In this document: piece after piece, positions 1 through 64,000 of the stretch | Numbering within the stretch: the first letter of the stretch is position 1 | Layout: each line of letters begins with the position of its first letter | NCBI GenBank assembly: GCA_038046345.1 | Contig: JBBSWJ010000005.1 | Coordinates: forward strand, 24,784 to 88,783 | Source: Nanobdellota archaeon | GTDB lineage: Archaea > Nanobdellota > Nanobdellia > SCGC-AAA011-G17 > JACPNG01 | Direction: 5' to 3' | Length of the DNA: 64,000 nucleotides | The notes under the pieces: model-generated | What the model was told of the DNA's origin: nothing | Database searches by the model: none | What the model saw: the letters and a program-made list of their open reading frames with translations, nothing else | Translations under genes and position numbers: made by a program

Positions 1-387
1 ACTAAATGGGGGCACAAACCTTAAAGTCTGTTCCTGTTCATCAAAATAACATTCAGCAGTATTACCCTCAAGATTAGGAATGTATGTACATGGATCAAAC
101 GAATCAAGCCTAAGTCGTTTCTCTAATTCTTGATATACCTCCGATAACTCGTCATCACATTTATCTAGTTTATAGGTTGTACACGCTAGTCTTAGTTGAT
201 CATCAGCAAGGTAAAAACGTTTTTCTTCTGTAAGCTCCAACGCATTTATACATGCCATTCCTGATTGTAATTCAATAATGTAATTAAATCGCTCTGCACA
301 TGTAGGTTTTATCTTATCAGCCTCTGGTTTTTGCAAAAATAACAATAAAGCTAAACCAATAGATCCAGCAAAATTAATGATACCCAC
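1..387 (-). CDS. hypothetical membrane-anchored Cys-rich protein; the 3' part runs off the window
   Basis: The minus-strand frame is open from the window edge to 387 (129 codons, no stop). A GTG lies at 387-385 just after an upstream TAA. The N-terminus GIINFAGSIGLALLLFL looks like a signal or TM segment. It is absent from the ORF track because it has no stop inside the window. Confidence 0.3.
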   Translation of the reverse strand, partial: MGIINFAGSIGLALLLFLQKPEADKIKPTCAERFNYIIELQSGMACINALELTEEKRFYLADDQLRLACTTYKLDKCDDELSEVYQELEKRLRLDSFDPCTYIPNLEGNTAECYFDEQEQTLRFVPPFS

Positions 388-408
388 TGCATCTTAAGTG
401 TGCATAAT

Positions 409-416
409 CTATATAA
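409..416 (+). promoter_or_regulatory. TATA-like box (CTATATAA) upstream of bcp
   Basis: An A/T box lies 23 nt upstream of ATG 440. The same spacing is seen at several other genes in the window. Confidence 0.35.
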
Positions 417-439
417 GCTTATTGATAACTCTCTTATTT

Positions 440-907
440 ATGACTTTATCTGAAGGGGTTAGAGCTCCTAACTTTTTATTAAAAAACCAACATGGAGAGG
501 ATGTATCTAAAGATCATTTTAAGGGTAAGTGGGTTGTGCTTTATTTTTATCCAAAAGACAATACTCCTGGATGTTCAATGGAAGCAAATAATTTTACATC
601 TAAACTTAATAAGTTTAAGAAACTAAATGCAGTAATACTAGGCGTAAGTCCAGACTCATGTAAAAGCCATCTAAAATTCATAAAAGATGAGAAGCTAAAA
701 ATAATTTTATTAAGCGATGAAGATAAGTCTACATTGTCTGCATACGGTGTTTGGCAGGAAAAAAGTATGTATGGAAGAAAATATATGGGCGTAGTTAGAA
801 CAACCTTTTTAATAAATCCAGCAGGGATGATCAATAAGATATGGACAGATGTAAAAGTAAATGGTCATGTAGAAGCAGTATTAAAGTATATCAAGGACGC
901 AAACTAA
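440..907 (+). CDS. bcp: peroxiredoxin, Bcp / AhpC-TSA family
   Basis: The motif FYPKDNTPGCSMEA contains the peroxidatic Cys, in a thioredoxin-fold context. I moved the start from the track's GTG 398 to ATG 440 because of the upstream TATA box. Confidence 0.85.
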   Translation: MTLSEGVRAPNFLLKNQHGEDVSKDHFKGKWVVLYFYPKDNTPGCSMEANNFTSKLNKFKKLNAVILGVSPDSCKSHLKFIKDEKLKIILLSDEDKSTLSAYGVWQEKSMYGRKYMGVVRTTFLINPAGMINKIWTDVKVNGHVEAVLKYIKDAN

Positions 908-1877
908 GCTTTAGTGGAATAATCATAGTAGTTTCATTTCTTTTAATAGTAATGTTTATATCTGTTCCTGGGCTGATCCAAGCAACATGGTTTCTTAGTT
1001 CATTACTAGAAGTAATAGTCTTATTGTCTATAGCAATGATTAAATCACCCTGTTTAATTCCAGCGCCTAAAGCTGGGCCGGTATCATCAAATCCTGTAAC
1101 CAGTGATCCTTCAATAAAAACACCATTGCCTTTATCATCAAACTTGATAAGATCCTCGACAATAACACCAATGTAGCCACGATCAACTTTCCCATCATTT
1201 GTGAGAGTTAAAAAAATTTTTTTTACCAAATTACTAGGTATTGCAAAGCCCAACTCGCCAGCATTTTCTTCGGAAATAATAAAAGTATTAATCCCAATAA
1301 CTTTGCTATTCAGGTCTAACAAAGGCCCACCAGAATTACCGGGGTTAATTGAAGCATCAGTTTGGATAAAGTCTCTATAAACTGTTGGCCCGCGATCACG
1401 ATGTACTGCGCTGATAATCCCGGATGTAACAGTAAAGTCTAAACCAAATGGGTTTCCTATAGCTACAACTTCTGATCCAACTTTAGCGTTATCAGAATCT
1501 GCCAGTTCTAAGAAATCTAAGTTGTCAACGTTTATCTTTAAAACAGCAATGTCAGTGCTTTTATCAACTCCAACATTCTCGGCTACATAGATATTTTTGT
1601 TATGTAATCTAACAGTAATATTATCTGTGTCGTCAACAACATGATAGTTAGTTATTATATAACCGTCACTAGCAACAATAACTCCTGATCCAGTTTTTTC
1701 ATCAGCGCGTATAAACACAACAGAAGAAGTAGCTTTTTCAGCAACGTCTTCAATATTATTTATTGTTAAAACTTCTCCATAGTTATTCTGATAAAATAAA
1801 AATATAGATGCTAACTGAATGATTATTAGTATAATAATCACAGTCCAAAGAATCTTTATCTGGTCTCGCCTAAGCAT
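891..1877 (-). CDS. HtrA/DegP-type trypsin-like serine protease with N-terminal TM anchor and C-terminal PDZ-like region
   Basis: Contains the GNSGGPLLD catalytic Ser motif, TNYHVV (His) and DIAVLK (Asp). It has a hydrophobic N-terminus and a PDZ-like tail (GIKQGDLIIAIDNK). Confidence 0.85.
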   Translation of the reverse strand: MLRRDQIKILWTVIIILIIIQLASIFLFYQNNYGEVLTINNIEDVAEKATSSVVFIRADEKTGSGVIVASDGYIITNYHVVDDTDNITVRLHNKNIYVAENVGVDKSTDIAVLKINVDNLDFLELADSDNAKVGSEVVAIGNPFGLDFTVTSGIISAVHRDRGPTVYRDFIQTDASINPGNSGGPLLDLNSKVIGINTFIISEENAGELGFAIPSNLVKKIFLTLTNDGKVDRGYIGVIVEDLIKFDDKGNGVFIEGSLVTGFDDTGPALGAGIKQGDLIIAIDNKTITSSNELRNHVAWISPGTDINITIKRNETTMIIPLKLSLRP

Positions 1878-1909
1878 AGCTGAACCACGTAATATTGCTT
1901 ATATAAAGC

Positions 1910-2689
1910 TTATCTTACCCCAAATAATCTTAAGATCTTACTAAAATAATCTGGTTTAATAGGCGCACGTTCATCTATGTATGGTGCACCGCATAATTCA
2001 GAAGCAAGTTTTTTATATGAGACCGACGCATCAGATGTAGGGTGGGTATAAATAACATTATCTCGTAGGGCAAGACTCTCTTTAATCTCTATTGACTCAG
2101 GTATAATTGCTATAACCTTATGTTCTAACAAAGCTTCAATGTTCTCAATTGGGATTTCATCATTAGAATTACGATATCTTGTAACAACCACACCAAGAAT
2201 TTTTTTACCCATGTCTTCAGCAACACGAATAGTTTTTAATGCATCAGCTATTGCAGGCATTTCAGGATTTGTAGTAATAATAATCTCATCACTTGCATCT
2301 ATGGCTAATAATGCTTCTTTACCAAGCCCTGCAGCGCAGTCAATAATAACAAAATCAGTAAGCCCCTTTAAGCCACGTATTACCTGCTTAAGCCTGTCAG
2401 GTTTTGTATTCTTCATGTCATCAAGAGATATACTTGCGGGAACTATTTTAGTACCAGTAGGATGTATATAGACGGCTTCAGAGATATGATTCTTACCTTG
2501 TAATACATGGTTTAAATTGATTGGAACAACCGGGCTGCCGAGATAAATCCCTACATTGGGGGTAGTAAGGTTTGCATCCACAACAGTTACATCTTTACCA
2601 AAAAAGTTCAAAGCACAACCAAGAGACACAGCAGTAGTAGTCTTTGCCACACCGCCTTTACCACCAGTAATAAGGATATAACGAGTCAT
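1910..2689 (-). CDS. MinD/ParA-family P-loop ATPase
   Basis: Carries the deviant Walker A GGKGGVAKTTT and a DCAAG Walker B-like segment. Confidence 0.8.
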   Translation of the reverse strand: MTRYILITGGKGGVAKTTTAVSLGCALNFFGKDVTVVDANLTTPNVGIYLGSPVVPINLNHVLQGKNHISEAVYIHPTGTKIVPASISLDDMKNTKPDRLKQVIRGLKGLTDFVIIDCAAGLGKEALLAIDASDEIIITTNPEMPAIADALKTIRVAEDMGKKILGVVVTRYRNSNDEIPIENIEALLEHKVIAIIPESIEIKESLALRDNVIYTHPTSDASVSYKKLASELCGAPYIDERAPIKPDYFSKILRLFGVR

Positions 2690-2723
2690 AACTATGAATT
2701 GCCCACCAAACTTTTAAATGTTT

Positions 2724-3200
2724 CTATGTATCTTCTTCCTTCCAGGCCATACCACCGTTCTTATCAATCCATTCACGAGAAAATTGGTAGAACTCTTTTG
2801 TTGAAACAAAATAAGACATCAGTTTCTCTTGATTGACTTCTACTTTTTCTGCGATTAGGGTAACATTTTTACGGTATTCTTCGCGGCCTTTGATTTTATT
2901 TTTCACAATCTTCCTCATTAATAAGTACAATTTAACCCACTCCTTGATTTTTTTATTGTTTTTAAATAATTTTTTTTCAATGATCTCAATTCTCTCAACA
3001 TGGCTTTGCGGGATTATATTTATCATTTTTTTTCTTTTAGCTATTTCTAAAATATCCAAAAAGATATAATCCATTGCTTCAATAAGACGTGATAGGGTAT
3101 TATTAATAACATCAATTGTACGAGTGTACTTTAATGTAACATAAATCAGATGGTCCACACGTTGTAATTGTCCTTTTGCTGTGTCACTGTCTTCTAACAT
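2724..3200 (-). CDS. hypothetical helical protein, paralog of 3184..3663
   Basis: Shares the N-terminal pattern LQ.xDHLxYVT and overall layout with the upstream neighbour. The two genes overlap by 17 nt. Confidence 0.6.
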   Translation of the reverse strand: MLEDSDTAKGQLQRVDHLIYVTLKYTRTIDVINNTLSRLIEAMDYIFLDILEIAKRKKMINIIPQSHVERIEIIEKKLFKNNKKIKEWVKLYLLMRKIVKNKIKGREEYRKNVTLIAEKVEVNQEKLMSYFVSTKEFYQFSREWIDKNGGMAWKEEDT

Positions 3201-3663
3201 CGATGAATACCTTGTTAACCTTGCTCATGAATATTTTAGCTTGGTTGATATACTTTTTAATTGTTTCGATGGATAGGGCATTTGCCTTGAATGAAACATT
3301 AAACATAATAAACTTATCATCGCGGGATAATTCGAATGGGCTATTCTTATGTTCTGCTAATACACATCGAAGTTCTTCAATCAGATTAATTTGTGAAACA
3401 TCAAACTTATAACGTGGGCCGGACTTAAGTCTAAACAGCTCAATACGTGTGTGTATATCCTTAGAATAAATCGGAATACGTTTGTACATGCGATCGTATC
3501 GTAAAATAGCGTCCATACCAGCTACTAAAGAGTCATAGATATTCTCCATTATGCCTATTAACAATTTATTTTCCTTAACCAAGTTGTAAGTAACATATGT
3601 TAAATGATCGGCAGTTTGGAGCTTTCTATTAGCTAATTCAAGGAGTGCTTTGATTTCTTCCAT
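3184..3663 (-). CDS. hypothetical helical protein, paralog of 2724..3200
   Basis: LQTADHLTYVTYNL here matches LQRVDHLIYVTLKY in the neighbour. The two form a tandem pair. Confidence 0.6.
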   Translation of the reverse strand: MEEIKALLELANRKLQTADHLTYVTYNLVKENKLLIGIMENIYDSLVAGMDAILRYDRMYKRIPIYSKDIHTRIELFRLKSGPRYKFDVSQINLIEELRCVLAEHKNSPFELSRDDKFIMFNVSFKANALSIETIKKYINQAKIFMSKVNKVFIDVRRQ

Positions 3664-3703
3664 TTGTTTATTAAATAATAAAGCTTAATAAGTATTATTG
3701 TAA

Positions 3704-4036
3704 TCAATTATTTTTTTGTAAGTATAGGATTGCTCCAGCAATATCCCCTTCTTTTTCTAAAGCTTCTTTGGCTTCTTCTTCAGAACAGTTAGTTTGATCC
3801 ATAATTGTATTTATATCTTCTTGTGAGAACAGCTCCCTATCATGAACTTCAATGTCTCCTATTATCTGGAATGTATCTTGCCCCATCATATTAACTTTTG
3901 TAACTTGCGGGTTTAAGATAACTATTTCTTTGTCAGAAGTTTTAATGATTACTTCTTTTGCATCAATTTCTTCTTGTTTAATGCCTAGCTTCTTCATTGC
4001 TTTTTGCATTTCTTTAGGATTTATTCCAGGAAACAT
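3704..4036 (-). CDS. nac: nascent polypeptide-associated complex protein (archaeal NAC)
   Basis: Has the NAC-domain beginning MFPGINPKEMQKAMKKLGIK and a C-terminal UBA-like EEEAKEALEKEGDIAGAILYL. Confidence 0.85.
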   Translation of the reverse strand: MFPGINPKEMQKAMKKLGIKQEEIDAKEVIIKTSDKEIVILNPQVTKVNMMGQDTFQIIGDIEVHDRELFSQEDINTIMDQTNCSEEEAKEALEKEGDIAGAILYLQKNN

Positions 4037-4057
4037 GCAAGTTAGAAAAATATCAAA

Positions 4058-4065
4058 TATATAAA
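4058..4065 (-). promoter_or_regulatory. TATA box (TTTATATA on the minus strand) of nac
   Basis: A consensus-like archaeal TATA box lies 21 nt upstream of ATG 4036. This spacing implies a leaderless or near-leaderless mRNA. Confidence 0.5.
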
Positions 4066-4179
4066 ATTTCGCATTTTATGATAAATTCCGGTATAAGCGT
4101 AGTTTTATTACGCTTAATACATGTTAATTGCAATTTGAGAGCCCAAGCAAAACGGGGTACCAGCAGTGCAATATCCACT

Positions 4180-5049
4180 TTATATTTGAAGGTTAAAAGG
4201 ATGTTCAATTTCCTTTATTCCAATGCAATAATCAGAGAGACCACAATACAAATTAGAATGTTCATCTATGCCCCCTGGAAAAATGATGTCGTCTAATTCA
4301 GGACTTCTTTTTGAAGGCGAATATGGGAAATCGGCTCTTCTTGCCAGAATTCTTAAATCTGAATAAACACTAGTTTTCGGATTAAATCTAAAAGAGACAG
4401 CATAATAATGCTTTTTCAAATCCACTTCAGTTGTTGTTTTATGAGCCTTATGTCCAATCACTCCAATTTCTTCATCTGATAGTTTTATCGCTTGATTTAC
4501 ACCTCCCCAAGAACCATCCTCAAACAAACCATTGATTATATTGACATTATACCAATCATTTTCTGTGAATCTTTGTAGCTCATCAATTCTACTAATTTCT
4601 AAGTATCCAATTTTACATAATCCGCTAATTTTTTCTTGCGGCCTTGTAAAAACTCCAATTCTATCTTCCAAATCAACTAAACGAATATCTTTCATCCCTA
4701 CAGGGCCAGATGCAAAAAATTCCAAATTCCTAATTGAGTCTCCCCTATAAATATCTTGATTCCATATAATACCGTTTTCACATTTCTCGACTCTTACACC
4801 CAAAATAAATATTTCACCTTTCACTTTAACATATGCAGGATCCTGTAATTGAAGTGGGGTTACTGTATCATCAATCTCCCATTCATTCTCATTTAATTTA
4901 TATGCAAAAAATATTCTGGAATCTAATTCGCTATCAAGAGATTCAATTCTAATCCCTATATAGGTTTTTCCACTATCACAAAAAGGAACTGTGGGATTAT
5001 AAGCAGTTTTTCCTTTTATGTTTCTGATTGGTACAATTTTGGATTTCAT
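4180..5049 (-). CDS. hypothetical protein, possibly a beta-propeller (DUF1861-like); function unknown
   Basis: Long ORF with coding-like composition. The family assignment is from memory only and is weak. Confidence 0.55.
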   Translation of the reverse strand: MKSKIVPIRNIKGKTAYNPTVPFCDSGKTYIGIRIESLDSELDSRIFFAYKLNENEWEIDDTVTPLQLQDPAYVKVKGEIFILGVRVEKCENGIIWNQDIYRGDSIRNLEFFASGPVGMKDIRLVDLEDRIGVFTRPQEKISGLCKIGYLEISRIDELQRFTENDWYNVNIINGLFEDGSWGGVNQAIKLSDEEIGVIGHKAHKTTTEVDLKKHYYAVSFRFNPKTSVYSDLRILARRADFPYSPSKRSPELDDIIFPGGIDEHSNLYCGLSDYCIGIKEIEHPFNLQI

Positions 5050-5176
5050 TCTTACCTTATATTCAGAGATTAGAGGATATTTATAATGTTTTATTTTATA
5101 ATTACTAACAAATTAATAATTGAAAAATGAGCTGGCCCCCCTAAAATATAGCCTGCTTCGCAGATTATTGATAATC

Positions 5177-5184
5177 TTTATATA
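5177..5184 (+). promoter_or_regulatory. TATA box (TTTATATA) of the HAD gene
   Basis: Lies 22 nt upstream of ATG 5207. Confidence 0.45.
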
Positions 5185-5206
5185 ATGTATTTTCTTTTCA
5201 ATAGGT

Positions 5207-5842
5207 ATGACTTACAAATTAGTTTGTTTTGATATGGATGGAGTGATATTCAAAGATGTTAATTTCTGGATGGAACTCCATAAGAAATTCGGAACATTAG
5301 CACAGGGTATAGAATTAACAAAAAAATATCTCCATACGGATTATGATAGATTAGTAGAAGAGGTTGTTGTAAAGTTATGGAAAGGAAAAAATGCAAAACT
5401 CTATTATGATTTAGTTAATTCTATTGAATATCTGCCTGGCGTTCAAGAAACTTTTGCCCATCTCAAAACTAGAGGTTACATGACTGCCATAATTAGTGCT
5501 TCAAGTATTGATGTTGCCAGAAGAGTACAAAAAGACTGGGGGGTAGATCATATTTTTGCTAATGAATTAGTTATAAGAAATGGAAAAGTTACAGGGGAAT
5601 TTATCTGGCCAATAGGTGCTGGAAAAGAAAAGAAAGCACAAATAATACAAGGTTTATGTTTTAGTTTGGGTATCTCACCGAAAGAAGTAATTTATGTTGG
5701 CGATGGTGATACTGATATTGAAGCGTTTAAAGAAGTTGGAATTTCTATTGCGTTTAATTCATCTTCAGAAGAACTTAAAAAAGTCGCCAAATATTCAGTG
5801 AATACACATAATCTTGCAGATGTGATTAAGTACATCCATTAA
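5207..5842 (+). CDS. HAD-superfamily hydrolase (phosphoserine-phosphatase-like, subfamily IB)
   Basis: Shows the HAD motifs FDMDGV (motif I), ISASS (II) and GDGDTD (IV). Confidence 0.75.
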   Translation: MTYKLVCFDMDGVIFKDVNFWMELHKKFGTLAQGIELTKKYLHTDYDRLVEEVVVKLWKGKNAKLYYDLVNSIEYLPGVQETFAHLKTRGYMTAIISASSIDVARRVQKDWGVDHIFANELVIRNGKVTGEFIWPIGAGKEKKAQIIQGLCFSLGISPKEVIYVGDGDTDIEAFKEVGISIAFNSSSEELKKVAKYSVNTHNLADVIKYIH

Positions 5843-6143
5843 ATCAATTTTGCCCTTTATTCTATGTCTTGATGTAACGCTTCGCTCTCGCCTTAGGTTC
5901 GGAGAAATAAAAACTAAGGCTTAAGGATAGTAATGGTATATTTTAGATTAGGCTACAAAGCACATTCAATAATAATATTATCATCTGGATCATTTTTGAC
6001 TACATCAACTTTCTTTTTTGGTTTTACTAAAGTTACAAATTCCAGACGTTTACTTTACAGCTCACTAAAAATTATTTATCTGACGCTGGGTATAATTTAT
6101 TTTGGGCTCTTCTATAAACTACAAAGAGTAGAGAAACAACGAA

Positions 6144-6731
6144 ATGGCAACATTTATAAACTACAGTAAATATAGTTTTACTATGATAAATATATACAAA
6201 CAAGAGTTAACAGTATTACAACAAGAAATATTAAGGTTGTTATTTGTTAAAGCCGGGGTGTCTTTGAATCAAAGAAGAATAGCAAGAATGCTCAAAGTAA
6301 CGCCTCCGGCAGTTATGAAAGCTCTTCCAAAATTAGAAGAAAAAGCCTTAATAAATTTAAATCAAGATGAAGATTCTAAGAGATGGTCCATTGAGTTAAA
6401 CAGGGACAATCATAAAGTTATCCAACTAAAGCGGGTGGACAATCTAAGGCAAATATATAGTTCTGGATTAGCCGATTTTTTAGAAAAAGAATTCGCAGGA
6501 GCCACTATAATCCTTTTTGGTAGTTATTCAAGAGGTGAAGACACAATAACATCTGATATTGATATTGTAGTAATCGGGAGAAAAGAGAAACAAATGAAAT
6601 TAACTAATTTTGATAAAGCACTTGAAAGAACTATCTTCATCAACTTTTATTCTTCCTTTAAAGAAGTTCATAAGCATTTGAGAGAAAATATTTTTAATGG
6701 GATAATACTTGCAGGCGGAATTGAAATATGA
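6144..6731 (+). CDS. nucleotidyltransferase-domain protein with N-terminal wHTH (MNT-type antitoxin-like)
   Basis: Carries the minimal NTase motif GSYSRGEDTITSDIDIVV. The alternative start ATG 6183 also has a TATA-like box upstream. Confidence 0.75.
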   Translation: MATFINYSKYSFTMINIYKQELTVLQQEILRLLFVKAGVSLNQRRIARMLKVTPPAVMKALPKLEEKALINLNQDEDSKRWSIELNRDNHKVIQLKRVDNLRQIYSSGLADFLEKEFAGATIILFGSYSRGEDTITSDIDIVVIGRKEKQMKLTNFDKALERTIFINFYSSFKEVHKHLRENIFNGIILAGGIEI

Positions 6732-7174
6732 AAGATTTAAAACAATTTGAGGAATTTATAAGGACAGGTATTATCAAAAAACAATCACCAGATAAATCGA
6801 GGTCAAAGTTTTTGGTTATGGAAGCTGAGCAAGGTTATACTTACTTGCTTAAGTTAATAAAAACAATGGGTATTGAAAATCGGAATGCTAATGATTATGT
6901 GAAAAATTGCTATGATATTTTAATGGAGCTGACAAGAGCAAAGATGTTGCTTGAGGGATTAAACGCTTCTGGCTTTAAGGCACATGAATCAGAGATTGCT
7001 TACTGGTGGATTTTGCAGTTTAAAGAACAAGATATCCGATTCTTAGATAAAATTAGATTCTTTAGGAATGGGATGCTTTATTATGGAACAATCTTGGATA
7101 AGGAATACGCAGAGAAAGTGATAGAATTTACAAAAAATAATTATCAAAAATTGAAGGCCATCTTAAATAAATGA
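6728..7174 (+). CDS. HEPN-domain-like protein, partner of the upstream NTase
   Basis: Overlaps the NTase gene by 4 nt (ATGA). It is a roughly 150-aa helical protein with an FRNGMLYYG segment typical of HEPN partners. The call rests partly on context. Confidence 0.6.
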   Translation: MKDLKQFEEFIRTGIIKKQSPDKSRSKFLVMEAEQGYTYLLKLIKTMGIENRNANDYVKNCYDILMELTRAKMLLEGLNASGFKAHESEIAYWWILQFKEQDIRFLDKIRFFRNGMLYYGTILDKEYAEKVIEFTKNNYQKLKAILNK

Positions 7175-7422
7175 AATTCCAAAATGAATGGTATAACCAC
7201 TACTAACGACCACATGATGGAAAAAACCAATTCTAACGCTTGATTTATAACAGTTGGTTGTGATGAAAGAATAAAAAAAGAAGCAGTCAACAAAGCGCAT
7301 TTGATTCTTAGAAAAATTGCAAAAACTGAGGCTAAACTTACATTAACCAAAAATAAATATGGAACGGCTACAATTACCAATAAGCCTTTCAAAAAGCGCA
7401 GTAAGAAGGTATATACAAACAT
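7144..7422 (-). CDS. possible small 3-TM membrane protein (doubtful)
   Basis: Hydrophobic ORF. The track start at 7494 would overlap the Sec61-beta gene, so I trimmed it to the internal ATG. It could be an AT-rich artefact. Confidence 0.25.
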   Translation of the reverse strand: MFVYTFLLRFLKGLLVIVAVPYLFLVNVSLASVFAIFLRIKCALLTASFFILSSQPTVINQALELVFSIMWSLVVVIPFILEFHLFKMAFNF

Positions 7423-7453
7423 GTAATAAACGAAATACGTAATTAGACGTTGT

Positions 7454-7606
7454 TTAAATCCTAGCAAAGATAATCCCAAAAATAGAAACAACAAGAATCA
7501 AACCGACAACAAATTTTGGTGATATCTTAATCTTGCTTTTATACTCATCAAAATACCGGACAATTCCTCCACCGCTAGAAGGCATTTGTATTTTTTCATT
7601 TGACAT
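7454..7606 (-). CDS. preprotein translocase subunit Sec61-beta (archaeal SecG/Sec-beta), 50 aa
   Basis: Own translation: MSNEKIQMPSSGGGIVRYFDEYKSKIKISPKFVVGLILVVSIFGIIFARI. It has the G(L/I)xRYFDE motif followed by a single C-terminal TM, as in archaeal Sec-beta. The track missed it because it is under 60 aa. Confidence 0.75.
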   Translation of the reverse strand: MSNEKIQMPSSGGGIVRYFDEYKSKIKISPKFVVGLILVVSIFGIIFARI

Positions 7607-7643
7607 AAAAAAAGAAAGAAAAAAAGGTTTAAAAGAGTTTTGA

Positions 7644-8660
7644 TTAGTTCTTGCCTAAGATTGCATTAGCATAAGCCAGCAACTCGCTGTTAGCTGGGCT
7701 ACTACCTGATTGAGTTTGAGCACTACTGCCCCAGTAGGCACAGCTGCCATCAAAACCTTTTAGCTGAGATGTTACATTTGCTCTCAGATTATTATGGTGG
7801 TTTGTTATAAGCTCAACACGATCATTTAATAGTCTACCACCATTCGCAAGATAGATCGCAGTGATATCTGCTGGGCCTATAACCATTATGTTATCAAGCA
7901 TGGCTTTAGCATTATCAAGGCTTTCAGTATATGCAATTGCTGCTTTTACTTGAGCGTCATGTGCATGATGTAACATCTCAATGCTATCCCTAGTCTGCTC
8001 AGCTCTATTATGCAGAGATCTTGCGCATGCAGCTTTTTCATTAATGTCTATTTCTAACAAATGGCGAGCAACATCATATCTTATCTGCTCAGTTTCAGTA
8101 TATGGCCCTTTTATTTTACTGGCTATTTCATGCATCAAGAACTCTTGTTCTGATCGATGGTCCATTAACGTGTCGTAAGCGTTAGCAGCATCAATTGTTT
8201 CTCTACCGCGGTGTTTAAGCAGTACTTTCACATTATTTTGTGAGGTCCTATAAACTGTGCATAATCTAGTCAGGCAATCACTTATCCTGCCCAATGCGTC
8301 GGTCATAACATTAAAGAGTTTTCTCAATCCGGATGGTTCTTTTCCTGTGTTCAAATTTTGAGTTCCATTAAACGAGTCATATACCCCGAATATTCTGTCT
8401 GTTAACCTTATGTTATTCGTAGCATACTTTGAAGCTCCTTTAACATATTTAGCGAACGCTTTGTCAAAAGTGTAGGAATCACCAAGTATAGCTCTTAAAG
8501 TTCTTCCTTCATCAATCATAGCAGGTTTATCTAATTGTAATACCTCTTTAGAAAGTAACCCTGCTCTTTCTAGTCTTTCATCTAGGCTTAATATCTCTGC
8601 TTTCCCATTACCATTATCGGTTTCATTAATATCAATAACTGTTTCTTTTGCTGTGTTCAT
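7644..8660 (-). CDS. hypothetical helical protein, 338 aa, with higher GC than its neighbours
   Basis: Long ORF with no motif I can place. Confidence 0.6.
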   Translation of the reverse strand: MNTAKETVIDINETDNGNGKAEILSLDERLERAGLLSKEVLQLDKPAMIDEGRTLRAILGDSYTFDKAFAKYVKGASKYATNNIRLTDRIFGVYDSFNGTQNLNTGKEPSGLRKLFNVMTDALGRISDCLTRLCTVYRTSQNNVKVLLKHRGRETIDAANAYDTLMDHRSEQEFLMHEIASKIKGPYTETEQIRYDVARHLLEIDINEKAACARSLHNRAEQTRDSIEMLHHAHDAQVKAAIAYTESLDNAKAMLDNIMVIGPADITAIYLANGGRLLNDRVELITNHHNNLRANVTSQLKGFDGSCAYWGSSAQTQSGSSPANSELLAYANAILGKN

Positions 8661-8837
8661 ATAAATCCCCCCAGATAGTTTTTATAATCTGAAAGAATTT
8701 TGGCCAAATCTCTTTCAATAATTAAACATCCTAATTTCTGAATGTTATGAAAAAATAAAAAGAAAACCTTATTAAAAAAGGTTAATACTAAAAAACCGAA
8801 ATTATTACAGTATTCTATAAATATTTTTCAAACTAGA

Positions 8838-9893
8838 CTAACCAAAAGTAAATGTATTAAACAAAAATCCTTTCTTGTTTATATCTAACTTTAATGTATA
8901 ACTACCATGATTTCCTTCAATTAAGCTATACAGCCTAGCGGTATCAACAACCACAAATGACCGGGCCCCATCGAATTTTATATCAACACCAGCCTGATCT
9001 TTTGTTACATAATCATCATTTATATAAACGTCCATCTCTAAAGGTTCAGTTGAATGAGCAACTATATTCGCTGATTTACCAGAAAACTTAATGACTACAG
9101 ACGCTCTATCAAGATTTTCTAAGCTGTCTTGGTTGCTTAACCATAAACCATCAAGATAGAGAACATCATCTTCAAGTTTAACAGGTAAAGTATAATTTTT
9201 AACTTGATCCGGAGACAACCCCCCATTTGCTACATCTTGTTTTCTTGGCAAAGCAAATTTATATCCGGCGTATATCTCTGGTGTATAAGATAAATCAGAA
9301 GAACTAGGAATATCAGCAATTAAATCCATGTCTATTGCTTCCCCATTTTCAGCTAAAAGTTCCTGAATAACTTTTTCAGTTTCTTCATAAGCTCCTTCTC
9401 CTATATGGTCATACCGAATAAACCCATTTCTATCAATAAGGTATTTTCTTGGCCAATACTTATTCTGATATGCCCTCCAAGTTGCGTAATCATTATCTTG
9501 AACAACTGTGTAGCTAATGTTAAATCTTCTAATTGCATCTTGTACATTATTTGCATCTTTCTCAAACGGGAATTCTGGAGTGTGGACACCAATGATAACA
9601 AGCCCTTTATCGGAATAACGGTTATGCCATTCATTTAAGAATGGGATAGTGTGAATACAATTTATACAGGTGTATGTCCAAAAGTCAATTAAGATAACTT
9701 TACCATTAAGATCTTTGATTGATGGTTTATAGTCTGAATTAAAAAAACCAGAAATTCCAACTAGCTCAGGAGCTTTTATTAAACCATTCTCGATCACTGG
9801 TTCTTCTGAATACTCATTATTAGCACGCTCAAAATAATAAATAACCAAGACAACTATTATCAAAGTAATAATTAGCTTGTAAATTATTTTCAT
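8838..9893 (-). CDS. membrane-anchored thioredoxin-like protein with a DipZ-type C-terminal domain
   Basis: Has an N-terminal TM and the motif FWTYTCINC (CxxC) in a TlpA/redoxin-like fold. The C-terminal roughly 150 aa end in ...FTFG, as I recall for DipZ-type proteins. Confidence 0.75.
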   Translation of the reverse strand: MKIIYKLIITLIIVVLVIYYFERANNEYSEEPVIENGLIKAPELVGISGFFNSDYKPSIKDLNGKVILIDFWTYTCINCIHTIPFLNEWHNRYSDKGLVIIGVHTPEFPFEKDANNVQDAIRRFNISYTVVQDNDYATWRAYQNKYWPRKYLIDRNGFIRYDHIGEGAYEETEKVIQELLAENGEAIDMDLIADIPSSSDLSYTPEIYAGYKFALPRKQDVANGGLSPDQVKNYTLPVKLEDDVLYLDGLWLSNQDSLENLDRASVVIKFSGKSANIVAHSTEPLEMDVYINDDYVTKDQAGVDIKFDGARSFVVVDTARLYSLIEGNHGSYTLKLDINKKGFLFNTFTFG

Positions 9894-9923
9894 GAAGTTG
9901 GTAGCAGTTGAATATTTATAATA

Positions 9924-10652
9924 TTAATCCTTAACAGTCAAAAAAGCAAGATAAGCTAGAAATGTTGGAATCAATGGTAATATGCACGGACTCAAAAATG
10001 AAAGAAGCCCGCCAATAAATGCAATGCCTATATTTAAAGATCCATTAAAGCCATAATTATTCAAGTTTAGTTTTATAAGAAAATCTGCTGCAAATGAAAA
10101 GTTTGCAATACTGCTTAATTGATTAGTAAACACTAGTATTCCTAACAATATTAATATCACTCCAAATATTTTAGAAAGATATTTAGTTAAATTACCAGTA
10201 GCTGTTATAAACTTTTTAGCATGATCAGTAAATAATCCCACTAATAAAAATGGTATACCCAAACCAAGAGAGTAAGCAAACAATAAATAAGCTGCATGCG
10301 TTGGAGATACAACTGCTAAAGTAAGTATTGCACCAAGTATACCACTTACACAAGGTGTCCAACTAACTGCGAAAGCTGCGCCAAACACAAATGAGGTAAG
10401 ATAAGCTGAATTAAACCTTTTTTTTATTTTAAGCTTGTGGCTTATTTCAAAGAATCTAATTTTGATAAAACCTAGTAAATAGATACCAAAAATAATTATG
10501 ATTATGCCCCCAACTCTTCCAAGCCATTTTAGCACAACTAATGGCGCATGAGAAAAAACAGTTTGAAGCAATACCCCAATAATTGAGAATATAACTGAAA
10601 AGCCTAAAACAAAGAAAATAGTATTTATAAAAATTGTATAATCTTTTTTCAT
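9924..10652 (-). CDS. ccdA: CcdA/DsbD-family thiol-disulfide transporter with permuted helix order
   Basis: The motif WTPCVSGILGAIL (TM4-type) is mid-protein. The motif LSFLSPCILPLIPTFLAYL (normally TM1) is at the extreme C-terminus. The N-terminus starts with the FFVLGFSVIF segment that normally follows TM1. Confidence 0.75.
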   Translation of the reverse strand: MKKDYTIFINTIFFVLGFSVIFSIIGVLLQTVFSHAPLVVLKWLGRVGGIIIIIFGIYLLGFIKIRFFEISHKLKIKKRFNSAYLTSFVFGAAFAVSWTPCVSGILGAILTLAVVSPTHAAYLLFAYSLGLGIPFLLVGLFTDHAKKFITATGNLTKYLSKIFGVILILLGILVFTNQLSSIANFSFAADFLIKLNLNNYGFNGSLNIGIAFIGGLLSFLSPCILPLIPTFLAYLAFLTVKD

Positions 10653-10812
10653 GATATCATTAAAATAATGTCAATATATATAATTTTTGTTTAATAAAAA
10701 TGTAGGAAAACAAAGGTTTTAAAATTGCTTTTTGCGCAATAATTTAATCTAAGAGGAAACTTTTCTAAAGGTTTATAAACTCAAGCGTTCCATTATATAT
10801 AAGGAGCTAAAA

Positions 10813-11241
10813 ATGGACGAATTACCAGAAGCGGTATTTACATGGAAGGTAAGAGAAGATGGTTTAACAGAAGTAGTACAAGGTCATGCAACAATAAAAG
10901 ATATTTTATACGAAATAGCAAGGCAGGCTTATAGAGCATCAGTAATGGAGGCACCAATACCAGGACAATCCACGGACCCTCCATCAGACGAATTTCTAGC
11001 ACCATATTTTGCTCACTTACAATTTCCAACAGATGGAATAAGTATAGCGAGAACTGATAGACATGAAACTGATGAATTATTTGGGATGGACTATGTTGGT
11101 GGTTTGCCAGTTAAAACTTCAGTTGTCGCTAGAGATGGAAAAATATTGTTTTGTAGTAGATTATATGACATGAATCATCGTGTTGATCATCTACATGTAA
11201 TGCGAACTGCAAATATGGCACTTGAAATAAGATTACAATAA
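10813..11241 (+). CDS. hypothetical protein
   Basis: ORF preceded by AAGGAG 8 nt upstream of the ATG. No recognisable motif. Confidence 0.55.
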   Translation: MDELPEAVFTWKVREDGLTEVVQGHATIKDILYEIARQAYRASVMEAPIPGQSTDPPSDEFLAPYFAHLQFPTDGISIARTDRHETDELFGMDYVGGLPVKTSVVARDGKILFCSRLYDMNHRVDHLHVMRTANMALEIRLQ

Positions 11242-11614
11242 ATTTTAAAATTAAGACGCCAACCTCTTTTTTATTATTTCTTCAAATCTTAGATTTGACC
11301 AATTTTTTAGCCAGAACCTTAAATTGAAACTAACAACTATTAAGTGAGATGAATATTCGCTTAATATTACCATTTAGGATAAAAAGCGAGATTTTAGATA
11401 TTTCTTCCCCATATAACAGACTATATGTCAGATGAGGGTAAAAGTTATTCTCCAAATCCAGAAATACAGATTAATTAGCAAATTGATCAAGAAAATAAAC
11501 CTCAGAAGTTATTAAAATTAACTTAAGATATATCAATTTATTCTTTTAGAAAAGATAATCTGAAAGATTTTCGATTTTTTATGGTAGAAAAATATAAAGT
11601 AGTAAAGTATAATA

Positions 11615-12127
11615 GTGAATATGAAAGAAATAATCTTAATTCTGCTATTAACCTGTGGATGTGTAAGCATTCCAGAAGCTGGCATTGTAACAGAAGTAAT
11701 TGATGGTGATACATTCAAATTAAGCACAGGAGAAAGAGTAAGATTATTATGCATAAACACTCCAGAAAATGGTGAACCATATTTTAAAGAAGCAAAAGAT
11801 TTTTTAGAAAATTCTATATCCGGAAAAATAGTAAGATTAGAAGTAGACAAAACAAATTTAGATGATTACAGAAGATTATTACGTTATGTTTATGTTGATG
11901 ACATCTTAATAAATGAAGTTATTACAAAAGAAGGTCTTGCAGAAGTATTGATAATAAAACCAAACATAAAACATTGTGACAAAATAAAGCTAGCCGAAAA
12001 AATAGCACAAGAACAAAAAAAAGGTATTTGGAGTGTCAACCATGCAGGCTATCCGGAAGATACGCTAATGTTTCAAACTGCTGTGGTAACGGATAAATCA
12101 AAAAGTCACCACGTTGCATTGCAGTAG
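11615..12127 (+). CDS. secreted thermonuclease (staphylococcal nuclease-like)
   Basis: Has an N-terminal signal or lipobox-like LLLTCGC, then DGDTFKL...VRLLCINTPE...RLLRYV...KKGIW. The last roughly 30 codons overlap the convergent gene. Confidence 0.75.
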   Translation: MNMKEIILILLLTCGCVSIPEAGIVTEVIDGDTFKLSTGERVRLLCINTPENGEPYFKEAKDFLENSISGKIVRLEVDKTNLDDYRRLLRYVYVDDILINEVITKEGLAEVLIIKPNIKHCDKIKLAEKIAQEQKKGIWSVNHAGYPEDTLMFQTAVVTDKSKSHHVALQ

Positions 12128-12713
12128 TTATTCCAGAATTACCAGCACTACGCATAGCAGCTCCTACCATACCTTTCAAAACCATAACTTTTACCTGTTC
12201 ATCATTAATAAACTCATCCCCTTCAAAAAGTATTCTAAATTCGTCTAAAGCATTAGTAGAACGTAATATTCGTATTCTTTCACTTTTATCCAACTCGCCT
12301 TTAAATTCAGTATCATCAGGGACAACATCATCTAACCAATCAATATTTACAACTACAAGTAAAGAATAATTTCCTTTCATTGCGTTATAATCTTTTCTTG
12401 AAAAAGCTTCTTTTATTACTAAAACCTCCCCTTGTGTTAATTTAAAAGTCTCATCACTATTCAAGTCCTTTACACCGAATACAAAAGCATTATCCTTATC
12501 ATATAAGTATAACACCTTATCTGCGTTGCTTAATATTTCTTTAATCTGAGATGTTTCCTTAAGGATATTTTGAACAAAAAAACCACCAATGGATAATACA
12601 ATAACAAAAATCACAAAGATAATGCTAAGAATTTTTATAATAAACTTAGTAGTTCTAACAAACCACCAAACTAATAATATTATTAAAATTATAGGAATAA
12701 TTAGCCAGATCAT
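12036..12713 (-). CDS. hypothetical protein with two N-terminal TM helices
   Basis: ORF with a hydrophobic N-terminus. No recognisable motif. Confidence 0.5.
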   Translation of the reverse strand: MIWLIIPIILIILLVWWFVRTTKFIIKILSIIFVIFVIVLSIGGFFVQNILKETSQIKEILSNADKVLYLYDKDNAFVFGVKDLNSDETFKLTQGEVLVIKEAFSRKDYNAMKGNYSLLVVVNIDWLDDVVPDDTEFKGELDKSERIRILRSTNALDEFRILFEGDEFINDEQVKVMVLKGMVGAAMRSAGNSGITTAMQRGDFLIYPLPQQFETLAYLPDSLHG

Positions 12714-12764
12714 GGCTGTTTAACACCAGCAGTGTTTTTAAATATATTTGTAGTAAATTATCAT

Positions 12765-13118
12765 ATGGCAAACAAAAAAAGCTGCCACATATTAAGAGAA
12801 AAAGGAACCGAACCACCATTCACTGGAAAGTATTTGTACAACAAACAGAATGGAGTATACAAATGCGCTGGTTGCGGGCAGGAATTATTTTCTTCCCAAA
12901 AAAAATTTGATTCCGGAACTGGATGGCCAAGTTTTACTGAAGGAAAAAACATAGAACTAAAAGAAGATACAAGTTTTGGAATTAAAAGATTAGAAGTAAT
13001 ATGTAAAAAATGTAAAGGACATTTAGGTCACTTATTTAATGACGGACCAAGACCTACAAAGAAAAGATATTGCATTAACTCAGGTGCATTAAGCTTTAAC
13101 AAAATTAATAGCAGGTGA
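12765..13118 (+). CDS. msrB: peptide-methionine (R)-S-oxide reductase MsrB
   Basis: Has CAGCGQELF...GWPSF, CKKCKGHLGHLFNDGP and RYCINS. The start is set at ATG 12765, which has TTTTAAATA about 20 nt upstream. Confidence 0.85.
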   Translation: MANKKSCHILREKGTEPPFTGKYLYNKQNGVYKCAGCGQELFSSQKKFDSGTGWPSFTEGKNIELKEDTSFGIKRLEVICKKCKGHLGHLFNDGPRPTKKRYCINSGALSFNKINSR

Positions 13119-13472
13119 AACAACAATTGGGCGTTCAGCAATATCAACTGAAGCTGTTCTGAATGATTTTTTTAAATTTTCAAACACATTCTTCCCATCA
13201 AATTCTCCCCTGCAAGTATAAATTGAAAAGTATAAAGAATCATGTTCTGGATAAGTATGAATTGCAGCATGAGATTCAGATAACAATACTAAAATTGTAA
13301 GTCCCTGTGGTTTAAACTGATGTCTAAATACTTTAAGAATTGTAAACTTGTCAATTTTTAAAGCATACAGCAAAGATTTTTCTAAGAAATTATTATCTAA
13401 TAAAATCTTTTTTGGAACTCCATGCATTACACATGATATTTCATTTCCTACAGGACTTGATTCATACTCCAT
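13089..13472 (-). CDS. speH: S-adenosylmethionine decarboxylase proenzyme (small archaeal/bacterial type)
   Basis: Carries the LLSESHAAIHTYPE self-processing and active-site motif. Confidence 0.8.
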   Translation of the reverse strand: MEYESSPVGNEISCVMHGVPKKILLDNNFLEKSLLYALKIDKFTILKVFRHQFKPQGLTILVLLSESHAAIHTYPEHDSLYFSIYTCRGEFDGKNVFENLKKSFRTASVDIAERPIVVSPAINFVKA

Positions 13473-13646
13473 AGTGCAAATTATTAAGAATAGTTATTTA
13501 AAAAATTATTGTTTTTTAAAATATACTTCTTGTTTGTCTTAAGCATTCTAATTGCTATCTTTATCAACTGGATAAACAGGCCATCTGAACCCTCACGTGA
13601 AAACTGCCATTAATGCCTCATATGATTTATTCTTATCTACAAATGG

Positions 13647-14051
13647 TTATTTACGTAAAATCTTATCCATTACTTTACCTTTTGCTATCTCATCAACAAG
13701 CTTATCCAGATACCTTACTTGTTGTGTTAACGGGTTTTTGATTTCTTCTATACGATATCCACATATTACTCCTGTAATGAGATGAGCATTCGGAGTTAAT
13801 TTTGCTTTCTGAAAGAATATTTTAAAAGTTACTTTTTTATCAATAAGATTTTGTAGTTTCTTTTCATCAAAACCAGTTAACCACTCAATTACTTGATGCA
13901 ACTCTTTCTTTGTTCTACCTTTCTTCTCCACTTTTGCTACATAGTGCGGATACACAGATGAAAATGTCATATTTGCAATACGCTCATCGTGTTCGGATGT
14001 TGTTTTCATAATTATTTTTCCTTTTTTAAATTTTTGAATTCGTGTTTCCAT
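13647..14051 (-). CDS. DUF2200-like protein
   Basis: MTFSSVYPHYVAKVEKKGRTKKELHQVIEWLTG resembles the DUF2200 family as I recall it. The true start may be ATG 14009. Confidence 0.55.
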   Translation of the reverse strand: METRIQKFKKGKIIMKTTSEHDERIANMTFSSVYPHYVAKVEKKGRTKKELHQVIEWLTGFDEKKLQNLIDKKVTFKIFFQKAKLTPNAHLITGVICGYRIEEIKNPLTQQVRYLDKLVDEIAKGKVMDKILRK

Positions 14052-14284
14052 AGTATAAGTTAAATTAGATTTTTATATAAAGTTTGCTAGGCACCAACTC
14101 AAATTGAATATAACTTAGGCGATTAAACAAATATTTATCTGCTTTATAGCATAATATTGCAAAAAAAGCAGTTACGCAAAGTTTTCAACTATTATAACCC
14201 GAATTTTTAATGAAAATTTTTTAAAAACTCTACATGTAATAATTTAAAACTAACTCTAAAAATAAATCAATCTAATAAAAAAAG

Positions 14285-14315
14285 TGATATCATGTATATT
14301 GTGTGTAAAATGGTC
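14285..14315 (-). other. 3' half of the 23S pre-rRNA processing stem
   Basis: The sequence tgatatcatgtatattgtgtgtaaaatggtc pairs with 17306..17342. The paired blocks are attgtgtgtaa/ttacacacaat (11 bp), tgatatc/gatatca and ggtc/gacc. Confidence 0.7.
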
Positions 14316-17305
14316 TCGAGCTATTGGAAAATGCAGGCTTAATTTCTCGTTGCCTTGAAACTTACACCCCACTCCCATCAAACAGATCTTCTATCTGTGC
14401 TCTCCTTCTCTTTTCAAGGTGGGTTTCGTCCTTAGATGCTTTCAGGACTTATCCCACAAGGCGTAGCTGCCCGGCCTGCCTTGTCAGACAACCGGTACAC
14501 CAGAGGCCTCGAATCCTCGTTCCTCTCGTACTAAAGGATCCTTCCCCTCAGAAGATAAACAAATCCAGTAGATATCATACAAACTGTCTCACAACGTTCT
14601 TAACCCAGCTCACGATCCCTTTTAATAAGTGAACACCTTCACCCTTGGCCGCAAGCAGTACGTGGAAACTGTTAATTTCGACATACCATGCTCTTTTCCG
14701 CGCATTTCTGCACGACCACTCTACGATACAAGAATCTAATCTTTGTATCCGGATAGGAAGAGCCGACATCGAGGTAGCAAGCAGCGCCGTCGATAAACTC
14801 GGAATCAATTTATTGATCCTTTGAGCTCTTAGGCGCTACAACTCAATTATGCCCGAGATAGCTTTTCTGTCATGTCTAGCCCCCATCAATGAGGACATAG
14901 AAGTTCGCTAGGCCATACTTTCGTACCTGAATCCCGTATTGTTTGGAATCCAGTCAAGCCAGCTTTTGCCCTTGCACTCCACAGAGAATTTCTAAATCTC
15001 TTGAGCTGACCTTTGGGCCCTACTGATATCCTTTCAGCAGGGTCCCGCCCCAGGCAAACTATCCGCCAGTAGTTGTCTTTCATTACTGAAGTAAGTAATA
15101 TAGAATACAGAGGGTAGTATCTCACTTTTGCCTAAACGTACACTGGCGTGCACGCATCAACAGCTCCTACCTATTCTTAACACCATACTCCATACCACAG
15201 CTACAAGCTATAGTAAAGTTCTACGGGGTCTTCGCTTCCCACTGGAATTCTCTGGCCTTTGCACCAGAATAGTGTGTTCGGGAGGTTCTACGTAAAGACA
15301 GTGGATACCTCGTTACGCCATTCATGCAAGTCGTCAATCAAACGACAAGGTATTACGCTACCTTAAGAGAATTATAGTTATTCCCGCCGTTTACACGCTC
15401 TTAGCCCCCTTGAAAAGGAGTTTAAAGTACATGCACTGGGCAGACGTCACCTCCTATACAAACCATTACTGGCTAGCAGGAAGTTTCGTTTTTGTTAAAC
15501 AGTCGGGCATCCTTAGTTATTGAATCCTGTACTCGCAACTAAAAGCTACAAGCGCAGGAACCCCTTATGCCGAAGTCACAGGGCCAATATTGCCGATTTC
15601 CTTTACGTAAATTACCCCTCTCATACCTTAGGCTACTAACCCAGGGCACCTGTGCTGGTTCTGGATACGGTTATTTATGATCCTTCCATATTGTTTTTTC
15701 ACGGGCTCAAGGCATCTACCCAATCAACATACATTGACTATTCTCAGCTTTTCTCAGGTTCTCATCATGACAATTCTCCCCTGACATATGCTAATTAACA
15801 ACCATGTCTATGATTGTGGGTATAGCCCAAAGCAGCAACAATAAGGCTTTCGTCGCCGAATGTACATAAATAGTACTGGAATATTAACCAGTTTGCCTCT
15901 TCCCGCACGTCAATTTATGAGTGCAGTTAGGTCCGACTAACTCTTAGCTGAACTGCAGTGCTAAGAAAACCTTGCCCTTTCGGTATTAGAGAGTCTCACT
16001 CTATATAGGTCCTACTACCACCGGGATTCTTATTCGTACACGGTCCATTTACTTTCACAAGTATACTTCCATCCATGCACGACACCTATCTACCACCTTG
16101 CTTTACAGCAAGTCTGAAGTATCGGTCGTCAGTTTAGCCCCGTTAATTTTCAGGGCATAATACCTTGACGGGTGAGCTATTACGCTTTCTTTAGAGGATG
16201 GCTGCTTCTAAGCCAACCTCCCCGCTGTCTCTGGTATTACACACCATTCACCCTTTCACACTTAACTGACAGTTAGGGACCTTAACTTCAGGCTGGGATG
16301 TTCCCCTTTTGGGACACACGCTTACCGCGCGCCCCTGCTTCCCGCCTTCTACGACGCATTGACATTTGGAGTTGAACAAGAGTGAGAGGAATTTCTTCCC
16401 TTAACATTCTAATCCGTAGCTCTACAACCAATGCTATCTCGAGCGAGACTATTCTGCGGCATATTTCGATAGGAACAGGCTATTAGCAAACTCGATTGGC
16501 TTTTCACCCCTAATCCCAAATCATAAGAGCACATGCACGTAGCACCTCTTCAGGCCTCCACCTCGTATCACCAAGGCTTCACCTTGCTCAGGATTAGATC
16601 GTCTGCTTTCCGGTCAGACCCCCATGACTTAAGGCGCTTTCACACCTCGCTCCTCGCAAGCTGCGAGCATTTGCTTTCGCTCAGCATTCGTACTAAAAGT
16701 ACTTACGCTCGCCATGAAGATCAACTCCCCGGCCCGTTATTCAAAACGTACGGTGCAACTCATGCTGCACCATTCTATAACCGTAAGGTTTCAGGAACTT
16801 TTCACACCCTATCAGAGGTACTTTTCAATGTTCCATCACTGTACTATTTGCTATCGGACTTAAAACATATTTAGCCTTAGAAGTTGATGCCTCCTAAATT
16901 CCTGCTCAATATCCAATGAACAGTACTATGGATACTTGTAAATCTTTCACGATTATCCTACGGGGCTATCACCCTGTGTCGCATACCATTCCAGATAACT
17001 TTAGATAAACATGTTAAGATGAAAAACAAGTCCAAACACCACATGTTGCTTCTTTTTCAAGAAGTAATTCGGTTTAGGCTATACGGATTTCGCTCGCTGT
17101 TACTCACCGCATCTCAATTGATTTCTTTTCCTGCGGGTACTAAGACGCTTCAGTTCCCCGCGTTATACATCCTCTCGGATTTAATAGGAAGTCCTATTCG
17201 GGAATCATTGGTTCGTAGGCTGCATGCGCCTCGCCAATGCATTTCGTAGCTTGCCACGCCCTTCATCTTTGTTTTTAAGCCGAATCATCCACCTTACGGC
17301 GTAAT
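14316..17305 (-). rRNA. 23S rRNA (ends approximate)
   Basis: Reverse-complement matches are seen to the sarcin-ricin loop AGUACGAGAGGAAC (near 14520), GAGCUGGGUU.AGAACGU.GUGAGACAGUU, CCUCGAUGUCGGCU, AAGACCCCGU and the 5' GGAUGAUUCGGC...GAAGGGCGUGGCAAGC. The gene is bounded by a long flanking inverted repeat. Confidence 0.9.
14795..14820 (-). other. 26-nt BHB-like insert (candidate mini-intron) in 23S helix 89
   Basis: RNA sense reads AAGA-GCUC-AAA-GGAUCAAUAAAUUGAUUCC-GAGU-UUA-UCGAC. The elements are a 4-bp helix GCUC:GAGU (one G.U), 3-nt bulges AAA and UUA, and an inner 7-bp hairpin. Removal gives GAGCUCAAAUCGACGG, against the canonical GAG(U/C)(U/C)CAUAUCGAC. Confidence 0.45.
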
Positions 17306-17342
17306 GACCTATAATTACACACAATACCTATACACGATATCA
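17306..17342 (-). other. 5' half of the 23S pre-rRNA processing stem
   Basis: Complement of 14285..14315. Confidence 0.7.
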
Positions 17343-17440
17343 TTAAATGAATATTTCATCTGTCCTAAGACTATGATATCCTTCACCCACAACAATTCAG
17401 TTTGTGAGTTGCACTATTTCATTAAAAAATGAATATGATA

Positions 17441-17548
17441 TGGACCCGTCGGGAAAATCGACGATCCAAGATGTCTAATGCAAATCGTTTTCGAACCCGA
17501 GGCCCCTACCTTGCAAGGGTAATGCTCTACCAGCTGAGCTACGGGCCC
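17441..17548 (-). tRNA. tRNA-Ala(UGC) with a 35-nt intron in the T-loop, located in the 16S-23S spacer
   Basis: RNA: GGGCCCG UA GCUC AGCUGGUA GAGC A UUACC CUUGCAA GGUAG GGGCC UCGGG UUCGAA[35 nt]U CCCGA CGGGUCC A. The G3:U70 alanine identity pair is present and the anticodon is UGC. Confidence 0.85.
17455..17489 (-). other. BHB intron of tRNA-Ala between T-loop positions 59 and 60
   Basis: The outer helix h is the T-stem UCGGG:CCCGA. The central helix H is UUCG:CGAU (3 bp plus U.U). The bulges are AAA and UUU. The inner helix h' is ACGAU(UU):(GG)AUCGU. Cutting after the 2nd bulge nt gives a 7-nt T-loop UUCGAAU. Confidence 0.75.
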
Positions 17549-17564
17549 AAACAATTGGATTGAC

Positions 17565-17599
17565 TGTACGAGATTAATTTCAGTGATTAGAATAGTAAA
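17565..17599 (-). other. 3' half of the 16S pre-rRNA processing stem
   Basis: tgtacgagat (17565-74) pairs with atctcgtaca (19205-14). gaatagtaaa (17590-99) pairs with tttactactc (19178-87), with one G.U at the RNA level. Confidence 0.65.
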
Positions 17600-17605
17600 A
17601 AAAAT

Positions 17606-19140
<1,535 letters not shown>

Positions 19141-19177
19141 TATTTTGGTCGCATAAAATTGGAAATTTTTGTAATAC

Positions 19178-19214
19178 TTTACTACTCATAACCATTGCTG
19201 CTTTATCTCGTACA
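19178..19214 (-). other. 5' half of the 16S pre-rRNA processing stem
   Basis: Complement of 17565..17599. Confidence 0.65.
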
Positions 19215-19329
19215 TCATACTTAATACTTCTGATTAAGTATTCACGTATTATATCACTAAAGTGATATTTTAAGAAGATTAAAAACTATGCTCAATCTTC
19301 ATTAAGTGAAACAAGTGTTGGCATCTAGC

Positions 19330-19337
19330 TTATAAAT
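19330..19337 (-). promoter_or_regulatory. candidate rRNA operon TATA box (ATTTATAA on the minus strand)
   Basis: This is the only strong TATA-like element upstream of the 16S leader, about 115 nt before the processing stem. Confidence 0.35.
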
Positions 19338-19448
19338 ATTTCTGTTCATGTGCTATAGCATGATAAACGAAAAATTAGTTTGGGCCTGACTTTCAATTTC
19401 GTATAACATACGAAGTCAGGTAAAAGATATTCGTATCCAAAACTGCTT

Positions 19449-19706
19449 TCATTTCCTAGCTTTCTTTATGGCACTTTCAACATCAGCTTTGGTTATACCT
19501 TTCTCCTTGGCGAATTGCTGCGTTTTTTGAAGCAGTTTATCAAAGTTTTTGAATGAAGGCATCGTTACTTTTTTTAGTATGACTGTATCATCTTCTCCAA
19601 CAACTACAAATTTTTCCCCTTCCTTTAAGCCTAATTGCTCCCTTATATCCAAAGGTATAACTACCTGCCCTCTTGAGCTCATGCTTGTTATTTCCAATCT
19701 TTGCAT
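19449..19706 (-). CDS. AbrB/MazE/SpoVT-family DNA-binding protein (antitoxin-like, no adjacent toxin)
   Basis: SSRGQVVIPLDIREQLGLKEGEKFVVV is a typical swapped-hairpin AbrB motif. Confidence 0.75.
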   Translation of the reverse strand: MQRLEITSMSSRGQVVIPLDIREQLGLKEGEKFVVVGEDDTVILKKVTMPSFKNFDKLLQKTQQFAKEKGITKADVESAIKKARK

Positions 19707-19878
19707 TTTGTTTGCCTCCTTGATAAGAATATCTTATTAGTAAGAGTATCTTATATGTAAATGCTGTGCTTTGGGGGATGTAGCACAATCTGTATTGGTT
19801 AGCAGGAAACTAAACCTAATTTTGTCCCTCAGCCCAATCACAAGAAATACTTATAAGTTATAAAAAATATGCATACTA

Positions 19879-20556
19879 ATGCTTACCCCAATAATCCTTG
19901 CTTGTCTTCTGTCAATAGCGCATATTTTCAGCGAAAAAATAAGTAGTGCCATTGAAGAATATCACGAAAAGATATTAAGTTTTAATTCAGGATTGTTCAT
20001 TGCGTTTTTATTTTTATTTTTAATACCTGGAGCAATTAAAGAAAGTCTAAACTTAAAAAATGTATTTTATTACATGCTTACTGGGTTAGTTGCGTTTCAT
20101 TTGGCAGAAAAATATTTGTATCAACATATTAGACATAAAAAAGAACTTATGAAAGAACTTGCATGGCTGCACATTATAGGCTTCTTTATTGATTATTTTG
20201 TTATTGGATTAGTTTTGTCATTAACGTTTATCACGGAAAAAGAACTAACTTTTTTAATATTTTTACCTTTTTTGCTGCATACAGTTTCTTCATCATTTTC
20301 CCTAGAGCACATTACTGAAAGATTTAACAATAAGCTACTAAAAATGTTATTGTCAATAGCTACAATAATAGGTGCAATTGCCGGACTTTTTTTACAGCTT
20401 ACAAAAGCTATACTGCCTTTAATATATCCAGTGTCAGTTGGAATATTAATTTACATTACTATGAGGGACATGATACCCAAAGGTAAGGATAAAAACCCAT
20501 TATTATTCTTGATCGGTGTTATGATAACTGTATCAGTGTTTATAATCACTAACTAA
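19879..20556 (+). CDS. polytopic membrane protein, possibly a ZIP-like metal transporter
   Basis: Has about 7 hydrophobic segments and His/Glu pairs within TMs (AFHLAEKY, LLHTV...LEH). The function is weakly supported. Confidence 0.5.
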   Translation: MLTPIILACLLSIAHIFSEKISSAIEEYHEKILSFNSGLFIAFLFLFLIPGAIKESLNLKNVFYYMLTGLVAFHLAEKYLYQHIRHKKELMKELAWLHIIGFFIDYFVIGLVLSLTFITEKELTFLIFLPFLLHTVSSSFSLEHITERFNNKLLKMLLSIATIIGAIAGLFLQLTKAILPLIYPVSVGILIYITMRDMIPKGKDKNPLLFLIGVMITVSVFIITN

Positions 20557-21607
20557 TCTTCTTAAGCGAATAAAGCACTTTTTCAAAGACAGAGTAAGCA
20601 TATTTTAGTTCTTGAACGCTGGTCAATTGGCTTATGCTTAATCTTAACGCGCTTTTAATTCGCTCCTCAGGCAAATTCATAGCTAACAGGACATGGCTTG
20701 GCTTCTGTTCTCTGGCCGAACAAGCACTCCCAGAACTAACAAAAACTTTTTTATGCGATAGATGTTGTAACATATCCATGCTTAGAACACCAAATGATAT
20801 ATTTAACAATCCATGTACACTCTTTTTTGGAGTATTAACCACCCCAAGAGCCCTGAATCTTTCAAATTCTTTTAATACTTTGGAAGAAATAGGAGAATAA
20901 TTTTGAATAGCTTTTGCAAAACCAGCAATTCCAGGGACATTTTGTGTACCAGCACGTAACCCAAACTCTTGAGAACCAGCAATTAAAGATTTTGCTTTAG
21001 TAGGATCATTCACGAACACAGCACCAACTCCTTTTGGTCCGTGAATCTTATGAGCGCTAATAGTAAGAAAATCAACAGGAATCTTCTTCACGTTAAAATC
21101 TAGCTTACAAAAACTCTGAACTATATCAGTATGAAACAGAGCTTTACAATCACGAGCCACATCATTCCAGTATTTTATATCTTGAATAGCACCTACCTCG
21201 TTATTAACATGAATAACAGATATTAATCCCGTGCCTAGCTGAGGTTCATATTCCTTAACGAAACATTCTTTATCAACGGGTAAAAGTTTATAATTGCATT
21301 CTTTGCCTGGATCAAGTAATGACTTATGTTCAACAGCGCTCATTAAAAGTTTTTTATTTCTTGGAACTTGTTTTATAATAAAATTATTCCCTTCAGAACC
21401 GCAAGAAGTAAAAATAATCTGATCAGCATTAGCATTAATCTTTTTTGCAACAACTTCTCTAGATCTTTCCAGAGCATCTGCTGCTACTTCACCTAAACGA
21501 TGCATTGAAGAAGGATTGCCAAACTTTTCATTGAAAAAAGGAAGCATGGATTCTACCACTGATTTTGTTACAGCAGTAGTAGAAGCACTATCAAGATAAG
21601 CTTGCAT
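20549..21607 (-). CDS. cysteine desulfurase (class V aminotransferase, NifS/IscS-like)
   Basis: Has YLDSASTT, the SAHKIHGPKGVG PLP-lysine motif and SSGSACS. The start is trimmed to MQAYLDS (ATG 21607), which avoids overlap with the divergent gene. Confidence 0.85.
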   Translation of the reverse strand: MQAYLDSASTTAVTKSVVESMLPFFNEKFGNPSSMHRLGEVAADALERSREVVAKKINANADQIIFTSCGSEGNNFIIKQVPRNKKLLMSAVEHKSLLDPGKECNYKLLPVDKECFVKEYEPQLGTGLISVIHVNNEVGAIQDIKYWNDVARDCKALFHTDIVQSFCKLDFNVKKIPVDFLTISAHKIHGPKGVGAVFVNDPTKAKSLIAGSQEFGLRAGTQNVPGIAGFAKAIQNYSPISSKVLKEFERFRALGVVNTPKKSVHGLLNISFGVLSMDMLQHLSHKKVFVSSGSACSAREQKPSHVLLAMNLPEERIKSALRLSISQLTSVQELKYAYSVFEKVLYSLKKIS

Positions 21608-21657
21608 TTGCTTGATATAACAAATAGTATTTAAATAAGTTTCTTTTAAAAAAATCA

Positions 21658-22266
21658 ATGATGCGCGCAAAAAAACTAAGTAATGATGTGTGGGAGCTGT
21701 CCGGAGGATTACAACCAAGCTCAAATGTATATTATATTAAGTCCATGCAATTGCTAATAGACTTAGCAAGCGAAAAAAATAAAGCAGACTTATTACAGCA
21801 GCTAGAGTTCATAAATGTAAAAGTTGAAGATATTAAGATCATTATTCTAACACACTTTCACTTTGACCACATTGGCAACTCAAAACTATTTAAACACGCA
21901 AAATTCTATGCTTCAGAAGATGAAATTATTAGCTATAGATTTGCACCAAGAAAAACAACTGGTAGCACTGGAAAAGAAATAGAAGGAATAAACATAAAAA
22001 AAATACCTGAAAGAATAGGTATTCTAAAAATCATTAAAACTCCAGGGCATACTAGAGGTTCTATATGCATACTCAAAGAAGATGATAAAATATTATTTAC
22101 CGGAGATACATTATTTCGAAATGGAGCGGTTGGTTGCACCAAACTACCAACATCTGTACCAAAAAAGATGGAAGAATCATTAAAAACTTTGTTAGCTATC
22201 CCACACAACGAATTAGGACCGGGGCACAATCTTGAAGATGGACTTATACTACAACAACATCATTAA
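21658..22266 (+). CDS. MBL-fold metallo-hydrolase
   Basis: Contains THFHFDHIGN and TPGHTRGS. Confidence 0.8.
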   Translation: MMRAKKLSNDVWELSGGLQPSSNVYYIKSMQLLIDLASEKNKADLLQQLEFINVKVEDIKIIILTHFHFDHIGNSKLFKHAKFYASEDEIISYRFAPRKTTGSTGKEIEGINIKKIPERIGILKIIKTPGHTRGSICILKEDDKILFTGDTLFRNGAVGCTKLPTSVPKKMEESLKTLLAIPHNELGPGHNLEDGLILQQHH

Positions 22267-22690
22267 TTATAACGAATTATACGGAGAAGAACAAGAACAA
22301 AAACTTAAGATTATTAAAGAATATTTCGGAGAGTGTAAAGTACTTGACGTAGGATGCGGAACATTATTATCTAAAAAATATTTCAAAGATGTAACAGGAA
22401 TAGATCCAACTGGAATACCGCCAGCAATAAAAGGTGTTGCTGAATCGCTGCCATTTAAAGATAAAGAATTTGATTTGGTAATTTGTGTAACGGTTTTACA
22501 CAATGTAAACAATCCTGAAAAAGCTATACAAGAATTAAAACGAGTAAGCAAGGGAAAGATAGCAATAACATTACTAAAAAAAAGCAGTAAACTTCAATGT
22601 TTAAAAGAATTAACAGAAAAGTACTTTAAAAAATTTAAAATGATAGAGGAAAAAAAAGATATCATATATCTAATCAAATATTCTGAATAG
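22232..22690 (+). CDS. class I SAM-dependent methyltransferase
   Basis: Contains VLDVGCGTLL (motif I) and FDLVICVTVLHNV. Confidence 0.75.
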   Translation: MKMDLYYNNIINYNELYGEEQEQKLKIIKEYFGECKVLDVGCGTLLSKKYFKDVTGIDPTGIPPAIKGVAESLPFKDKEFDLVICVTVLHNVNNPEKAIQELKRVSKGKIAITLLKKSSKLQCLKELTEKYFKKFKMIEEKKDIIYLIKYSE

Positions 22691-24505
22691 CTTTCCCTTT
22701 TCATTATCTTTCTCTTCTGAGTCACGCTTGCCCATCTGTGTTTCAGACTCTTTAATTTGTTTCAGCATTTGTTCTCTATAATCTTTTAATGCCTCTTCAC
22801 GGCTAGCAAACTTGATAGAAGAAACAGGGTTTAATGCTGACTCAGCTTTTTTCTTTTTCAAAATTGAGATGTACTTAGCTTCTTTACGCATTTTCTTATG
22901 AGCGATTATCTCTAATCTTTTCCTTCGTTTGAACATGGCAAGAAGAGCGTAAACTACTAATCCGATAACAGCTATAAACAGGATCCATGATAAAAAGCCA
23001 CTATTACTAACTGAGCTTGTCCCGTCTACATAAACAGCAGGAAAGTTTTTAACGAAATCACCGCTTACAACATCAATGTCATATACCCCCGTTACAACAT
23101 TCCTACCTAAAGGAAAAATAACCTCTTGATTTGTTGTTAAACTGGTTTTTTTGACAGCAACAATTGAGTCATCATAACTAATCCTTATTGGACGGTCATA
23201 AACAGTATTGCCTTTGTTTATAATAACTAAATTCTGACCTGATAAAAAAATATCAAGCAATTCAAGTGTTTCAATAAAAAAACTACTTAATTTTGATATG
23301 CCTCCCACTTCTGCTTGCACTGAAAACTCTCCTGGATTGGCATCTGCAGGCAGGGTAAATAATAAAGGTTTGTTAGCATCAACAACTTCACGGATAACCA
23401 GCTTGCTTCTAGAATCACGAAGTGAAATAGTTACTGCCTCATCAAGTGGATCACCAGCCTGGTCATATACTAATGGAGTAATCTCAATAGTTTCTCCAGG
23501 TAAGATTTGATTGGCGCTTAAATCTATAGTAAGCTCGTTTAGTTTTGCAATAACTTCCATAACAACATCAACAACACCATTATTGCCAAAATCATCTACA
23601 ATTCTAACTTCCGCTGTATGTTTGCCAGAAGCTATATCAGATGGAACTATCAGCTCATATGAATAAACTCCACCTTCAATGATAGTATTAAATGTCTCAT
23701 TCATAAAACGTATAACTACAGTACCATCTAGTATCTCTTCTTGTAATGTTGTTTTAGCATCACCAAAAATCTTTATCTTATCGCCAGGGTAAACTTGTGT
23801 TTTACTAAGGGATGCAGATGCATACAGATCACTAACAAAGGTAAAGGATGCGACATCTTCAAAATTTTTGTTATTCCCATAAATATCTCTAACATTTAAA
23901 TCAATATTATAAATTCCGGCAGGGATTCTATTTCCAACAAAAGTATAGATTAAATCACCATCAGAAAAACTAGCGACATCAACAAAGAATTTTGAGTTGT
24001 TATCAGAAAAATAAATACTAACAGCACCAGAAGTATCTAAACCATTCAGCTTGGATATTGTACCTGTTAAAACTATGCTATCCCCAGCTTGTACGATATC
24101 TTTATCAACAAAAAAAGATCCTTGTAAATCTTTAGTTACTAAAAAATTATTTGATGCTGCAGACTCTACAACTTGGTTGCCTTCAACTAATGAAAATTCC
24201 AAAAAACATGTACCTTCCATTTCAGTACTTACAACAATTTTTGATATAGCAAAATCTTGAGGGAACGTCTTTTTTTCTCTGCCATCTAAAGAAATTGCTG
24301 TCATTGGAAGATCAAAATAAGTAGCTCCGCAATTAATGCTTGGTTTTAATACACCATCAAAATCTGTTTCTCTTGACACATAACCAGATATTTCAATTTG
24401 GTCACCAAGATTATACACACTTTGATCTGGAGCGTTTAAGCTAATTATAGCAGCTACAGATGGAATTAATATCAATAAGAACACCAACAATCCTGCTTTT
24501 TTCAT
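22670..24505 (-). CDS. large secreted surface protein with Ig-like repeats, a C-terminal TM anchor and a Lys-rich cytoplasmic tail
   Basis: Has an N-terminal signal peptide, a beta-rich repetitive body and a TM segment WILFIAVIGLVVYALLAMF followed by KRRKR. Confidence 0.7.
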   Translation of the reverse strand: MKKAGLLVFLLILIPSVAAIISLNAPDQSVYNLGDQIEISGYVSRETDFDGVLKPSINCGATYFDLPMTAISLDGREKKTFPQDFAISKIVVSTEMEGTCFLEFSLVEGNQVVESAASNNFLVTKDLQGSFFVDKDIVQAGDSIVLTGTISKLNGLDTSGAVSIYFSDNNSKFFVDVASFSDGDLIYTFVGNRIPAGIYNIDLNVRDIYGNNKNFEDVASFTFVSDLYASASLSKTQVYPGDKIKIFGDAKTTLQEEILDGTVVIRFMNETFNTIIEGGVYSYELIVPSDIASGKHTAEVRIVDDFGNNGVVDVVMEVIAKLNELTIDLSANQILPGETIEITPLVYDQAGDPLDEAVTISLRDSRSKLVIREVVDANKPLLFTLPADANPGEFSVQAEVGGISKLSSFFIETLELLDIFLSGQNLVIINKGNTVYDRPIRISYDDSIVAVKKTSLTTNQEVIFPLGRNVVTGVYDIDVVSGDFVKNFPAVYVDGTSSVSNSGFLSWILFIAVIGLVVYALLAMFKRRKRLEIIAHKKMRKEAKYISILKKKKAESALNPVSSIKFASREEALKDYREQMLKQIKESETQMGKRDSEEKDNEKGKLFRIFD

Positions 24506-24718
24506 GGGATAAAATAATTAAATACTATATAAATAGTTTACTATACTAAAATTGCTGTGAACCGATATAAAGCTAAGTTTCAGACCAGCCGAATAACCAT
24601 GTAGAACGCTTAAAGGTGCCGATCTTTTAATAAGCTAGATCAGTCAATAAAGAGGATTATTACCAAAACAGTTTTGATGCACAGGTAAGTTTAAATATTT
24701 GCTTGAAATAAAAAAATT

Positions 24719-26596
24719 ATGAGGATTATAACATTACATACTGATTATATAGAATTTGAAGTCAAAAAAAAGGCAATAAAAGATGTTCCAGATGCACCAA
24801 AAGGAAAACAGAAAATAGAAGAATGTTTAGTAGTATTAACTGCTGTTGAAAAAACTGATGAGCCAGACATTAAAAATATAGTGCAACAATTAGTAAAAGA
24901 AGTAACAAATATAGCAGGTGAAGTAAAAACAGATAAGATCGTGTTATACCCTTACGCACATTTAAGCTCTAATCTTTCCAGTCCCAAACCAGCGCAAGAA
25001 GTAATAGAGCTTGCTAGAAAAGGTTTATCAAAAAAGTTTAAAGTGTTCAGTGCGCCATTTGGTTATTACAAAAGTTTTGAATTAAAATGTAAGGGCCATC
25101 CGCTGTCTGAACTATCAAGAGAATTTAAACCAGTAAAAGATGGAGAGAATAAAGCAGTTGCAGCAGAGAAGAAACTAAAAAGTGAATGGTATATAATTGA
25201 TACAACTGGGGCATTAAAGAAAATAAAATACGATAAAAATAAGATTATAGGATTTGATTTTAGTAAGTATAAGACTTTAGAGAAATTTGCACAATATGAG
25301 CTTGCAAAAGTAAGAGCGGTAAATCAGGAACCTCCGCATGTTAGGCTGATGAGAAAACTGGAATTAGTGGACTATGAACCAGGAAGTGATCCGGGAAATC
25401 TAAGATATTATCCTAAGGGGAGGTTGATTAAAAGTTTGTTAGAACAATTTACCACTGAAAAAATGATAGATTACGGTGCAATGGAAATTGAGTCACCAAT
25501 AATGTATGATTATGAACATCCTTCATTAAAAAGTTATATGAACAGGTTCCCAGCAAGACAATATACAATACAAACACCTAACAAGAAGGTTTTTTTGCGA
25601 TTTGCTGCTTGCTTTGGTCAATTCTTAATGCAGAGAGATGCACAAACTTCATATAAGCATTTGCCCACAAGATTATATGAACTAACAAGATATTCCTTTA
25701 GAGCAGAACAACATGGAGAGCTAACAGGATTAAGAAGATTACGCGCATTTACAATGCCGGACTGTCATGCATTTTGCGCAGATATAGAACAAGCAAAAGA
25801 AGAGATGTTAAAGCGATTAGAAGTTTCAAGACAATTACAAGGAGAGATAGGATTTGATTTTAGAAATGACTTTGAATTTGCAATAAGGGTAACAAAAGAA
25901 TTCTATGGAAAAAATAAAGAATTTGTGAACAGTTTAGTAAAGAAATGGAATAAGCCAACTTTATTAGAAATCTGGGATAAGAAATTTTTTTATTTTATAT
26001 TAAAGTATGAATGGAATTATGTGGATAATTTAGATAAAGCTGCAACACTAACAACTGATCAAATAGATGTAGAAAATGCAAAAAGATATGGTATTACTTA
26101 TATTGATTCTAATGGTAAGAAACAATTTCCGCTTATACTGCATTTATCACCAACGGGAGCAATTGAAAGAGTATTGTATGCATTACTTGAAAGAGCGGCA
26201 AAAGAAGAAAAAGATGGAAAGGTTCCAACATTACCATTATGGTTAAGTCCTACACAAGTAAGATTAATTCCTGTTTCTTTAGAGAAACATAAAGGTATTA
26301 CAGATAAAATGATGGAACAATTTCAAGAAGCTAATATCAGAGTGGATATTGACGATAATGGGGAGAGTATTGGAAAGAGAATAAGAGAAGCAGAGCTAGA
26401 ATGGGTGCCATACATCATTGTTATTGGTGACAAAGAAAAAGATGGAACTATCACTGTACGTAAAAGAGGTATAAAAGAACAAAAGGATATGAAGGTTGAA
26501 AGTTTAATTAAAGAGATAGAACGAGAAGTTAAAGGTAAACCTTTCAAAAAGCTGCCTTTACCACGGTATTTATCTAAAAGAATTAGATTTGTATGA
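24719..26596 (+). CDS. thrS: threonyl-tRNA synthetase, archaeal type with N-terminal editing domain
   Basis: Has the archaeal-type N-terminus MRIITLHTDYIEFE, a class II core (RLYELTRYSFRAEQHGELTGLRRLRAFTMPDCH) and a C-terminal anticodon-binding domain. Confidence 0.9.
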   Translation: MRIITLHTDYIEFEVKKKAIKDVPDAPKGKQKIEECLVVLTAVEKTDEPDIKNIVQQLVKEVTNIAGEVKTDKIVLYPYAHLSSNLSSPKPAQEVIELARKGLSKKFKVFSAPFGYYKSFELKCKGHPLSELSREFKPVKDGENKAVAAEKKLKSEWYIIDTTGALKKIKYDKNKIIGFDFSKYKTLEKFAQYELAKVRAVNQEPPHVRLMRKLELVDYEPGSDPGNLRYYPKGRLIKSLLEQFTTEKMIDYGAMEIESPIMYDYEHPSLKSYMNRFPARQYTIQTPNKKVFLRFAACFGQFLMQRDAQTSYKHLPTRLYELTRYSFRAEQHGELTGLRRLRAFTMPDCHAFCADIEQAKEEMLKRLEVSRQLQGEIGFDFRNDFEFAIRVTKEFYGKNKEFVNSLVKKWNKPTLLEIWDKKFFYFILKYEWNYVDNLDKAATLTTDQIDVENAKRYGITYIDSNGKKQFPLILHLSPTGAIERVLYALLERAAKEEKDGKVPTLPLWLSPTQVRLIPVSLEKHKGITDKMMEQFQEANIRVDIDDNGESIGKRIREAELEWVPYIIVIGDKEKDGTITVRKRGIKEQKDMKVESLIKEIEREVKGKPFKKLPLPRYLSKRIRFV

Positions 26597-27309
26597 TGAA
26601 AAGATCTCTAAGAACATTATTGCTTGCTGCTTGTTTTACTGTTATCTATGATGGTGTAAACGCAATTACAGATGTTATCGACCCAAAGAGCATACCCTCT
26701 TCCAATGAGCACAAGCGTAATATAGAATGGCTCGCTCTAGTAAATGAGGAACTTGCAGATGTCATAGCTGAACATGTTAGAAAGATCTTTGAGCAGGGGT
26801 TTGCAGAGCACTTCAGTAAAAACGATTTCTATCATGGACATTTTATAGCTGCAGACCAAGAAAAATGTAAACAGCTTGAAGAAATTAAGGGTTTCACTGA
26901 GGAAGACTGGCGTAGGTTATATTTATCTGCAAAACCACATTTCCTTTATCATACATTTGAAAACACTTGGCTAAGAGATCCATACATGGGATTGCCGCGG
27001 AGTATTATTGGAACCTTGGGTGGAGAAATACAGCCAGTAAGAACAGACACTAAAAACTTTATAAGCCACGGCACAGTAAACAGTAAGGATACATTTAGAG
27101 TTGGTAATATAACCTATAGTGGCATGTGTGATGCAATATTACTCAGATCAAACAGTCATGAAGGTAGTGAGATCTTTTTTAATGACGGGAAATTTAATTA
27201 TATTCCAAATTACTCACAGTTCTACATCTTACCAACCCCAAAAGGAAGATATAAAGCTAATGGGGAGAACTTTGATATTTATTTTGATATTCATAGGCTG
27301 CCAAGATAA
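26593..27309 (+). CDS. hypothetical secreted protein
   Basis: Overlaps thrS by 4 nt (ATGA) and has a signal-like N-terminus. Confidence 0.55.
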   Translation: MMKRSLRTLLLAACFTVIYDGVNAITDVIDPKSIPSSNEHKRNIEWLALVNEELADVIAEHVRKIFEQGFAEHFSKNDFYHGHFIAADQEKCKQLEEIKGFTEEDWRRLYLSAKPHFLYHTFENTWLRDPYMGLPRSIIGTLGGEIQPVRTDTKNFISHGTVNSKDTFRVGNITYSGMCDAILLRSNSHEGSEIFFNDGKFNYIPNYSQFYILPTPKGRYKANGENFDIYFDIHRLPR

Positions 27310-27371
27310 GTTTTATCCGTAACAAGTGAAAATACAACATTTTTAAAGAGCAAAAAGAAATACTTTCACTA

Positions 27372-27872
27372 ATGCTAGATCAGTTAAAAGAAGAGGTTGA
27401 AACATTAAGGTACACAAAAGAGTTCATAGACTACAAATCTAAACATTCAAATGCGTATCTTTGTGCAGGATTCAAAATAATAGATCATTTAGGTAAGATA
27501 CCATGGCAGATTGATTTTTATTGTCCTGATAAAAAAATTATAACAACATTTATCTTTGATAAATCTTTAGAACAAAAAGAAACAGACGAAATAAGTCCAG
27601 CAGAAGAAGAAATAAAAGAATTAAACCTTGAAAATATTGATATAGACTTCTCAAAAACATTAGAGATTATTGATAAAATAATTCAAGAAAAATATCCAAC
27701 CCAAAAATCTAACAAAATTATAGTTGTACTTCAAAAAATCAACGGAATAGAAACATGGAATGTTAGTCATTTAACAGATCAGTTTAACATATTAAATGTA
27801 TGTATTAATGCCCAAACTGGTGAAGTAATTAAAGAAAAACTTCAGCAGATAATCTCCTTCAAGCAAAATTAA
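27372..27872 (+). CDS. hypothetical protein (C-terminus weakly PepSY-like)
   Basis: ORF with the C-terminal pattern WNVS...NVCINAQTGEVI. Confidence 0.5.
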   Translation: MLDQLKEEVETLRYTKEFIDYKSKHSNAYLCAGFKIIDHLGKIPWQIDFYCPDKKIITTFIFDKSLEQKETDEISPAEEEIKELNLENIDIDFSKTLEIIDKIIQEKYPTQKSNKIIVVLQKINGIETWNVSHLTDQFNILNVCINAQTGEVIKEKLQQIISFKQN

Positions 27873-27881
27873 TTTATTATC

Positions 27882-28148
27882 ATGGAATTAACTGAAATAA
27901 TAGCAAATTTGCCAATACTACCGCCGGTTCATACTTGCAGAGAACCAGTTAGTTCACAACACTTAGCAAGGATTAAAATGAATATGCCATCACTTATTAC
28001 TTTAGAAACACATCACATTCTGGGAAGAAACGAAGCAAGCACTATGATATTCTATGGGGATAGATTTGACAAGTCAGGAAAAACAACAAGTTATCAAAGT
28101 TTATATGTACAATTCATTGAAAGTTACGAAATTCTAGACCAAGAATAA
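27882..28148 (+). CDS. hypothetical protein
   Basis: ORF only. Confidence 0.4.
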   Translation: MELTEIIANLPILPPVHTCREPVSSQHLARIKMNMPSLITLETHHILGRNEASTMIFYGDRFDKSGKTTSYQSLYVQFIESYEILDQE

Positions 28149-28202
28149 CGGTGTGTAAACCTTTAAAAAGTATTTTAACAAATTATATTGCCGTGAGCAA
28201 AT

Positions 28203-29921
28203 ATGATAAGACAACCAGTTGTGGCATTTGTAGGGCATGTAGACCATGGAAAATCTAGTATACTTGAATTTATCAAAGAAGTTCCTATAACCAAAAAAGA
28301 GGCTGGAGGTATAACCCAGGCCATAAAAGCATATACAGTACCTTTCGAGAAAATAAAGAAAATCTGTGGTACACAGTTAGAATCTTTAAAACAAGATGTC
28401 ACCATACCCGGAATATTATTTATTGATACACCGGGGCATGCAGCATTCACAAGCTTAAGGAAACGTGGCGGGAATATCTCTGACATAGCAATATTGGTCA
28501 TAGACATAAATGAAGGATTAAAACCACAAACAATTGAAGCAATAGAAATATTAAAGACATTCAAAACTCCGTTTGTTGTTGCATTAAACAAAATTGATTC
28601 AATCCAAGGATGGAGACCAAATAAAAGCAAGCCAGTCTTGCAAAATATAAAATCTCAAGCAGCAAGAACACAAACCATGCTTGATGAAAGGCTATACGAA
28701 ATTTTAGGTAACCTATTTACTCACGGGATACAAAGCGAGAGATTTGACAGAGTAGAAGATTTCACAAAAACAGTTGCAATAATCCCCATAAGCGCAAAAA
28801 CCGGTGAAGGTATCCCAGAACTATTGATGATAATAACTGGGCTATGCCAAAAATACCTAGAAGACTCTTTAAAAATTGAAGTTAGCGGAACGGGAAGCGG
28901 GACATTGCTTGAGGTAAATGATGAACGTGGTCTGGGCACCACTCTTAATATGATCTTATACGATGGTACAATAAAAATAAATGATACCATAGTAATCGGT
29001 GGGGTAAATAGTCCTATTACTACAAAAGTAAGAAGTATAAGACTTTATGAAGGGAAAAAGTTTACAACACCAAAGTCAATAAGCGCTGCAGCTTCTATAA
29101 ATATAATCGCACCGAGCATAAAAGATGCAGTGCCTGGCATGCCAATTAAAGTAGCAACTCCAAATAGTTTAGAAGAGATTAAAGTTAGTATACAGAAAGA
29201 AATAAGTGAATCCATTATTGAAACAGAAGAAGAAGGTATTGTACTAAAAGCAGATAGTCTTGGTGGTTTAGAAGCACTTACTAAGTTACTTAAAGAAAAA
29301 AAAGTTCCAATTAAAAAAACCGGTCTTGGTGGCATAACAAAAAAAGACATTGCAACAGCTGCTGCAGCTAAAAATGATATAAATAAAGTGATACTAGCTT
29401 TTAATATACCCACTGAAAAGGATAGTTCTATAAAAATAATACAAGCTGATGTAGTCTATAAAATAATAGAAGATTATGAACGATGGGTCTTAGAAGAAGA
29501 AAAAAAGAATACCAACAAAGAGTTCGAGGGAGTTACTAGACCAGCTAAATTAGAATTTTTACAACATTACGTTTTTAGGCAATCTAATCCAGCTATAATC
29601 GGGGTTAGGATTATTGGGGGCAAAATAAAAGTAGGGATGATACTAATAAAGGATGGTAAGGAGCTTGCAAGAATAAAAGAGATACAGCATGAAAAAGAAA
29701 ATGTAACAGACGCAGTTAAGGGGCAGGAAGTAGCAATTGCATTACCAGGGATAACAGTTAGCAGACAGATAAATGAAGGGGATATTATGTATTCTGACAT
29801 AACCGAGAACGAATACTTAAAGCTTAAAAAATTAAAAAGCTTTTTAAATCCAGAAGAAGTTGAAATTTTAAAGGAGATAGCCCAAATTAAAAGAAAAATA
29901 AAAAAGTTATGGGGGGTATAA
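28203..29921 (+). CDS. infB: translation initiation factor aIF5B (IF-2 homologue)
   Basis: Has [22 protein letters not shown] and NKID GTPase motifs and a four-domain length. Confidence 0.9.
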   Translation: MIRQPVVAFVGHVDHGKSSILEFIKEVPITKKEAGGITQAIKAYTVPFEKIKKICGTQLESLKQDVTIPGILFIDTPGHAAFTSLRKRGGNISDIAILVIDINEGLKPQTIEAIEILKTFKTPFVVALNKIDSIQGWRPNKSKPVLQNIKSQAARTQTMLDERLYEILGNLFTHGIQSERFDRVEDFTKTVAIIPISAKTGEGIPELLMIITGLCQKYLEDSLKIEVSGTGSGTLLEVNDERGLGTTLNMILYDGTIKINDTIVIGGVNSPITTKVRSIRLYEGKKFTTPKSISAAASINIIAPSIKDAVPGMPIKVATPNSLEEIKVSIQKEISESIIETEEEGIVLKADSLGGLEALTKLLKEKKVPIKKTGLGGITKKDIATAAAAKNDINKVILAFNIPTEKDSSIKIIQADVVYKIIEDYERWVLEEEKKNTNKEFEGVTRPAKLEFLQHYVFRQSNPAIIGVRIIGGKIKVGMILIKDGKELARIKEIQHEKENVTDAVKGQEVAIALPGITVSRQINEGDIMYSDITENEYLKLKKLKSFLNPEEVEILKEIAQIKRKIKKLWGV

Positions 29922-30335
29922 ATGGCTGAGATAAAATTTAACATAAGTAATCCTAAAACAGGAAAAAGTTATAAGAGAACAATAGAAACAAATGAATTTT
30001 TAGGAAAACAAATGAATAATACTATTAATGGCGAGCTATTAGAACTGCCAGGTTATGAACTGCAAATAACTGGTGGATCAGATAATTCTGGATTCCCAAT
30101 GCGTGCAGACATACCTGGATCAAAAAGAATAAAGGCTCTGTTATCGGGTGGTACTGGTATCCATCTTAAGATGAAGGGGTTAAGAAAAAGAAAAAGTGTG
30201 ACTGGTAGAGAGATCGGATCAAGCATTGCCCAGATTAATCTAAAGATTATAAAAGCTGGTCCTAAGAGTATTGAAGAAAATTACGGGATTGAACCAAAAG
30301 TAACTGAAGAAAAACCTGTTCAGGCTGAAGAATGA
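29922..30335 (+). CDS. rps6e: ribosomal protein S6e
   Basis: The MAEIKFNISNPKTGKSYK... GYELQITGGSDNSGFPMR pattern is typical of eS6. Confidence 0.85.
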   Translation: MAEIKFNISNPKTGKSYKRTIETNEFLGKQMNNTINGELLELPGYELQITGGSDNSGFPMRADIPGSKRIKALLSGGTGIHLKMKGLRKRKSVTGREIGSSIAQINLKIIKAGPKSIEENYGIEPKVTEEKPVQAEE

Positions 30336-30616
30336 AATATAAAACAAAAAGTGTTATAATCGGTAGAAAAAAGAAGGATAAAGAGGATGTACTTTTTAGA
30401 CCATGTTTCATAGCATTATTTGACTTAAATGACCCGCATAAAGCTAATGAAGTACCAAAAGAGATTATTGAAATAAAAAAAGCAAAACGTATTGATATCA
30501 TTGACTTTAAATTAAAGTTTATGTTGATGGGCGGTGATATTGTGATAAATGACTTAAAGTGGATTGAAGTACAAGAAGAAAATGGTAATGTAAGGATTAC
30601 TGGACAACAAGTATAA
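30332..30616 (+). CDS. hypothetical protein co-transcribed with rps6e
   Basis: Overlaps rps6e by 4 nt (ATGA). Confidence 0.5.
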   Translation: MKYKTKSVIIGRKKKDKEDVLFRPCFIALFDLNDPHKANEVPKEIIEIKKAKRIDIIDFKLKFMLMGGDIVINDLKWIEVQEENGNVRITGQQV

Positions 30617-30676
30617 TAATTATTTGTGTTCTTGTTGCTTAATATTTTGTAATTCTTATGGCATTATGTAAAAAGT

Positions 30677-31303
30677 CTATCTTTCCCTATCTTGATTTAT
30701 GCACACATAAGTTATACTTTCCCGCTTTAATATGCGATGAATTTGTGATAATGGTCTGATATGATGAGCTTCCATTACTACAACTAAAGGTTTTGTTGTC
30801 TTTGGTTGATATTCAACAATCCTATTACCCATTCTTCTCTCTCGATATATCACTTCAATTGGTGATTCAGTTGTACATATATATTCTGGATATTTTCTAT
30901 GTATTTCTTTTTCGACTATGTCTAATTCAGCATAGGATAAATCAATACCTATTGCAATGAAACCATATTTTTCAGCCCACGCCATCACATGTTTATCCTC
31001 TGATAATGATTTATCAGATAATTCAAAATCATCAATACAATTTACCGGAACACCTTCTAAAAAAGTATGTCTTTTTACACCAGGATCATATCTTCTTGCA
31101 CCAAGAAATTCGTGTAATAAATAATCTGGTTTAGCTTGTTCAATAATTTCTTCTTGCTCTTCATGATGTTGAAACTTAGCATATCCCTCTCCCAGAATGA
31201 TTATTAAAGGTTCATCTCCGTAGAAATGGTATCCGCATCCATTTGATATACACCATTCCCTGATAACTTTTTTTTCAAGCATCTGGAAAATAATAGTTTT
31301 CAC
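30677..31303 (-). CDS. hypothetical protein
   Basis: ORF only. Confidence 0.5.
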   Translation of the reverse strand: MKTIIFQMLEKKVIREWCISNGCGYHFYGDEPLIIILGEGYAKFQHHEEQEEIIEQAKPDYLLHEFLGARRYDPGVKRHTFLEGVPVNCIDDFELSDKSLSEDKHVMAWAEKYGFIAIGIDLSYAELDIVEKEIHRKYPEYICTTESPIEVIYRERRMGNRIVEYQPKTTKPLVVVMEAHHIRPLSQIHRILKRESITYVCINQDRER

Positions 31304-31426
31304 TTTTTAAATTTTTCTATCTGTAACCACTTTATAATAGAGTCCATATAATAATTCTACGCCATTGATGAAATTTAGACGGGCCATCCAAAAGCCATAA
31401 CACAACAATCCCCATTACAAGAAAGG

Positions 31427-31434
31427 TTTATAAA
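31427..31434 (+). promoter_or_regulatory. TATA box (TTTATAAA) of the aIF2-gamma gene
   Basis: AAAGGTTTATAAAAA lies 22 nt upstream of ATG 31457. Confidence 0.45.
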
Positions 31435-31456
31435 AACCTCCTTTGATTAAGCTTCT

Positions 31457-32695
31457 ATGAAAAAAACAAACGAGGTACTTCAACCAGAAATAAATATTGG
31501 ACTGGTAGGTCATGTAGACCATGGGAAAACAACTATTCTTGAAAGACTATCAGGTAAATGGGCAGATACTCATTCAGAAGAAATAAAACGTGGAATCACA
31601 ATCAGACTCGGCTATGCAAACACTACAATATACCAATGCCCAAAATGCAAAGAATTACCATACACAACACAAGAAAAATGCCAAAAATGTAAGTCTAAAT
31701 CAAGCCCAGTAAGATCAATAAGCTTCATAGATGCTCCAGGTCATGAAACTTTGATGGCAACAATGCTTTCAGGAGCAGCAATAATGGACGCAGCCTTGTT
31801 GTTAATAGCAGCAAACGAAGAATGCCCGCAACCTCAAACTAAAGAACATTTAACAGCATTAAGCATGATAGGAATAAAGAACATTATTATAATCCAAAAC
31901 AAAATTGATCTTGCAACAGAAGACCAACTTAAAAAAAATTACAATCAAATAAAAAATTTTGTTAAAGGAACAATAGCTGAAAAGGCAATAATCATTCCAA
32001 TATCAGCACAACATAATGCAAATATTGATATCTTAGTCAATGCAATACAAGAAGAATTTAAAACACCAAAAAGAGATCCAAAAAAAGTACCTTTAATGCT
32101 TATAGCTAGAAGTTTTGATGTAAACAAACCGGGTACAGAAATACAGCAATTAATTGGTGGTGTAATAGGAGGAAGCTTAAAGCAAGGAGTCATAAAAATA
32201 AAAGATAAAATAGAGATTAAACCAGGAATTAAATCAGAAAAAGATGGAAAAATAACTTATATTCCAATCCAAACAGAAGTTGTAAATATTAATAGTGGAT
32301 CAAACAAACTTAACGAAGCAAGACCCGGCGGTAGCATTGCAATATTAACAAAATTAGATCCTTCAATAGTAAAATCAGATAGTTTATCCGGAGGATTAGT
32401 AAGCCATCCTGGGGGATTACCTGAAACAAGAATAGAGCTATTATTAAAACCAGAATTACTTGAACGTGTTGTTGGCAGCGGTGAAGAAGCTAAAGTAACT
32501 TCCATAAAAAAAGGAGAACCACTAATGCTTAATGTTAACGCAACAGCAACAATAGGAGTTGTCACCGAATTAAAAAAAGATTTAATTAGAGTTAAACTAA
32601 AAAGACCAATCTGTGCATTCAAAGAAGATAGGATTACATTATCTCGATTGCTAGGAAGTAAATTTAGGCTTATTGGTATAGGAAGCATTGCTTAA
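31457..32695 (+). CDS. eif2g: translation initiation factor aIF2 gamma subunit
   Basis: Has [12 protein letters not shown], the zinc knuckle CPKC...CQKC, DAPGH and NKID. Confidence 0.9.
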   Translation: MKKTNEVLQPEINIGLVGHVDHGKTTILERLSGKWADTHSEEIKRGITIRLGYANTTIYQCPKCKELPYTTQEKCQKCKSKSSPVRSISFIDAPGHETLMATMLSGAAIMDAALLLIAANEECPQPQTKEHLTALSMIGIKNIIIIQNKIDLATEDQLKKNYNQIKNFVKGTIAEKAIIIPISAQHNANIDILVNAIQEEFKTPKRDPKKVPLMLIARSFDVNKPGTEIQQLIGGVIGGSLKQGVIKIKDKIEIKPGIKSEKDGKITYIPIQTEVVNINSGSNKLNEARPGGSIAILTKLDPSIVKSDSLSGGLVSHPGGLPETRIELLLKPELLERVVGSGEEAKVTSIKKGEPLMLNVNATATIGVVTELKKDLIRVKLKRPICAFKEDRITLSRLLGSKFRLIGIGSIA

Positions 32696-32697
32696 GA

Positions 32698-33018
32698 TCA
32701 TTCTTTCTTGTTAAAAGCATCATAAACATCATAAATAATATATCCAGCAGCTCTGCCAGGGAAAGTCAAGAAATGACCAACCGCACCACTGATTGGATGA
32801 TCTTCAGTAAACCACTCATATGTCATCTGTTCAATACTTGCTGGATCTCTCCCTAGCAGTGGCCGTATCTGAATCAACATTGCAGAATTTACCAAAAGCA
32901 AATTTATAGAAAAAAGTTTCCAATATAATCCCAGCATGCGCTTAAAGTAATTATCCTCAGAACGAATAGCACGTTTTAGTTTATCAGAGCGATTATCATT
33001 ATACATCTTTTGCCTCAA
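32698..33018 (-). CDS. hypothetical small protein downstream of gyrA
   Basis: ORF that overlaps the gyrA stop by 20 nt and has one hydrophobic segment. Confidence 0.4.
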   Translation of the reverse strand: MRQKMYNDNRSDKLKRAIRSEDNYFKRMLGLYWKLFSINLLLVNSAMLIQIRPLLGRDPASIEQMTYEWFTEDHPISGAVGHFLTFPGRAAGYIIYDVYDAFNKKE

Positions 33019-35428
33019 GATTATTCATGATAACACGTGCAATAGTAGTAAGTTTATCATTTTGGTCCAATCTCATTAGTCTAACCCCTTGAGTATTTCT
33101 GCCAACCACACCAATATCTTTTGCATTAGTACGTATGATTATACCATTTTCGCTCATTAACATAACCTCATTATTCTCTTTAACAGTTTTTATTCCAACT
33201 ACTTTTCCATTCCGCTCTGATGTTTGAATATTAATAACTCCCTTTCCACCGCGGCGAGTTAACCGATATTCACTTATTTCAGTACGTTTACCAAAGCCAT
33301 TTTCTGTAACCGTTAATAAAAAGCCAGCTGGAAGGGCAACCTCCATACCGATTACTTCATCATCACTATCAAGTTTTATACCTCTAACTCCAGAAGCATT
33401 ACGCCCTACACTAGGTACATCCTTATCACTAAAACGAACTGCCATTCCATTTTTAGATGCAAGTATAATTTCAAGATTTTTAGGTGTTAAACGTGCTTGT
33501 ACTAAATTATCCCCCTCGCGAAGTTTTATGCTAGCAATCCCACCGCGGCGTGGATTTGAAAAATCAGACAGTGAAGTTTTTTTTATTACGCCTTTTTTTG
33601 TAGCAAACAGTATAAACAATGGATCACTAAAATTTTTTATAGGCAAAACAGCACTGATCATTTCACCATCAACTAACTGTAATAAGTTAACTAATGCAGT
33701 GCCAAGACCATAACGGGAAATTTCAGGAACATGGAAGACTGGTAACCAGTGCACTTTTCCAAGATTTGTAAATACCAACAGCGTATTATGATTGCTTGTT
33801 ATAAACATTTGTTCAACAATATCTTCTTTTTTAGTAGCTGCACCAACAATCCCACGCCCACCACGTTTCTGTTGGCGATAAGTAACTAATGGTATTTGTT
33901 TAATGTATCCAGCTTTAGTGATTGTGATAACTACATCTGCCTCTTGTATTAGATCTTTGCTTTCTAAAATTAAGTCGGCTTCATTATCAAGCTGAATAAT
34001 TTCAGTTCTTCTGCTATCACCATATAATGTTTTCATTTCAATTGCTTCATCTTTAACAATTCCGAGTATACGTTTCGGATTATCAAGTAAACTTTTTAGT
34101 TCTGCAATAAATTTAATAAGTTCATCATGCTCAGTTTGTATTCTTTCTCGTTCAAGACCAGTAATCTTCTGCAGCTTCATATCAAGAATTGCTTGAGACT
34201 GGATATCAGAAAGATTGTAATTAGCAGTTAATGATTGTTTTGCTACTTCAGCATTCTCAGCTTTCTTTAATAAAACAATTATTGGATCGATATTTTGAAG
34301 TGCAATACTTAAACCAGCAAGGATATGCAAACGCTTCTGAGAAACTTCCAAATCAAATTGAGTTCTTCTGGTGACAACTTCCTTTCTATGAAGAATATAA
34401 CTTTCAAGTGCTAATTTAAGCGGGAATAACACTGGGCGACTTTTATCGAGCGCCAGCATATTAACTCCAAACGTGCTTTGCAGTTGGGAATGTTTAAATA
34501 ACTGGTTTGATAGAACTTCTGGGTTTGCAGAATCCTTTAATATCAGTACTATACTCATACCGCCCCTGTCAGATTCATCTCGTATATCACGTATTCCTTC
34601 TATTACTTTGGTTCTAACAAGGTCAGCTATCTCTTCAATAATTGTTGCTTTATTTGTTTGGTAAGGTATCTCTCTGATAATTATTCTTTTATCTTTGATC
34701 TCCGTTCTTGCACGAACAATAATCTTTCCTCTACCAGTTATGAAAGCATTTTTAATGCCATTAGTTCCAATTATTAATCCGCCAGTTGGAAAGTCTGGTC
34801 CTTTAATAAAACTCATTAATTCTTCAACTGATATGTCGGGATTATCAATCAAAGCAACTAATGCATCACATGTCTCAGTAAGATTATGCGGCGGGATATT
34901 TGTCGCCATACCAACAGCAATACCTGAACTCCCGTTTACTAATAGATTTGGGAATTTAGACGGAAGAACAACTGGTTCTTGTGTAGATGCATCAAAATTT
35001 GGTATTAAGTTCACTGTATTTTTCTCTATGTCTGATAATAATTCCTCACCAATCTTTGCAAGTCTTGCTTCAGTATATCTCATATGCGCTGGAGTGGTAA
35101 AATCTACACTACCAAAGTTACCATGACCATTTATCAATGGGTACCTTAATGAAAAATCCTGTGCCATTCTAACAAGCGAATCATAAATTGCTGAGTCTCC
35201 ATGCGGATGATACCTAAAACAATCACCTACTATCCTTGCAGATTTAACAAAGGGCTTATTATTTTTTAACCCCATGCCATGCATAGAATATAATAATCGC
35301 CTATGAACTGGTTTAAGCCCATCACGAACATCTGGTAATGCTCTCGAGGTTATCACAGACATAGCATAATTTATGTAATTAGCCTTCATCTCATCTTCGA
35401 CTAATTTTTGCTGTATTTGTTCTGGCAT
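32999..35428 (-). CDS. gyrA: DNA gyrase subunit A
   Basis: Has YAMSVITSRALPDVRDGLKPVHRR, the active-site AHMRYTEARL and C-terminal beta-pinwheel repeats. Confidence 0.92.
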   Translation of the reverse strand: MPEQIQQKLVEDEMKANYINYAMSVITSRALPDVRDGLKPVHRRLLYSMHGMGLKNNKPFVKSARIVGDCFRYHPHGDSAIYDSLVRMAQDFSLRYPLINGHGNFGSVDFTTPAHMRYTEARLAKIGEELLSDIEKNTVNLIPNFDASTQEPVVLPSKFPNLLVNGSSGIAVGMATNIPPHNLTETCDALVALIDNPDISVEELMSFIKGPDFPTGGLIIGTNGIKNAFITGRGKIIVRARTEIKDKRIIIREIPYQTNKATIIEEIADLVRTKVIEGIRDIRDESDRGGMSIVLILKDSANPEVLSNQLFKHSQLQSTFGVNMLALDKSRPVLFPLKLALESYILHRKEVVTRRTQFDLEVSQKRLHILAGLSIALQNIDPIIVLLKKAENAEVAKQSLTANYNLSDIQSQAILDMKLQKITGLERERIQTEHDELIKFIAELKSLLDNPKRILGIVKDEAIEMKTLYGDSRRTEIIQLDNEADLILESKDLIQEADVVITITKAGYIKQIPLVTYRQQKRGGRGIVGAATKKEDIVEQMFITSNHNTLLVFTNLGKVHWLPVFHVPEISRYGLGTALVNLLQLVDGEMISAVLPIKNFSDPLFILFATKKGVIKKTSLSDFSNPRRGGIASIKLREGDNLVQARLTPKNLEIILASKNGMAVRFSDKDVPSVGRNASGVRGIKLDSDDEVIGMEVALPAGFLLTVTENGFGKRTEISEYRLTRRGGKGVINIQTSERNGKVVGIKTVKENNEVMLMSENGIIIRTNAKDIGVVGRNTQGVRLMRLDQNDKLTTIARVIMNNLEAKDV

Positions 35429-35429
35429 T

Positions 35430-37316
<1,887 letters not shown>

Positions 37317-37503
37317 TTACCCTTATCTATCTTTAGATAGGGCTTATTTTTAAAGTTTTCTAAATAAAAAGTGCTTAAATTTTGATACTAGACGGCTTTA
37401 CAAGCATGTTTTTGTCTTTATAACCAAGACTGTAAATTTAACTTTACTACTCAAGAATAGGTATAATACAAAGATTTAAAAAGTAGTAAAGATTTTTAAC
37501 TAT

Positions 37504-37947
37504 ATGAGCATATCATTAATACCAAGAGAGCCTAATGGAAACTTATTAATCGAGCGCGAAGATGGGCTAATATTACTACTCATTGGAGATTGTTTTATAC
37601 AGAGTGATAAAGAGGGCACGATTGTTTACGGAACTAGCTACCATGATGGATGGTGCTCTGATCAGCAGGTAAGCCCATTTAATATAGCAAGGTGTGTAAT
37701 CCCAATTAGTGATGGAAGAAGCCAACAAATGAGAACAAAAAGATTAGCAAGAGAGTTGTTGAAAAATAGGTATGGAATGGCACTTACAGCCCCGCACATT
37801 AACAAAGCATATAATTATATGTCCAGACAATTAACAGCCCAATGTAATCTCAACCCAACACCACTTGACGAATTGGAGCAAATATTCAACTTTTATGCAG
37901 ACTGGATAAAAGACAGACCAAAAAAACCACGCAAAGTAGTCAGATAG
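37504..37947 (+). CDS. hypothetical protein
   Basis: ORF only. Confidence 0.45.
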   Translation: MSISLIPREPNGNLLIEREDGLILLLIGDCFIQSDKEGTIVYGTSYHDGWCSDQQVSPFNIARCVIPISDGRSQQMRTKRLARELLKNRYGMALTAPHINKAYNYMSRQLTAQCNLNPTPLDELEQIFNFYADWIKDRPKKPRKVVR

Positions 37948-38002
37948 CCTATTACACCAAGTATAATAATTTACTACTTTAGAGTGTTAAAACGTAGAAA
38001 GC

Positions 38003-38010
38003 TTTATATA
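38003..38010 (+). promoter_or_regulatory. TATA box (TTTATATA) of the TrmB-family gene
   Basis: Lies 17 nt upstream of ATG 38028. Confidence 0.4.
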
Positions 38011-38027
38011 CCCGCCAGTTTGTCAAA

Positions 38028-38840
38028 ATGATAGATAACATGATAGTACAAGAAGAATTTTTAAAAAAGCTAAGAGCATCATTTGATTTGAATATTTATG
38101 AAGTAAAAGTATGGACTGCGCTCCTGTCAAGGGGATTAGCCACAGCAGGAGAACTATCTGACATAAGCAATGTGCCAAGGTCTAGAAGTTACGATGTATT
38201 AGAATCATTAGAAAAAAAAGGTTTTGTAATAATGAAAATAGGAAAACCAATAAAGTATATCGCAGTATCCCCAGAAGAAATTCTTAAACGTGTAAAAAAA
38301 GTAATCACAATTAACGCAGGGGAACAAATAAGATCATATGATAATATAAAATCAAGTAATCTATTCAGCGAACTTGAATTATTGTACAAACAAGGAATAG
38401 ACAAAGTTGAGCCAACAAGCCTTTCCGGAGCAATTCGCGGTCGTGACGCTATTTATAATCATATTGAATCACTAATGGAACAAGCCAAAAAAACAGTCAC
38501 TATTTCAACCACATATGATGGATTTCAAAGAAAAGTTATAAATTTCATAGACACCTTCAAGAAACTTAAATCAAGAGGGATAAAAATTAGGATTATGGTA
38601 TCTCCAAACAAAGAAGCAAGAAATATCGTGAAAGAATTAAAAGGTATTGCTGAAATAAGGATAAACCAGTCCGATGCCACTTCAAGATTTATTATAGTAG
38701 ACAACAAAAACGTGATGTTCATGCTTTCAAATGATAAAGACGTACATGAAAGCTATGATATAGGCATATGGGTAAATACTCCTTTCTTTGCAACAGCTCT
38801 TGAGAACTTGTTTGATATAAACTGGGATAAGCTAAAATAA
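38028..38840 (+). CDS. TrmB-family transcriptional regulator
   Basis: YEVKVWTALLSRGLATAGELSDISNVPRSRSYDVLESLEKKGFV is a typical TrmB wHTH. It also has a C-terminal effector-like domain. Confidence 0.85.
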   Translation: MIDNMIVQEEFLKKLRASFDLNIYEVKVWTALLSRGLATAGELSDISNVPRSRSYDVLESLEKKGFVIMKIGKPIKYIAVSPEEILKRVKKVITINAGEQIRSYDNIKSSNLFSELELLYKQGIDKVEPTSLSGAIRGRDAIYNHIESLMEQAKKTVTISTTYDGFQRKVINFIDTFKKLKSRGIKIRIMVSPNKEARNIVKELKGIAEIRINQSDATSRFIIVDNKNVMFMLSNDKDVHESYDIGIWVNTPFFATALENLFDINWDKLK

Positions 38841-38978
38841 TCAAACATAATCTCAGGTTAATACAAGACTAGCACCAGTTATAAAAAGTTTCAAAGTAGA
38901 CCATAAAAAACTAAACAACTAATAGCTACCAACATCAACCCTTAATTTTATAAACATCTACAATCTATAACTATCCTT

Positions 38979-40490
38979 ATGAATTCAGAACTAATAGATA
39001 GTTTACACCCATTAGAAAGAAAAATTATACCGCTCATCACCCAGAATATGAATTTTAATACATTACTAGAAAAAACAGGTATGGGCGAAGTTGAATCATT
39101 AAGAGCATTACAATGGCTTGAAAAAAAGAAAGCTTTAATCTTACATAGAGATGTCATAGAAGTAATATCTTTAGGAAAAAACGGTAAAGAGTACCTACAA
39201 CAAGGCTTGCCAGAGAGAAAATTCTTAAAAGTTTTACTAACACCACTATTACTCACAGATGTTCAGACCAAGATAAACCTGTCAAAAGAAGAATTAAATG
39301 TCTCACTAGGAGTATTAAAAAGAAGAAAATTAATAGACTTAGAAAAAGGAAAAGCTTCAATCACACAGCAAGGCAAAAATTTTTTTAAGAAAGATTTTCC
39401 AGAAGAGATATTCCTAAAGAGCTTACCAACAGAAACTAAAAATCTAAAAGAAGAAGAGCTTAGCATATTTAAAGAACTATTAGAAAGGAAAGACATACTT
39501 CAAGTAGATATTAGAAAAGTAAGGAAAATTGAACTAACAGATATTGGTAAACAGCTACAAGCTCAAAAATTAGATAATGTAATGAACAAACTTACACCAT
39601 CAATGTTAAAAACCGGATCTTGGAAAAACACTATTCTACGGCCATATGATCTAGAACAAGACGTTGGCAAACGACACTACGGCAAAAGACATTTTGTTAA
39701 TCAATCAATTGCTTACGCAAGGAGAGTCTGGTTAGACATGGGGTTTAAAGAAATGACCGGAACATACACACAAACTAGCTTTTGGAATTTTGATGCATTG
39801 TTCACTGCTCAAGATCACCCAGTAAGAGATTTGCAGGATACTTTTTACATAGAACATCCTTCAAATGGCAAACTACCAAACAAACAATTAGTTAATTCTA
39901 TAAAAAAAGTTCACGAATATGGGGGCAATACCAAAAGTTTAGGCTGGAGGTATAAATGGGATCCAAAAGCAGCATCAAGAAATGTTTTGAGAACTCATAC
40001 TACCTGTTTATCTGCAAAAACATTATACAGCCTAAGAAATTCTAATAGTTCAGCAAAATTTTTCGCTCTTGGTAAAAATTTTAGAAACGAAACAATTGAC
40101 TGGGGGCACTTATTTGAATTTAATCAAACTGAAGGTATTGTAATCGATCCAAGTGCTAATTTCAGAGATCTACTTGGTTATTTAAAGCAGTTCATGAAAA
40201 AGATGGGTTACAAAAAAGTCAGGTTTAGGCCTGCCTACTTTCCGTACACATTTTGTAGTACAGAGTTTGATGTTTTTCATCCAGTGCATAAGAAATGGAT
40301 TGAGCTTGGCGGTGCAGGAATGTTACGCCCAGAAGTTGTTATTCCATTATTAGGAAAAGATATTCCTGTATTAGCCTGGGGCCCTGGATTTGATAGGATT
40401 ATGACAGATTACTACAAAATTAACGATCTTAGAGACATATACAAAAATGATATTAAACAATTAAGAGAAACAAAAGTATGGTTAAAATAA
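38979..40490 (+). CDS. pheS: phenylalanyl-tRNA synthetase alpha subunit (archaeal/eukaryotic type)
   Basis: Has N-terminal wHTH repeats and a class II core (HPVRDLQDTFY, LRTHTT, FRNE, GAGMLRPEV). Confidence 0.9.
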   Translation: MNSELIDSLHPLERKIIPLITQNMNFNTLLEKTGMGEVESLRALQWLEKKKALILHRDVIEVISLGKNGKEYLQQGLPERKFLKVLLTPLLLTDVQTKINLSKEELNVSLGVLKRRKLIDLEKGKASITQQGKNFFKKDFPEEIFLKSLPTETKNLKEEELSIFKELLERKDILQVDIRKVRKIELTDIGKQLQAQKLDNVMNKLTPSMLKTGSWKNTILRPYDLEQDVGKRHYGKRHFVNQSIAYARRVWLDMGFKEMTGTYTQTSFWNFDALFTAQDHPVRDLQDTFYIEHPSNGKLPNKQLVNSIKKVHEYGGNTKSLGWRYKWDPKAASRNVLRTHTTCLSAKTLYSLRNSNSSAKFFALGKNFRNETIDWGHLFEFNQTEGIVIDPSANFRDLLGYLKQFMKKMGYKKVRFRPAYFPYTFCSTEFDVFHPVHKKWIELGGAGMLRPEVVIPLLGKDIPVLAWGPGFDRIMTDYYKINDLRDIYKNDIKQLRETKVWLK

Positions 40491-42137
40491 ATGCCCACAA
40501 TAACACTAAACAGAAAAGTATTTGAAAGGCTGGTTGGTAAGAAACTTCCAACTGAAAAGCTTAAAGATCGTATTAGTATGCTTGGCACTGATCTTGAAAA
40601 AGTTACAGACAATGAAATTATTGTTGAAGTTTTCCCTAATCGCCCGGATATGCTATCAGAACAAGGTTTTGCAAGGGCATTTAGTAGTTTTATCGGCGTT
40701 AAAAAAGGTTTAAGGAAATATAAAGTAAGAGAATCAAATGAACAAGTAATTGTACACCCGCAAGTTAAGAATATTAGACCCTTTACTGCTTGTGCTATTG
40801 TTAAAAACTTAAAGTTTACTGACGAAAGCATTCGCGAGATAGTGCAAATCCAGGAGAAATTACATATTACTTACGGGCGTAACAGGAAGCGCTGTGCTAT
40901 TGGGGTATACCCTTTAGACAAGATATCATTACCAATTCATTACACAGCAAAAAAACCATCAGAAATCAAATTCCAACCTTTAGATAAAGATAAAGAACTG
41001 AAAGCTGACGAAATTCTTAAACTGCATCCTACTGGCATAGAGTATGCTCATTTGCTTAAAGATGCTGTATTATTCCCAATTTTTCACGATTCAAGAGATA
41101 ATATTCTTTCAATGCCGCCAATAATTAATTCTGAAACAGCTGGGAAGATTACAGAAGATACTAAAGATGTATTTGTTGAATGTTCAGGGCATGATCTAAC
41201 TGTGTTAGAGATATGTTTAAACATTATTGTTACTGCACTAGCAGATATGGGCGGAGATATTTACAGCATGAAAATAAACTATGGCTCTAAGCAAGTAATC
41301 ACACCAAATCTAACACCAAGAAAAATCAAAATGGATAGTTCATATTATAATAAACTGCTTGGGCTTAATCTTTCTAACTCTCAAATTAAATCATTCTTAT
41401 TAAGGATGGGTTATGATGTCCAAGGTAGTACCATTTTAATTCCTGCTTATCGTGCAGATATCCTTCATCAAGTGGATATTGCAGGAGATATTGCTATTGC
41501 TTACGGATATGAAAATTTTAAAGAAAAAATACCTGATGTAGCAACAATTGCTGAAGAGGATAGTTTGGAAAATTTTAAAGAAAAAGTAATCACTATATTA
41601 TTAGGCTTAGGATTTTTAGAGACAAGCACTTATCATATCACTAGCGAAACAATTCAAAATGAAAAGATGAATAATAAATTTCCATTAATCAAACTAAGTA
41701 ACGCACTAAGCCAGGAATTTACTGTTATCCGTTCAAAGATGCTGCCCTGTTTAATGCAGGTTCTTTCAGAAAATTTACATCATGAATACCCTCAAAATCT
41801 GTGTGAGATTGGTAGAGTCTTTAAAGAAGAGAAAACTACTGAGACTGGAATTAATGAAAATGAGAATCTAGCCATAGTAATAGCTCATGGTAACTCTGAT
41901 TTTTCAGAATTAAAAAAAGTATTATCCACATTGATGTCTGCTTTGAGTATTAAATACATCATAAAACCAACAGTTCACAATTCTTTTATCAAAGGTCGTG
42001 TTGGAAATATTATAATCAACAAAAAAGAACTTGGTTATATTGGTGAGTTACATCCGCAAGTCTTAACTAATTTTAACTTAGGAGTTCCAGTTGCAGCTTT
42101 AGAATTAAATATTAATGAATTATTTAAACTTGTATAA
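40491..42137 (+). CDS. pheT: phenylalanyl-tRNA synthetase beta subunit
   Basis: Starts immediately after pheS. It has the archaeal PheT layout MPTITLN..., NRPDMLSEQG and a B3/4 domain. Confidence 0.9.
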   Translation: MPTITLNRKVFERLVGKKLPTEKLKDRISMLGTDLEKVTDNEIIVEVFPNRPDMLSEQGFARAFSSFIGVKKGLRKYKVRESNEQVIVHPQVKNIRPFTACAIVKNLKFTDESIREIVQIQEKLHITYGRNRKRCAIGVYPLDKISLPIHYTAKKPSEIKFQPLDKDKELKADEILKLHPTGIEYAHLLKDAVLFPIFHDSRDNILSMPPIINSETAGKITEDTKDVFVECSGHDLTVLEICLNIIVTALADMGGDIYSMKINYGSKQVITPNLTPRKIKMDSSYYNKLLGLNLSNSQIKSFLLRMGYDVQGSTILIPAYRADILHQVDIAGDIAIAYGYENFKEKIPDVATIAEEDSLENFKEKVITILLGLGFLETSTYHITSETIQNEKMNNKFPLIKLSNALSQEFTVIRSKMLPCLMQVLSENLHHEYPQNLCEIGRVFKEEKTTETGINENENLAIVIAHGNSDFSELKKVLSTLMSALSIKYIIKPTVHNSFIKGRVGNIIINKKELGYIGELHPQVLTNFNLGVPVAALELNINELFKLV

Positions 42138-42428
42138 AACCTTAGAAAATTCATAAATTTTATCACCATCAAACTGAATTCCTTCTTTTTGTAACAATTT
42201 CTTTTTATTTTTACTTCCATAAACAAATCCACCAATTTTTCCGCTTGAGTTTACTGCTCTATGGCATGGAACTTCTTGGCAACGATTTTTATTCAAGGCA
42301 CTTCCAACTGCCCTGTAAGCTGTAGTGCCTAATTTTTCTGCTACTATCTTGTACGTAGATACTTTACCGGATGGTATTTCTTTAACAACGGTCCATACTC
42401 TTTTATTTAAAGATATTTTTTCAGCCAT
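42120..42428 (-). CDS. ogt: methylated-DNA-protein-cysteine methyltransferase, DNA-binding/active-site domain only
   Basis: Has VPCHRAV with the active-site Cys and the helix-turn-wing context YRAVGSALNKN. Confidence 0.8.
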   Translation of the reverse strand: MAEKISLNKRVWTVVKEIPSGKVSTYKIVAEKLGTTAYRAVGSALNKNRCQEVPCHRAVNSSGKIGGFVYGSKNKKKLLQKEGIQFDGDKIYEFSKVLYKFK

Positions 42429-43030
42429 TCTTTTATTTTATTTATTAATGCTTTATCGAGCATATTTACCCCGTGTAATTTATTATGTAATTCTAGTAGT
42501 TCCTTTTCCTCGTTAGGAATGCTTCCATAAATAGTACTGGAAGTTTCAGTGCTGTATCCATCACCATCACCAACAACTATCAAGGTAGGTATATTTAACA
42601 TTGCGGAATTCTCATCAATGTCTATACCACGATAGTTAAGCCCAGGAGACAGCGCAACTACTGTTTTTAAATTATGATCCACTCCGTATTTTATTGCTAA
42701 ATTTGCGCCTATGCTTGCACCGATTATACCGATTTCAGTAACTTTTTTTTCTTTTAAGTATTTCTCTGCAGCTTCTATATCATTTATCATATTATTAAAA
42801 TCTTTATCATTAAAACTTCCCCATTCTAAATCTGATGCACCATGCCCTCTTAGGTCAATAGCAATCATATGATACTCTGTTAGCTCATTAATCAGTTTAT
42901 TCCAGGATTCTTTTGATGAAGCTAACTGGTGTAAAAATATTATTCCTTTTGTTGATTCACCTTTAAAATAACTAGCAGCAATACTTATCCCGTCTGTTGT
43001 GATTAGCTCTACATTTTGTTCCATGGTCAT
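42407..43030 (-). CDS. alpha/beta hydrolase
   Basis: Has the GASIGAN nucleophile elbow, an HQL oxyanion region and a C-terminal His. Confidence 0.7.
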   Translation of the reverse strand: MTMEQNVELITTDGISIAASYFKGESTKGIIFLHQLASSKESWNKLINELTEYHMIAIDLRGHGASDLEWGSFNDKDFNNMINDIEAAEKYLKEKKVTEIGIIGASIGANLAIKYGVDHNLKTVVALSPGLNYRGIDIDENSAMLNIPTLIVVGDGDGYSTETSSTIYGSIPNEEKELLELHNKLHGVNMLDKALINKIKEWLKKYL

Positions 43031-43076
43031 ATTGCTTTACAATAAAACTTTTAAATGTTTTGATACACCAACTGTT

Positions 43077-43325
43077 ATGGTTGATTACGATTTAGAAATT
43101 GAGGAAGCAGTTCAAATTATAAGCTCAGAAAAAGCCAAAACTGTGCTAGTCCAATTACCTGACGGACTAAAAAAAGAAGCTACTTTAATTTCAAGTATTC
43201 TAAAAGAAAAAACTGGTGCAGAAATTATTATTTGGGCAGAATCTACATTTGGAGCATGCGACATCCCAGACCTACCAGTAGACATAGTTATACAGTGGGG
43301 GCATACTCAATGGACAACCAAATAA
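43077..43325 (+). pseudogene. dph2: truncated dph2 (diphthamide synthesis radical-SAM enzyme), N-terminal ~80 aa only
   Basis: MVDYDLEIEEAVQIISSEKAKTVLVQLPDGLKKEATLISSILKEKTGAEIIIWAESTFGACDIP...IQWGHT matches the N-terminal domain of archaeal Dph2 (first cluster Cys in GACD). A stop follows, and no remainder is seen downstream. Confidence 0.6.
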
Positions 43326-43900
43326 GAGTAGTAATAGCTGGTGGGCCATATTGTGGTAAAACAACAGTAATAAATGAATTAAGCACACAGGGCTTTAGGA
43401 CAATAAACGAAGCAACAACGGAGATTATTAAAAAGGAACAAGAAGCAGGTAATAACGAACCATGGTTAGAAAGAGAAAAATTTCAGAAAAAAATCATGGA
43501 TCTTCAAATTCAACAGTTTAATTCAGCAAAAAATAATGTAATTACTTTTTATGATCGGGGTTTAGTTGATGGATTAGCATACTATCATTTAGATGGCATT
43601 GACCCACCAAAAGAACTAACAGAACATGCCTCAAAAAAAAGGTATAATCTTGTTTTCATTCCGGATCTTATTGAAGGATTCAAACCTGACAAAACTCGTG
43701 GTGAATCACTTGAAGAACGTAAGCTAGTTCATGAGCTTATCAGAAAATGTTATTCTGATCATGGTTATAATGTAATTAATATACCAAGCATAAGCGTTTC
43801 TGAACGTGTATTGTTTATTAAAAAGAAGATTAGCGAGCATAAACTACTTTTAAAAGATAATATACGCCGAGAGCAGGATTTGAACCTGCATATCCGTTAG
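43310..43900 (+). CDS. AAA_28-type P-loop ATPase/kinase-like protein
   Basis: Has VVIAGGPYCGKTT Walker A and FYDRGLVDGLAY. The start is set at MDNQIRV (ATG 43310). The 3' end overlaps the antisense tRNA-Ser. Confidence 0.7.
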   Translation: MDNQIRVVIAGGPYCGKTTVINELSTQGFRTINEATTEIIKKEQEAGNNEPWLEREKFQKKIMDLQIQQFNSAKNNVITFYDRGLVDGLAYYHLDGIDPPKELTEHASKKRYNLVFIPDLIEGFKPDKTRGESLEERKLVHELIRKCYSDHGYNVINIPSISVSERVLFIKKKISEHKLLLKDNIRREQDLNLHIR

Positions 43901-43960
43901 GAAACAAGCTTACTGGTATAATTTCCAGGCTTGCGCAATACCAAGTTATGCGATCTCGGC
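43865..43960 (-). tRNA. tRNA-Ser(GGA) with a 12-nt canonical intron
   Basis: The acceptor is GCCGAGA/UCUCGGC with discriminator G. The anticodon stem is CAAGC/GCUUG and the loop is CU-GGA-A[AUUAUACCAGUA]A. It has a long variable arm (UCC-UAAC-GGA) and T-arm GCAGG-UUCAAAU-CCUGC. Confidence 0.85.
43911..43922 (-). other. canonical (37/38) BHB intron of tRNA-Ser
   Basis: The central helix is CUGG:CCAG and the bulges are AAA and UAA. Confidence 0.75.
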
Positions 43961-44038
43961 ATGTTATTGAAATAGGTATGTCATTAAAAAATGTTTTGTT
44001 AAGAGAATATTTATAATGTTTCATATACCATCGTGATT

Positions 44039-44878
44039 ATGCCATTTAGTAAAAAGAGGGCGGCTATGCTTAGCATGTTTACAGCGCTTGCTATTTCTAC
44101 ATCTCCAGCTGTATTTACAGAAAAGCTTTCAACGAGCAGTGGCCAAGTACACATAAGCCAAGAGACTGTAACCCCCGGCACAAATCGCGTCCCAAAAATT
44201 AGGGCTTATACTCATAAAAGAGTAGTCCAACCTTTACTTTCAAGAAGTATTGATAGCATACTAACTGATCCAGAATCTTATGGAATAATGCCAGCACTCA
44301 TTTATGGAGAAGAAAAACTAATTTATATTCCAGCTTCAGAGTATTTATCATTCAAAGCTAGGCCACATGAGATGAAAAGATGGAGTGATTATCTGAATTT
44401 TTTAACTCCAGAAAACATGACAATAGCAGCACTTGGACAATTATTTACTTTCAGCAGAGACCAAAAAAATGGAACAAAGATTGAAAATACAAAAGCTGAG
44501 CAAGCAGCAGAGGTAGTAAGATTTGTCCAAAACAATGTGTTATATGATGCGATTATTGAAACAGAACAAGACTATATAAGATTCCCAGTTGAAACCTTAT
44601 TTGAAAGAAACGGAGATTGTGAAGACCTAGCCATTCTTGCAGCATCAATAATGCAGTCTATCGGTATCAAAATTGCTATCATAGTATTGCCACCAATAAA
44701 TACCAAGGAAGAAAAGCCTCATGCCGCTCTGGGAGTAACAGGCAATTTTGAAGGAAAATACTACGACGTTGGTAATGAAAGATATTATTATACTGAACTC
44801 AATGGTAAAACAAGAAAGATTGGTAGTTCACAATCAAGGTATAGATATCGAGACGTTATTTTGTATATCCCAGAATAA
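44039..44878 (+). CDS. secreted transglutaminase-like cysteine peptidase-fold protein
   Basis: Has a signal peptide, an NGDCEDLAILAASIMQSIG (Cys) context and a later PHAALGV (His). Confidence 0.5.
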   Translation: MPFSKKRAAMLSMFTALAISTSPAVFTEKLSTSSGQVHISQETVTPGTNRVPKIRAYTHKRVVQPLLSRSIDSILTDPESYGIMPALIYGEEKLIYIPASEYLSFKARPHEMKRWSDYLNFLTPENMTIAALGQLFTFSRDQKNGTKIENTKAEQAAEVVRFVQNNVLYDAIIETEQDYIRFPVETLFERNGDCEDLAILAASIMQSIGIKIAIIVLPPINTKEEKPHAALGVTGNFEGKYYDVGNERYYYTELNGKTRKIGSSQSRYRYRDVILYIPE

Positions 44879-44879
44879 T

Positions 44880-45188
44880 TTACTTCTGTAGGCGTATAAA
44901 TATTTGTACCCACTCAGGTATTGGCAGTCTCATTATCAGCCTTAAGGCCCGTTCATCATCATCTAAATCTATAAGCCTCTTATGTATCCTCATTTCAAAA
45001 TTATCAAAACTAGCTTTTCCATCACCGCATGGGCTTCTTCGTGTAGTAATCTTCAGTTTCTGTGTAGGTAAAGGTATTGGTCCATATACTTTTACTTTAG
45101 TTTTTTTAGCAATACCAACAATAGCAGAACTTATTTCATTCATTGCATCTATATTCGGGCTAGATAGATTTATTCTTGCTTTTTGCAT
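44880..45188 (-). CDS. rps10: ribosomal protein S10 (uS10)
   Basis: MQKARINLSS...GPIPLPT...RSPCGDG...FEMRIHKRLIDL. Confidence 0.9.
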   Translation of the reverse strand: MQKARINLSSPNIDAMNEISSAIVGIAKKTKVKVYGPIPLPTQKLKITTRRSPCGDGKASFDNFEMRIHKRLIDLDDDERALRLIMRLPIPEWVQIFIRLQK

Positions 45189-45289
45189 ACTGATATCATT
45201 TTTATTAGGTTTATAAATATTACCATGATAAAAATTCCATTAAAATAGTCCATAATAATATTTATTAAGATTATAAGCACGCTATAGTT

Positions 45290-46696
45290 ATGGCAATAAA
45301 GATGGGGTTAACATTTGATGATGTTTTACTTGTTCCAAAATTCTCAAATATAACTTCCAGAAAAGATGTAGACACAAGTAGTTATTTAACAAAAAATATT
45401 AAACTTCATGTCCCTATAGTTAGCGCTAATATGGATGTTGTTACCGAATCTCGTATGGCTATATCCATGGCCCGGATTGGTGGTATTGGCTTTCTTCATC
45501 GTTTTATGTCTATAGAAGAAGAGACAGACCGTGTCTTTCGTGTTAAACGCGCAGAAACTATAACCGTTGAGAAGCCATTCACTTTAACTCCTGACAAAAC
45601 CTTAAAAGACGCAAAAAAGCTTATGCAGGAACATGGTGTTACTGGAATTCTTATCACGAACAACCAAAACAAGCTTATGGGTATTCTCACATCGCGTGAT
45701 ATCCGATTTGAAACAGATGATTCCAGGATTATAAAAAGTATTATGACAACAGACTTAATTACCGCCCCGGCCAAGACTTCTTTAGACTCTGCCAAAAATA
45801 TTTTAAACAAGAACAAGATAGAAAAACTTCCTTTAGTTGATTCTTCCAATCATTTAACCGGATTAATCACATCAAGAGATATTCTTAAAAGAAAAGAATT
45901 TCCAAATGCCTCTAAAGACAAAAAAGGCAGGCTGATGGTTGGTGCAGCAATTGGAGTTAAGCCGGGCGAACTAGAGCGTGCTAAGTCATTGGTTAATGCT
46001 GATGTTGATTTATTGGTTATTGACATAGCTCATGGGCATTCTTTATCAGTAATCAAAATGTTAAGAACTTTAAGAAAGAAATTTGATATAGATATTGTTG
46101 CAGGCAATGTAGCAACAATGGACGGTGTTAGAGATCTAACTAAAGCCGGTGCTGACGGTATCAAAGTAGGCATTGGCGGGGGATCAATCTGCACTACAAG
46201 GATTGTTACCGGCTCAGGTGTACCACAGCTAAGTGCAATTATGGCCTGTTCTAAAGCTGCAGCTGGTAAAGTACCAATCAATGCAGATGGTGGTATTAGA
46301 AATAGCGGTGATATCACTAAAGCTTTAGCTAGTGGAGCTAGCACAGTTATGCTTGGTTCATTATTAGCTGGGACTGATGAAAGCCCTGGAATTCATATTA
46401 CTAAAGATGGTAAAAAATATAAAATGACTCGGGGTATGGCTTCTATAAGCGCGCGTACTTCCGTTTCAAAGGATACAAATGATATCCAAGAATACGTTGC
46501 TGAAGGTATTGATGGGCTTGTTCATTATCGTGGTAGTGTTAATGACATCATTCAACAATTAGTTGGTGGATTACGCTCAGGTATGAGTTATTGCGGTGCA
46601 TCATCCATAATCAACTTACAAAAAAATGCTGAATTTGTTAGAATAAGTCATGCTGGATTAACTGAATCAAAATCACATGACATAGAAAAGATGTAA
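45290..46696 (+). CDS. guaB: IMP dehydrogenase with CBS pair
   Basis: Has GLTFDDVLLVP, VSANMDVVTE and GIGGGSICTTR with the catalytic Cys, plus an internal CBS tandem. Confidence 0.92.
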   Translation: MAIKMGLTFDDVLLVPKFSNITSRKDVDTSSYLTKNIKLHVPIVSANMDVVTESRMAISMARIGGIGFLHRFMSIEEETDRVFRVKRAETITVEKPFTLTPDKTLKDAKKLMQEHGVTGILITNNQNKLMGILTSRDIRFETDDSRIIKSIMTTDLITAPAKTSLDSAKNILNKNKIEKLPLVDSSNHLTGLITSRDILKRKEFPNASKDKKGRLMVGAAIGVKPGELERAKSLVNADVDLLVIDIAHGHSLSVIKMLRTLRKKFDIDIVAGNVATMDGVRDLTKAGADGIKVGIGGGSICTTRIVTGSGVPQLSAIMACSKAAAGKVPINADGGIRNSGDITKALASGASTVMLGSLLAGTDESPGIHITKDGKKYKMTRGMASISARTSVSKDTNDIQEYVAEGIDGLVHYRGSVNDIIQQLVGGLRSGMSYCGASSIINLQKNAEFVRISHAGLTESKSHDIEKM

Positions 46697-46697
46697 C

Positions 46698-47978
46698 TTA
46701 TTTCTTAACTATTTCTAAGCACACACCTGCAGCTACAGTTGCTCCAGCGTCCCTAATAGCAAAACTTGCCATTTGTGGAATAACAGATTGTTTTTCTATT
46801 ATTAATGGCTTTGTTGGTTTTATTTTTACTTCAGCAACGTCATCATTTTTTATAAAATCAGGATTTCGTTGAGCTATTTGACCTGTGGTTGGATCAAGTT
46901 TTCCAACTAATTCAGTAAACTGACATGCTACTTGAGCTGTGTGTATATGGAATACTGGTGTATATCCAACGGTTATAACAGTTGGATGATTGATAACAGC
47001 TATTCTAGCAGTAAACTCACTCACTACTGTTGGCGGATTTGTTTCATGGCCTAGTACATCTCCCCTTGCAATATCTTTTTTGCCTATGCCTCTTACATTA
47101 ATCCCTATATTATCGCCAGGTTCTGCCATTGGCACTTGTTCATGGTGCATTTCAATACTTTTTACTTCCCCTCTGACTCCGGTTCCTTCCCTTGCTGGTA
47201 AGATCATTATTTTATCTCCAACCTTCATAACTCCAGTTTCTATTCTAACAACTGGCACAACTCCTATACCGGTTATGTTATAAACATCTTGTATTGGCAT
47301 TCTTAATGGTAACTCGGTTGGTTTTTCGGGTGGTTTGAATAGATCTAATTGCTCCATTAATGTTGGTCCTGTATACCATTTCATATTCTCAGATTTCTTT
47401 ACTATATTATCCCCTTTTAGAGAGGCTAAAGGTATGAATGGCACTTCTTCTACTTTAAATCTTGCACTTTTTAATAATACACTAACTTCATCTTTTACTT
47501 TATTGAATTTTGCTTGATCATATTGGATAACATCCATTTTATTAACAGCTACTGCTAGTTGTTTTATACCAAAAGTTTTACATAGCCACGCGTGTTCTTT
47601 TGTTTGTTCTTTTATTCCTTCTGTTGCTGCTACTACTAATATCCCTACATCTGCTTGTGAAGCTCCTGTTATCATATTTTTCACAAAGTCTTTATGTCCA
47701 GGCGCATCAATTATAGTATATTCATATTTTTTTGTAACTAATTTTTGATGAGATAAATCTATTGTGACTCCCCTCTCTCTTTCTTCTTTTAGAGTGTCCA
47801 TAACAAATGCAAATTCAAACCCAACCTTTCCTAACTCTGCTGCTTTCTCTTTCAATTTTCTCATAGCTTGTTCATCAACATTACCGCTGTCATACAACAG
47901 TCTACCTACGCTAGTGGACTTTCCATGGTCTACATGCCCAACAAATATTATGTTGATGTGTGGTTTTTCCCTTGCCAT
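46698..47978 (-). CDS. tuf: translation elongation factor aEF-1 alpha
   Basis: Has [14 protein letters not shown] and NKMD. AAGGAG lies 7 nt upstream of the ATG. Confidence 0.95.
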
Positions 47979-48261
47979 TAGTTTACTCCTTTAATTTTAT
48001 TGTTTTTATTGCATTTCAGATTAAACCTACTTTATAAAGATTTCTATTTGCCAGTTTTTGCCAGATCACCTACAGCTATTAGTCGGTCGTTCTAAACAAG
48101 TTTATGCTGAAGAAAAGAACATTATAAATAAAGCTAAACAGGTATTATAGACTCCTTGGAATTTCTCAAATTCTTTTACTTTAATCTTTTTATTTTTTTT
48201 ATTTATCATACTGGAAAGATACAAGCTTTCTTATATTTCTCTTCTTCCTTTCAAAAGTAGG

Positions 48262-48359
48262 TAAGAGCATCACAAAGGTTAAATGAGTATTCCAGATATT
48301 GGCTCCACCACGCAGCCCAAACCAAATAGATACTCTTAAAAGGCAGTTCTGTGCTCTTA
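48262..48359 (+). ncRNA. candidate structured RNA or 5'-UTR element (unknown class; strand uncertain)
   Basis: The closing stem is taagagca/tgctctta (8 bp). Nested stems are gagtat/atactc, cca/tgg and ggct/agcc. It forms a local GC-rich island in AT-rich intergenic DNA, just upstream of the zinc-ribbon ORF. Confidence 0.3.
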
Positions 48360-48388
48360 TGTAAGAATGCATATATGGAGGAACCTAA

Positions 48389-48559
48389 ATGAGCTTTGAT
48401 AATAGAAACCGGGACGGTTTTCGTAACGATGGCCCTAAAGAAATGCACAAAACGAATTGTACAGATTGTGGAGCTGACTGTGAAGTACCTTTTAAGCCTA
48501 CAGTAGGAAAAGCTGTTCGTTGTGCAGAATGCTTTAGAAAAAGTAAAGACAGAAGATAA
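48389..48559 (+). CDS. small zinc-ribbon protein (56 aa, CxxC-x17-CxxC)
   Basis: Own translation: MSFDNRNRDGFRNDGPKEMHKTNCTDCGADCEVPFKPTVGKAVRCAECFRKSKDRR. GGAGG lies 8 nt upstream of the ATG. The C..C..C.VPFKP....PV.C..CF pattern recurs in small archaeal and bacterial proteins. Confidence 0.65.
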   Translation: MSFDNRNRDGFRNDGPKEMHKTNCTDCGADCEVPFKPTVGKAVRCAECFRKSKDRR

Positions 48560-48694
48560 TCTTGAATTTTTATCCAAGTCTAGGCTTGGATTTTACTGTT
48601 TTTTTTAAAAAACTTAGATACTTGATACATTTAGGATAAGCTATTCGTAAATTTTTTTTAGTTGTATTTAGCTTATTGGTTTAAGTCACCTAAT

Positions 48695-51049
48695 TTAATC
48701 CCGTCTTTTAACATAGAAGTAACCTACTATAATTAAAACAATAACAATTATTGTTACAATCCACATAATCCTTCCAAATCCTTTCTCACTAATCTTTTCT
48801 TCAATATCTCCGCTAACAGTAGGAATTTCTTCACTTGGTGCTGATTCTTCTTCGGCTACAACCTCAAGATCTTTTAGTTTTAAAACAGTAATTGTTGCAA
48901 CCCCGTTAGTAATGCTTTCTAAAGTTACCTGTGCATTAGGTGTTCCGTCTCCGTCCATATCAACATCCTTTGTTTCTCCAACACTTAATGTTACTTCAGC
49001 TTTGTAACTTTCAATAGTAAAAGTTAAAGTATTCTCATTTACTTTAACAAAAGTGATAGTATGCGCATCAGTGCCACTTAAACTAAATACCTTAATACTG
49101 CCTTGCGATCCAACAAAAGTGGTCTTATCACTTGTACTCAGGTCTGCGTCTAATACTAGTTCCTCACCAGATCTGCTAATACCGCTCCCGCCGCCCGAGC
49201 TTGATGCATCTCCGCCGCCAGTGCTAGTGAAAACAATAAACGTTATTATACCAGTGCTAGTTGTAGTGTGCACAACTTGATCTTTTGTTGTGCATTCAAC
49301 ATTATAAGTACCTGCTTCATTAGTATCAGTATTCTTAAATTCTTGATCACTGCAAGTTTCGCTGGTTTTAGTAATAGTGCTACCACCTGGTTTAGTTATC
49401 TTAATACTACAAGTGTTCATACCACTTACACTATCAGTTCCAGAGCAGCCATATTTTATGCTGCTGAATGGATTGATATTCTTGTCTGCTGGTTCTGTAA
49501 GCGCAACAGTAGGCACCCCTCCGTCAAGAACAAAACTGCCTCTGTAATATTTTGGCCATTGAGCTACTGCAGTTGAATTTATCTTAATAATAAAATTAGT
49601 ATAATTTCCATCGCTGCTATCATTTGCTACACCTTTGCCAATAGTACCGTTATATAGCGTGATATTAGTTGCTCCATAAGCACCTGTAGTTATGTTTGTT
49701 AGGTTTAAGTAACCATTCGCAGCAACCCCATTATTTTCCTCTGTTCCAAAATCTGCAGTAGTATTAAATGTAAAATAACCATAAGCATTTTTATTTCTTG
49801 TATTTGCTGCAACAGCAATTACCCCGCCACTGCCTTCGATTGTAAAGGTTAGCAATGAATTTGCCTGTAAGTACCCTACACCACTCCTTCCAGACCCTAG
49901 TTGGTTTTTATCAAAATCCAATACATTTCCTGCTTCATCAGTTATGTTTAAAGCAGTTATATTAGGCTGACCGTCAAGCCCTATAAACATAAATGGATTA
50001 TCTGTTAAGAAATTATTATCTGATGTGTCATTAATTGTAATGCTATTACCAACTGTATCATACGCTCTTATCACGAATGTTGTTGCATTCCCTTTAGTAT
50101 CCCCCTTATCATTTCCATCAGATCCAGTTCCAACACAGTCTAAATCAATAACCCCTTCGTATGTTCTATTACCAGATTGTGTATCGCTTGTTGTCATTGA
50201 AACATTTCCATACTGCCCTGTAGAAGCAGTTTCTGTAGTTGATGCAGTAGCATTGCTGCTGTTGCATACATAATAAAGGTCTACTGTATCAAAATGGGTA
50301 TCTTGAAGATCAACTTTTACTGTTGTATTTTCTATTGGCATATAAGCCCCATCATTATAAGATCCGGTTTGGAACAAAAGTGATGCCTGGCCAGTCCCAT
50401 TTGCGCGGCTAAAATTCCCTCCAACTAAACCATCAGAGATATTTATAGACATTATTTGTGGGTAGTAAGTGTCTATATAAGTGTACATAAGTGTTGAGTT
50501 TGTTGCTGATGTGCTATCAGCCATATAAATAGTTACATTCCAGTCCTGTCTGCGGCTATGTCCAATACCATCCACTTTATCTGCTGTAAGGTTTACACTG
50601 AATATATAATGACCTGGTAATGTTCCATTATCTGTATTATTCCACCAAATATTACTTAACGTCCCGTCCGTGCTGTTACCAAAGTTCCAGCTTCCTGAAC
50701 CATTTGTTGCATTTGCATGTCCATCAACACCAACAGAACCGATACCATTTGATCTATTAAAATCAAGTCCTGAAGGTTGAAAAGTAAAATTACTAGGAAT
50801 TGTTATATTAACCACTGAAAAATTTGCAGAATCTGCGCTATTAAAAATAATAGAAAAATTAAATCTTACATTTGTGTTGTTCCTTTGAACTATCCCCGAA
50901 AATGCCGTTGTTGTTGCTACTGTGTCGCTTATACTTAAATTTGATCCTGTATTTGCAGTGGTATCAAGATCTGCAATAGTAACACTAAAATGGAATAATC
51001 CAAACAGTAACAGTACAATCATCAATTTAATTTTTGTATTCAATAACAT
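48695..51049 (-). CDS. large surface (S-layer-like) protein, sequon-rich, with C-terminal TM anchor
   Basis: Has a signal peptide, dozens of N-x-S/T sequons, a Gly/Ser linker, and a C-terminal TM IMWIVTIIVIVLIIVGYFY followed by KRRD. Confidence 0.75.
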   Translation of the reverse strand: MLLNTKIKLMIVLLLFGLFHFSVTIADLDTTANTGSNLSISDTVATTTAFSGIVQRNNTNVRFNFSIIFNSADSANFSVVNITIPSNFTFQPSGLDFNRSNGIGSVGVDGHANATNGSGSWNFGNSTDGTLSNIWWNNTDNGTLPGHYIFSVNLTADKVDGIGHSRRQDWNVTIYMADSTSATNSTLMYTYIDTYYPQIMSINISDGLVGGNFSRANGTGQASLLFQTGSYNDGAYMPIENTTVKVDLQDTHFDTVDLYYVCNSSNATASTTETASTGQYGNVSMTTSDTQSGNRTYEGVIDLDCVGTGSDGNDKGDTKGNATTFVIRAYDTVGNSITINDTSDNNFLTDNPFMFIGLDGQPNITALNITDEAGNVLDFDKNQLGSGRSGVGYLQANSLLTFTIEGSGGVIAVAANTRNKNAYGYFTFNTTADFGTEENNGVAANGYLNLTNITTGAYGATNITLYNGTIGKGVANDSSDGNYTNFIIKINSTAVAQWPKYYRGSFVLDGGVPTVALTEPADKNINPFSSIKYGCSGTDSVSGMNTCSIKITKPGGSTITKTSETCSDQEFKNTDTNEAGTYNVECTTKDQVVHTTTSTGIITFIVFTSTGGGDASSSGGGSGISRSGEELVLDADLSTSDKTTFVGSQGSIKVFSLSGTDAHTITFVKVNENTLTFTIESYKAEVTLSVGETKDVDMDGDGTPNAQVTLESITNGVATITVLKLKDLEVVAEEESAPSEEIPTVSGDIEEKISEKGFGRIMWIVTIIVIVLIIVGYFYVKRRD

Positions 51050-51115
51050 GCACCTCTATTTTTTTAATAAAATTATAATAAACCACTAACTTATAAACCT
51101 TTCTTAAAAAATTTA

Positions 51116-53902
51116 TTATAATTCTTTTATACCCTTTCTATCTTTTATTTGTTTTCTTATTTTATCTTGCAATGATTCAGGCAGCTTCTCATACATTTGG
51201 TCTACCACAAAATAGCTACCCCGGCCACCAGTAGCGGATCTTAAGTCGCTGCTTAATCCAAACATTTCACCAACAGGTAGCTTGCATTTAACGGTCATTT
51301 GTACTCCCTCTTGTTGCACTTCTAACAATTGCCCTCTTTTATTTTGTATTAATTTAGATACATCTCCTAAATAATCACTAGGCGCTCCAATATGTAATTC
51401 CTGTACTGGCTCATAAATATATGGTTTTCCTGTTAGTATAGCCTCTCTTATCCCCTCTCTTACAGCGGGGTATACCTGGGCTGGCCCACGATGTATTGCA
51501 TCTTCATGTAATTTCATATCAGTAACTCTTACTTTCATCTTCATTGTTGGTTCTTTTGCAAGTATTCCAGCATCGCAAACCTGTTCAAAACCATCTATTA
51601 CTAATTCTATTACTTCACCTATCTGAACTATACCACGAGTGTCATCAACTAATAAGTTTCCCTTGTATATATCCCTATATTTCTTCGCGTCTTTTAAGAT
51701 AACTCCTTTCTCTTCTAATTTTTTAAATGTATCAACATCCTTTTTTTTAAGCCTGCCATCAGGTATTTCTCCGTCCCTCATTAATTGATAAATCTCATCT
51801 TCTAAAGGTTCAACAATAAAAAAGAATTTATTATGTTTATTTGGGGATTTTCCTTCTTTTTCTTCAGATACCTTGGTTACCGCTTCTCTGTACACAACAA
51901 TAGGCGGGCTTGTCCTTACTTGCAAACCTTTTTCTGTTTTTATCCTATTCTCAATAACTTCTAAATGTAGTTCGCCCATTCCAGAAATTAAGTTTTCTCC
52001 TGTCTCCTCATTAATTTCGATTGTTATTGTTGGATCCTCTTTGTTTACTTGCTTTAGTACTTCAACAAGTTTTGGCAAGTCAGCAGGAGATGTTGCTTCA
52101 ATACTTTTTGTAACAACCGGGTCAAATATATGTTTTATTGCTTCAAACGGTTCCATTTCTTCAGATGCAATTGTCTCTCCAGCAAACACATTTTTTAACC
52201 CCACTAAACCTACAATATTACCAGCAACTGCTTTTTCAACGGTTACTCTTTGAGCTCCTTTGTATATCGATACCTGTTGTATTCTAATCTTTCTTTTTGC
52301 ATTGATCATATATGCATCATCGCCCTGTCTTACAGTTCCAGAGAATAATCTACCAGCCGTTACTTCTCCTGCATGTTTATCAATAACAATTTTTGTTGCT
52401 ACAAAAGCAGTCGGACCATTAGGATTACAGTTTACTAATGACTTTCCAATTTCAGAATCTAAATCTCCATGCCATATTTTTGGCACTCTGTATTTCTGAG
52501 CGTCTACAGGGTTTTTATGGTGTGCTATTACCATCTCGAGGACAACTTCATGCAATGGCGCTTTTTTTGCTATACCCTTCCATTCATCATTTTCATATGC
52601 TTTTATAACATCTTTAAAGCTCAGCCCATTTCTTAGCATATAAGGAGCAGATAACGCCCAATTATGAAATGCAGATCCAAATGCTACACTCCCATCTTTA
52701 ACATGAACTAACCATTTTTCTTTAAATTCTTCTGGGGCTACACTCTGTATGAACTTGTTTATCTCAGTTATTATTTTCACAAATCTTTCTTGCATTGCTT
52801 CAGGTGTTAGTTTTACTTCTTTTATTAAACGATCAACTTTGTTTATGAATAATACTGGCTTGACTCTTTCTCTTAACGCTTGACGCAACACGGTTTCTGT
52901 TTGAGGCATTATACCTTCTACTGCATCACATAATACTATTGCCCCGTCTACAGCTCTCATCGCTCTTGTTACATCTCCTCCAAAGTCTACATGCCCGGGC
53001 GTGTCAATTAGATTTATTAGAAAATCTTTTCCATTAATTACGTGAACCATAGATACATTTGCTGAATCAATTGTGATCCCGCGTTCTTGTTCATCTGCGT
53101 GGAAATCCAAAGCTAATTGTTTTCCAGCTAACTCTTGTGACATCATCCCGGCTCCTGCCAATAAATTATCTGAGAATGTTGTATTATGGATCACCATTCC
53201 CTCAGCAACAAAATTATGATTGTCTGCAACTGTAAAATCGTATACCATATCTTTCTGTGTTATCTCTTTTGAATTAACCTCACAGTACATAATATCTTCA
53301 CTTAATATTTTATTCTCTTGGATTAATATTTGTCCATTATTCTCTATTTTTTCTTTATAACCACTTAATGAGATTGATATTGCATCTTTTTGGTGCGGCC
53401 AACTTTTCATGCAAACTACAAGATCCTTCAATTCTAATTCTCTTGCTTCTTTATAACAAAAGTCACGTGCGAGCCTATCCAAAACTAAATAACGATGTTC
53501 TGGTGTTGTTTCAATTGAGCTGCCATTTTTTAATTTTATTTTTATTAGTTCACCGCCAGTTAATTTCCAAGCAAGGCTGATTAGTTTCTTTTCTATTTTC
53601 CCTGAATCTTTATTTAATGATAATACCTTAACACATTGGCTTGTAACATCATAAACAACATGACCATTCTTTTTTTCAAATAGTTTTCCATTTTTTATGA
53701 TCTTATCAAATAGCTTCTCTGCCTGTATAACTGAGCTATCACCTAAAATAATTCTAGACTCACCAGAAATACATTTCCCATGATATCGTTCTATGAAGGG
53801 TTAACTCGATAGAAAATCGATATGGGCGCATATAGCTATATTTCTGATTTGTTCCGGTTCATTCATTAATTTAACAACTTTTTCTGCTATCTTATCCGCC
53901 AT
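51116..53902 (-). CDS. fusA: translation elongation factor aEF-2, interrupted by a 33-nt BHB intron and a 197-aa mini-intein
   Basis: Exon 1 (53902..53816) encodes MADKIAEKVVKLMNEPEQIRNIAICAHID. Exon 2 (53782..51116) starts HGK, continues through the intein, then TTFSDNLLAGAG...DTPGHVDF...NKVDRL...HEDAIHRGPAQ. The lengths are 87 and 2667 nt and both are in frame. The predicted mature protein is about 720 aa. Confidence 0.85.
53183..53773 (-). mobile_element. mini-intein (197 aa) inserted after the P-loop GK of aEF-2
   Basis: Starts CISGESRIILGD (block A). It has ETTPEHRY (block B, TxxH) and ends VAEGMVIHN, followed by the +1 Thr of the extein (TTFSDN). Confidence 0.8.
53783..53815 (-). other. 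33-nt BHB intron within the aEF-2 coding sequence (contains an in-frame TAA)
   Basis: RNA 53826->53777: CCCAU-AUCG-AUU-UUCUAU-CGAGUUAACCCUUC-AUAGAA-CGAU-AUC-AUGGG. All three helices are perfectly Watson-Crick, with two 3-nt bulges separated by 4 bp. Excision restores AHID|HGK. Confidence 0.75.
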
Positions 53903-54314
53903 AGCTTAACTATTCATAATGATGACTTTTTAAGTTTTTCTGAATAACAAAATATTGCGTTGTCTTGGCTTACAGAATACTTTAGCTACTATTAGGCATC
54001 CAACCTAATATTGCTTGAAGGCCAAAAAGATTATTGTTCATATTTAGTACAGATTTGTACATTTAATGAACTATGTAAATGTTTTGTAGAAACAATTACT
54101 GCAGGCGTTAATGGCAAAACCAAATAACCATAAGAAGATATATTCGTTTCAAAGAGGAAAATTTTATATCTCCATAATAGGGGAGTTTCTTGCTTCAGGA
54201 AAAACTGCCACTTGCTAGTCTCTAAAATTACATTAGTTTTAAGTAAAGCAGTGGGGTAATTAGACAATACTATTTTAATTTCTAATGTCAAGAATTTACA
54301 AAAAATCATCAGTT

Positions 54315-54611
54315 CTAAATCTTTATTCCATGTTTTAAATTTTTTTGAAAGTCTTCCACTTGATTAAGATCAACATCTACAAATATTCCTTCATACTTAC
54401 ATCTCACACATCTCTTCACAGGTCTAGCAAACTGATGCCCCCATAGGATTTCAGAATTCTTTGATGAATCACCGCAATTAGGGCATAATGATATGTATAA
54501 CCATCGCATTACATCTTTGCTTCTTGTTTTACGAAAAAAAATATACCAACCTATTAAAGCAAGTATAACAGCTATAATCGCTATCATTACAACCACTTTA
54601 AGTAATTCCAT
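54315..54611 (-). CDS. small membrane-anchored zinc-ribbon protein
   Basis: Has an N-terminal TM followed by CPNCGD...CVRCKYEG. Confidence 0.45.
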   Translation of the reverse strand: MELLKVVVMIAIIAVILALIGWYIFFRKTRSKDVMRWLYISLCPNCGDSSKNSEILWGHQFARPVKRCVRCKYEGIFVDVDLNQVEDFQKNLKHGIKI

Positions 54612-54720
54612 CGTGGCTTATTTTGTTTAACTACCTTATAAAATTAGCCAATGAATAAAGTCATTACTGGATAATAGTCAATATCAAAAGTATTAAAAAC
54701 CATGAAAACTAGAACAAACC

Positions 54721-55338
54721 ATGATAAACCGTGAAGCTGCATACTACATCAAGAGGGCTATTAGAACGGGAGGAGTATCCCCTAAGCTTGAGGAATTAAG
54801 AGGGCATCATCCTCCATCATTAGTTCATTCATTTATTGTGAGTTATACAACAGCACAAATTGGATTAATAGCAGGATACAGTCCATCAGATATAAAATTC
54901 GCTGTATTATGTGCTTTATTACATGATGTCGGCAAATACAGAATACCAGAAGCCATACTTTCAAGCCCGAAAAAACTAACCACCAAAGAAAGATATACTA
55001 TCAACCACCATCCACGTCATGGTCATAACATTCTAGTTGGCTTTGATCGAGATGTTGCAACAGTTGCTGCAGCGCATCATGAACCGTTCATAGACGGTTA
55101 CCCAAGAAAGGAAAGAAGATCAAACCAAGATGGGCTTAGACACACAATTGAATCAGTTGGTCTTGTTGATGTAATAGCAGCTCTTACAGAACCACCCAGA
55201 ATCAGACCATATCGCGGGATACCATTCACCCCAACAGAAACAATAGGCTTGTTAAAAGAAAAATTTACTGGAGACCCAACACTCATAGATGTAGCAGAAC
55301 GTTTAATGGCCATGAGAAAAACAAGACTCCAACTATAA
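54721..55338 (+). CDS. HD-GYP-like HD-domain phosphohydrolase
   Basis: Has LLHDVGKYRIP, NHHPRHG and AAHHEPFIDGYPR (compare HHExxDGxGYP). Its GC content is higher than its neighbours. Confidence 0.7.
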   Translation: MINREAAYYIKRAIRTGGVSPKLEELRGHHPPSLVHSFIVSYTTAQIGLIAGYSPSDIKFAVLCALLHDVGKYRIPEAILSSPKKLTTKERYTINHHPRHGHNILVGFDRDVATVAAAHHEPFIDGYPRKERRSNQDGLRHTIESVGLVDVIAALTEPPRIRPYRGIPFTPTETIGLLKEKFTGDPTLIDVAERLMAMRKTRLQL

Positions 55339-56514
55339 TCTAAGACTAGTAAATTTATGTTCGTATTTCTTACAAAAATGTAACGGATCCTGAATTACCT
55401 CACCGCTATAAGGCTTTAATTCTGTTTTATCAAATTTTTCAACGTAATCTTTTGGTAATCCCGGGCATATTTTTTTTAAAGAACACTCGCTGCATGGTTT
55501 AAGATGTTTATAATAATGTAATTGCCTGTATGTTGATAACACTTCATTAAATTTTGTGTATAATCCTCTTTTATTGTAACGAGGTGCTCTAAATGGATAA
55601 ACTACTAAGCCAGCTATGAACGCTCCAACAACTGGAAAAATTCCTAGATTATGTTTAATATTAAGATACGGATCCCATTCCTTATCTTCATACATCTTTT
55701 GCCACATGGTTCTTACATGTTCTTCATGGCCTTTTAGCATACAGTATGGCATCCATCTTACATTAATAACTTTAAACTGATCTTTATACTTTTGTATAGA
55801 CTTTGATAAAGCATCACCTATCTGATTATAATTTGCAAATCTTACTTTTTCATCGCTGGTGTTAGTTGCTTCTTGGGATGGATTAAAAACTAACAAATTA
55901 ACTTCAGATGGGGCATATGGTTTAATTTTTTCAAATAATTTATCACAATGCTCAAAGTTAAGGTTCGTTATAGTCATGTTAAATCTTAGTTCAACCTCTT
56001 TTCTTTTTGATATGTTATCAACAGCTTTCCAAATTCGATCAAACGAACCAGAAATATTCACAAGATTTTCATGTTCTTCTTTTGTTGTTCCATGAGTTGA
56101 AAAGAGAATATCATTTAACCCTGCATCTACTAAACTGTTTGCATATTTTTCATCTGCCAATCGAATACCATTAGTAATTATGCATATTTTTACAAAACCA
56201 ATATCTTTAGCATACTTTATTATTTCTAATAAGTCCGGCCTTATTGTTGGTTCACCACCAGATATGTCTACTTGATCAATTCCAAGAGACTTTGCTTCCC
56301 TGAATCTTGATTTTACTTCATTAGTTGAAAAATCTTTTGTTGTTTGGGCTTTTATTGAATCAAGATAATAACAAAAACTGCATCTTGCATTGCATGCAAA
56401 TCCCATTTGCATCACAAATCTTCTTGTGCTTCTTCTAACTATATCTTTTGTCCCATCACCGCGTATCTTTTCTATAAGTGGCACAATTTTTTGTTTTCTT
56501 TTATAGATCTTCAT
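55333..56514 (-). CDS. radical SAM protein with a C-terminal Cys-rich (SPASM/twitch-like) region and an internal hydrophobic segment
   Basis: Has the CNARCSFC CxxxCxxC cluster, a GGEPT SAM motif and the C-terminal CSECSLKKIC. It also has the hydrophobic stretch GIFPVVGAFIAGLVVYPF. Confidence 0.75.
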   Translation of the reverse strand: MKIYKRKQKIVPLIEKIRGDGTKDIVRRSTRRFVMQMGFACNARCSFCYYLDSIKAQTTKDFSTNEVKSRFREAKSLGIDQVDISGGEPTIRPDLLEIIKYAKDIGFVKICIITNGIRLADEKYANSLVDAGLNDILFSTHGTTKEEHENLVNISGSFDRIWKAVDNISKRKEVELRFNMTITNLNFEHCDKLFEKIKPYAPSEVNLLVFNPSQEATNTSDEKVRFANYNQIGDALSKSIQKYKDQFKVINVRWMPYCMLKGHEEHVRTMWQKMYEDKEWDPYLNIKHNLGIFPVVGAFIAGLVVYPFRAPRYNKRGLYTKFNEVLSTYRQLHYYKHLKPCSECSLKKICPGLPKDYVEKFDKTELKPYSGEVIQDPLHFCKKYEHKFTSLRL

Positions 56515-56564
56515 TTTGCTTGATAATACCCATTAAAGTAGTAATATAAATGTATTTCTCTTAG

Positions 56565-57377
56565 TTAATAATGTGGTGGTGGAGCACTATGTGTCTTGGT
56601 GACTGGGATAGTCTCCTGCATAGCTAAGTCTGCAAAGAAAACTATTGCCCATCTTGCTATTCCATCAGAATATGGCTTACTATTTATTTGTATAACATCA
56701 TGCCATGCTTGCGGTAGAAATCCTCCTTCAGTTGCATCAGGGAAAGTACATGCCGGCATGAATATTGCTTTTCCATCATGATGCTCTATCATTGTTTTAG
56801 GCCCATCCTTTGATCCGATTCTTAAACCAGGTGTACTTTCTGCTATTGCAATTGTTATTCCGCCACTATCAATATGATTTGTTGCAATATATTCTCCTTT
56901 AGTCTCAGGATCATAAGCAATAAATCTTAAAAAAAATCTTGGATAGATAGAATCATCATAGAATTTATCTCTGATAGCCGGATATTTAAAACTTAACGCA
57001 GATAATATCCTATTAAGTGTTATACATGATTCTTGATAAATTTGCTTAGCATGCCTTAAAAATGGATCAGCCCTGCCATCTTGTATAGCAATTTTATCTT
57101 CTAATAATGGTGAATAATGAAACAGTCTTTTGTTATCATAATGGCCCTTACGTTTTTTTCTTCTTACATAACCTATTTCTCCATTTTTGCTATCATGCGG
57201 TACATTAGGATGCCATAAAAACATATCAAAAAGTAAATGTTCAGGTATATCTAAAAAACCAATAAACGCATCTGCTGCTTTTTTTAGTTGATCACCTGGA
57301 ATACCAAAATCAACCATAGCATAACATTTTTCCCTGGTTTCTTTTACAATATATTCAAAAAGCTCTCTACCCTCCAT
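56565..57377 (-). CDS. 2-oxoglutarate/Fe(II)-dependent oxygenase (IPNS-like fold)
   Basis: Has the HxD motif in ATNHIDSGG, a distal His in QAWHDV and RWAIVFF (Rx-S/A-like). Confidence 0.65.
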   Translation of the reverse strand: MEGRELFEYIVKETREKCYAMVDFGIPGDQLKKAADAFIGFLDIPEHLLFDMFLWHPNVPHDSKNGEIGYVRRKKRKGHYDNKRLFHYSPLLEDKIAIQDGRADPFLRHAKQIYQESCITLNRILSALSFKYPAIRDKFYDDSIYPRFFLRFIAYDPETKGEYIATNHIDSGGITIAIAESTPGLRIGSKDGPKTMIEHHDGKAIFMPACTFPDATEGGFLPQAWHDVIQINSKPYSDGIARWAIVFFADLAMQETIPVTKTHSAPPPHY

Positions 57378-57460
57378 AGTATTTACAAGCTGCCTTAAAG
57401 TTTATAATTATTACTACAGCCCAACTAAAAATTTATAACCATTATTCATTAATTAAAATC

Positions 57461-58024
57461 ATGAAAAAAGTATCCCAAAAATTGTTTGAAGGTGATGCCT
57501 TGGATATTGCCAGAAATATGTTAGGTAAAGTCATTGAATATGATGGTTGTTCGGGCATGATCGTTGAATCTGAAGCTTATAAATCAGATCCAGCATCACA
57601 TGCATATAAGATTACACCTAGGAGTGAGATTATGCTTACAACTTATGGAAATATTTATGTTTACCTGATCTACGGAATGTATTTTTGTTTAAACATAACC
57701 ACTAATAAAGAAGCAATCGGGGCAGTTTTAATTCGTGCTATTGAACCACTGAGTGGCATTAAAAAGATGGAATCAAGAAGGAGAACCAAAAACATTCTCA
57801 ATCTTACTTCTGGTCCAGGCAAACTATGTCAAGCATTAAATATTTCTAAGGGTTTGAATAATACTAAAGTTAATGATAGTATTAAAATTTTTAATTATAA
57901 AGAATTTAAAGATAATCAAATAACATCATCTAAGAGGATTGGTATTAGCAATGGAAAAGATTTAGACTGGAGATTTTTTGTCAGTGGTAATAAATTTGTA
58001 AGTAAAAATCACCAAAAACTTTAA
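57461..58024 (+). CDS. mpg: DNA-3-methyladenine glycosylase (MPG/AAG family)
   Basis: Has ESEAYKSDPASHAY, GNIYVYLIYGMYFCLNI and GPGKLCQALNI. Confidence 0.85.
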   Translation: MKKVSQKLFEGDALDIARNMLGKVIEYDGCSGMIVESEAYKSDPASHAYKITPRSEIMLTTYGNIYVYLIYGMYFCLNITTNKEAIGAVLIRAIEPLSGIKKMESRRRTKNILNLTSGPGKLCQALNISKGLNNTKVNDSIKIFNYKEFKDNQITSSKRIGISNGKDLDWRFFVSGNKFVSKNHQKL

Positions 58025-58049
58025 TAGATGTAATTCTTGTTTATAGCTT

Positions 58050-58274
58050 ATGGGTATAACTGAGGTTCTAATCATTGCATTGGTAAGCATAATTATTTAT
58101 GAGTTCTTTAAACGAATGATTACATTTAAGCTTGTTGTTCTTGTATTACTTATGATCATTATTAGTTTTCTTATTTTAACCGGTAAGATAAGCGACTTCT
58201 TTTCAGATGTGGTGGGACCAACTTCTGCAGCAGTTATAGACACTGTTAAATATGCCCTGTCTGGATTAGTTTAA
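58050..58274 (+). CDS. small 2-TM membrane protein
   Basis: Hydrophobic ORF. No recognisable motif. Confidence 0.35.
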   Translation: MGITEVLIIALVSIIIYEFFKRMITFKLVVLVLLMIIISFLILTGKISDFFSDVVGPTSAAVIDTVKYALSGLV

Positions 58275-58958
58275 TACTACCTTTGGGCTGCTATCTATCT
58301 CTAATTTTTTTATGGTTCCATCGATGGTTAATATTAAACTTTCCATAAACAATGAACCACTGTATCTGCTCACTCTTGTTTCTTCGCCTTCTACTTCAAA
58401 ACTACCGCTTTTATCAACATCTAATGAGCCTACAGGCATAAAAGTAAAGGATTCTACATCAATTTGTGGTATCTTTAAAGTGTTTATATTAAGTATTGTT
58501 GAGATCTTTAATGTATCTAATTCTTTTGCTAATTCTCCATCATTTAACACAACATTCTGTACCTTTCCGTCCAACTGCAAAGTTCCAACCTCGCTTAGTT
58601 TTATTGGTCCATCATACCCAAATAATATTAATTTAGAATCTTTAGGAGCTCTAATATTAAAATCATCTAATAACAGATTCCCGCCGCCATTTTTTAACAT
58701 CACCTCTAATGTTATACCTTCCCCTCTTAATTCCAGCTTAGGCAATGATATTTGAGCATGCAAACCAAATGGCTCTTTATTTTCATAACTATCACCAGTT
58801 ATACCAACAACCATTCCAGTGATTACATTATCACTATCTGTTATTGAAGAATACACAAACAATCCTACCACTCCTAATACTACAATTATTAAAAACACTT
58901 TAAAATCCCTTCTAAGTCTGTATCCCAATGGTACTTGATTTTGTTGAGGGTATGGCAT
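58266..58958 (-). CDS. hypothetical N-terminally anchored extracellular protein
   Basis: ORF with a single N-terminal TM. Confidence 0.5.
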   Translation of the reverse strand: MPYPQQNQVPLGYRLRRDFKVFLIIVVLGVVGLFVYSSITDSDNVITGMVVGITGDSYENKEPFGLHAQISLPKLELRGEGITLEVMLKNGGGNLLLDDFNIRAPKDSKLILFGYDGPIKLSEVGTLQLDGKVQNVVLNDGELAKELDTLKISTILNINTLKIPQIDVESFTFMPVGSLDVDKSGSFEVEGEETRVSRYSGSLFMESLILTIDGTIKKLEIDSSPKVVLN

Positions 58959-59033
58959 TTAATTTCATAACAGGTTCCGTATATATAAAAACTTTCCGGT
59001 ATTTTTTTAAATGTGTAACATTACTGTTTAACA

Positions 59034-59525
59034 ATGGAAAATAGGGAAGAGCTTATTTTATCAATTAAGCAGTCACGAAAAACATATTTATTTGAATATC
59101 TAGCTGGTTTTATTATTCTTGGTATGTTACTTATTTTTTACAAGTACAACATTAAGATTAATGATAGCATATTTTATTTTTTGATTATTGTTAGTATTGC
59201 TGCTATTCTTTATCCAGAATTTGACAGAAACTTTATTATCCCAAGGTATAAAATCACTGATAAAAAGATTTCTATCATTACTGGTGTTATTAAACAATCT
59301 GTAAAAAATATTCATTTTCTTCCTTTAGGTTTTATCCCAGAGATCAACCTATCACAAGATAGGCTACCTCATCTATTGAATTATGGTACTATTTCTATCA
59401 ATTCAGGTAATGATTATTTTAAGATCAAGAATATTGATAATCCGAAGAATGTTATGGGCCTTATTGAAGAGCTCATAGAATCAAATAGAATGAGTATGTC
59501 AAGTAATTCTAAAATTGAAAAATAA
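59034..59525 (+). CDS. membrane protein with a bacterial PH (bPH_2/YdbS-like) domain
   Basis: Has two N-terminal TMs followed by YKITDKKISIITGVIKQSVKNIHFLPLG...YGTISINSG. Confidence 0.5.
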   Translation: MENREELILSIKQSRKTYLFEYLAGFIILGMLLIFYKYNIKINDSIFYFLIIVSIAAILYPEFDRNFIIPRYKITDKKISIITGVIKQSVKNIHFLPLGFIPEINLSQDRLPHLLNYGTISINSGNDYFKIKNIDNPKNVMGLIEELIESNRMSMSSNSKIEK

Positions 59526-59657
59526 TAAATTATAACATTAATTAAGCTAGAATATCAGAATAATATTGTACCAACTATATGGTAACAAACAATAGGAAGG
59601 TATTTAAACAGCAAAAACGACTACTTTTCAGTGGATATCCTTATCCAGTAAAAGCTG

Positions 59658-59795
59658 ATGGAACAAAAAAACAAAAGAAAAGAAATAATCTGTGAGAACT
59701 GCGGTGCTATTTACCTATCTGAAAACATCCCGCATAATCTACAGTGTACTTGCGAAAACACAATATTCCATTTTACAAACGAAGTACCTGCCTAA
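59658..59795 (+). CDS. possible small Cys-rich (zinc-ribbon-like) protein, 45 aa
   Basis: Own translation: MEQKNKRKEIICENCGAIYLSENIPHNLQCTCENTIFHFTNEVPA. An imperfect palindrome lies upstream. Support is weak. Confidence 0.3.
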   Translation: MEQKNKRKEIICENCGAIYLSENIPHNLQCTCENTIFHFTNEVPA

Positions 59796-60580
59796 AACAG
59801 TAATAAAATGCCGTATCCAACAAAACAACCAGCGGTTATAAATGGCATTGCAGGGTAATATCTTTTTTTCTTAGATATAAACAACAAGGTCAACAACCCC
59901 AACATTGCTGTGAGTGATATTATCAAACTCAAAAACCCGTAATCTACCATAAGCACCCCCGCAAATATCAAAGGAAACGCTATATCCCCCCCGCCAAGTA
60001 TAGCCATATTATTCTTGTATTTTATCAAAAATCCAGCAAATAGCTTTTCTTTAGCCTGAAACTTAGCTAAAGATACCATATGTTTGGTCTTCCTCACAGC
60101 TATAAAATCATAAGCTGATACGCCAATTAACACAAGAGAAGCTATTTCTATGCTTAATACCGGCGCAAACAATGCAGATATAGCCCCATAAACAAATAGT
60201 TCAGTAAAATTATGCACAATTACATTATTCCTAAATAGCCTTAATGCTACAAATACAATTGCTACAATAAACGCAATGGTTGAATGAAAAAATGCAGAAA
60301 AAGACACTGAAAGAGTTAGCAGTATCGCCATACTAAACCAAATCTTCCATAAGACACCTAGCTTAAGTTTTATCAGTAATAAGAGCAATATTGTAAGCAC
60401 AACTATTACTATTATTATGTACATAGTTGAACTTAATGGTTTTTCAACATTTATGCTTGGTCTTTCAAGATTATACGGTAAATCTTTATTTAAGTAAACA
60501 CTTGTAACATACAAGCCGATTAAATGGGAAACTAAAAACAATATTAATATGATCACATTTATCTTGCTTGGGTGCTTCAT
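59792..60580 (-). CDS. presenilin/signal-peptide-peptidase homologue (A22 aspartyl intramembrane protease)
   Basis: Polytopic protein with YD (SAYDFIAV), GxGD (LGGGDIAFP) and a PAL-like YYPAMPFI motif in the expected order. Confidence 0.75.
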   Translation of the reverse strand: MKHPSKINVIILILFLVSHLIGLYVTSVYLNKDLPYNLERPSINVEKPLSSTMYIIIVIVVLTILLLLLIKLKLGVLWKIWFSMAILLTLSVSFSAFFHSTIAFIVAIVFVALRLFRNNVIVHNFTELFVYGAISALFAPVLSIEIASLVLIGVSAYDFIAVRKTKHMVSLAKFQAKEKLFAGFLIKYKNNMAILGGGDIAFPLIFAGVLMVDYGFLSLIISLTAMLGLLTLLFISKKKRYYPAMPFITAGCFVGYGILLLF

Positions 60581-60844
60581 GATAATTAGTCTAAGCCTTT
60601 CCTATTTTAACTTATTGAAAACTTGAGCTGTAAAGTAAAAGTAGCTCACAACATCAGAATTTAACGAAGTCTTCATGTAGTTTGAATATTATATCCAGCT
60701 TATAGAAGAATTGAACCCAAACCAGCATTAACATCTTAGACTTTTTCTCTACTATATCTAACATCTACAAGTGAGATAGACTCACCATTGTTTAATAGTT
60801 ATAATAATACAAATATTTATAAGCAATTGCCACTAAAACGGCGG

Positions 60845-61765
60845 ATGAATTACAATAAAACATTCCGTAGGGTTATATGTAGCTTAGTCTTATTATGTGG
60901 GTTATACCACAAAACTCTTGGAATAGACTCAAAAACATTACCCCTGAAGTTTCCTAACGCACAAGAAATATTTAGACCAAGAATAGCCAATAATTTAGAA
61001 ACAGTAATAGAATCCAATATAACCCACGCTCATGAAAGATTTGTTAGAACTCTCAGATGGGATGAAACCATATCTAAAGCTGAAGAAAAATATAATATAG
61101 AAAAAGGTTTACTTGCGGGGTTAATCATGCAAGAAAGCATGGGCGATCCATTATCATTAAATGAAAGCAACGATGGTGGCGCTGGATTAATGATGTTTCA
61201 ACCAGGAACTGCAAGAAATTATGGCCTAAAGGTAATTGGTAGCTCAAATAAGACTGGTAGAGATACAGATCATGGAAAACAACTTCGAAAGTTAGTTGAT
61301 ACACAAGATCGCAACTACCAAGTACTTGCTGAAATTGATGAAAGGTTTGACGTAAACAAAAGTATAGATGCTGGAGCAAAGTATCTTCATGACCTACATG
61401 CATCACACGACTCATGGGACATGGCACTCTCTGCTTATAACAAAGGAAAACCAGTAAGAAGACCAAATTCTACACAACACGTAAAAAGCACAAGAAGATT
61501 TCAATGGTATTATGAAACGAACGGTGGAAAAATAGGTCAATATTACGAATATATAAGAACAAACAGCCGCGGTGAAGACATTTTTAGGTATGAAATACGC
61601 CAAAGTGACAGCCCTAGGAGTATTGCAAATAATTTTAATATATCAGATGATAGAAACAGATACAAAAAAATAAAACCATCAGATGTTGTAGATAAAAACA
61701 GACACCTAGCAGGCAATAAACTTAGCACTGGTCAGACAGTTTTTGTAAAAGCAACACCTAATTAA
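60845..61765 (+). CDS. lytic transglycosylase (SLT domain) with a C-terminal LysM-like segment
   Basis: Has [10 protein letters not shown] (catalytic Glu-Ser), [10 protein letters not shown] and ALSAYNKG. The C-terminal pattern is [11 protein letters not shown]...STGQTVFV. The start is set at MNYNKTF with a signal anchor. Confidence 0.7.
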
Positions 61766-62861
61766 ACATTTTTTCAAAGAAGTTTTTCTGGGGGCTTAAT
61801 CTTTCTTTGTTTTCTTTTCCTAACTGTAATAATAATTCTTTTTCCACCTTAGTTAATTTTTGGGGAGTTTTAACATGAGCATGAACAAATTGATCTCCAT
61901 GTCCATATCCATTAATATCAGGTAAGCCCTTGCCTTTAAGTCTGAATGTGGTATTACTCTGTGTTCCTGCAGGTACTTTAATTTTGGTAGTTCCTTCCAA
62001 TGTTGGTACTTCTAGCTCAGCGCCCAATGCTGCTTGTGAAAAGCTTATTGGGAGATCAATATGAACATCTATTCCATCTCTCTCAAAAAGTTCATGCTGC
62101 CTCACTCTTACTACTACTAATAAATCACCAGAAGCACCATGTTTTACAGCTGTACCTTCTCCATGTACTCTTATTATTTGACCATCATCTATGCCGGGAG
62201 GAATTTTTACTTTTATAGTCTTTTCTTTGAATAATATTCCATCACCATCACAATGCTTACATTCATTTTTTGGTACCTGACCCTTTCCTTGACATTCACT
62301 GCATAGAGTTTGCGCTGAAAAAATTCCAAATGGTGTTCTTTGTTGTTTGATGATTCTTCCCTTGCCATGACATTTGGAGCAATTTACCAAGTCACCATCC
62401 TCAGCACCAGTACCATCACAATGCTCACAAAGGATATTCTTTTCTAGTTTTATTGTTTTGTCTAGTCCATTGATTACATCTTCAAAGTCTATTGTTACAT
62501 CAGTTCTTATATCATTCCCTTTGGCTGCTCTTCTGTTGCCAGCACCAAAGAACGATTCAAAAATACTACCGCCAAATAAATCACCAAAAAGATCTTCGAA
62601 ATTTGTTCCACGAAATATATCTTCTTGGGAATATCTCTGATCAAATCCTGCATGCCCAAACTGATCATATGCTTTTCTCTTTGATTCATCTGACAACACT
62701 GCATAAGCTTCAGAAATCTCTTTGAATTTTTCTTCTGCGCCTTCTTCTTTTGATCGATCTGGATGGTATTTTAACGCAAGCTTCTTATAAGCTTTCTTTA
62801 TCTCTTCCTTACTAGCGCCTTTACTAACACTCAGTATTTCATAATAGTCTCCTTTAGTCAT
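61758..62861 (-). CDS. dnaJ: chaperone DnaJ
   Basis: Has the J-domain [32 protein letters not shown], a G/F region and four CxxCxGxG zinc motifs. Confidence 0.93.
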
Positions 62862-62886
62862 TCAGCACCTTTGTAAGCAAGAGTTT

Positions 62887-64000
62887 TTAACTCTTTTTCT
62901 TTTTCTTTTTTTCCTCAACTACTTCAGCGTCTACAACCTGTTCTTCATTCTTTGTTTCAGAAGCTGCTTTCTTTGCAGCTTCTTCGTACATTTTAGCACC
63001 GATCTCTTGAGTTTTCTTCTGTACTTCTTCTAATTGTCTTTTTATCTTTGCTGTATCATCTGTTTTCACTGCTTCTTTTAATGCATCAATTTCTTTTTGA
63101 ACTGTTTCAACAGTCTTTTTATCAGCTTTATCACCAAATTCTTTTATCATTTTCTCAGTGCTGTAAATAAGTTGATCTGCTGAGTTTCTTACCTCGATAC
63201 CTTCTTTCTTCTTCTTGTCTTCTGATTCATGTGCTTGTGCGTTCTTCAAAAGTTCTTCTACTTTTTCCTTGCTCATTCCTGAACCGCCGGTTACAGTAAT
63301 TTTTTGCTGTTTCCCTGTAGCTCTATCCTGCGCAGACACATTTACAATTCCATTTGCATCTATATCAAATGTCACTTCAATCTGTGGCACGCCCCTAGGT
63401 GCAGGTGGTATTCCATCAAGCATAAATCTGCCCAAGCTCTTATTGTCAGCTGCCATCTCTCTTTCTCCTTGCAGTACATTGATCTCAACTCCAGGCTGAT
63501 TATCTGCTGCAGTAGAGAATACTTGCGATTTCTTAGTTGGTATTGTTGTATTCCTTTCTATCAAAGGTGTTCTTATGCCACCAAGTGTTTCTATGCCTAA
63601 TGTTAATGGTGTTACATCTAATAGCAAGACATCTTTAACCTCGCCGCCTAATATACCTGCTTGTATTGCTGCGCCTAGAGCAACTGCTTCATCAGGGTGC
63701 ACACTTTTATCTGCTTCCATTTTGGTTAGATCTTTTACTATAGCTTGCACTTTTGGTATTCTTGTTGATCCGCCAACCAAGATTACATGATCAATACCGT
63801 CTATTTTTGCGTCTTTAATGGCCTGTTTCACAGGATTTTTTAGTCTGTCAAATATTGATTCATTTAATTCTTCAAACTTTGCTCTGGTCAGCTTAATATC
63901 CAGGTGTAATGGTCCTGATTGTCCAGCAGTTATAAATGGCAGGTTTATCTGTGCTTGCAAACTGCTTGACAATTCTATTTTTGTTTTTTCTGCAGCTTCT
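62887..64000 (-). CDS. dnaK: chaperone DnaK (Hsp70); the 5' part lies outside the window
   Basis: The frame stays open to the window edge (...[25 protein letters not shown]). It has a substrate-binding domain, a lid and an EEVD-less Lys-rich tail. The track start is an internal TTG. Confidence 0.93.

What the first reader, a model, noticed from the sequence alone, without database searches (positions are those of the whole stretch)
53183..53773. Mini-intein in aEF-2 starting 9 nt after the mRNA intron: two different intervening elements stacked in one P-loop
Immediately after the restored HGK, the ORF reads CISGESRIILGD... (intein block A with Cys1). It contains TPEH (block B) and ends ...VAEGMVIHN, followed by Thr (+1) of TTFSDNLLAGAG. 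That is 197 aa inserted between GK and T of the GxxxxGKT P-loop.

The length suggests a mini-intein without a full homing endonuclease. The gene therefore needs RNA-level splicing (33 nt) and protein-level splicing (197 aa) within 12 codons of each other to make a functional GTPase. The most conserved codons of the gene appear to have served as the landing site for both elements.
Basis: partly seen in the sequence, partly recalled or inferred. Interest (0 to 1): 0.75.

Follow-up and report, generated by a model that had tools for sequence, protein, structure and literature searches.

The report
Intron plus intein in aEF-2 P-loop
In this DPANN (Woesearchaeota-like) archaeon the essential translation factor aEF-2 is interrupted twice within 12 codons of its GTP-binding loop, by a 33-nt tRNA-type (bulge-helix-bulge) mRNA intron and by a 197-aa mini-intein, and the same double interruption recurs in 18 related loci.

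Summary
Window 53773..53183 (minus strand) encodes a 197-aa intein (Cys1, TPEH, VYDFTV…HNF, His-Asn, Thr+1) inserted between K32 and T33 of AHIDHGK|T. It passes Pfam PF14890 (E=7e-24) and TIGR01445/TIGR01443. Removing it and the upstream 33 nt gives a full-length aEF-2 (TIGR00490, 1051 bits).

It is a mini-intein. Relatives at the same site in other Woesearchaeota are 475-522 aa with LAGLIDADG motifs, and the window copy lacks exactly that insert.

The 33 nt (53815..53783) form a perfect hBHBh' motif, and the canonical cut positions restore HID|HGK.

Neither element is unique. Among the 80 fetched species-representative loci plus the window (81 alleles), 8 carry the intein, 10 carry a 30-38-nt P-loop intron and 2 carry both. 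Among 71 metagenomic intein loci, 17 also carry the intron.

Across 22 distinct intron alleles the helices covary (86% paired, against 36-44% when the partner is slid). All have an in-frame stop, and the exon codons favour the pairing.

The intein alone is an ordinary new member of the P-loop inteins. The intron family and its stacking with the intein are not described in the literature I could search, where cbf5 is the only archaeal mRNA BHB intron cited. RNA and protein splicing are inferred, not shown.

The parts
53816..53902 (-). aEF-2 exon 1: codons M1-D29 (…IRNIAICAHID), ending in the first half of the P-loop.
   Evidence: Translation. Aligns to residues 1-29 of the aEF-2 genes in 80 related loci.
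53783..53815 (-). 33-nt bulge-helix-bulge (hBHBh') mRNA intron. The in-frame stop TAA lies at 53803-53801.
   Evidence: The fold has z=-3.25. The canonical geometry is CCCAU-AUCG-[AU|U]-UUCUAU…AUAGAA-CGAU-[AU|C]-AUGGG. Cutting after the 2nd nucleotide of each bulge restores GAU|CAU, that is HID|HGK. It is the best-formed strict hBHBh' candidate in the window, with no G·U pairs and 5-bp outer and 6-bp inner helices. 21 other alleles in relatives show covarying helices.
53777..53826 (-). Full extent of the BHB motif, including its exonic strands. Outer helix: 53826-53822 pairs with 53781-53777. Central 4-bp helix: 53821-53818 pairs with 53788-53785. Bulges: 53817-53815 and 53784-53782. Inner helix: 53814-53809 pairs with 53794-53789. 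Loop: 53808-53795.
   Evidence: The exon codons in these strands are skewed toward the pairing-competent synonymous codons in intron-bearing alleles.
53774..53782 (-). Three exon-2 codons, H30 G31 K32. They are the last residues of the N-extein and lie between the intron and the intein.
53183..53773 (-). 197-aa class-1-type mini-intein. Key residues: Cys1 (53773-71), block B T90-P-E-H93 (53506-53495), block F D179 (53239-37), and H196-N197 (53188-53183).
   Evidence: PF14890 at E=7.1e-24; TIGR01445 at 3.8e-16; TIGR01443 at 9.7e-6. The best PDB relatives are the CDC21-1 and Pho RadA mini-inteins. It is 42-53% identical to inteins at the same site in L008, L019, L020, L022, L037, L057 and L075. 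A scan of 1.84e9 representative proteins gave 496 hits at E<=1e-3, topped by aEF-2 precursors.
51116..53182 (-). aEF-2 C-extein, from Thr+1 (T33) to L720, plus the TAA stop. The diphthamide-site motif HEDAIHRGPAQ is intact.
   Evidence: GTP_EFTU, EFG_III, EFG_IV, EFG_C; TIGR00490 at 1051 bits for the reconstructed protein.

Best explanation
The aEF-2 gene of this Woesearchaeota-like DPANN archaeon carries two unrelated intervening elements in the codons for its P-loop, AHIDHGKT.

Step 1 (inferred). The pre-mRNA folds locally into a canonical hBHBh' motif. The archaeal tRNA-splicing endonuclease cuts in the two 3-nt bulges, and an RtcB-type ligase joins the exons. This removes 33 nt that carry an in-frame TAA and restores …HID|HGK….

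Step 2 (inferred from conserved catalytic residues). The translated 917-aa precursor removes its 197-aa intein by standard class-1 protein splicing: an acyl shift at Cys1, transesterification to Thr+1, cyclisation of Asn197 assisted by His196, and an acyl shift that joins K32 to T33. The product is a 720-aa aEF-2.

The intein is an endonuclease-less descendant of a LAGLIDADG-containing intein family that occupies this exact site in many Woesearchaeota and other DPANN aEF-2 genes. Related inteins sit at the GK|T/S position of other P-loop NTPases.

The intron belongs to a family of 30-44-nt BHB micro-introns found 1-15 nt upstream of the intein site in the same lineage.

The most economical reading is that two independently gained and lost selfish elements share one highly conserved hot spot. 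Stacking then occurs whenever both happen to be present.
For: Intein:
- The HMM hits are above curated thresholds, with PDB intein relatives.
- The catalytic residues are invariant in alignment A1.
- The host protein is restored to a full aEF-2.
- HEN-containing homologues sit at the same site, and the window copy lacks that insert.
- The top hits among 1.84e9 representative proteins are aEF-2 precursors with the intein after AHI[DH]HGK. There are also inteins at the GK|T/S position of aIF5B, FtsY/SRP-type, VirB11-type and SMC proteins.

Intron:
- The window copy has perfect BHB geometry.
- In all 22 distinct alleles, a BHB or near-BHB geometry sits at a junction that restores AHIDHGK. One allele (L028) needs a 4-nt 3' bulge, and 10 have an A·G at the first position of the central helix.
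- 86% of central-plus-inner-helix cells are paired, against 36-44% with the partner slid. There are 5-6 different pair types per inner-helix position.
- 22 of 22 alleles have an in-frame stop, against about 60% expected per allele.
- Synonymous codons in the exonic BHB strands are skewed in intron-bearing alleles. H30 is CAT in 16/16 against 68/120, D29 is GAT in 16/16 against 60/120, and A26 is GCC in 11/16 against 29/120.
- The same window holds two intron-bearing tRNAs, so the host uses BHB splicing, including at a non-canonical position. These are tRNA-Ser with a 12-nt intron at 37/38 and tRNA-Ala with an intron of about 35 nt in the T-loop.

Independence of the two elements:
- Their distribution on the aEF-2 tree is patchy, and the nearest relatives L001, L002 and L003 have neither.
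- The intron occurs with no intein, with mini-inteins and with HEN-size inteins.
Against: - There is no RNA or protein data, so both splicing steps are inferred.
- No splicing endonuclease or RtcB gene lies in the 64-kb window. The machinery is inferred from the tRNA introns.
- Codon-skew and stop-codon statistics are not corrected for shared ancestry.
- The intron appears somewhat more often with the intein (19/79 loci) than without it (8/73). A purely independent model does not predict this, although duplicates and phylogeny could explain it.
- Many relatives have only a relaxed BHB, which needs a broad-specificity endonuclease.
Confidence: 0.85

Rival explanations
1. Composite or coupled element. 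The micro-intron and the intein are not independent. Either the intron spreads by co-conversion when the intein's LAGLIDADG endonuclease homes (hitch-hiking from 9 bp away), or the introns arose from repair of endonuclease-induced breaks. A third version is that the intron changes the DNA target so as to modulate homing or give immunity.
For: - All intron sites lie 1-15 nt from the intein insertion point, and 16 of 22 alleles sit at -9.
- The intron is about twice as frequent in intein-bearing loci (19/79) as in intein-less loci (8/73).
- It co-occurs with 12 HEN-size inteins.
- Related intron cores (TAAGCTTCTGCTT) occur in an intein-less allele (L024) and an intein-bearing allele (L137).
- Neighbouring homing elements are known to affect each other's homing (PMC10643990). 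Conserved sites make immunity hard to evolve at the protein level (PMC2814812).
Against: - Eight intron-bearing alleles have no intein, and 60 intein-bearing loci have no intron.
- The association is weak and not corrected for phylogeny or duplicate contigs.
- The simple immunity version predicts a negative association, which is not seen.
- The window's own intein has no endonuclease.
- No test of co-conversion tracts was made.
Confidence: 0.2
2. The 33 nt are not removed from the RNA. Instead they are handled at translation (ribosomal bypass as in T4 gene 60, or stop-codon read-through), or this gene copy is a pseudogene.
For: The insert is in frame (33 nt) and contains a single stop codon, and a hairpin follows the D29 codon.
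Against: - In relatives the inserts are 30, 31, 32, 33, 35, 38, 39, 42 and 44 nt, so many are out of frame. There is no conserved matching take-off and landing codon.
- Read-through would put 11 extra residues into the P-loop.
- The BHB cut rule restores the exact frame in every allele.
- TAA is also the gene's own terminator.
Confidence: 0.04
3. The intein-like segment is a degenerate, non-splicing Hint remnant, or the whole arrangement is an assembly artefact.
For: Thr+1 is a less common nucleophile. The intein has lost its endonuclease. The single-sequence structure prediction was uninformative.
Against: - C1, T90, H93, D179, N197 and T+1 are all invariant across homologues that are 44-53% identical to the window intein.
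- The same architecture was assembled independently in 18 other contigs from different samples.
- aEF-2 is essential, and no second copy lies in the window.
- Solved P-loop inteins such as Pho RadA are close relatives by sequence.
Confidence: 0.03

Closest known systems
P-loop inteins of archaeal NTPases, for example the Pyrococcus horikoshii RadA mini-intein (PDB 2LQM/4E2T) and the CDC21-1 inteins (PDB 6RPP).
   Same: These are Hint-fold class-1 inteins, and the RadA intein sits at the end of the P-loop. That loop is described as the commonest intein site (PMC4513877, PMC4760082). They are mini-inteins of about 170 aa and the best PDB sequence matches to the window intein. The window intein has the same block A/B/F/G residues.
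   Different: The host is the translation factor aEF-2. It is not among the top intein hosts tabulated in PMC4760082, which notes that translation proteins carry few inteins. Sequence identity is low (E values of 1e-7 to 1e-9). From memory only, InBase lists an EF2 intein in Methanopyrus kandleri; I could not check it or its insertion site.
Intein-containing aIF5B (IF-2) of archaea (NCBIfam PRK14845; 'aIF2' in Table 2 of PMC4760082).
   Same: It is a translational GTPase with the intein after GHVDHGK, at the same GK|T/S position. Several such proteins are among the closest relatives of the window intein (P0031, P0041, P0045, P0050). PRK14845 hits the window intein at 2e-11.
   Different: The host paralogue differs. 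The window's own aIF5B (28203-29921) is uninterrupted.
BHB intron in the cbf5 pre-mRNA of Crenarchaeota (Watanabe 2002; Yoshinari 2006; Yokobori 2009, PMC2738675).
   Same: It is a protein-coding gene interrupted by a short bulge-helix-bulge intron that is removed by the tRNA-splicing endonuclease and a ligase. Gain and loss among relatives is patchy.
   Different: The gene, the phylum (DPANN) and the position differ: this one sits inside the most conserved catalytic motif. It is a multi-allele family at four neighbouring positions and lies next to an intein. In the papers I could search, cbf5 is the only archaeal mRNA intron cited, including in a 2025 paper on splicing endonucleases.
Non-canonical tRNA introns of archaea with broad-specificity endonucleases, and IRE1/RtcB splicing of HAC1/XBP1 mRNA.
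   Same: These are structure-defined endonucleolytic excisions of a short intron followed by RtcB-type ligation. Relaxed BHB variants are tolerated. The window itself has a tRNA-Ala T-loop intron whose mismatch is at the same central-helix position.
   Different: Those substrates are tRNAs, or in eukaryotes a stress-regulated mRNA cut by a different nuclease. Here the substrate is a housekeeping archaeal mRNA.

Membership tests
Intein (Hint superfamily, class 1) | Profile-HMM match to the intein splicing domain above the curated threshold. | tested here: met
   PF14890 at 84.8 bits (cut-off 35.8). TIGR01445 at 59.8 (24.5). TIGR01443 at 25.7 (15.6).
Intein (Hint superfamily, class 1) | Junction and block residues: Cys/Ser at position 1, TxxH in block B, a conserved block F, terminal (His-)Asn, and Cys/Ser/Thr at +1. 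| tested here: met
   C1, T90-P-E-H93, VYD179FTV…HNF, H196-N197 and T+1 are present. C1, T90, H93, D179, N197 and T198 are invariant in a 7-sequence alignment.
Intein (Hint superfamily, class 1) | In-frame insertion in a conserved host motif, with the host restored when the insert is removed. | tested here: met
   Removal gives AHIDHGK-TTFSD and a TIGR00490 match at 1051 bits over 4-718 of 720. 73 of the 81 alleles (80 fetched loci plus the window) have the contiguous, intein-less site.
Intein (Hint superfamily, class 1) | Autocatalytic protein splicing. | not testable with these tools
   This needs expression of the precursor. It is inferred from the conserved catalytic residues.
Mini-intein (no homing endonuclease) | No LAGLIDADG, HNH or other endonuclease domain between blocks B and F. 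| tested here: met
   It is 197 aa long. The alignment with homologues of 476-522 aa at the same site shows the whole insert, with two LAGLIDADG motifs, is missing. Pfam finds no endonuclease domain. Structure prediction gave no usable model (pLDDT 38).
Archaeal bulge-helix-bulge (BHB) intron | Two 3-nt bulges on opposite strands separated by a 4-bp helix and flanked by helices (hBHBh'). | tested here: met
   CCCAU-AUCG-[AUU]-UUCUAU…AUAGAA-CGAU-[AUC]-AUGGG with no G·U pairs.
Archaeal bulge-helix-bulge (BHB) intron | Cleavage at the symmetric bulge positions yields a functional joined product. | tested here: met
   Cutting after the 2nd bulge nucleotide gives GAU|CAU, that is HID|HGK, in frame. 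The same rule gives the tRNA-Ser 37/38 junction in this window. It restores AHIDHGK in all 22 alleles, with relaxed variants in some.
Archaeal bulge-helix-bulge (BHB) intron | The structure is conserved by covariation among homologues. | tested here: met
   86% of cells are paired against 36-44% when slid. There are 5-6 pair types per inner-helix position across 22 alleles. The counts are my own script and are not corrected for phylogeny.
Archaeal bulge-helix-bulge (BHB) intron | The host encodes the splicing endonuclease (EndA) and an RtcB-type ligase, and the intron is excised in vivo. | not testable with these tools
   Neither gene is in the window. Indirect support comes from two intron-bearing tRNA genes in the window. 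No transcript data are available.
Self-splicing group I or group II intron | A ribozyme core of hundreds of nucleotides, or an Rfam match. | tested here: not met
   The element is only 33 nt. Rfam at the gathering threshold finds only rRNAs and tRNAs in the window.
Programmed translational bypass (T4 gene 60 type) | Matching take-off and landing codons flanking the gap, and a conserved gap length. | tested here: not met
   No landing GAT lies in register. Gap lengths are 30-44 nt in relatives, with varied ends.

The most novel reading that the evidence does not exclude
The P-loop micro-introns and the aEF-2 intein may form an interacting pair of selfish elements. In this reading, a family of BHB introns in an essential mRNA arises, spreads or is retained because of the LAGLIDADG endonuclease of the neighbouring intein. 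The link could be co-conversion during homing, break repair, or alteration of the homing site without changing the protein. That would be the first case of an RNA-level archaeal intron and a protein-level intein behaving as a coupled unit. It would also show that endonuclease-dependent mRNA splicing is common in DPANN archaea.
Probability: 0.2. Interest if true: 0.85.

Novelty: new variant of a known kind. Interest (0 to 1): 0.72.

Why it matters
In the papers I could search, only cbf5 of Crenarchaeota is cited as an archaeal mRNA intron removed by the tRNA-splicing machinery.

Here a second gene, an essential translation GTPase, carries a whole family of such introns: 22 distinct alleles at 4 neighbouring positions in DPANN archaea. 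They lie in the most conserved codons of the gene and next to an intein hot spot.

Three consequences follow:
- Automated gene calling truncates or splits aEF-2 at these introns. That can affect completeness estimates and the use of aEF-2 as a phylogenetic marker for these genomes.
- The locus is a natural system for asking how BHB introns are gained, slide and are lost in coding sequence, and whether they interact with homing endonucleases.
- Production of active aEF-2 depends on two sequential maturation steps, which could in principle gate translation capacity.

The intein taken alone is an ordinary addition to the known P-loop inteins.

Tried and rejected
- The search for homologous proteins with the intein returned nothing at E<=1e-5. 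The exhaustive HMMER scan and the locus searches showed this was a limit of the word index, not a lack of relatives.
- Single-sequence AlphaFold of the intein gave pLDDT 38 and was unusable, so no fold search was run.
- ARAGORN found no tRNAs, whereas Rfam found two, both with introns.
- An 'ORF-merging' BHB scan of the window was too permissive. Apart from the aEF-2 intron, every hit lay inside continuous ORFs or had weak helices, so I found no second convincing mRNA intron in these 64 kb.
- The window's other P-loop translational GTPases (aIF5B, aIF2-gamma, EF-1alpha) are uninterrupted.
- No second copy of the intron sequence exists in the window at up to 3 mismatches.
- Most 'long' matches were not insertions. 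They were the downstream EF-1alpha gene joined to the hit.
- I considered a target-site-duplication origin for the central helix, because ATCGAT is palindromic. I rejected it as a general explanation because alleles at the I28 and H27 sites have non-palindromic complementary strands.
- The simple idea that the intron gives immunity to intein homing is not favoured, because the two co-occur more often than expected, not less.
- Literature searches for an EF-2 intein or an EF-2 or DPANN mRNA intron found nothing. The supplementary tables of PMC4760082 were not held.
Full report
WHAT IS IN THE SEQUENCE

On the minus strand an aEF-2 gene runs from ATG 53902 to TAA 51118-51116. It reads M1…NIAICAHID29. 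Next come 33 nt (53815..53783) that are in frame but contain a TAA (53803-53801). Then come H30-G31-K32 (53782-53774), and then a 197-codon insert from Cys (53773-71) to Asn (53185-83). The gene continues with T33-TFSDNLLAGAG… to the end. The coordinates, length and quoted peptides in the finding are exact.

THE INTEIN

- HMM evidence. The 197-aa segment matches Pfam PF14890 Intein_splicing (E=7.1e-24, 84.8 bits against a cut-off of 35.8). It also matches TIGR01445 (intein N-terminal region, 3.8e-16) and TIGR01443 (C-terminal region, 9.7e-6).
- Solved relatives. Its best matches among solved structures are archaeal mini-inteins: CDC21-1 (6RPP, 8e-9) and Pho RadA (2LQM/4E2T, 4e-8 to 1e-7).
- Host restored. 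Deleting both the 33 nt and the intein gives a 720-aa protein that matches TIGR00490 aEF-2 over positions 4-718 of 720 at 1051 bits. It has all the expected domains.
- Homologues at the same site. In the 80 aEF-2 loci fetched from species-representative genomes, seven more carry a homologous intein at K32|T33. These genomes are mostly labelled Woesearchaeota or Nanoarchaeia, and the closest is 75% identical. L008, L019, L022 and L057 are 476-522 aa with two LAGLIDADG motifs. L020, L037 and L075 are 186-213 aa.
- Mini-intein status. The window intein is 42-53% identical to these seven and lacks exactly the endonuclease insert, so 'mini-intein' is correct.
- Catalytic residues. C1, T90, H93, D179, N197 and T+1 are invariant in the 7-sequence alignment. 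This argues for an active intein.
- Wider family. An exhaustive HMMER scan of 1.84 billion representative proteins found 496 relatives at E<=1e-3. The top hits are aEF-2 precursors with the intein after AHI[DH]HGK, at about residue 34. Close behind are inteins at the same GK|T/S position of aIF5B, an FtsY/SRP-type GTPase, a VirB11-type ATPase and SMC.
- Literature context. The P-loop is described as the commonest intein site (PMC4513877, PMC4760082). aEF-2 is not among the top hosts tabulated in PMC4760082.

Taken alone, the intein is a new member of a known kind.

THE 33-NT ELEMENT

The RNA around it folds (ΔG -19.7 kcal/mol, z=-3.25) into CCCAU-AUCG-[AUU]-UUCUAU…loop…AUAGAA-CGAU-[AUC]-AUGGG. 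That is a 5-bp outer helix made of exon with exon, a 4-bp central helix, two 3-nt bulges on opposite strands, and a 6-bp inner helix. This is the canonical hBHBh' substrate of the archaeal splicing endonuclease.

Cutting after the second nucleotide of each bulge is the rule that also reproduces the 37/38 junction of the tRNA-Ser in this window. Applied here, it removes exactly 33 nt and joins GAU to CAU, restoring AHID-HGK.

In a strict scan of both strands of the window, this was the only candidate without G·U pairs and with helices of 5 and 6 bp.

COMPARATIVE EVIDENCE FOR THE INTRON

- Genome loci. Ten of the 81 alleles (80 fetched loci plus the window) have an insert of 30-38 nt in these codons.
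- Metagenome loci. I fetched 80 metagenomic loci using the intein as query. In 71 of them the N-terminal junction is visible, and 17 of those 71 carry an insert of 30-44 nt just upstream of the intein.
- Distinct alleles and sites. After removing duplicates there are 22 distinct alleles. Sixteen lie between D29 and H30, four inside the I28 codon, one between H27 and I28, and one inside the K32 codon, 1 nt from the intein site.
- Junctions. In every allele a BHB or near-BHB sits at a junction that restores AHIDHGK. One allele (L028) needs a 4-nt 3' bulge, and ten have an A·G at the first position of the central helix.
- Covariation. The inner helices differ in sequence, for example UUCUAU/AUAGAA, CCCGCUUU/AAAGCGGG and GAAUAUAAA/UUUAUAUUC. 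171 of 198 central-plus-inner cells are paired (86%), against 36-44% when the 3' partner is slid by 1-2 nt. There are 5-6 pair types per inner-helix position.
- Stop codons. All 22 alleles carry a stop in the frame of exon 1, against about 60% expected per allele from shuffles. Unspliced mRNA would therefore give only a peptide of about 30 aa.
- Exon codon bias. Exon codons inside the BHB are biased in intron-bearing alleles toward the pairing-competent synonymous choice. H30 is CAT in 16/16 against 68/120, D29 is GAT in 16/16 against 60/120, and A26 is GCC in 11/16 against 29/120. These tests are not corrected for shared ancestry.
- Rejected alternatives. Insert lengths of 30-44 nt, many out of frame, and the lack of matching take-off and landing codons exclude read-through and bypass. 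The size and the Rfam result exclude self-splicing introns.

HOST CONTEXT

- The window carries an archaeal 16S-23S operon.
- The spacer tRNA-Ala has an intron of about 35 nt in the T-loop. By eye it forms an hBHBh' with a mismatch at the same central-helix position seen in many of the mRNA introns.
- A tRNA-Ser(GGA) has a 12-nt intron at 37/38.
- The organism therefore uses BHB splicing, including at a non-canonical site.
- EndA and RtcB themselves are not in the window.
- The three other translational GTPases in the window (aIF5B, aIF2-gamma, EF-1alpha) are uninterrupted.

ARE THE TWO ELEMENTS LINKED?

- Distribution. On a neighbour-joining tree of the exteins, both elements are scattered. 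Close sisters often differ: L037 has both while L016 has none, and L017 has the intron while L005 has none. The window's nearest relatives, L001, L002 and L003, have neither.
- Combinations. The intron occurs without an intein (8 loci), with mini-inteins (the window, L037 and 4 metagenomic loci) and with HEN-size inteins (12 loci).
- Frequency. It is about twice as frequent with the intein (19/79) as without it (8/73), but duplicates and phylogeny weaken this comparison.
- Intron sliding. Sister genes L040 and L043 have similar intron cores at sites 4 nt apart, which suggests sliding.

I therefore favour two independently gained and lost elements sharing one hot spot. This is consistent with the general preference of inteins and homing introns for conserved sites (PMC2814812). 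I keep a coupled model at about 0.2. The coupling could be hitch-hiking by co-conversion, an origin in break repair, or an effect on homing; interference between neighbouring homing elements is documented in PMC10643990.

NOVELTY

Searches of the held literature found no description of an aEF-2 intein, an aEF-2 intron, or mRNA BHB introns in DPANN. Papers up to 2025 cite only cbf5 for archaeal pre-mRNA splicing (PMC2738675). From memory alone, InBase lists an EF2 intein in Methanopyrus kandleri, which I could not verify.

My verdicts are as follows:
- The intein is a new member of a known kind.
- The intron family and the stacked arrangement are a new variant of known kinds.
- The arrangement is recurrent, not unique to this window.

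SHOWN VERSUS INFERRED

Shown:
- the sequence features
- the family membership by HMM
- the homologues with and without the endonuclease
- the BHB geometry, covariation, stop-codon conservation and codon bias
- the recurrence of the stacked arrangement

Inferred:
- excision of the intron by EndA and RtcB
- protein splicing with Thr+1
- the order and mechanism of gain of the two elements

Noticed in passing
window 17441-17548 (-): The tRNA-Ala(TGC) in the 16S-23S spacer has an insertion of about 35 nt in the T-loop (59/60). By eye it forms an hBHBh': CTCGGG-TTCG-[AA|A]-ACGAT…ATCGT-CGAT-[TT|T]-CCCGAC. This is a tRNA intron at a non-canonical position. ARAGORN missed the gene.
   Followed up: partly
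window 43865-43960 (-): tRNA-Ser(GGA) has a 12-nt BHB intron at the canonical 37/38 position: CAAGC-CTGG-[AA|A]TTATA-CCAG-[TA|A]-GCTTG. Rfam found it and ARAGORN did not.
   Followed up: partly
L007:3049-3130 (JAHJRB010000067.1): An intein-less aEF-2 has a 30-nt BHB-type intron inside the K32 codon (AA|A), only 1 nt from the intein insertion point. It has a 10-bp inner helix and no outer helix.
   Followed up: partly
L040 and L043 (aEF-2 P-loop region): These sister aEF-2 genes carry introns with similar cores (AGTTTAAGTT…CTTAACT) at sites 4 nt apart (D29|H30 against inside I28), with different central helices. This looks like intron sliding.
   Followed up: partly
L022:1462-3000: The HEN-size aEF-2 intein has a single in-frame TAG in the linker before the endonuclease domain (…KENILKEGL*DIAD…). 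It could be a pseudogene, an assembly error or something else; I did not resolve it.
   Followed up: no
P0004, P0006, P0011, P0014; L081, L082, L085, L092 and others: A divergent aEF-2-like host group with the P-loop SAHIHHGK and the C-extein NTALTDN/NTAFTDN (possibly an aEF-2 paralogue) carries the same intein family at the same position. None of these loci had the intron.
   Followed up: no
Introns in L024, L028, L137, L100, L120, L056 and others: Many intron loops share a TAAG…CTT(A) motif, for example TAAGCTTCTGCTT in both L024 and L137. The TAA of this motif usually supplies the in-frame stop. This suggests common descent of the introns, or selection for the stop.
   Followed up: partly
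window 28203-29921 (+), 31457-32695 (+), 46698-47978 (-): aIF5B, aIF2-gamma and EF-1alpha all have GHxDHGK-type P-loops, and aIF5B is a common intein host elsewhere. All three are uninterrupted in this genome.
   Followed up: yes
window 48695-51049 (-): A 784-aa ORF lies directly downstream of aEF-2. It has no Pfam match, many N-x-S/T sequons and a C-terminal hydrophobic segment. It is probably a glycosylated surface protein. In many relatives EF-1alpha occupies this position instead.
   Followed up: no
window 32999-37310 (-): Bacterial-type DNA gyrase genes gyrA and gyrB lie adjacent in this DPANN archaeal window.
   Followed up: no
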